From: Fistulifera solaris
Lineage: Eukaryota
Direction: 5' to 3'
Assembly: GCA_030295235.1 (NCBI GenBank)
Contig: AP026159.1
Location: 1-64,000 of the forward strand
Length of the DNA stretch: 64,000 bases
The notes under the pieces are model-generated. The model worked only from the letters and a program-made list of their open reading frames with translations, was not told where the DNA came from and made no database searches. Numbering within the stretch: position 1 is the stretch's first letter; each line of letters starts with the position of its first letter. Positions 1-64,000 of the stretch are shown here, piece by piece. The position numbers and the translations under genes were made by a program.

Positions 1-1506
1 TTTTGTTACTGGAATAGAACCAATTTGAAACAACATCAGATACATCAGTTTCAGTAACCATATCAACATCACGACGACTAAATCCTCTAGCTTCGCTTGT
101 TAAAGCTGATTGTTTCATGATTCGAATATGTGTTCGAACTTCCATTTCATGGTCTAATAATTGTTTTGCTGCTTCAAAATCGTGTTCTTTAATACAATCT
201 TCTTTATCTTTAATGGTTTCTTGTAATTCATGCATCAAACTTCTTAAGCCTAGTGGTAAACGTCGATTTTCTAAACGTACGCGGGCACCAGCCTCATCTA
301 AAACATCAATTGCTTTATCTGGAAGATAACGATCAGCAACATATTTATCTGAAAGAATAGCCGCTTGTTCTAAAGCTTTATCGTGATAACTTAATGTATG
401 ATGTTGCTCAAATTTTGAACGTAGACCGCGTAGAATTTCAATAGTTGTTCCTACACTTGGTTCTTCTACATGAACTGGTTGGAACCGTCTTTCTAAAGCT
501 GGGTCACGTTCAATATATTTACGATATTCATCATTTGTTGTTGCCCCGATACAGCGGAACTTACCTCGTGCTAAGGCTGGTTTTAAAATATTTGCTGCAT
601 CAACTGCACCTTCAGCTGCACCTGCACCAACTAGAGTATGAATTTCGTCGATAACGATAATAACAGCTGAGTCATTTTGTGCTTCCTCAACTATTCGTTT
701 TAACCGTTCTTCAAATTCACCTCGGTACTTCGTACCAGCTAAAATTGAACCAAGATCTAATGCCATAATTAAACTTCCATCTAAAAATCTGGAACTTTTT
801 CTGTTAAAATAAGTTGCGCTAAACCTTCAGCTACAGCTGTTTTGCCGACACCAGGTTCACCAATTAAAACAGGATTATTTTAGTGCGTCGTGCTAGAACA
901 GCAATTACGTCATCAATTTCTTTTTCACGTCCAATTACTGGATCTAAGTTTCCTTCAATCGCTTCTTTAGTAATATTTTCAGCATATTCATCTAAAGTTG
1001 GCGTTGGGCTACCTTTTATCACGCTCTAATAAGAATTTTTCTGCTTGAGTTAAAGGACGTAAAATTTCCTCTTGCGTTTCTTCAATATAAGTTAAAATTA
1101 AGTTTCTTAACTTATTGATGTCGACATTTAATTTGTCTAAAGTCCGCATTGCAACACCATCAGATTCAGCTATAAGAGCTAATAATATGTGCTCAGTACC
1201 TACAAAGTTTTGTCCTAGATCTTTACCTTCATGAACTGCCATTTCTAGCACACGTTTTGCTCTTGGTGTAAATGGAATTTCTGAGGCAACAAATCCAGTA
1301 CCTCGTCCAATATATAACTCAATTTCTTTGCGAGCTTTTTAAAGTAACTTTTAATTTTTTAATGCTCTTGCTCCAATGCCGTGTCTTTGTCCGATAACGC
1401 CTAATAAAAGTTGTTCAGTTCCCACAAAGTTATGACCCATTCGTCGCGCTTCTTCTTGAGATAGCATGATAACTTTTATCGCGCCTTCAGTAAATTTTTC
1501 AAACAT
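1..1506 (-). CDS. clpC: Clp protease ATP-binding subunit (runs off the window edge; homopolymer frameshifts)
   Basis: [36 protein letters not shown], second Clp-N repeat [12 protein letters not shown], Walker A GEPGVGKT near 840-860. Confidence 0.96.
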
Positions 1507-1646
1507 AAAGAGTTCATAGTTTAATTTTTGAATTTCGATTCTATTTACTTTACTCAATATTATACCACAATATTAATATAAATATTTAAATTAAACTTAT
1601 ATTAATAGACTAGATCGAGTATATGGTTTACAATGTAGTTACTTAT

Positions 1647-1713
1647 GGCGGTATGGCCAAGCGGTAAGGCAGTGGATTGCAAATCCTCGACCCCAGTTCG
1701 AATCTTGCCGCCT
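1647..1713 (+). tRNA. trnC: tRNA-Cys(GCA)
   Basis: GGCGGTATGGCCAAGCGGTAAGGC, GCA anticodon, TTCGAAT loop; the 3' strand of the T-stem lacks about 3 G (probable read error). Confidence 0.88.
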
Positions 1714-1815
1714 ATAATTTTAGAACTATAATATTGTTTTTAGAGGTTTTAACTATAGACTATCCTGTAGTTAAACCCGATGAAAATTGTGTGGAATAAC
1801 TTAATAAATTAGACA

Positions 1816-1901
1816 GGGAATGTGGTGGAATTGGTAGACACGACGGACTTAAAATCCGTTGCCTAGTGATAGGCGTGAGGGTTCAAGTCCCTCCGTTCCC
1901 A
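1816..1901 (+). tRNA. trnL: tRNA-Leu(TAA), no intron
   Basis: Cloverleaf with long variable arm; anticodon loop CTTAAAA. Confidence 0.95.
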
Positions 1902-2056
1902 ATTATAAATCAATTTTACTTTATAAGAAAGGAACAAAACTTTTCTTTTGAATTCTCACTTTTTGTTTAACTTTTGATTTAACCTAATTATTAATAATAG
2001 TATTTTAATCAACTTTAATCCATAAATTCTTTTATGGATTAAAGAGTTGGTTAAAA

Positions 2057-2378
2057 TTATGATAAACAGATACGATAGAAAACCCCAGGTGGTAGATCAA
2101 TTTCTGATAATAAATCAAAATTGGTGTATTCAAATCATAATTAATTTCAACAATTCGTTTATGAATTCGAATTTCAAAATGTTCTCTTGAATCTTTATTA
2201 ACATGCGGAGAACGTAATACACAATAAATACGCTTCCGAGTTGGTAAAGTAACTACTCCAGCTGAGTGCAGAGGAGTATTTTGTAAAGTATTCATGATCT
2301 TTTGGCATGAAGAAACTACTAGTTCATGATTAAAAGATTCTAGTCTTACACGAATTTTGCATTCGTTTGGATTTCCAT
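2057..2378 (-). CDS. rps10: 30S ribosomal protein S10 (frameshifted)
   Basis: KIRVRLESF...LPTRKRIYCVLRSPHVNKDSREHFEIRIHKR...DLPPGV. Confidence 0.95.
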
Positions 2379-2389
2379 AAAATTTTAAA

Positions 2390-3614
2390 TTATTTAACAA
2401 TTTTAGAAACTACACCTGCACCAATCGTACGACCACCTTCACGGATCGCGAATCGCATACCAGCTTCAATTGCTACAGGATGAATTAGCTCAGCCGTCAT
2501 TTTAATACGATCACCTGGCATTACCATTTCAACAATTGATCCATCATCAGCTGTGAATTGAGTGATTGCACCTGTTACGTCTGTTGTTCTTACGTAAAAT
2601 TGTGGTCGATAACCAGAGAAGAATGGAGTATGACGACCGCCTTCCTCTTTGTTAAAACATACACTTCTGATTCAAAGTTTGTATGAGGTGTAATTGTTCC
2701 TGGTTTCGCTAAAACCATACCACGCTCAATATCATCACGTGTTACACCACGTAATAAAATACCAACGTTGTCGCCAGCAAATCCTTCGTCCAATGTTTTT
2801 GGAACATTTCAATACCAGTAACAGTAGTTGTTTTTGTTTCTCCAATACCAACGATTTCAACACTTTCGCCTACTTTTACAATTCCACGATCAATACGACC
2901 AGTTGCAACAGTACCACGACCTGTAATTGAGAAAACATCTTCAACAGCCATTAAGAATGTTTTTCTGTATCACGCTCTGGAGTTGGAATGTAACTATCTA
3001 CAGCATCCATTAATGCAAAATTTTATCAACCCATTTATTTTCACCACGTTTAATTTCTGGATTTGACGTAATGGCTTCCATAGCTTGTAATGCAGAACCA
3101 GGACAAATTGGAATTTCTTCACCTGGGAAATCATACGCTGAAAGTAATTCCCGAACTTCCAATTCAACCAATTCTACCAATCTCGGCATCATCAACTTGG
3201 TCTTCTTTATTTAAAAACAACAATATGAGGAACACCTACTTGTTTTGATAATAAAATGTGTTCACGTGTTTGAGGCATTGGACCATCTGCTGCTGATACT
3301 ACTAGAATTGCACCGTCCATTTGTGCAGCACCTGTAATCATGTTTTTAACATAATCAGCGTGACCTGGACAGTCTACGTGTGCATAGTGACGAGTTTCCG
3401 TTTCATACTCTACGTGTGCTGTATTAATAGTAATACCACGTTGTCTTTCTTCAGGCGCTCCGTCGATCTCATCATATGCTTTAATTTGTGCATTTCCTTC
3501 TAACGATAATGTTGAAGTAATTGCTGCTGTTAAAGTTGTCTTACCATGGTCTACGTGACCAATAGTTCCAATGTTAACATGCGGTTTTGAACGTTCAAAT
3601 TTTTCACGTGCCAT
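2390..3614 (-). CDS. tufA: Elongation factor Tu (frameshifted)
   Basis: [27 protein letters not shown]; ends [10 protein letters not shown]. Confidence 0.98.
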
Positions 3615-3685
3615 TATAAAATTCCTTTATATTTTGAAAAAATTATCTATATTATTTATAAGCTTTTAGCGAGACTTACGGGAAA

Positions 3686-4151
3686 TTAATATCTAAAATG
3701 TGCAAAAGCTTTATTAGCTTCAGCCATTCTATGAGTTTCTTCCTTTTCTTAATAGTATTACCGATATCGTTAGCTGTGTCAATAATTTCGTTAGCTAATT
3801 TAATTGCCATACTACGTCCAACACGTTTATTGGAAAATTGAATAATCCAACGTAACGATAAATTAGTTGCTCTAAAACTACTTACTTCAATCGGAACTTG
3901 GTATGTTGACCCACCTACTCGACGTGCTTTTACTTCTACAATAGGACTTGCATTTCGAATTGCCTTTTCAAATACGCTTAAAGGATCTTCATTTGTTTTT
4001 TTCTAATAATATCAAACGCTTGGTAAACAATTTTTCTGGCGATAGTTTTTTACCAGACTTTAAAATTCTAGTAGTTAATAAACTAACTAGATAACTACTG
4101 TAAACGGATCAGGTTGTGGGAAACGCTTTTTGAAATATTTCTACGAGACAT
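3686..4151 (-). CDS. rps7: 30S ribosomal protein S7 (frameshifted)
   Basis: MSRRNISK..., [23 protein letters not shown]; lies between rps12 and tufA. Confidence 0.95.
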
Positions 4152-4226
4152 AATAAAGTTGAGAAATTTTTATCTAATTAATTTTTTGAAGATTTTATTA
4201 GTTAAAGCCTTAGGTACTAAAATGTT

Positions 4227-4603
4227 TTATTTGTCTGCTTTTGGTTTTTACACCATATTTAGAGCGACCTTGAGTACGGCCTTTAACTCCACCCGTGTCT
4301 AAAGCACCACGAACAATATGGTAACGCACCCTGGTAAATCTTTCACACGACCACCACGAATTAAAACAACTGAATGCTCCTGTAAATTATGTCCAACTCC
4401 TGGAATATATGCTGTTACTTCAAATCCAGATGTTAATCTTACACGAGCAACTTTTCGAATAGCAGAGTTTGGTTTCTTTGGTGTTGTTGTATATACTCGT
4501 GTACACACACCTCGTCTCTGTGGACAATTAACCAGTGCAGGTGATTTCGTCTTTTCTTTATTTGTATACGTGGTGAACGAACTAATTGTTGAATTGTTGG
4601 CAT
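4227..4603 (-). CDS. rps12: 30S ribosomal protein S12 (frameshifted)
   Basis: [27 protein letters not shown]...GGRVKDLPG. Confidence 0.97.
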
Positions 4604-4650
4604 AAAATGTTTAATTTATTTTATTATTTTCATAGATTGCGACCTAGTCT

Positions 4651-4860
4651 TTAATTGTCATCTAATTTATATCTTTTCATAAATTTTTCAACTCGACCTT
4701 CACTATCCACAAGAACTTGGGATTTTGTATAGAATGGATGATTTGCTAACCATAAATCAACTTGCAATTTTTTTGTTGAACCAATTATACAAAGAGGTTT
4801 TCCGTTATATAAAACTTTGGTTTCTTTAAACCATTTTGGATGTATATCAGATTTTGGCAT
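4651..4860 (-). CDS. rpl31: 50S ribosomal protein L31
   Basis: MPKSDIHPKW...HPFYT...GRVEKFMKRY. Confidence 0.95.
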   Translation of the reverse strand: MPKSDIHPKWFKETKVLYNGKPLCIIGSTKKLQVDLWLANHPFYTKSQVLVDSEGRVEKFMKRYKLDDN

Positions 4861-4885
4861 CGTAGCTTTTAAAAAATTTATAATA

Positions 4886-5296
4886 TTAACGTTTTGAGTA
4901 TTGAGGAGCTTTTCTTGCTTTTCGTAAACCGTATTTTTACGTTCTTTAATACGTGAGTCACGAGTTAAAAATCCAAATGGTTTTAAAGCAAGACGATTTT
5001 CTTTATCCATCTCACAAAGTAATCGAGAAACGCCTAATTGAATCGAGTGTGCCTGGCTTGTTAAACCTCCACCTTTAACTAAAACTACAATGTCAAATTG
5101 TTTTTCTAATTTTAATTTTTCTAATGGTGCCCAAACAGCGTTTAAATATGTATCGTTATATTGTAAGTATTTATCACCAGCACTTTTATTAATAACAAGA
5201 TTACCTTCGCCAGGGATCAGAAAACCCTTGCGATCGCTTCTTTGCGCTTTCCAAGTCCAATATTTTTTTGAAATTTAATTCTATTTTAGAATCCAT
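4886..5296 (-). CDS. rps9: 30S ribosomal protein S9 (frameshifted)
   Basis: GGGLTSQA, FLTRDSRIKERK, C-terminal QYSKR*. Confidence 0.93.
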
Positions 5297-5358
5297 AAAT
5301 TTTCAGTAGATATAATTATATTTTTAATTGAATTTTGTCCCAGTTGAAATTGTTCAAA

Positions 5359-5832
5359 TCTAATTACGTAATTCGACCATTTTAGAGTGAATAGTTGAAT
5401 CTTTATAAAAATTTGAAACGTCAATTTTATTGGGTTTTGAGCTACATGAGTATGATTTTCATCATTAAAAATACGTAGGCGGCGTATTACTGTTTTTTTC
5501 TGACTGAGTCAACATACCTTTTACTGCGCGTTCAATAGTAAATTTAGGTAAACAGTCAGAAACGTTTCTTATTTTAATGCAGAACCTGGACGACCAGGTT
5601 GATTTACAATATGATGTGTTGCAGTTTCGTTTATAAGAATTGATTCTGCGTTAATTAAAATTACATAATCACCGGTATCTATTGAAGGAAAATAGTAGGG
5701 TTTTACTTTTCCTTTTAGTAATGTAGCAATAATTGTTGCGATACGACCTAATTTTGGTCTTTACAGTCAATAATAAACCAATTACGGTTTTGTAACTTTG
5801 AGTAGGTAAAATGTCTTATTTAATGAATTCAT
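5359..5832 (-). CDS. rpl13: 50S ribosomal protein L13 (frameshifted; 3' end approximate)
   Basis: [15 protein letters not shown]...[17 protein letters not shown]; position between rpoA and rps9. Confidence 0.88.
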
Positions 5833-5895
5833 AGTTTTTGAAAATAGATAATGAAAAGTCTTAATCAATTAGAAATTTATTTTTCTGTTTACCTG

Positions 5896-6824
5896 TTATT
5901 TCAAAATAATCCCCAGTTTATTTTTAATGTAGAAAAACTTCGTCTGCTGATTTTCGACCAAAATTTTAAGTTCTTGTAGTTTTTCTGGAGAATACTGTAA
6001 TAAATCTCCTACAGTATTTATTTGTGCTTTTTAAACAATTATAAGCACGAACAGATAATTGTAATTCTTCAATTGCAATGTTAGTATATGGTTCAATACT
6101 ACTAGATTCCGGTTTAGATTCTAATTGATTAGTATTAACCATATTTTTATTGTTAATCAATAATGTAAATAAGTCAACAATAACTTGAGCAGCAGATTCT
6201 AAAGCCTCATTTGGTGAAATACTTCCATTTGTCCAAATATCTAATAATAATCGTTCAGTAATATTATTCGCTGAATCATAAACATTTTCTATCTTAAAAT
6301 CTACTTTTGAATTGGCATAAAACTGTATCTAATTGTAGATAATTTTCAGAATCATCCGTAAATGTTTGAGTAGCTAATTTATAACCAGTGCCATATTCAA
6401 ATTTAAATTCAATCTCAAGAATATTTGATGTCGAAATTGTCGCTATGTAATGATTAGGATTTATAATTTCTAAATTCGAGGGAAGTTGAATTAAGTCAGC
6501 TGTTACAACAGCAGGACCTTGTACTTTTAGTCGACCAAATTGAATATCATTGATTTCGCTTTTAAGAACAATTCCTTTTAAATTTAAAAGAATTTCTAAA
6601 ATATCTTCACGTACACCCGGAATTGTTGAAAATTCATGCGTAATACCAGCAATTCTAACTGCTGAAATTGCCATCCCACCTAAATCACCTAACAAAACTC
6701 TTCGTAACTGATTACCAATTGTAATTCCTTGGCCGGCTCTTAATGCATTGATTACAAAGCGACCCTGACACGCTCCCGATTCAATCTTTTCTGACTTAAG
6801 ACATTTAATAGAAATGTTATTCAT
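5896..6824 (-). CDS. rpoA: RNA polymerase alpha subunit (frameshifted)
   Basis: GITIGNQLRRVLL, HEFSTIPGVRED, IEELQLSVRAYNCLK. Confidence 0.97.
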
Positions 6825-6850
6825 ATTTTAAGTTATTTGGAAATAGAGTT

Positions 6851-7237
6851 TTAAACTCGACGTCGTTTCGGCGGTCTGCAACCATTATGTGGCACTGAAG
6901 TAATGTCTTGAATTGAAATAATATCAAATCCGGCACCTTCAATTGCTCGAATGGCTGTTTCACGACCCGATCCTTGGCCTTTTACTAAGATTTCTACGTT
7001 TTTCATTCCAGTATTTAGAGCTTCTAATGCAGCTTTCTCAGCAGCTGTCTGCGCAGCAAACGGGGTGCTTTTCGAGCACCTTTAAACCCTGAACTGCCTC
7101 CAGAAGCCCATGAAACTGTATCGCCAGTTAAATTTGTTATAGTAACGATCGTATTATTAAATGTTGATTTAATATGAACAACGCCACTTGTAAATTTTTT
7201 ATCTTTTTAGCTACTGATTTTTTGATGTTTGTGCCAT
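6851..7237 (-). CDS. rps11: 30S ribosomal protein S11 (frameshifted)
   Basis: [15 protein letters not shown]-terminal [13 protein letters not shown]. Confidence 0.95.
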
Positions 7238-7275
7238 ATAACAATTTTAAATAAATTTAATATCAGATTTGAAGC

Positions 7276-7640
7276 TTATTTTTCTTACCTGTTACAGTTT
7301 TTAGACCCACGTCGTGTTCGAGCATTCGTTCTTGTACGTTGCCCACGAACAGGCAAATTATTTCTATGTCGTTTACCGCGGTGACAATTAATTTCATTTA
7401 ATCGTTTTATATTTAGGCCATTGAATCTTCTAAGATCACCTTCTAACTGTAAATCACTTTCTTCTAAAGTTTGTCTTAATAAACCAGCTTGTTCAGGAGT
7501 TAAATCGTTAACTCGTGTTTCGCTATCAATATTAGTAAGTTCTACAATTTTTTGCAGAAGTAAGACCAATTCCATGAATATAAGTCAGACCATAGGTAAT
7601 TTTTATTTCTGGGCAAATCAACCCCAACTAATCGAACCAT
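7276..7640 (-). CDS. rps13: 30S ribosomal protein S13 (frameshifted)
   Basis: EGDLRR...RGKRHRNNLPVRGQRTRTNARTR. Confidence 0.95.
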
Positions 7641-7659
7641 TTTTGACTCCTTTAAAATA

Positions 7660-7771
7660 TTATCCTTGACGTTGTTTATGTTTTGGATTAGAGCACACGA
7701 CTCTAATTTTTCCGTGTCGTTTAATCAAGCGACAATTTTCACACATTTTTTACTGATGGACGAACTTTCAT
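7660..7771 (-). CDS. rpl36: 50S ribosomal protein L36 (frameshifted)
   Basis: MKVRPSV...CENCRLIKRHGKIRVVCSNPKHKQRQG*. Confidence 0.95.
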
Positions 7772-7784
7772 TTTTAATTTAAAT

Positions 7785-9036
7785 TTATTGATACATGTTG
7801 TTATAGATGTTCGAATAATAGATATTTTTACTTCTCGAACTAAATCTAAAACTACACCAGCTAAAATTAGCAAAGATGTAGCACTTAAGCTATTTAAACT
7901 TGTAACACTAAGAGTTGATTCTAAAAATTAGGAACAGTCGTTACTATAGCCAGCATTGTCGCCCCAATTAGTGTTACTCGCTTCATAACTTGTTTTAAAT
8001 AAAATGTTGTTTGAATACCGGGCCGAACACCTGGTACTGTTACAGCCATTTTCTGTAATTGATCAGCTATATCTTTTGGATTTAAAACAATAGTTGAATA
8101 AAATGAACTAAACGTTAAAGTTAGTACGAAATAGCTAATCCAGTATAAGAATCTTAAAGAGTCAAAATTTATAGCAAAATTGACTTTTGGCAATAGTCCG
8201 AAATTACTTATGTAGTTTGGGACAACTAGTATTGCTGTCGTTAAAATGATCGGCATTACACCAGCTTGATTGAATCTCAGTGGAAGATAATTATTAATTT
8301 GAATCGAATTATCTTGCAATGCCGATTGGTTCAGTTGTTTCGATGAAATTAAAGGAACTATTCGAACTCCCTCCTGTAAAAATACAATTCCGTATAGAGA
8401 GATTAATAATATAAAAACACCGATTATAGAAAAAGGCTTAAATTCACTACCATTTTCTAAAAAATTGTACGAGTTAAGTTAGGGAGACTTGAAATAATAT
8501 TAGTATAGATAAGTAACGAGGATCCGTTACCTAATCCGTAATCAGTGATAAGTTCACTTAACCATAATACAATCATTGCACCAGTTGTTAACCAAATAAC
8601 AATCTCAAATGCTAGAGTATAACTCCAGTTGAATAAGATTTGTTTTAAGTACAAACTTAATCCAATACTTTGAATAACAGCCCAAATTAACGTTATGAAA
8701 CGCGTTAATCTATTAATATATCTTCGGCCTTCAAGATCACCTTCTTTTGTAATTTTGAAAGTTTTGGAGAAAGGCCTAAAATTAATTGAATTAAAATCGA
8801 TGCATTAATATAAGGAAAAATGTTTAAAGTAAATAGACCAATAACAAAAGTATTTTCACCTGCGAATGTACTCACGAAACTTCGAGTTACGGAATGCGTT
8901 TGTATATAAAAGCTAAATCACTATGATTAATTCCGGGTACAGGTAGAAATGTGCCTATTCTAATTAATAACAATATCCCAATAGTAATTAAAATTCGTTT
9001 TAGGATAATAGATTGAATTTCTTTATTGAATTTCAC
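7785..9036 (-). CDS. secY: Preprotein translocase SecY (frameshifted)
   Basis: YGLGNGSSLLI, LPLRFNQAGVMPII, VPGVRPG. Confidence 0.95.
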
Positions 9037-9066
9037 AATTTCGCTTTTTAATTTATATAGAATCTT

Positions 9067-9592
9067 TTAGTCTAAATTTCGCTTTTTCTAACTTGAGATT
9101 TAGTTGTCAAATTTTCAAGTGCACAAATGGCTGCACGTGCATTATTTAATAAACTATCAGAACCTAATTGTTTAGCAATAACATTCTTTACACCTGCTAC
9201 TTCTAAAACAATTCGAACAGCTCCACCCGCAATAACACCAGAACCTTCAATAGACGGTCGCATAATAACATTCGATGCCCCAAATGTACCTAAAACATTG
9301 TGTGGAATACTTAATGATTTAGTAATTGGAAGTTTAATTAAATTTTACGTCCATCTGTTTTCGCTTTCTTAAATGCATTAACAACATCATCTGCTTTAGC
9401 GACGCCAACTCCAACTTGCCCATTTTCATCACCAACAACTACAATTGCGCGAAAACTTAGTTTTTACCACCTTTAGTTACTTTTGAAACGCGACTAATTT
9501 TAATTAATCGCTCAACAAATTTTGGTTCCTGTATATTTTGCGCACGTCGAGAATTTTTCTAACTTTATTTATTTTTTTAGATCACTACTCAT
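9067..9592 (-). CDS. rps5: 30S ribosomal protein S5 (frameshifted)
   Basis: [30 protein letters not shown]. Confidence 0.95.
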
Positions 9593-9618
9593 AAAATATA
9601 TTTAACTTGTCTATTTAA

Positions 9619-10020
9619 CTAAAATTGTAAACCACCAGCTCGTGCCCCATCCGCAAGCGCTTTGATACGACCATGATATAAATATGGACCACGATCAAAG
9701 ACAATTTTGGTAATATTTTTTTAAACTTAATTCAGCTAATTTCTCTCCCATTAAACGAGATGCATCACATGTTCGACCAGTTGAAAGAGCAAGTTTAATC
9801 GAGCGATCTAATGTTGAACAAGAAATTAGTGTTTTGCATTAACATCATCAATAATTTGCGCGTAAATATTTTCGTTTGATCGAAAACTGATAATCTTGGA
9901 CGTTCTAGAGTTCCTTTTATACGACCTCGAACTGTTTCACGTTTTAATCTTTTATATTTTCGAGGTCTTAATTTTTATTCTTACTTTTAACTTTAACAAA
10001 GTTCTTGGTGAAAATTTCAT
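9619..10020 (-). CDS. rpl18: 50S ribosomal protein L18 (frameshifted)
   Basis: [32 protein letters not shown]. Confidence 0.93.
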
Positions 10021-10115
10021 AGTTTTAATCTTTTATTTTTTAAACTTTAAAATGTGATGATTTTTATATTTAAAAGAAAGAAATTGTATTTTGATCAATG
10101 ATTAACAAAATACAA

Positions 10116-10651
10116 TTATTTGCCCGATTTACCAGCTTTGCGAAGAATTCTTTCGTTTTTATATAAAATTCCTTTACCTTTATAAGGTTCTGGTTTTCTC
10201 CAAGATCGGATATTGGCTGCAAACAAACCTAATGATTCTTTATCACATGATTTTAAATTTATGGTTGTATTTTGCAAAACTTCAACTGAAATATTGGTGG
10301 GAATTTCAATTTTTACTGGGTGACTATATCCTAAACTTAAGACAATTTCATTGCCTTGGACTGCAGCACGATAACCAACACCTTTTAAATTAAGAGTAAT
10401 AGTAAATTGTTCTGAAACTCCAATTACCATATTGTTAATTAATGTTCGGTATAAACCGTGTAGAGCTTTAATTTTTTATCGTTTTCTTTTAAAATAACAT
10501 TTAATTTTCCATCTTCTTGAACTAGACTGATAATATCTGGAACAGATCTCTGTAAAGTTCCAAATTTTCCTTTAACAGTAATCTCTGACTCGCGATGATC
10601 AATAGTAACACTATCTGGTATTTTAATGGGTAATTTTCCGATTCGTGACAT
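10116..10651 (-). CDS. rpl6: 50S ribosomal protein L6 (frameshifted)
   Basis: MSRIGKLPI...RKPEPYKGKGI. Confidence 0.96.
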
Positions 10652-10669
10652 TGTAAAACTCCTTTACTT

Positions 10670-11067
10670 TTACCAAATATAACATAAAACTTCACCACCA
10701 ACTCCTAATTCACGAGCTTTGATGTTTGTCATTAATCCTTTCGACGTTGAAATGATTGCAATACCTAAATTATCTAAGACTTTTGGCAAATTTGATGATT
10801 TTGAATAAACTCGTAAACCTGGTTTACTTACACGTTCAATTTTGCAAATTACTGGCTGTCTTGATTTTCCAATATATTTTAATGAGATTAATATATATTT
10901 TTACTGTCTTCACTGTAAGCTTCGAAATCTTCAATAAAACCTTCTACTTTTAAGATTTCTGCAATTCCTAAAGACATTCGAGTCGCTGGAATTTGAACAA
11001 TTTGGTGTTTCACCATGTTCGCATTTCGAATTCGTGTTAGCATATCTGAAATAGTATCGTTTACCAT
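10670..11067 (-). CDS. rps8: 30S ribosomal protein S8 (frameshifted)
   Basis: [16 protein letters not shown]...SKPGLRVY...GGEVLCYIW*. Confidence 0.95.
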
Positions 11068-11069
11068 AG

Positions 11070-11802
11070 TTATTTCCTTTTAACCTATATTTTATTATTC
11101 TTGTGACCAACGTTTTCGTTTTAAATGACGTTTTTATCCCAGGTACGATTAATCTCTGCAAAAGAATCATACTTGTCGTAGTAACCACAATCATTTAATG
11201 GAAATCTCAAGAATTTAAATAAAATCATTCCATTTAAGATTTTATCAATTGATTCATTTCGGTATTTAGGTGAGTTATGGTCTAAAACGATATTGATTGT
11301 ACAACCTTGTACTTGATCAACTTCGTCATACTCAACTTCTGGGAAAATTAATTGTTCTTTTAAACCAAACGTATAATTTCCTGCTTTATCAAAACTGCGT
11401 AATGATAACCCACGAAAATCTCGAATTTGTGCGAATGTAAAAATAAGAGTTTTGTTAAAAATGTGTACATTTTTCACCACGTAAGGTTACACTAATTCCT
11501 AGTTCCATATCTTCGCGAATCTTAAAACCAGCAATGGCTTTTTGCTCTTGAAACAACTGGTTTTTGACCAGTAATTTTTCAAATTCTTCAAGATTTTTTT
11601 AAGATATTTGTATTTTGTGCCGATACTCCAAGGCCACGATTAACAACTATTTTTTTTAATTTTGGAATTGTGTGAGGATTATTAAATAGCTTCGAACTGT
11701 TTTGCATTAAAATTGGTTTAATGCCGGCTTTGTACTCTTTTTTATATCACCTAGTAAATTATAAATTTCAGCAATTTCTTCTAAAGAATGTTGATTTAGC
11801 AT
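11070..11802 (-). CDS. rpl5: 50S ribosomal protein L5 (frameshifted)
   Basis: [30 protein letters not shown]. Confidence 0.93.
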
Positions 11803-11803
11803 A

Positions 11804-12051
11804 TTAAGATACTTCTTTTAAATTTAGTGTTACATTTGAATGGTGAATTGGTGCTTCTACTTGTTTAATTTCACCAATCTCATTTTCATTATTTGGTTTT
11901 ACGTGTTTAAACTTAAAATTAATGCCTTTCACAATCAATTTTCCAGTATTTCGATTAATTCTCAAAACTTCACCTGTTTCATTTTTGAAAAGCCTGAAAT
12001 AACTCTAACCGTATCGCCAACTTTCACATGAATTTTTTGTTTTTTTGACAT
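11804..12051 (-). CDS. rpl24: 50S ribosomal protein L24 (frameshifted)
   Basis: HVKVGDTVRVISG, EAPIHHSNV. Confidence 0.92.
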
Positions 12052-12413
12052 TTATAAAACCTCCGGCGCTAATGAAACAATCTTAGAATAATTTTTATCA
12101 CGAATTTCTCGTGCCACCGGCCAAAAACACGCGTCCCGCGAGGATTATTTTCCATATTTACAATCACCGCTGCATTATCGTCAAATCGAATAAACATCCC
12201 GTCTTGTCGACGGATAGTTTTGGTAGTTCGTACCACAATAGCACGTACAACATCCGAACGCTTTACTGGCATGTTTGGTGTTGCTTCTTTAACAACTGCA
12301 ATAATTGTATCGCCAATTTTGCAAATTTTTGCTCCCACCTAAAACACGAATACACATAACTTTTTCGCACCCGTATTATCGGCTACTGTTAACATTGTTT
12401 GAGGACAAATCAT
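12052..12413 (-). CDS. rpl14: 50S ribosomal protein L14 (frameshifted)
   Basis: [26 protein letters not shown]. Confidence 0.96.
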
Positions 12414-12433
12414 AAAATTAATTGATAGTTAAC

Positions 12434-12682
12434 TTATTAATGATGATTTTGTAAGAATTTTACTAGCTTAGAACGTTTTCTTTTACTTAAAGGACGACAT
12501 TCTTGAATTAATACTTGATCACCTATATTACATTCTTCTAATTCATCATGAGCTAAATACTTTTCGTTTTAACTAATGTTTTAGAATAAATCGGATGTGG
12601 ATAACGGTTTTCAACCTTTACCACGATAGTTTTTTTCCATTTTATTACTAATTACAATACCAATTTCTTGTTTTACTGGCAC
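12434..12682 (-). CDS. rps17: 30S ribosomal protein S17 (GTG start; frameshifted)
   Basis: [26 protein letters not shown]. Confidence 0.9.
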
Positions 12683-12732
12683 CGAACACTCCTTAATTTC
12701 TCTTAAATAATAGTTTAGATTTTGCTTTATAA

Positions 12733-12954
12733 TTAATTCTCGTCTTTTGATTCAAGATTCTTTAATCTCGATGTTAAAAGCGTCTTTAATTGCGCTAACT
12801 GGCGTTTTGTACTTTTAATTTCATTTGCTTTAAAAGTTTGGCGTGTAGCTTTCTTAAAACGAAGATTAAATAGTTTATTCTCTGCTTTAGCAATTGCTTC
12901 AGAAATTTCTGTATTTGAAAGTGAAATAATATCACTAAATTTAGGTAAACCCAT
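12733..12954 (-). CDS. rpl29: 50S ribosomal protein L29
   Basis: LFNLRFKKAT...KRQLAQLKTLL; operon position. Confidence 0.93.
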   Translation of the reverse strand: MGLPKFSDIISLSNTEISEAIAKAENKLFNLRFKKATRQTFKANEIKSTKRQLAQLKTLLTSRLKNLESKDEN

Positions 12955-12958
12955 ATTT

Positions 12959-13374
12959 TTAATTAATATTATCTTTAATAATGAATTTAGTTTTAATTGG
13001 TAATTTATAGGCAGCTAAATTAAATGCTGCGCGAGCAACTTCTTCTGGTACTGAACTAATTTCAAATAAAATTGTGCCTGGTTTCACAACACATACCCAA
13101 TAATCTACAGCACCTTTACCTGAACCCATTCTTGATTCCGCAGCACGAGCGGTTACGGTTTTGTCTGGGAAAATTCGAATCCATAATGAGGCACCACGTT
13201 TAGTGTAACGTGTAATTGTTCGACGTGCTGCTTCAATTTGACGTGATGTAATCCAACTCGGTTCTAAAGCTTGTAACCCAAAATTACCGAAACAAACTTC
13301 ATTTCCTCGAGTTTTTGTACCTCGCATACGTCCTCTATGATACTTTCTATACTTTGTTCTTTTGGGCTTAACAT
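12959..13374 (-). CDS. rpl16: 50S ribosomal protein L16 (frameshift near start)
   Basis: [21 protein letters not shown]. Confidence 0.97.
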
Positions 13375-13427
13375 AACAAATTAATTTAATAACAATGTAA
13401 AATTTTTAGCTGTGTGAGTCGAAATTT

Positions 13428-14071
13428 TTATTTTGATAAAATTTCACTTTTAAATAACCAAACTTTAATCCCTAATACACCATAAATTGTATTAGCTTCT
13501 TGTGTTGCGTAATCAATATCTGCACGTAATGTTTGCAGAGGAACTCTTCCTTCACGAGTCCATTCACTTCTAGCAATTTCAGCTCCATTTAAACGACCTG
13601 AAACTTGGATTTTAATACCATTTGCATTTTGTTTTTGAGCACGTTGTAAGGCTTCTCGAATTGCTCGACGGAAAGCAACACGTTTTTCTAATTGCTCAGC
13701 CACTAAATCAGCAAGAAGAGAAGCACTTAAATCAACTTTTTCTACTTCTAGAACATTAATAATTAACTGGCGATCGAAAGGCAATAAGTTTTTAATATTA
13801 CTTAGTAATTTTTCTAAACCAACTCCCAGATCACCAACTAAAATACCTGGTTTACCTGTATGAATATTTAATTGAATTTGATCATTTAAACTATTTCGAT
13901 TTATATTTACATTTGCAATACTATTAGCTTTTGAAATTTTGTGAATATAAGTTCGAATAGCATCATCCTCTTTTAAAATTTCTGCATACTGAGTTAAATT
14001 AGCGTACCAAGTTGATCTATGTTCTTGTGTAATTCCTAATCTAAACCCTAAAGGATGTGTTTTTGACCCAT
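13428..14071 (-). CDS. rps3: 30S ribosomal protein S3 (frameshift near start)
   Basis: [22 protein letters not shown]...[14 protein letters not shown]. Confidence 0.97.
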
Positions 14072-14107
14072 AGAATTAATCCTTTTAATTTATTTATTTT
14101 TAATAAT

Positions 14108-14455
14108 TTAATTGACAGCTTTCATAACTACTGTGATGTGACATGTTGGTTTCAAAATTTTATATGCTCGTCCTTGCGCACGTGGTCGAATACGTTTTAA
14201 TTTTGGACCTTCGTCAGCAAATATTTCATCAATAACTAATTTCTTTTTATCTAAACCGTAATTATGTTTTGCGTTTGCTGCTGCAGAATGAACTACTTGC
14301 CAAATGGGCCCACCAGCGTCATATGGTAAAAATTCTAAAATCATTAATGCTTCTTGATATGAACGACCTCTTATTTGGTCTAAAACTCGTCTTATCTTAT
14401 GAGGAGACATACGAATATATTTGGCTACTGCTTTAACGGATTGACTATTTGACAT
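14108..14455 (-). CDS. rpl22: 50S ribosomal protein L22
   Basis: [21 protein letters not shown]. Confidence 0.97.
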
Positions 14456-14626
14456 AATACTTGTTTTCTAATTTATAATCTTCACTTTTAAATTAAATGA
14501 ATATCGAACTTGAAGTAGACTATTACGAAATCAAAAATTTCTAGCATTCGAAATGTGAGATATTTAGATATGTCGTATTTTGAAAATAAAACTAGAATTT
14601 TTGCAAATCTTAATAGGGGTATTAAG

Positions 14627-15111
14627 CTACCATAATGATTCTTGTTTTTTACTGGAATTCTAGTTTTATAAAAAATTGAATAGTTATGTTAGTTATTTGA
14701 TCGGATGTTTCAAAATTACCTTTCAAAAATTTATTTGATTTTGAAACGTCTTCTATATAAACTTGTCGAATCCAAATATCAAAAAATTTACAGAAAAATT
14801 ATTTTGTAGTGATAGAATGGGAGAATATAAAACTGCTAATAAATTATCTCGCTCAAATGGGGAACATTTTAAACTATATAGAATATCATCGATAGCATAA
14901 TAGATGTATTTATTTTGAAAACTATTCAAAATTAATCTGGAAGTTAACGATAATTTCTTTGGATATTTAATTTGAAATGTTTTTGATGTAATTTCATTTG
15001 ATTTGGGATATTGAAGTGGTTTTCCTTCACTTCTAGTCGATACGGTTCGTTTTTAGTTATTGAAATCTCTTCATTACACCGACATCGATTTTCATATAGA
15101 ATTCGATTCAT
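14627..15111 (-). CDS. ycf88: Diatom-specific conserved ORF Ycf88 (frameshifted)
   Basis: Reconstructed MNRILYENRCRCNEE...FQNKYIYYAIDDILY...LYSPILSLQNNFSVNFFDIWI...KQESLW*; sits between rps19 and rpl22, the usual diatom position. Confidence 0.85.
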
Positions 15112-15123
15112 CTAGGCTATTTT

Positions 15124-15401
15124 TTAACGTTTCTTTGTTTTTTATCAGCTTTTATATGTGATCTAAAGTTTTTAGTCGATACGAATTCACCTAATTTATG
15201 ACCTACTAACTGATCAGAAATAAAAATTGGCACATGTTGTTTACCATTATAAACGGCAATTGTAAATCCAACCATACTTGGTAAAATTGTAGACGAGCGT
15301 GACCAAGTTGTAATGGTATCTTTTTCCCACTTTGATTTGCTTTATTAATTTTTTCAATAAATGATAAGCAATAAACGGACTTTTTTTAATGATCTTGACA
15401 T
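15124..15401 (-). CDS. rps19: 30S ribosomal protein S19 (frameshifted)
   Basis: [14 protein letters not shown]...VGHKLGEF. Confidence 0.95.
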
Positions 15402-15434
15402 CTTAAAATATTTTCTTAGTTAATTATTTTTTAC

Positions 15435-16262
15435 TTAAGAACGACGACGAAGAATATAGGCATCACTTAATTTTTTAGTTTTGCGTGTTTTCATTCCTAA
15501 CGCTGGTTTACCCCAAGGCGTCACTGGGCGACTTCTCCCAATAGGTGTTCTTCCTTCACCACCACCATGTGGGTGATCACATGGGTTCATCACTGAACCG
15601 CGAACAGTGGGACGTTTTCCTAACCAGCGAGTTCGACCTGCTTTCCCACTTTGAACTAAAAATGCATCATTGTTACCAACTTCACCAATTGTCGCAAAAC
15701 ATTCTTTTCGGACTAAACGAATTTCTTTTGAAGGAAGTCGTAATGTAATATAATTGTTCTCCTTAGCTAAAATCTTAGCGGATGTTCCAGCTGAACGAAC
15801 AATTTGCCCGCCTTTATTTGGGATTAATTCAATATTATGAATTGATGTTCCTAATGGAATTTGTTCTAAAGGTAAACTATTACCAATACTTAAGGGAGCT
15901 TCTGGTCCTGCAAAAATTTTATCCCCTACATTTAAGTTTTTAGGATGTAAAATATATCGTTTTTCACCATCTAAATAATTAATCAATGCAATTCTTGCAT
16001 TTCTATTTGGATCATACTCAATTGAGGCTACAATTCCTTCAACTCCATATTTGTTTCTTCTAAAATCAATTAGTCGATAAAGTCTTTTATGACCACCACC
16101 GCGATGGCGTATAGTAATAACCCCGCGATTATTACGTCCTTTATTTCGTTGATTTTTTCTAATTAAAGTTTTTTCTGGTTTTGATTTAGTAATTTCACTA
16201 AACGCTGATAATGCACGATTTCTCGTGCCCGGTGTGTATGATTTGTAAAGACGAATACTCAT
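15435..16262 (-). CDS. rpl2: 50S ribosomal protein L2
   Basis: Intact 275-aa [16 protein letters not shown]. Confidence 0.98.
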
Positions 16263-16284
16263 AAACTAGATTCTTTTTAATTTA

Positions 16285-16593
16285 TTAACTTTCTGTAAAT
16301 AAGTTGATTACGTCACCCTCAGATAATGTTACAATTGCTTTTTTATATTGTGGTTTCCACCCAATATATTTACCAACACGTTTCTGTTTTCTTGGAAGAC
16401 GACAAGTATTAATTTTAATCACTTTTACGTCAAATAAAGATTCAATAGCAGATTTTATGCTAGTTTTATCTGAGTAACGATCGACTATAAAACTATATTG
16501 ATTATTTTCTAGAAGTCGTGTTGCTTTGTCAGTGATTATCGGATACTTTACGATTTGCGCATTACTACGTTGAAAATCTGAAGAACTAATCAC
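16285..16593 (-). CDS. rpl23: 50S ribosomal protein L23
   Basis: PIITDKAT...YKKAIVTL. Confidence 0.96.
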
Positions 16594-17230
16594 AATAAAT
16601 CTCCTTTATATCATTTATTGCCAATGGTGTTAATATAATTTGTTGAGCTCTCAATAAACTCAATGTATTCAAGTGACCAGCTGAAATTAATTCAACGTTT
16701 TTAAATTTTGTGTTGCCAACTTTAAGGTAGGAGTTTTTTCGATGTAACAACTAAAATTTTTTTGATCCATTGAAATCTCACAATCTTTACAAATTTTTAA
16801 AAAGCTTTTGTTTTTGGTTCAGTAAGATCGCTCTCTAAATTGTTAATAATAACAAGTTTATTTCTTTTGTTATAAATTAAAGTTTGTAAGGCTAATCTAC
16901 GTTCTTTTTATTTACCTTTAGTTCAAACTGTCTAGGCTTCGGTCCAAAAGTTACACCACCACCTTTCCACAATGGTGAACGATTTGAACCTGCTCGTGCA
17001 CGCCCTGTACCTTTCTGACGCCAAGGTTTCCGACCACCCCCACGAACTTCGCTTCGAGTTTTAGTTGAGACAGTTCCTTGTCTTTGAGAATTAAGATGTC
17101 TTAAAAGATCTTTATGTAATAAATAATTCCCAGAAGTCTCTAAAACATTCAACTTTAATTCATCATTAAAATCTGTTTGTTTACCATAAACATTTAATGG
17201 TGTGTATGTTATAAATTTTTGAATGGTCAT
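16587..17230 (-). CDS. rpl4: 50S ribosomal protein L4 (frameshifted)
   Basis: [27 protein letters not shown]. Confidence 0.96.
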
Positions 17231-17271
17231 ACTTTCTTTTAATATATTTCTTTATTTAACTTAGGGTTAAT

Positions 17272-17893
17272 CTATTCTGAAGGAACAATACTTAATAAGT
17301 TACCTGGTTTACCAGGAACCGATCCTTTGATTACTAAAATATTTTCTTCTAGATTTACTTGGATAACTTTAAGTTTTTTATCGTTGTAACTTTATTACCT
17401 ACTTGACCAGACATTTTTTACCAGGTAAAACACGCCCTGGTGAAGTACCCATACCGATTGAACCAGGAGCTCTATGGTTTTTTGAACCATGAGTCATAGG
17501 ACCACGACTGAAATTATAACGTTTTTGAAGACCAGAAAATCCTTTACCGATACTTTTACCTTGAATATTAATTAACTGACCAGGTGAAAATGAGTTAACA
17601 TCTAAGATTTGTCCTAAATTAAATTCATTTTCTTCACTAACCCGAAATTCTTTTAAATATCTTAAAGGTTGAATATCTGACTTTTGTAAATGACCAAGTT
17701 CTGGTTGTGTTAGTGCCTTTGGTGAAACATTACCATACCCAACTTGAATTGAGTCATAGCCATCTTTCGATTTAGTTTTAACTTGAGTTACTACACACGG
17801 CCCAACTTTTAAAATTGTAACTGGAATGATATTGCCAGACTCATCAAAAATTTGAGTCATGCCAATTTTATTGCCTAATAAACCTACACTCAC
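17272..17893 (-). CDS. rpl3: 50S ribosomal protein L3 (frameshifted)
   Basis: [23 protein letters not shown]. Confidence 0.97.
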
Positions 17894-18128
17894 GGATATC
17901 CTCCATTTTTTCTATATTTATTAACGTTGCTTTTAGGAGATAATTAAAAGTTTAATAAAATAATTTAAATTAAGTTATTACTAAGCTTAGTTTATTTAAT
18001 TTATACCCTTTTGTCTACATAAGAAAAATCTAAACTATTATTAATAAATTATTACGGTAAAGTAGCGCTTATTCTATCTCGATCCTTTGTTATAATTAAA
18101 GTAGAAAGTAATAAGTTATTAAATTTAA

Positions 18129-19972
<1,844 letters not shown>

Positions 19973-20002
19973 GTTTACATCTTGTTAACTCGATTGAAAT
20001 TT

Positions 20003-20026
20003 AAAACGAATTTAATAATTCGTTTT
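20003..20026. terminator. Hairpin between convergent dnaK and groEL
   Basis: AAAACGAATT-loop-AATTCGTTTT. Confidence 0.55.
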
Positions 20027-21609
20027 AAATTTTACTATCATCCACAATGATACATTCAGTAGTTAAAATCATACTAGCGATAGATGTTGCATTCTGTAAA
20101 CCAGAACGAGTTACCTTGGCTGGATCAACAATTCCCTGTTCATACATATTTCCAAAAACATCTTTTGCTGCGTTATAACCCATTTCAAATTCTTGTTGTT
20201 GAATTTTTTCGACAATCACAGCACCATTTATACCAGCGTTTTCGGCTATTCGTTTTAATGGAGCTAAAATTGCTCGCGAAATAATCATTGCACCAATCAA
20301 TTCATCTTCTTTTAAATTATTTTTCGCCCAACTTACTAAATTTTCTGATAAATGTGCTAAAGTGGCACCTCCACCAGGTACAATTCCTTCTTCTACAGCC
20401 GCTCTAGTTGCATTTATAGCATCTTCTAGACGTAATTTTTGTCTTTCATCTCTGTTTCTGTTACTGCGCCAACTCGAATTACAGCTATACCACCTGATAA
20501 CTTGGCGATACGATCTTGTAACTTTTCTTTTCATACGCAGTATCAACAATATTTACTTGTTTTCTTAACTGTTCACAACGAACATTAATATCATTTAATG
20601 TTTCTCCATCAGCAACAATCGTTGTTGAATCTTTATTAATTATAACTCTTCGTGCTTGACCTAAAAGATTTAATTGAACATTCTCCAGACTTAAACCCGC
20701 ATCTTGCGTTACAAGTGTTCCTCCAGTTAAAATTGCAATATCTTCAAGCATTTGTTTTCGTAATTCACCAAAACCGGGTGCTCTAACTGCAACAACATTT
20801 ATAATTCCACGTAATTTATTCAAAACTAATGTTGCTAATGCTTCTTTCTCTATATCTTGAGCAATAATTAAAAGTGGTCGTTTTGTTTTAGTAATTTGTT
20901 CTAGAATTGGTAACAAATCTTGTTGGACTAAAGTAATACGTTTATCGGTTAATAATATATAGGGATTATCATAAGATACTTCCATTTTTCCGTATTTGTA
21001 ATGAAGTAAGGAGAGATAAATCCTTTTTCGAACTTCATACCTTCAGTAATTTCTAATTCCGTTGTAATTCCTTTGCCTTCTTCTAATGAAATGACCCCTT
21101 CTTTCCCAACTTTAGCTAAGGCATCAGCAATTAATAACCCTATCGTTTCGTCATTACCCGCAGAAATTGAAGCAACTTGCTGAATTGATTGAAGATCCTC
21201 AACTGGTTGAGCAAATTCATTAATTTGTGTGACTAAGTATTGTGAAGCTTTCTCCATCCCTAATTTAATAGAAATTGGATTAGCTCCTGCTGCAACGTTT
21301 TTAATCCTTCTTTAACCATTGCGTAAGCCAAAACCGTTGCCGTCGTTGTTCCGTCGCCAGCAACATCGTTTGTTTTTGAGGCAGCTTGACGAATTAATGA
21401 TACGCCAGTGTTCTCAATGTGATCGCTTAATTTAATTTCTTTTGCAATCGTGACACCATCATTCACAATTTGCGGTGAGCCATAATTTTTTCTAAAACAA
21501 CATTTCTTCCTTTTGGGCCTAACGTTACTGAAACTGCTTCAACCATTATTTCCATGCCACGCTCTAAAGCGCGACGTGCATTATCTTGATATAAAATTTT
21601 TTTTGCCAT
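20025..21609 (-). CDS. groEL: Chaperonin GroEL (frameshifted)
   Basis: [30 protein letters not shown]. Confidence 0.98.
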
Positions 21610-21845
21610 AAATAAGGTTTTAATAAATTTTCCATTAAAAATATTCAGAGTTTTAATTTAATTCAACTGATAATCATTTTGCAAGTTCAAAACTATATTC
21701 TATTAAATTTTTTCACTTTACCTCAAATCAGCACGTGGTTTTTAGTTTTTACATCAAAGCGAAATGAAATTTTTAGTTTTTCTTTTTTATTTGTTAACTC
21801 TTTACAATAAAATATTAAAAAATAAACTTTTGACAAGGAGAAAAA

Positions 21846-22511
21846 ATGTTTGATGAAATTCCAAAAGACTGTCGATATGGTTATGCACGCGTCAGCTCTA
21901 ATTCACAACAAGATAATTTTTATTTAGAAACACAAAAATAAGAATTTAAAAAACATGGAGTTCCAGAAAAAGTATTCATGTTGAAATTGGATGTGCGGTT
22001 AACTCTAGTTAAGAAAGACCTATTTTTCAAAAATTAATTGAAGAAGAGCTACAAACAAATGATTTATTATTAGTTACTAAGATTGATAGTTGTAGTCGCA
22101 ATACGCTAGAATTTTTAACATTACAAGAAAAGATGTTTAATAAATCTATTAAATTCGTCTCATTAGATCTACGATATTCTAATGATACGGCTTTTAATAA
22201 ATTGATTTTGACTAATCTTGCCGTCATTACTAGATTTGAAACTGAGCACCGAAAGAAACGGCAACGACAAGGGATAGAAGCTGCTAAAAAAACTGGTAAA
22301 TATCGCGGAGGAAAAACGATTATTACAAAAAAAGTGGTTGCACAAGTTCAAGATTTAAAAGAAAATAAAAAATTATCGGTGATTCAAATAGCAAAAATAA
22401 CAGAAAAAAAGCCAAAGTACAATTTATAAAGTTTTAAAAGAATATTTAAACTATAAACCTGCCAATCGGTTAGTTAAGACGAATCTCAAACTATTATTAA
22501 ACCTCTTCTAA
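21846..22511 (+). pseudogene. serC: Small serine recombinase (resolvase/invertase), inactivated
   Basis: AAGGAG SD; MFDEIPKDCRYGYARVSS (catalytic Ser motif), RPIFQKL, LLVTKIDSCSR (canonical DRxxR altered), RQRQGIEAAK..GKYRG, C-terminal HTH STIYKVL; in-frame TAA at 21939 and 22010 plus frameshifts. Confidence 0.9.
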
Positions 22512-22555
22512 AACCTTACAGAAGCCTCTGGAAGAGTCTTAAATTTAATACTATA

Positions 22556-24004
22556 ATGCAAGAAAAATTAAATTTCTAAGCCGAAAAGATCGATGTCAAT
22601 CGGATTTCTTTTAAATTTCAATCATTAGAACTAGAAAGTCAAAGAAAATTAGTAAACTATCTCTTTAACATTGGTTTTAATTGTTTTGCCCAATCCGGTA
22701 AGTTGATTAAATCGGAAAAGAGGACTTAAAAGTTAGTCGTACAAACAATTTTTCGGCTATTTTTGTGAAAGATGGTCCTTATGAGGATCGCACCTTGTTC
22801 TATTTTTCTGGCAAAATGCGAATCAATTTTATCAGTATGCTAAAACTAATTCAATTCATTAAACTTATTTTCCAATGCAGTTTTAAGTCGATTGAATTTA
22901 TGTCGTATCTCTGATGTACCAATTGACTGAGAAAGCGTAGAAGATTTTTTTTATTCCTATCACGCTCAATTAAAATTAAATGTGAATTATGAAAAAAAAT
23001 AAAAAGGGTCAAATCTTAAAATTAGGAAATCGTCGAAGTAGTAGATTTTCACGAATTTATATAGAATAGAATGGATTAAAATTTGACTATGAAATGAAGG
23101 GTAAGTTTATTGAACCGTATTTCAAGTATTTCATGAGTAACAGTTGGGACGAATTTGAATTTTTCTTGGCCCAGCACTTTTTTAACTATTTTGGTACTCA
23201 GCTTTTATCGATTAATTCTCCTTATCTAACATGGTTAGCAAAAAAGATCAGAGCATTACGACCTAAACCTTATCAAATTTAACTTTTAAAACCGATTACT
23301 TTGATTCTAACATTCAGGTTAAAGAACAGAAAAAATTGATTCAGTTTTTAAAGTTTTTAGTGTATGTTCGTAATCTTGATTATGATAGCGAATTCTTAGG
23401 AGCTACTCGTTATAGATGTGTTACCTTTAAACTTAATCATTTTTTAGAATTTCTTCATGGTCCCAATTATCGTTCTACCTATCAATTAAAAAAACTTCGA
23501 GATTTCTGTGACGAAATCCAAAAGGATTTTTTTGTAAGGTCATTCAATGATAAATATTTTCAAAGTTTAATATCGGTTCCCAAAGTTGAAGTTTATAAGA
23601 AACACGATTAGATAGGGAAGTTTTGGATTGTAGATGATTTATTTTATTACATTACCCTTTCTCTTTTCCCCATATGTTCGACTCTAGTTTATCGAAGTAT
23701 GAATTTTCTGTTTTGTTTGAAATTTTTAAAATGTTTTAATTGACCGACGATCGAAAAACAAATTAACATTAAAGATTTCATTGAGAATTTTCCTTCGGCA
23801 TTATCGAATCAAAATATTCGAAAAATGAAACAGATAGTTTTAGATTCTATTCAAAGTCTGGAAAACAATTAAGTAATTGAATCAAAATTTAAAGTATTCT
23901 ATAATAGAAAATTACAATCAGTTGAGAAATTGGACATTAAAAATATTTCGGAAGGATTTGTGATTTATAAAAAGTTAAACTTTTTTTTCAGTTACCTGAT
24001 TTAG
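22556..24004 (+). pseudogene. Degenerate ~480-codon diatom-plasmid-type ORF, putative rolling-circle Rep (Rep_trans-like)
   Basis: MQEKLNF*AEKIDVNRISFKFQ...YLFNIGFN; VLSRLNLC; KGQILKLGNRRSSRFSRIYIE*NGLKFDYEMKGK; many stops and frameshifts; directly downstream of the resolvase. Confidence 0.65.
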
Positions 24005-24164
24005 AGTAAGTATTTTTGACAAACTTACGGGATAAGAGTAATCGCAGGATTTGCGATCAAATTTCTTCGAGATTAGAAGAGATTCTTATTTTACCCTGTA
24101 AAATCAAGCTTTTATTTTTGAGAAGAACACATTCGATGGGAAAAAGTTTTTGAACTATCAGAAT

Positions 24165-24482
24165 AAATATCAATTATAAGCTCAACTTAGCTTTTTACTC
24201 GCATTTTCAATTCTAGAGATTGATAAAGTATTTGACGTTGAAGAATTTTTAGATCAATTTGATATTTCAAATTCAAATCTTCGAAAAGTGAGATCTTATT
24301 TGCTGCAAACTTTGGTCTTAGTTAAAGACTGCAAACTGATCGAAAACAAATTTGTTTTAGTTCTAAAAACCAATAAACTAAAAACTGTAACCCAATTGAC
24401 GACGAATTTGATTAGTATAACAAAATTGAGTCATTTTAAAGAGCTAATTAAAATAGCTCAAGAAAATAAACATTTACTATAA
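24165..24482 (+). pseudogene. Second C-terminal fragment of the same Rep-like ORF family
   Basis: KYQL*AQLSFLLAFSILEIDKVFDVEEFLDQFDISNSNLRKVR...LIENKF aligns with KYEFSVLFEIFK..IEKQINIKDFIENFPSALSNQNIRKMK...VIESKF at 23695-23890. Confidence 0.65.
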
Positions 24483-24535
24483 AAGTTGATGTTGTCTATT
24501 AGCCGTAAAAATGTGTTATGAGGATCTAGAATTTT

Positions 24536-24619
24536 TATTGATATATCAATAGTTTGTCAGTATTTTTGATAATTTCAATTATCAAAAACGGACACTTTTT
24601 AAGGTGAAATTATCAAAAA
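24536..24619. repeat. Palindrome/inverted-repeat cluster (candidate res site or origin)
   Basis: TATTGATATATCAATA palindrome at 24536-24551; TGTCAG-TA-TTTTTGATAATT-TC-AATTATCAAAAA-CGGACA at 24555-24594; GAAATTATCAAAAA at 24606-24619. Confidence 0.75.
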
Positions 24620-24720
24620 ATTAAAAAAATATTTAATTAATTAAGTTGAAAAATTTTTAATTTTACACTGTGTTGTGGTAGCTTATCAAATAGATTTTCT
24701 TTTATAATTATGAAAAACAT

Positions 24721-24834
24721 ATGAAAAACAACCCATGTTATCTTGTTCTAGCAATTGTTTTTGGATTAGTAATTGGAGGGTATTTTTCAAAGATTAGAAT
24801 TGTGTTCCTTCTTTTCATTTTATTATTACCTTAG
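24721..24834 (+). CDS. Small hydrophobic hypothetical peptide (37 aa)
   Basis: MKNNPCYLVLAIVFGLVIGGYFSKIRIVFLLFILLLP*. Confidence 0.3.
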   Translation: MKNNPCYLVLAIVFGLVIGGYFSKIRIVFLLFILLLP

Positions 24835-24885
24835 TTAATTTAATTAATTTAAAATAATTTAAACAATAATAAAATAATTTTTACT

Positions 24886-25173
24886 ATGAGAATATTTGCA
24901 CCCTTAATGAAATATATACCAGTACTTAGTTTGTGTGGTAGTTTAGCGACAACAGCTGTTAAAGTCTACAACTGCAATAGTCCGAGTTAAGCTCTATCTG
25001 TTGCAGTTAAAGGCGTGGTTATAGATTGTACCCCGCCTTATATTAAGTATCCTCTATTATGCGAGGCATTAGCGGGATGCTGTGCGGCTAATGTCGCTTA
25101 ACATGGTCATCCACTTGCTTTGACAGCAACCGCAAGCATTACGGAACTTATTATTGACTCTACTTTTAATTAG
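24886..25173 (+). pseudogene. Small Cys/Ala-rich hypothetical ORF with two in-frame stops
   Basis: Single frame MRIFAPLMKYIPVLSLCG...NSPS*ALSVAVKGVVIDCTPPYIKYPLLC...NVA*HGHPL...FN*; GC higher than flanks. Confidence 0.55.
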
Positions 25174-25457
25174 TATTTTTGAGACTTATTTAGTATAAAA
25201 ACCCAACCGAGATTATTTTAGCTTTTCTTTTCATCATAAAATACGACCATTTTAAGATTAGAATTTTATTGATGTTAGGGTTATTCCTAATCCGACTTTC
25301 AAAACCTCCTCACGGTTTTTATAGAGGCTTTAAATTGCATATTTATTATGAGATCCCTCCATAAAAATATACAATTCATTTCTAATCATCTTACTATAAA
25401 AATAGGGTTTACTTAATTCTAACTTTCTAGTAGTATATATGTAAGTAATTGTATTTT

Positions 25458-25531
25458 GGGCTTGTAGCTCAGCGGATTAGAGCACGTGGCTACGAACCAC
25501 GGTGTCAGGGGTTCGAGTCCCTTCTTGCCCA
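25458..25531 (+). tRNA. trnR: tRNA-Arg(ACG)
   Basis: Cloverleaf; anticodon loop CTACGAA. Confidence 0.96.
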
Positions 25532-25571
25532 ATACTAAGCTTTAACTGTACTAATTTATGATCATGATTCT

Positions 25572-25643
25572 TGGGGTGTCGCCAAGTGGTAAGGCTGCGG
25601 ACTTTGACTCCGCCATTCGTAGGTTCGAATCCTGCCACCCCAG
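25572..25643 (+). tRNA. trnQ: tRNA-Gln(TTG)
   Basis: Cloverleaf; anticodon loop CTTTGAC. Confidence 0.96.
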
Positions 25644-25802
25644 TTTTTAACGATTTAGACTACAGGAAAGTTTAATTCTAACATTTTAGATTGTTTTAGC
25701 TTGCTCGCTCAAAAATAAAAAAGTTGTTTTTAATCTCGATAACTTGCATAATTAAGAATAAAACAAATTTATTGTATTTATACTTTAATTAAAAATAAAA
25801 TT

Positions 25803-26150
25803 ATGGAAGCTACAATTCAGTTTATAAAAGGTCTGGATGAAAAGGTATTACCTGATGTTCGATTAACCCGGTCTGTTGATGGTAGTACTGGTACGGCTAC
25901 TTTTCGTTTCAAAAACCCGAACATTTTAGATAAAAATACGGCTAAAGAGGGTGAAATTACAGGCATGTATTTAATTGATGAAGAAGGAACATTAGAAACA
26001 CGAGATGTAAATGCTCGATTTGTTAATGGCAGACCTGAAGCAATTGAATCAATTTATATTATGAAAAGTCCAGAAGCTTGGGATAGATTTATGAGATTTA
26101 TGGAACGATACGGTAGAGCAAATGGTTTAGTCTTTACTAAAGCAAGTTAA
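25803..26150 (+). CDS. psb28: Photosystem II assembly protein Psb28
   Basis: [24 protein letters not shown]...[11 protein letters not shown]. Confidence 0.96.
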
Positions 26151-26176
26151 GTAAAATAGTTTATGATAATTTTAAA

Positions 26177-28301
26177 ATGCAAATATCATTAAAATGGATC
26201 AATGAATTAGTTAATATTGAAAAAATAAAATTAGATACTTTAGTTGATAAATTAACATTAGCAGGATTTGAAGTTGAAGAAATGCGCGAAATAAAAATAT
26301 CTAAAACAAATCAAATTGTTTTAGATATTTCAGCTACTGCGAATCGTTCTGATAGCTTATCAATACAAGGTATATCGTCTGAAATTGCTGCTCTTTTGAA
26401 GACCTCTTTAAATCTTTCGAATCATTTAATTCAATCGGAAAAATTAAAGCAAATAATTTGGGACAAAGCGGCTACTTTTTCCATCAGCACTGGATGTACA
26501 ACTCTTTTATCAGTTAGTGTAGAAAACTTAGTGGATAAAACAATTCCAAAATGGATTACAAAAAACTTTTAAGCTCGGGTATTACTCCATCTAATACTTT
26601 AGTTGATTTTCAGTCTTATATCTTATTAGAAACCGGTTATCCGTTTGCCTTTTATGATTTTGATAAAATAAGAAAAAAATAGGAAAAGTAGATTTCAAGT
26701 TATCAGTTTCAAGAGCGGCCGGTAATGACTCATTTGTTGCCTCAAATAATGAAAGTTATGATTTAGATCAATCAATTTTATTGCTTAAAGCAAATGAAAT
26801 TCCTATTAGTATAGGCGGTATTATTGAAAATCAAGAATTTAGTTGTGAGAATTCAACCACATCAATACTAATCGAGGCAAGCATTTTTACTGCTGCGATA
26901 ATTCGACAACAATCAAGAAAGTTAGGAGTAAGAACTGATAGATCAGCTCGATACGAAAAATCATTAAAGAATACGTATTTAATTGAATCATTATATAGAT
27001 TAATCTCTCTATTACGAATTTCGAATCCAAAGTTAACAATTAAACTAAGAACCATAATTAAAGAGAATGAGCAAGTTATAAATCCAATTAGTCTAAATTA
27101 TGGAACGTTAAAAGAAATTCTGGGGCCAACTAAGAAGTCATCTAATAAGAATTTTGAATATATTGACTCTAAAACTATTGAAGATTATTTAAACCGTTTA
27201 AATTGTAAATACGATTATAATGAAAAAACCAACGCTTGGAGAGTAACAGTACCACATTCTCGAAGTGAAGATCTTACACGTGAAATTGATTTGATTGAAG
27301 AGATTGGAAGGTTACATGGTTTTAATAATTTCTTAATTACTCTGCCAAAACTTAAAGTAATTGGAACTAAAGATAAGAGTTATGAAACTCGACAAAAACT
27401 TACATCATGTCTTTTAAATCTTGGTCTGAATGAATTGATTCATTATTCATTAGTAAATGAAAAAACATTTTTAACAAATCAAATTTCAGTAATAAATCCT
27501 CTCGTTTCTGAATATGCAACTCTAAGACTGAGTTTATTACCAAATTTAATTCGAACTAGCCAAGAAAATTGGAAACAAAGTAATGCTATAATAAATGGAT
27601 TTGAATATGGACATGTTTTTTCCTTAGATACAAATACAAATTTTAAAGAAAAAGAACACGTAGCCGGTATTTTAGGTGGATTCGGAACAAAAACAACCTG
27701 GGCTGAGTCTGAGCAGGTAGTAAGTTGGTTTGAGGCAAAAGGTCGAATTGAACGTTTATTTGAGCAATTGAATGTCTCAGTAATTTGGAAATCAACATCT
27801 GTATGTTCGAATCATTTACAAGAAATTTTTCATAAATATCGTCATGCCGAAATTTATCTTCACTCCGGCACTTTAATTGGAAATTTTGGCCAAGTTCATC
27901 CAATATTAGCAAATGATTTAAGTATTTCATCGAACCTTTATTTATTTGAATTTGATCTGGATATTATTAAAGTTGCTTTAGAAAATAATAATGTATCTAT
28001 ATATAAAGAATATTCATCATATCCAAAAATTATAAAAGATATCTCATTCATCGTAAAACAAGATATCGAATTTGACCTACTAAAACAGTTATTGTATTTG
28101 AATGGAAGTCAATTTTTATCTAAAATTAATCTTTTGGACGAATATAAAGGAAATTCAATCCCTAAAGACCATACGAGTTTATGCTTGCAATTAATTTTTC
28201 AATCAAATGAAAAAACATTACAAAACTCAGAAATTGAAGAAATTTTAAATAACATTCGTTTCGTTTTAACTCAGGAATTTAACGCAACTATTCGAAATTA
28301 A
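26177..28301 (+). CDS. syfB: Phenylalanyl-tRNA synthetase beta subunit (frameshifted)
   Basis: MQISLKWINELV, ANRSD, DLTREIDLIEEIGRLHG, SSYPKIIKDISF. Confidence 0.95.
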
Positions 28302-28305
28302 CTAA

Positions 28306-28344
28306 AACTAGATAATTCTATCTAATCTATAGAATTATCTAGTT
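28306..28344. terminator. Hairpin after syfB
   Basis: AACTAGATAATTCTA / TAGAATTATCTAGTT perfect arms. Confidence 0.7.
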
Positions 28345-28462
28345 AAGCGAAATTTTAAACTATGAGTAAAATAATAAATAGGTTCCAGACAATAGAAAAT
28401 TTTTTTTAAATAATCTAGACTACAAACTATTAAAACTGATACAGTATTAGTGAAAACAGTTT

Positions 28463-28537
28463 GGCGGGTGTAGCCAAGTGGTTAAGGCAGTGGGTTGTGG
28501 TTCCACCATTCGCCGGTTCAAGTCCGGTCACTCGCCC
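28463..28537 (+). tRNA. trnH: tRNA-His(GTG)
   Basis: Cloverleaf; anticodon loop TTGTGGT. Confidence 0.95.
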
Positions 28538-28596
28538 TTTCTAAAATGTTTTTATAAGTGTTTTTAAAAAATTATTTATAAAGTTAATTGATTATT

Positions 28597-29214
28597 ATGT
28601 CACGTTATAGAGGACCTAAATTAAAAATTACTAGACGATTAGGAACATTACCTGGTCTGACAACAAAGAAATCAAATAAGATTAACCGTCCAGGTAAAGA
28701 TGGAAATGCAAATGCGGATACAGGTAAAAAGTTAACCGAGTATGGTGTACGTTTGGAAGAAAAACAAAAGTTAAAATTTAATTATGGCTTAAGTGAAAGT
28801 CAATTGTTTCGATATGTAAAAGAAGCACGTCGTCGCCAAGGTGTAACGGGTTTAATTTTACTGCAATTATTAGAAATGAGACTAGATACACTTTGTTTTA
28901 CACTAGGATTTGCTAAAACAATGGCACAGGCGCGTCAGTTGGTTAATCATGGTCATATTACTGTGAACAAAAAAGTTGTTAATATTCCAAGTTTTCAATG
29001 TCGTTTAAATGATATTATTAGTGTAAAAGAACAAACTAGTTCCAAAGTTTTAGTAGAAAATAATCTGAAAGATCGTCAAAGCAATACTATTCCAGCTCAT
29101 TTAAAATTTGATCAAAATAAATTAGAAGCTACTGTTATGGATTACTGTGATCGTGATGATGTAATTCTGCAATTAGATGAATTACTTGTAATTGAACATT
29201 ATTCACGTCGATAA
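28597..29214 (+). CDS. rps4: 30S ribosomal protein S4
   Basis: [32 protein letters not shown]. Confidence 0.98.
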
Positions 29215-29296
29215 AAGTTGTTATAAACTAATTTACACTTTTATACTTTTTATTTATATTTAAGTTTTATTACAAATTAAGTTATATATTGTTCAT

Positions 29297-29533
29297 ATGT
29301 TAAAATTACGATTAAAACGAGTAGGGAAAAAACGTTCGCCATCATATAGATTAGTTATCATGGAGAATACGTTTAGAAGGGATGGTCGACCTATCGATGA
29401 AGTAGGTTATTATAGTCCTATTACGAAACAATTTAAATTTGATGCAGAAAAGATTCAAAAATGGTTAACTTATGGCGCTAGACCAACTGAAACAGTTTCA
29501 ACCTTATTAAAGAAGGCAGAAATTATTAAATAA
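29297..29533 (+). CDS. rps16: 30S ribosomal protein S16
   Basis: MLKLRLKRVGKKRSPSYRLV. Confidence 0.97.
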   Translation: MLKLRLKRVGKKRSPSYRLVIMENTFRRDGRPIDEVGYYSPITKQFKFDAEKIQKWLTYGARPTETVSTLLKKAEIIK

Positions 29534-29662
29534 TAAATGGAAGTATTAATACTTCCATCTATTATTTAATAATTTTTACTTTTATATAGACCAATATAAA
29601 TTAACGAATTAGTATAGAATATATATTAAATTTATTCAATAAGTATTATAAGGATTCGAAAT

Positions 29663-30039
29663 ATGTCACATTTTACGTACATGAAAACTAATTTTCAAAA
29701 TTTATTTTATTTAGAAAAAGCATTAAATAGACTAAATATTACCTATAAGCAACAAGAAGCTACGACTGAAAATTCAAATTTAATCATCCAGCAGTTAAAT
29801 GGCTACGATATTAAATTTGACTGGAATGGACAAGAATATGAATTGGTAGCGGATATGAGTTTCTGGGAACAACCGTATCCAGTTGAAAGCTTTATTGATA
29901 AAGTTGCACAACAATATGCCGGTGAGGTTATTATTGGCGAAAGTCAAAAACTGGTTTCCAACCAATTAAATACCAACAAAATTCGGATGGTTCAAATACA
30001 TTAATTTTAGAACGATGGAATAGTACTACAGTTCTTTAA
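29663..30039 (+). CDS. ycf35: Ycf35 (frameshift near 3' end)
   Basis: MSHFTYMKT...[17 protein letters not shown]...LILERW. Confidence 0.92.
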
Positions 30040-30241
30040 CTTGATTGGGATTAAATCCGCTTTACATTCAATCAGAAGTAATTCTGGTTGCAAGAGATTT
30101 AACGATATGTATTCAATCTATAAATTATCATCAAAAATTAGCGTTTAAAGTCAAATAGATAGATCATATTTTTTATTGAGTCGTAGTTTTCAAATTACAA
30201 TCTTTTTAAAACTCTAAAATAGATTAAACGAGCAAGCTCGG

Positions 30242-30276
30242 TTAGTAAAAGTGAAAAACTTTTTCACTTTTACTAA
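30242..30276. repeat. Perfect inverted repeat with 17-bp arms
   Basis: TTAGTAAAAGTGAAAAA-C-TTTTTCACTTTTACTAA. Confidence 0.85.
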
Positions 30277-30419
30277 TTGGAATTTTTATCAATTTATTCA
30301 AGGATAATTATTTTCGAAATTTTTATCGTTTTACAGCTAGAAAAACTTAACAAAGTTTGAAAGTTTTTACTAGATCAGGCTTAATTAGTTCACGAATCAT
30401 TTTTATTATAAGTACATGT

Positions 30420-30620
30420 TTCTATTTAACTAATTTATTTCCAGATAAATTCATAAAACCGGAATTTGAAGTACAAGTGCAACTATTTAAAATTTTTAGT
30501 TGTCAAAATAGCGAAAAGATTTCTTTCATTGAACAGTTTTTTCAAAATTATAGATGTTGATTATCTAATTCATACAGAGCTAGAATAAAGATATATTTTA
30601 TTCAATCCATAAAAATCATT
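30420..30620 (+). pseudogene. Third C-terminal fragment of the Rep-like plasmid ORF family
   Basis: FPDKFIKPEFEVQVQLFKIFSCQNSEKISFIEQFFQNYRC*LSNSYRARIKIYFIQSI aligns with the 23660-23850 segment. Confidence 0.55.
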
Positions 30621-30861
30621 TTTAAATTACTATTTTAATAAGTATATATCATTTCTATTAACCGTTTTCTATTTTTACTCAACTCAATAAATTAGTAAAA
30701 ACTTTTATGCCGACAGTTCTTTATGTAATTTTCGCTTTGTTAATTAATTTTTGCACCCCAGAAATTCAAGTCAATAAGAAATCAATCAAAAACAATTCGA
30801 CACAAAAATAACACTAGGCTTTCTTTATCAATATTTTGAAGGAGAAGTTTTAACAAATGAA

Positions 30862-31682
30862 ATGGTCCAGAGTCGGATCAGAATAATTTACATATATGTT
30901 TTAATCTCTCTTACAATTAATTTTTTTTGCCATCAAACAATAATTTCGATTGTAGACCAATCTCGAGTTACTTCAACAGCAACATCTAGAGAAAGATTGA
31001 CTACGAATGAGGGAGAGTTGACGAAGTTAATAGCATTTGATATACCAAAATCGGGACAATTTGGAAAGGCAAATATAAGTAAAAATCCGTCTATACGTGA
31101 AATTGATCGCAGTCTTAGTCCAACTTACGAGGCGTATGAAAAGAGTATGATACCGACGGGCGTCTTAGAAAAAAGGTTCAACACTAACACGTGTCCAACT
31201 GAAAAATTTACAATCTTAGCTACAGACCCTGTGGCAGGTCTTCCTAACGATAAATCAATTTCTGAAGCAATATTAATAATTCAAGCTGAACACGAAAATC
31301 TATTCAAGTTCGCAAGCAGAGAGCTGAATCAGGATTTGGCAATACGAGTTAATCTCGACTTTCTAATTGTAGGTCCATTTCCATTCAAATATGCTGATGT
31401 AAAAACTCCAGTATCATCAGAATTTTTGCACAAACTTCAGCCATGCATGACTCTAGAAAGAATGGCGTATGACATAGGGGTAAAACTTGCAAGACAAAAA
31501 AACGATTTCTTAATCGACAACTTGGTAGTGAAATTGTTGGTCCAAAAAGCACCGAAAATGTTGCTCACTTAATTGATCTATATTTCGTTCCAGATAATGA
31601 AAAAGCAATTGTTAAAAAAAATATTTTAGAGGGCGCAAGATATGAGGGTATTGACACTAAAATATTCTTTATAAATGAATAA
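30862..31682 (+). CDS. Putative secreted nuclease toxin (signal-peptide-like N-terminus, PD-(D/E)xK-like C-terminus); one A-run frameshift at 31496-31502
   Basis: RIRIIYIYVLISLTINFF h-region; EKFTILATDP...SISEAILIIQAE...NLDFLIVG...YADVKTP; restored tail HLIDLYFVPDNEKAIVKKNILEGARYEGIDTKIFFINE*. Confidence 0.6.
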
Positions 31683-31701
31683 TACAAATTTTTAATTCAA
31701 G

Positions 31702-32246
31702 ATGAGTAATAATAAATCACCTGACGAGTCTCATATTCTACTTCAAAATGAGCATTTTTTAACTGAAAAGAGTCCAAGTCTAGCAAAGTATTTTTCAGTT
31801 GCTTATTTTACTAAAATATCTTTCGTAAATTGTAATTTTGAAAAGTTCAACTACCAGGCATAATTTTTGGATCTTGTAATTTTCAAAATTGCATATTTAA
31901 TGATTTTTTGGGTTATAAAACTACATTTGGAGCGTGTTATTTTGAAGATTGCAAAATAATTGATTCTGACATGACAAGAGGAGATTTTGAAAGTACCCAT
32001 TTTAAAAACTGTGAGTTTATAGGTGTCAATTTATCAGCAAGTGATATTTCTAGTTGCACATTTAAGGAAACAAAGTTTCTTAAAAGTAATCTGACAGGTA
32101 TTGGAATCTACCATAGTTCTTTGGAAGATTGCAAAATAACCAATTGTGAAATGGAAAGACCATACCTTACGAATACACAGTTAAAAAGTATGGATTATAA
32201 CTTTAATACAAAGTCAAAATTTATGCGTTATGAGTTCCCTGATTAG
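31702..32246 (+). CDS. Pentapeptide-repeat protein 1 (putative immunity protein); A-run frameshift at about 31841
   Basis: FVNCN, FGSCN, FQNCI, FEDCK, FKNCE, FKETK repeats; the paralog has GAAAAAG where this copy has GAAAAG, which restores the frame. Confidence 0.85.
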
Positions 32247-32375
32247 TATATTTTAATTCCCATTTTAAATTTTAACTTGTTTGAAAAAATGCTACAGTCA
32301 AACTAAGATTTAATTAATGACTAGAAAATAGTTTTTATAAATGAATAAAACAAGAATACAAACTTATAATGAAAA

Positions 32376-32720
32376 ATGAACCAAGCTAAATCAGCGGACG
32401 AGTACCAAATTTTGCTTCAAAATCAACATTTTTTAACTGAAAAGACCTTAAGCATAGCAGAGTCTAGTGCCGTTAGTTTTTCTCTTGGAACATCTTTCGT
32501 AAATTGTAATTTTGAAAAAGTTCGCCGATTAGAGGTAATTTTTGGATCTTATAACTTTCAAAATTGCGCATTTAACGATACTCGGAAATTAACTTTTTCA
32601 GTTTATTGTTTTGAAGATTGCCAAATAACCGATTGTAAGGTGAAAAAACCAGAGTTTGAGAATGCCCATTTAAAAGGTGTATGTTTTTGGTTAACCTATC
32701 TAATCTATCTTAGGTCTTAG
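32376..32720 (+). CDS. Pentapeptide-repeat protein 2 (shorter paralog)
   Basis: ILLQNQHFLTEK and SFVNCNFEK shared with copy 1. Confidence 0.8.
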   Translation: MNQAKSADEYQILLQNQHFLTEKTLSIAESSAVSFSLGTSFVNCNFEKVRRLEVIFGSYNFQNCAFNDTRKLTFSVYCFEDCQITDCKVKKPEFENAHLKGVCFWLTYLIYLRS

Positions 32721-32724
32721 TTAA

Positions 32725-32815
32725 TGAGAAATCAATTGTTAAAGAGAAGATTTTAGAAAAAGCGTGAGATGTGGGTAGTGATGAAGGAATACTTTTCATA
32801 AATGATAACGAAGAA
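32725..32815 (+). pseudogene. Orphan copy of the nuclease-toxin C-terminal tail
   Basis: NEKSIVKEKILEKA*DVGSDEGILFIND versus NEKAIVKKNILEGARYEGIDTKIFFINE. Confidence 0.7.
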
Positions 32816-32829
32816 ATAGTTCGAGAATT

Positions 32830-32860
32830 TCTAAACCTTTAATTTTATTAAAGGTTTAGA
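32830..32860 (-). terminator. psbA 3' hairpin
   Basis: TCTAAACCTTTAAT-TTT-ATTAAAGGTTTAGA. Confidence 0.8.
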
Positions 32861-32871
32861 GAAATTAGAAA

Positions 32872-33954
32872 TTAACCATTAACAGCTGGAGCTGTTAAAG
32901 CAACTGGTAATACTTCACCTGAAGCTAAATCTAATGGGAAGTTGTGAGCGTTACGTTCGTGCATTACTTCCATACCTAAGTCAGCACGGTTAACGATGTC
33001 AGCCCATGTGTTAATAACACGGCCTTGAGAGTCAACAACTGATTGGTTGAAGTTGAAACCGTTTAAATTGAACGCCATTGTGCTGATACCCATACTTGTT
33101 AACCAAATACCTAAAACAGGCCATAAAGCTAAGAAGAAGTGTAAAGCACGAGAGTTATTGAATGAAGCGTATTGGAAAATTAAACGACCAAAGTAACCAT
33201 GAGCGGCAACGATGTTGTAAGTTTCTTCTTCTTGACCAAATTTGTAACCGTAGTTAGTAGATTCGCTTTCAGTTGTTTCACGAATTAAAGAAGAAGTTAC
33301 TAATGAACCGTGCATAGCAGAGAATAATGAACCACCAAATACACCAGCAACACCAGCCATGTGGAATGGGTGCATTAAAATGTTGTGCTCAGCTTGGAAT
33401 ACGATCATGAAGTTGAAAGTACCAGAAATACCTAAAGGCATACCATCAGAGAATGAACCTTGACCAATTGGGTATACTAAGAATACAGCGCTTGCTGCTG
33501 CTACTGGAGCTGAGAAAGCTACGAAGATCCAAGGACGCATACCTAAACGGTAGCTTAATTCCCATTCACGACCCATGTATGAAGCTACACCTAATAAGAA
33601 GTGGCAAACGATTAATTGGTAAGGACCACCGTTGTATAACCACTCATCAACTGAAGCTGCTTCCCAAATTGGGTAGAAGTGCATACCAATAGCGTTTGAA
33701 CTAGGGATAACTGCACCAGAAATGATGTTGTTACCGTATAATAAAGAACCTGCTACTGGTTCACGGATACCATCAATATCAACTGGAGGAGCTGCGATGA
33801 ATGCAATGATGTAACAAGTTGTAGCTGTTAATAATGTAGGGAACATTAAACAACCAAACCAACCGATGTATAAACGGTTTTCAGTACTTGTAATCCAACC
33901 TGCGAAACGTTCCCATAATGAAACGCTTTGACGTCTTTCTAAAGTTGCTGTCAT
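32872..33954 (-). CDS. psbA: Photosystem II D1 protein
   Basis: Intact 360-aa D1, no intron. Confidence 0.99.
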
Positions 33955-34040
33955 AAAAAAATTTTGTAATTATAATTCTTCCCAAGCAATTAGCTTGTTA
34001 AACACAATTGTAAAACAAACTAAAACTTTATATCACTTAT

Positions 34041-35307
34041 TTATTTAATAAATTTAAAAAATTCTAATTCAAAATCAAAAACTGCGCGATTAGTAGTTCC
34101 ACCAATAAATAATTTATTCTTGTTTTGAATAATCCAAATTTGGGAATAAGTTATATAACTTATCAATGTACTTAACATTAAAAAAAAAGAAACCAGCATA
34201 AATAATTGGAATGCCTGGATCAGTTTTTATTTGCAACCCTGTTGAACTAATAATTTCAATAAGAGTTAAGGGTGATTTTAAGTTAATGGTTTCATTCAAT
34301 TCAACGTTTCCTAAAAATTGTCCTACTTCGTTATAAATTGAGCAATAACCTTGAAGATTATCTGCTATTATAACAAATCCTTCACTCAAAGAACTGTTTG
34401 TTGCAATCCAACTTAACCAAGTTTTATTCGAATTATTATTTAAATTTACTAATGGATATTCAATAATCTCATTCTGTTTAGTTTGAAATCGTAATCCAAC
34501 TAAATTCCAATCAGTCTGATAATAGTAAACATTATTATTAATTAACGGATAGTTTACTGAAATAGTTTTTCGTTTGATTTCGTTTCCTTTTGTATCCAAA
34601 ATTGAAATATCAGAATAAAATTGCGAAATAGTCTTATTTTTTGTATACGTTATCCAAAAATCATTTATTCGTGCTGAAGTTTTTGGTATTGTCGTTAATT
34701 GTCCGTTACTCAAAATATTTTGAATGTGAAAACTTTCTGTTTTTGGCACAAGTTCCTGTGCCTTAAATCCAAATAGTGAGCCAACAATTGTCCCTATTAA
34801 TACCAAAATCATACTAAAATGAACAATAATTGGTGCAATTCGACCTGTTAAGCCTTTATAACAATAGATAATATTTTTTTGTTGAAAAATTGAATAATTT
34901 GCTAATTTGATTTGGGCTAGAATCTGGTTGAAAGAAAAATTAGTTAAGATTGTAAAAATTTTTAATCTTGAAAATTGGTTCGTTGTTCTAAAAAATTGAC
35001 ATCTACGAGCAATTTTTAACGAAGGTAATTGTTGTAAAAATGTACAAGAAATTAAACTTAAACCAAATAAGAAAATTAACCCAAAAAACCACCAAGTTTT
35101 GTACACATGATCTAATCCTAAACTAATAATTCGATCCCACGTTAAAAATCCAAATACTGGATTTGTTAAAGGATAATTACTTTTGTAAAGTTCTAAAGAT
35201 TGATCTTGTTCAATAATTGTTCCAAATATACTAAAAACACTTATTAGCAATAATAGAAAAATCGAAAATCGTAAGTCAGCTACAAATCGAAAAATTTTTT
35301 GTCTCAT
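34041..35307 (-). CDS. ccs1: Cytochrome c biogenesis protein Ccs1 (T-run frameshift near 3' end)
   Basis: GTIIEQ, LGLDHVYKTWWF, CTFLQQLP, LQIKTDPG. Confidence 0.95.
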
Positions 35308-35315
35308 TTCTTAGA

Positions 35316-36809
35316 TTAATTTAAATATACAAGTTTTGATGAAGCAGAACGGATTCGTCCTGATGATGCCCAATTTTTTAATTGAATCATTTGATCACTT
35401 TCTAAATTTGCTAGCGGAATTAGTTCTTTTAATGCATTACAAATATCTTCAGTCGTGAATTCACGTTCTTCATAAAATGCGTAATACATACCTTCAATAA
35501 TAGCTTGTCGAATTTCAGCGCCAGAAAAAGATTCTGATGACTGTGCAAGTTCTTTATAATTAAATGTGTCCCAACTAGTAGGTCGAAACTCTTTAAGATG
35601 AATCTTAAAAATCTCTTCACGCTCTACTTCTTTAGGTAGATCTAAAAAAATATTTCATCAAATCGACCTTTTCGAATAATCTCGATTGGTAATAACTCAA
35701 TATTATTCGCTGTAGCAATCACAAAAACGGGACTGGTCTTTTCTGATAACCAGCTAATAAACGTTGCTAATACACGATTACTTGTTCCACTATCACCTTT
35801 ACTATCCGTATTGCTAAAAGCTTTATCGATTTCATCAATCCAAAGAATACATGGCGATATAGTTTCAGCAACATTAATCATTTGACGAAGTCGAGCTTCA
35901 GATTCACCTACTATTCCACCAAACAATTTACCTACATCAAGCTTTAACAATGGTAATTGCCAATCATTTGCAATTGCTTTTGCTGTTAAAGATTTTCCAG
36001 TTCCTTGAATTCCAATTAACAATAAACCTCGTGGCGTTGGTAAACCATAATTGGCAGCTTGTAACCCAAAAGCAGTTTTTTCTTTTTTTTAACCACTCTT
36101 TTAAATTGTCTAAGCCACCTAAATTGGCTATTTTTTCATCGACTGAAGTATATTCTAAAATCTCTGTTTGACTTATAATTTGTTTTTTTTCGCTTAATAA
36201 TACGGCAATACTATTATCATCAATTGTTTTATAGGTTGCAATAATTTTTGATAATACTCGACGAATCCGTTCTAAGGATAATCCTTGGCAAGCTCGTGTC
36301 AAATTTTCAAATAATTGGGGATCAATTTTGATATTTAACGAAGTTATTAAACGGTTTAATTCTTGACTAATTTCTTTTTCAAGTGGTAGTTCAAACTGAA
36401 GAATAGTTATTAGATCTTGTAATTCTTTTGGAATAGTTAGATCTGATCCAAGAATAATAATTGTTTTTGGTTGCAATTTTAGAATTCGACTAATATTTCT
36501 TAATTTTCGAGATATTGATAAATCAGTTAAAAAACGATTAAAATCTTTTAACAGAAAAAGAGCTGGTGTTTCAGCGTTTAGACGCTCAACTAATTCTAAG
36601 GCTTGTAGTGGGTTTCGTTTTGCAAATCCTTCATTATTTGGATTATTTGTATACCCATCCACAAAATCCCAACTATAAATGCTACGATTTAAATTTGTTT
36701 TCACATTTTTACGAATCACATATTCAACTCGCTCTTCTTCAATAGTATTAATATAAATTATTGGGTACCGAGCTTTTAAAAATAGAGCTAATTCATCATT
36801 AAACTTCAT
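35316..36809 (-). CDS. ycf46: Ycf46 AAA ATPase (frameshifted)
   Basis: LKARYPIIYINTIEEER, GIQGTGKSL, LWIDEIDKAF. Confidence 0.95.
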
Positions 36810-36916
36810 AAATATTTCGTCAAAGATTAAGTTATCAAATTACTATTATACTAATTTTAAATAAAATGATTCATTATTAGAGTAATTAAAAATAATTAAC
36901 TCTAATAATTTTAATT

Positions 36917-37063
36917 TTATCGACGTAAAGCTACAATCTTACGTCCTCTCTTTCTTCGATTTCGAATCGTCTTTCTTCCCTGCGGTGTTGCCATTCTTGC
37001 TCTAAAGCCTGATACTTTTAAAACCGAATGACGCCCTTTATTTGAAAGTGTGCGTTTTGTCAT
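36917..37063 (-). CDS. rpl34: 50S ribosomal protein L34
   Basis: MTKRTL...[24 protein letters not shown]. Confidence 0.93.
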
Positions 37064-37089
37064 AATATATTACTTAATTTAATTTCTTT

Positions 37090-63488: not shown

Positions 63489-63908
63489 TTAACTTTGATA
63501 AGTAGTCGTTCCGCTAAATTTAATTGAAGCTGGATTTGGATTTTTACCAATTGAAAATTGACGACTATTTACTGCTGATCTACCAGGGTTTACTTTCTCC
63601 GGAAATACGCCATCTTTAGGATGTAGGTACTGAACTTCGCCGCTCGGGAAGATACGATAGATTTTGTAATCGTTAATTTTAAAAGTACGTAGCTGAGTTC
63701 CAAGTGCTAAACATTGTTCTTTTCGCGCTAAATACAATAAGTTTTCGCCATTACGCATAATCGCTGCGCCACCAGTTGGCATTTCAAAGATCTGTTCTTT
63801 TGGACTAGTCCAAGTAATCGCATACTTCTCTTCAACTTCAGCCGCACGTAACCAGCCGCCAGTACTTCCACCAAAAGTGGGAAACGGTGTTTGTAAATTT
63901 AATGTCAT
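63489..63908 (-). CDS. psaD: Photosystem I subunit II
   Basis: [22 protein letters not shown]. Confidence 0.98.
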
Positions 63909-64000
63909 CTGTAAAACTTTATAAATGTTTAACGTTCACTATATAATTTTAATAAAAAAAACTTTTTTTTATTAAAATTATCAAAATTCTAGCGGAGAAT

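What the first reader, a model, noticed from the sequence alone, without database searches (positions are those of the whole stretch)
30862..31682. Signal-peptide ORF with a restriction-endonuclease-fold toxin-like domain, possibly intact
The N-terminus is basic then hydrophobic (MVQSRIRIIYIYVLISLTINFF), followed by a Ser/Thr-rich linker. The C-terminal domain has a helix Glu (SISEA), a strand Asp (LDF) and DxK (DVK), matching the PD-(D/E)xK catalytic order. Its F..LA.DP lead-in recalls bacterial toxin C-termini of the CdiA tRNase/REase type. Adding one A in the 7-A run at 31496-31502 gives a ~273-aa ORF without stops that ends 19 bp before its partner gene, so it may be functional.
Basis: partly seen in the sequence, partly recalled or inferred. 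Interest (0 to 1): 0.78.

Follow-up and report, generated by a model that had tools for sequence, protein, structure and literature searches.

The report
Decayed toxin-immunity cassette in diatom plastid
This is a recently broken copy of a bacterial-type nuclease toxin gene with its predicted antidote gene in a diatom's chloroplast DNA; intact copies ride on small plasmids of the kind known from diatoms, which suggests that some unexplained chloroplast genes of diatoms are selfish toxin-antidote cassettes.

Summary
The window is a diatom plastid genome; the ORF lies in an insertion between ycf35 and psbA. The toxin call holds. E135/D166/D179/K181 are kept in 39-40 of 40 aligned sequences. A model of an intact homologue ranks CdiA-CT PD-(D/E)xK toxins first, though only at Z 6.3-6.9. 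The same domain tips Bacteroidota eCIS-core and DUF4280 proteins. A pentapeptide-repeat gene follows it in 6 of 7 bacterial and 18 of 20 algal-type loci, and a complex model supports binding (0.77; best control 0.00). Two intact pairs lie on circular contigs with a serine recombinase.

'Possibly intact' fails. Contigs of 4 of 4 Illumina runs keep the 7-A run and an upstream break and add a third, while they close the partner gene's break. 'Signal peptide' fails too: the gene starts near 30707, and the segment is an internal hydrophobic stretch.

Best reading: a recently pseudogenised toxin of a plasmid-borne toxin-immunity (addiction-type) cassette. No toxin role turned up in 9 literature searches. 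This scan earlier noted only a recombinase-pentapeptide stub in a brown-algal plastome. Activity is untested.

The parts
30707..30811 (+). 5' piece of the toxin gene (34 codons, first hydrophobic segment), ending at a break in the 5-A run 30804-30808
   Evidence: tblastn of P0003, P0004, P0016, P0017, P0023, P0048 and P0064 1-30; run unchanged in records 1, 10, 17, 25
30862..31572 (+).
31264..31404 (+). Predicted active-site codons E135 (31264), D166 (31357), D179 (31396), K181 (31402)
   Evidence: conserved in 39, 40, 40, 40 of 40 rows of alignment A8
31496..31502 (+). 7-A run: real frameshift; also part of an in-phase A_AAA_AAC heptamer (31497-31503)
   Evidence: unchanged in records 1, 11, 17, 27; 7, 7 and 6 A in the three assembly copies
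31491..31682 (+). 3' piece of the toxin gene (fourth strand with the conserved His, last helix, last strand); in 4 of 4 runs broken once more at the A run 31614-31621
31702..32246 (+). Pentapeptide-repeat partner 1, predicted immunity protein; the break in the A run at 31841-31844 is an assembly error
   Evidence: Pfam Pentapeptide_4 E 1e-15; 52-60% identity to the L014 partner; gap closed in 4 of 4 runs
32315..32353 (+). Remnant of a toxin 3' tip (KIVFINE-stop) ahead of partner 2
   Evidence: 82% identical to 31649-31687 (repeat D4)
32376..32720 (+). Pentapeptide-repeat partner 2: shorter, diverged orphan copy (114 aa; matches 1-104 of 160)
32687..32815 (+). Second decayed toxin tip with in-frame stops
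   Evidence: tblastn to P0005 71% over 28 aa, E 1e-8
29663..30027 (+). ycf35, left flank of the insertion (gene name from my recognition of the translation)
32872..33954 (-). psbA, right flank of the insertion (gene name from my recognition of the translation)

Best explanation
The finding is the middle piece of a recently pseudogenised toxin gene. It belongs to a toxin-immunity cassette that moves on diatom-type plasmids and gets inserted into plastid chromosomes. SHOWN (computationally): the intact form is about 385-400 aa, with variable N-termini (often two hydrophobic segments), a linker and a C-terminal domain with invariant E..D..DxK. That domain also forms the tip of Bacteroidota polymorphic toxins. 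It is followed, about 20 bp later, by a 160-aa pentapeptide-repeat gene. Intact pairs occur on circular contigs with a serine recombinase and a ~490-aa ORF, and are under purifying selection. This copy has 2 (window) or 3 (short-read contigs) one-base breaks in A runs, while partner 1 is whole. INFERRED: the domain is a metal-dependent nuclease (tRNA or DNA; I lean to tRNA, because the D-for-S site matches Bp1026b). The pentapeptide beta-helix binds the loop and helix just after DxK and neutralises it. In a plastid the pair would act as an addiction or drive module: a plastid that loses the plasmid, or is left without the matching immunity protein, is damaged. Once the cassette sits in the chromosome the toxin can decay while immunity genes pile up as orphans, which is the arrangement here: toxin, immunity, tip, immunity, tip. 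This lineage first diverged into a new toxin-immunity specificity and lost the toxin only recently.
For: Homologues: 58 hits at E<=1e-3. Conservation. Fold: the AF2 model of P0019 (pLDDT 93.7) puts 5j4a (Z 6.9, rmsd 3.1, 108 aligned), 4g6u (6.3, 3.8, 130), 4g6v (6.3, 4.1, 116) and 4zqu (5.5) among the top 5 of 48,161 chains. The same entries lead Foldseek, 4g6v is first for the window's own model (Z 4.8), and Atlas neighbours are Tox-REase-7/2/3/5 and EC869-like clusters (0.85-0.90, leads only). Carriers: eCIS_core in P0027, P0038, P0046 and DUF4280 in P0062. Pairing: 6 of 7 GTDB loci and 18 of 20 metagenome loci. Complex: score 0.77, best of 3 controls 0.00; the mark was reached by 51 of 78 solved complexes and 2 of 108 mismatched pairs; runs agree in at least 56% of contacts; partner pLDDT at least 76. 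Circles: L014 and L015, terminal overlaps 97 and 127 nt, Resolvase E 6e-25. Selection: nuclease dN/dS median 0.25 over 24 of 28 pairs, partner 0.31 over 53 of 55 pairs (pairs with dS<=0.05 left out). Breaks are real. Recent loss: long neutral decay would leave stops (chance of none in 250 codons 0.00015 at 0.2 changes per site), yet the pieces hold none. New specificity: the window's partner differs from L014's at 16 of 20 predicted contact positions against 41 of 110 others (p 0.0005), and the window branch has dN/dS near 1 (0.46-1.92 over 15 triplets).
Against: No activity is shown. Fold scores are middling (the tool warns that Z under 8 may be a common arrangement; best Foldseek E 0.11). 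No Pfam, NCBIfam or PADLOC toxin family matches. In the complex, 1 of 3 runs scored 0.01, the toxin chain's pLDDT was 45-55, alignments were not used, and 7 of 44 blind neighbour pairs passed in calibration. The 20 algal-type loci were picked with one tight alignment and are not independent (L030/L031 and L016/L017 are near copies). Toxin-first decay is only a trend: 8 loci have a broken or partial toxin with an unbroken partner, 1 (L020) the reverse, 4 both broken, 5 both open and 2 have no partner. The toxin is a 2.4-fold larger target, so this is not significant. The contact-position excess may partly reflect outward-facing residues varying more, and on the toxin side it was 8 of 11 against 62 of 107 (p 0.52). 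Plastid location of the circles is inferred. The bacterial rows form their own branch, so the direction of transfer is not shown. Run X1 may be the source sample, which leaves 3 independent runs.
Confidence: 0.7

Rival explanations
1. The gene is intact in the organism and the 7-A run is an assembly error.
For: The assembly drops bases in homopolymers, essential genes are split, and the neighbouring partner gene's break is such an error.
Against: Contigs of 4 of 4 Illumina runs bridge the 7-A and 5-A runs unchanged with no other letters, and show one more break. All three assembly copies have 7 or fewer A. Contigs drop rare variants, so a minority intact allele is not excluded.
Confidence: 0.03
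2. The broken gene still yields an active nuclease, either as the 236-aa product or by recoding: a -1 ribosomal shift at the in-phase A_AAA_AAC heptamer, or polymerase slippage in the A runs, keeping the toxin at a low, tolerable level.
For: All four catalytic residues are kept, there are no in-frame stops, and all breaks lie in A runs. The heptamer is in the right phase (sequence; its slipperiness is recalled knowledge). AF2 places a strand in the out-of-frame tail at 221-225. Partner 1 is whole.
Against: The 236-aa product lacks the invariant His, the last helix and the last strand; tail pLDDT is 42-76 and the fold match falls from Z 6.9 to 4.8. In the runs a second, non-canonical shift would be needed at 31614. 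The intact homologues printed do not keep the heptamer.
Confidence: 0.08
3. The family is not a toxin in algae but a plasmid housekeeping nuclease (replication, resolution or integration), and the pentapeptide protein is a DNA mimic or gyrase guard of the Qnr/MfpA kind.
For: It sits beside a recombinase and a ~490-aa ORF on circles. PD-(D/E)xK folds have many roles (PMC9086364, passages). The partner hits Qnr/MfpA models, far below their cut-offs.
Against: The same pair occurs as toxin tip plus downstream gene in bacterial polymorphic-toxin loci. N-termini are swapped, and there are orphan tips and tandem partners. Other immunity-like genes lie in the same loci (Colicin_immun above cut-off in L030; Imm8 weak). 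The Haslea plasmids listed in PMC8070900 (passage) differ in their extra ORFs.
Confidence: 0.1
4. The intact toxin is an exported weapon rather than a within-plastid addiction module: its hydrophobic N-terminus takes it through or into a membrane to hit a rival plastid in the zygote, or a bacterium.
For: Two hydrophobic segments in P0064, P0063, P0074 and the window pieces; toxin-first gene order; polymorphic N-termini; an apparent specificity change, which suits conflict between genotypes.
Against: Several homologues have no such segment (P0010, P0032, P0015) or are domain-only (192 aa, P0093-P0095). The N-terminal part is less constrained (dN/dS 0.55-1.15). Four membranes surround a diatom plastid (recalled), and no export route was found.
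Confidence: 0.09

Closest known systems
CdiA-CT PD-(D/E)xK toxins: Bp1026b (4G6V), BpE479 (5J4A), E. coli 4G6U, YPIII (4ZQU)
   Same: Best structural matches; E, D, D, K active-site set as listed for Bp1026b (E187, D214, D223, K242; PMC9086364, passages); C-terminal tip followed by a small partner gene; orphan tips and partners.
   Different: 6-15% identity; no filamentous CdiA body or CdiB; the partner is a pentapeptide beta-helix (0 mentions in PMC9086364 and in the held part of PMC3482391); located in plastid DNA and plasmid-like circles.
Tox-REase-1 to -10 polymorphic toxin families (Zhang et al. 2012, PMC3482391)
   Same: Same fold class and role as exchangeable tips; nearest named Atlas clusters.
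   Different: No Pfam Tox-REase match in 43 members at E<=0.1; DxK rather than the usual ExK/QxK; listed immunity proteins are Imm49/52/54, HEAT and others, none pentapeptide.
Unnamed Bacteroidota eCIS-core and DUF4280 toxins with pentapeptide neighbours (L007-L011, L013; P0027, P0038, P0046, P0062)
   Same: Homologous domain (30-36% to P0064) and the same downstream partner type.
   Different: Long delivery N-termini; shorter loop after DxK; separate starred branch, 100/98; no name or study found.
Diatom plasmids of the pCf1/pCf2 and Haslea pHSC/pHSM kind, and plasmid-derived plastid insertions
   Same: Small circles with a serine recombinase and a ~480-515-aa ORF; the ycf35-psbA spacer is a known insertion site (PMC8070900, passages). 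QYB19051.1 (384 aa) and UHY40958.1 (342 aa) match by length orf384 and orf342 in PMC8268801 and PMC9044688.
   Different: Those papers call the ORFs non-conserved or unknown; 'toxin' occurs 0 times in the seven algal plastid papers checked for it, plus the eustigmatophyte preprint.
Katablepharid mitochondrial HpaII restriction-modification system (PMC8099122)
   Same: Flavobacteria-related toxin-antitoxin-like nuclease pair in an organelle genome, patchy and decaying, proposed to bias organelle inheritance.
   Different: Mitochondrion, with a methylase as antidote; here a plastid, a protein-binding antidote, plasmid-borne and spread over many lineages.

Membership tests
PD-(D/E)xK nuclease superfamily | Catalytic E (helix), D, and (D/E)xK on the core strands | tested here: met
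   E 39/40, D 40/40, D 40/40, K 40/40; E in helix 130-144, D at strand 167-170, DxK in strand 177-181 of the model
PD-(D/E)xK nuclease superfamily | [quoted passage not shown] | tested here: met
   P0019 model pLDDT 93.7; top matches are this fold, Z 6.9/6.3/6.3, rmsd 3.1-4.1, 108-130 aligned; middling scores
PD-(D/E)xK nuclease superfamily | Complete core in the window's own 236-aa product | tested here: not met
   Fourth strand with His, last helix and strand lie in another frame
PD-(D/E)xK nuclease superfamily | Metal-dependent nuclease activity | not testable with these tools
   needs an assay
Polymorphic toxin system | Toxin domain as exchangeable C-terminal tip on different N-termini | tested here: met
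   eCIS_core, DUF4280 and several algal-type N-termini
Polymorphic toxin system | Cognate immunity gene directly downstream | tested here: met
   6 of 7 and 18 of 20 loci; binding supported by a model only
Polymorphic toxin system | Neutralisation of the toxin by the partner | not testable with these tools
   needs co-expression
Polymorphic toxin system | Orphan tips and extra immunity genes downstream | tested here: met
   32315-32353, 32376-32720, 32687-32815; L029 orphan tip
Polymorphic toxin system | A delivery or secretion route | tested here: inconclusive
   Present in bacterial carriers; in algae only hydrophobic segments, absent from some members
CDI (CdiB/CdiA/CdiI) | Large filamentous CdiA with CdiB transporter | tested here: not met
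   Intact algal-type proteins are about 390 aa with no such Pfam or NCBIfam domain; no such gene among the ORFs listed for the window
Tox-REase-1 to -10 and CdiA_C Pfam families | Profile match at the curated cut-off | tested here: not met
   0 of 43 members at E<=0.1; window ORF none at E<=1
Type II toxin-antitoxin module | Unstable, usually upstream, DNA-binding antitoxin with autoregulation | tested here: inconclusive
   Partner lies downstream and shows no DNA-binding domain; stability not testable
Diatom plasmids (pCf1/pCf2, pHSC type) | Small circle with serine recombinase and a ~480-515-aa ORF | tested here: met
   L014 (5.6 kb) and L015 (4.6 kb); the window's copy itself is chromosomal; no direct comparison with named plasmids was made
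Cleaved signal peptide | N-terminal position of the basic-hydrophobic segment | tested here: not met
   Segment equals residues about 54-84 of intact homologues; SignalP not available

The most novel reading that the evidence does not exclude
Diatom plastids host an active, diversifying polymorphic toxin-immunity system. Plasmids carry nuclease toxins of several kinds (this PD-(D/E)xK family, RelE-like, colicin-immunity-linked) with cognate antidotes, among them a pentapeptide-repeat immunity protein not described before. Plastid chromosomes collect orphan immunity genes. The system enforces plasmid retention and may decide which parental plastid survives after sex. Many 'non-conserved ORFs' of pennate plastomes would be its parts or debris.
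Probability: 0.45. Interest if true: 0.9.

Novelty: new variant of a known kind. Interest (0 to 1): 0.72.

Why it matters
Papers on diatom and raphidophyte plastomes describe plasmid-derived insertions full of ORFs of unknown function (PMC3971590, PMC6608930, PMC8070900, PMC9235467; passages). A toxin-immunity identity would give those ORFs a function and explain how small plasmids with no evident benefit persist in plastids. It would extend organelle toxin-antitoxin conflict from one mitochondrial case to plastids, and add a new toxin family with a pentapeptide-repeat antidote that also exists, unnamed, in Bacteroidota. It is directly testable in E. coli with the intact L014 pair, and might offer a selection-free marker for plastid plasmids. 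The copy in this window is itself most likely dead, which lowers its own value.

Tried and rejected
Pfam, NCBIfam and PADLOC gave no toxin family for the domain. A PDB sequence search found nothing (best E 1.6). Foldseek had no match at E<=0.001. The Atlas search with the window's partial domain gave only unnamed viral clusters at 0.78-0.81, which is chance level. The word-index search with the window ORF found only its own record, and the 'longer' search with A2 found none, though long carriers exist. No homologue turned up in IMG/VR or PLSDB plasmids. The first metagenome scan found nothing. No intact or nuclear copy was found in G000, only the three plastid copies (lower bound). Expression is not shown: metatranscriptome X4 covers 30673-32774 at depth about 3-15 against about 630,000 at psbA, DNA may be present, and X2 is only guessed to be RNA. 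Promoter-like sites were no more frequent than in shuffles (11 against 15.1). The tree is unrooted, and no donor or direction can be read (61 of 126 candidate rows kept after length and redundancy filters). The RelE-like alignment found nothing meaningful in the PDB. Literature: 9 searches; three that joined diatom or plastid terms with toxin returned 0 papers. The library lacks most subscription papers, and no supplements were read, so ORF annotation tables there could bear on novelty.

Full report
Setting. The window is the first 64 kb of G000:C60, a 232.6-kb contig holding the region twice; C61 (116 kb) holds a third copy. The gene order psb28, syfB, rps4, rps16, ycf35, insertion, psbA, ccs1, ycf46, secA (names from my recognition of the translations) is that of a diatom plastid. 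The ycf35-psbA spacer is a known site of plasmid-derived insertions (PMC8070900, abstract and passages). The assembly loses bases in homopolymers: 38 of 39 differences between C61 and the window are such losses, and clpC, ycf35 and rps4 are split. A sequencing error was therefore a fair first guess.

Observation. The 236-aa ORF, its motifs, the 7-A run and the second frame ending 19 bp before the next gene are as described. A phmmer search found 58 proteins at E<=0.001. They align to both frames, so the second frame is the true C-terminus. They also show that the gene starts earlier: six homologues match a piece from ATG 30707 in another frame. About 80 linker residues are missing in frame relative to P0064.

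Are the breaks real? I laid contigs of four Illumina runs from four studies (4 of 22 listed). All four bridge the 5-A run (30804-30808) and the 7-A run without change. All four have one base fewer at 31614, a further break in the toxin tail, and one base more at 31840, which makes the partner gene whole. The test thus corrected an assembly error 340 bp away but not this one. X1 may be the source sample, and contigs hide rare alleles. The window's 8-A run at 31614 may be a real strain difference: C61 shortens it by two, as it does the 8-T run, and L023 has the same in-frame 8-A run.

What the domain is. E135, D166, D179 and K181 are kept in 39, 40, 40 and 40 of 40 rows. No Pfam, NCBIfam or PADLOC family matches. 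An AF2 model of the intact homologue P0019 (pLDDT 93.7) was compared with 48,161 chains. CdiA-CT toxins took ranks 1, 2, 3 and 5 (Z 6.9, 6.3, 6.3, 5.5; rmsd 3.1-4.1), followed by other PD-(D/E)xK proteins. Foldseek ranked the same entries first but not significantly (E 0.11-0.43). The window's own product gave 4g6v first at Z 4.8. Atlas features point to Tox-REase-7/2/3/5 and EC869-like clusters at 0.85-0.90 (leads only). Each score is middling, but they agree with one another and with the conserved residues. The E, D, D, K set matches that listed for the tRNase Bp1026b (PMC9086364, passages); other members of the fold are DNases, so the target is open.

Context in bacteria. The domain is the C-terminal tip of proteins with eCIS_core (P0027, P0038, P0046) or DUF4280 (P0062) domains. 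A scan of GTDB genomes gave 7 loci, 6 Bacteroidota and 1 Anabaena. In 6 of 7 the next gene is a pentapeptide-repeat protein; the Anabaena locus is the exception.

Context in algae. A metagenome scan with a tight alignment gave 20 AT-rich loci. In 18 of 20 a homologue of the window's partner follows directly. L014 and L015 are circular (overlaps 97 and 127 nt; 2 of 20) and carry an intact toxin, the partner, a serine recombinase and a large ORF like those of diatom plasmids. L016, L019, L022 and L029 adjoin plastid genes (clpC/ycf35, atpA, ftsH, rps4/ycf35). Named relatives are from Climaconeis cf. scalaris (QYB19051.1), Thalassionema frauenfeldii (UHY40958.1) and, as an N-terminal fragment, Fibrocapsa japonica (YP_010444279.1), all 'hypothetical'. 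The nuclease domain and partner are under purifying selection among these loci (median dN/dS 0.25 and 0.31). Broken toxins are common: 8 loci have a broken or partial toxin with an unbroken partner, 1 the reverse, 4 both broken, 5 both open and 2 have no partner (my tally; several genes are cut by contig ends). Given gene lengths, this is a trend only.

Do the two proteins bind? The natural L014 pair scored 0.77 against a best control of 0.00. The mark was reached by 51 of 78 solved complexes and 2 of 108 mismatched pairs; runs agree in at least 56% of contacts; partner pLDDT was at least 76. One of three runs failed, the toxin chain was poorly folded (45-55), and 7 of 44 blind neighbours passed in calibration. 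The predicted interface is the loop and helix after DxK against one face of the beta-helix. I know of no solved complex of this kind (recalled), and none appeared in the fold searches.

History of this copy. Its end branch is long (0.84 against a median of 0.33), with dN/dS near 1 for the toxin and mostly above 1 for partner 1 (wide intervals, crude counting method, and the partner's tail aligns poorly). Long neutral decay is unlikely, because stops and loss of catalytic residues would be expected. The partner differs from L014's at 16 of 20 predicted contacts against 41 of 110 other sites, whereas other algal partners are equally conserved at both (0.88, 0.86). The toxin side shows no significant excess. 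The simplest story is divergence to a new specificity followed by recent slippage in A runs. Downstream lie a toxin-tip remnant, a second shorter partner and another decayed tip, the orphan pattern of polymorphic-toxin loci.

Wider pattern. The window also holds a decayed recombinase and plasmid-type ORF at 21846-24461 and three tandem cassettes at 48207-52912. These pair a RelE-like tip (TIGR02683, E 0.0044, below cut-off) with a partner whose kin hit Imm8 weakly (2 of 6 members, best E 0.0055). L030 carries a Colicin_immun match above cut-off. These are leads, weaker than the main case.

Literature. I saw find-passages (not whole texts, no supplements) of PMC11019260, PMC8268801, PMC13060386, PMC8070900, PMC9044688, PMC9235467, PMC3971590, PMC6608930, PMC3482391 (first 300,000 characters), PMC9086364, PMC10933656 and PMC8099122, and the listings of 9 searches. 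The algal papers treat these ORFs as unknown and do not use the word toxin; the two toxin reviews do not mention pentapeptide immunity. The nearest precedent is a restriction-modification pair in a protist mitochondrion (PMC8099122).

Verdict. This copy is most likely a recent pseudogene. The family it reveals, a polymorphic-toxin tip with a pentapeptide-repeat antidote on diatom-type plasmids and in plastid chromosomes, appears undescribed and is easy to test. It works like a CdiA-CT/CdiI pair but is not a CDI member nor any Pfam Tox-REase family. Novelty: new variant of a known kind. Interest 0.72.

Noticed in passing
window 48207-52912 (-): Three tandem cassettes of a RelE/ParE-like toxin tip (49391-49714 TIGR02683 E 0.0044; others frameshifted in the assembly), each followed by an Imm8-like gene; relatives in L023, L027, L029 and again in L039/L040.
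   Followed up: partly
window 21846-24461 (+): Fragmented serine recombinase and ~490-aa plasmid-type ORF: an integrated diatom-type plasmid remnant near groEL; breaks not checked against reads.
   Followed up: partly
L014:1-5556 and L015:1-4616: Complete circular plasmid-like contigs with intact toxin, partner, recombinase and large ORF; L014 has a further unknown 293-aa ORF.
   Followed up: partly
L030:253-1692, L028:829-2502, L032:1395-2690, L026:507-1016: Further toxin-like ORFs with variable N-termini, followed in L028, L030 and L032 by small genes; the L030 partner matches Colicin_immun PF09204 above cut-off, L032's weakly.
   Followed up: partly
L018:1947-2468, L025:2137-2694, L027:1558-2079: Extra, more distant pentapeptide-repeat genes near the cassette, possibly orphan immunity genes of other specificities.
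   Followed up: no
P0043: A single 391-aa ORF joining the nuclease domain to the pentapeptide partner; a natural fusion or a lost stop.
   Followed up: no
window 51139-51420 (-): Partial duplicate of the C-terminus of the 345-aa ORF at 53752-54789 (ycf90-like by my recall), between the toxin-like cassettes.
   Followed up: no
window 30238-30280: Perfect 17-bp-arm hairpin after ycf35 at the left edge of the insertion.
   Followed up: no
G000:C60 and C61: The plastid genome is present three times in the assembly with systematic homopolymer losses; frameshift-based findings in this genome need short-read checks.
   Followed up: yes
L008:5356-7738, L011:5311-7643, L013: Bacteroidota loci continue downstream as strings of small immunity-like genes and further toxin tips.
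   Followed up: no
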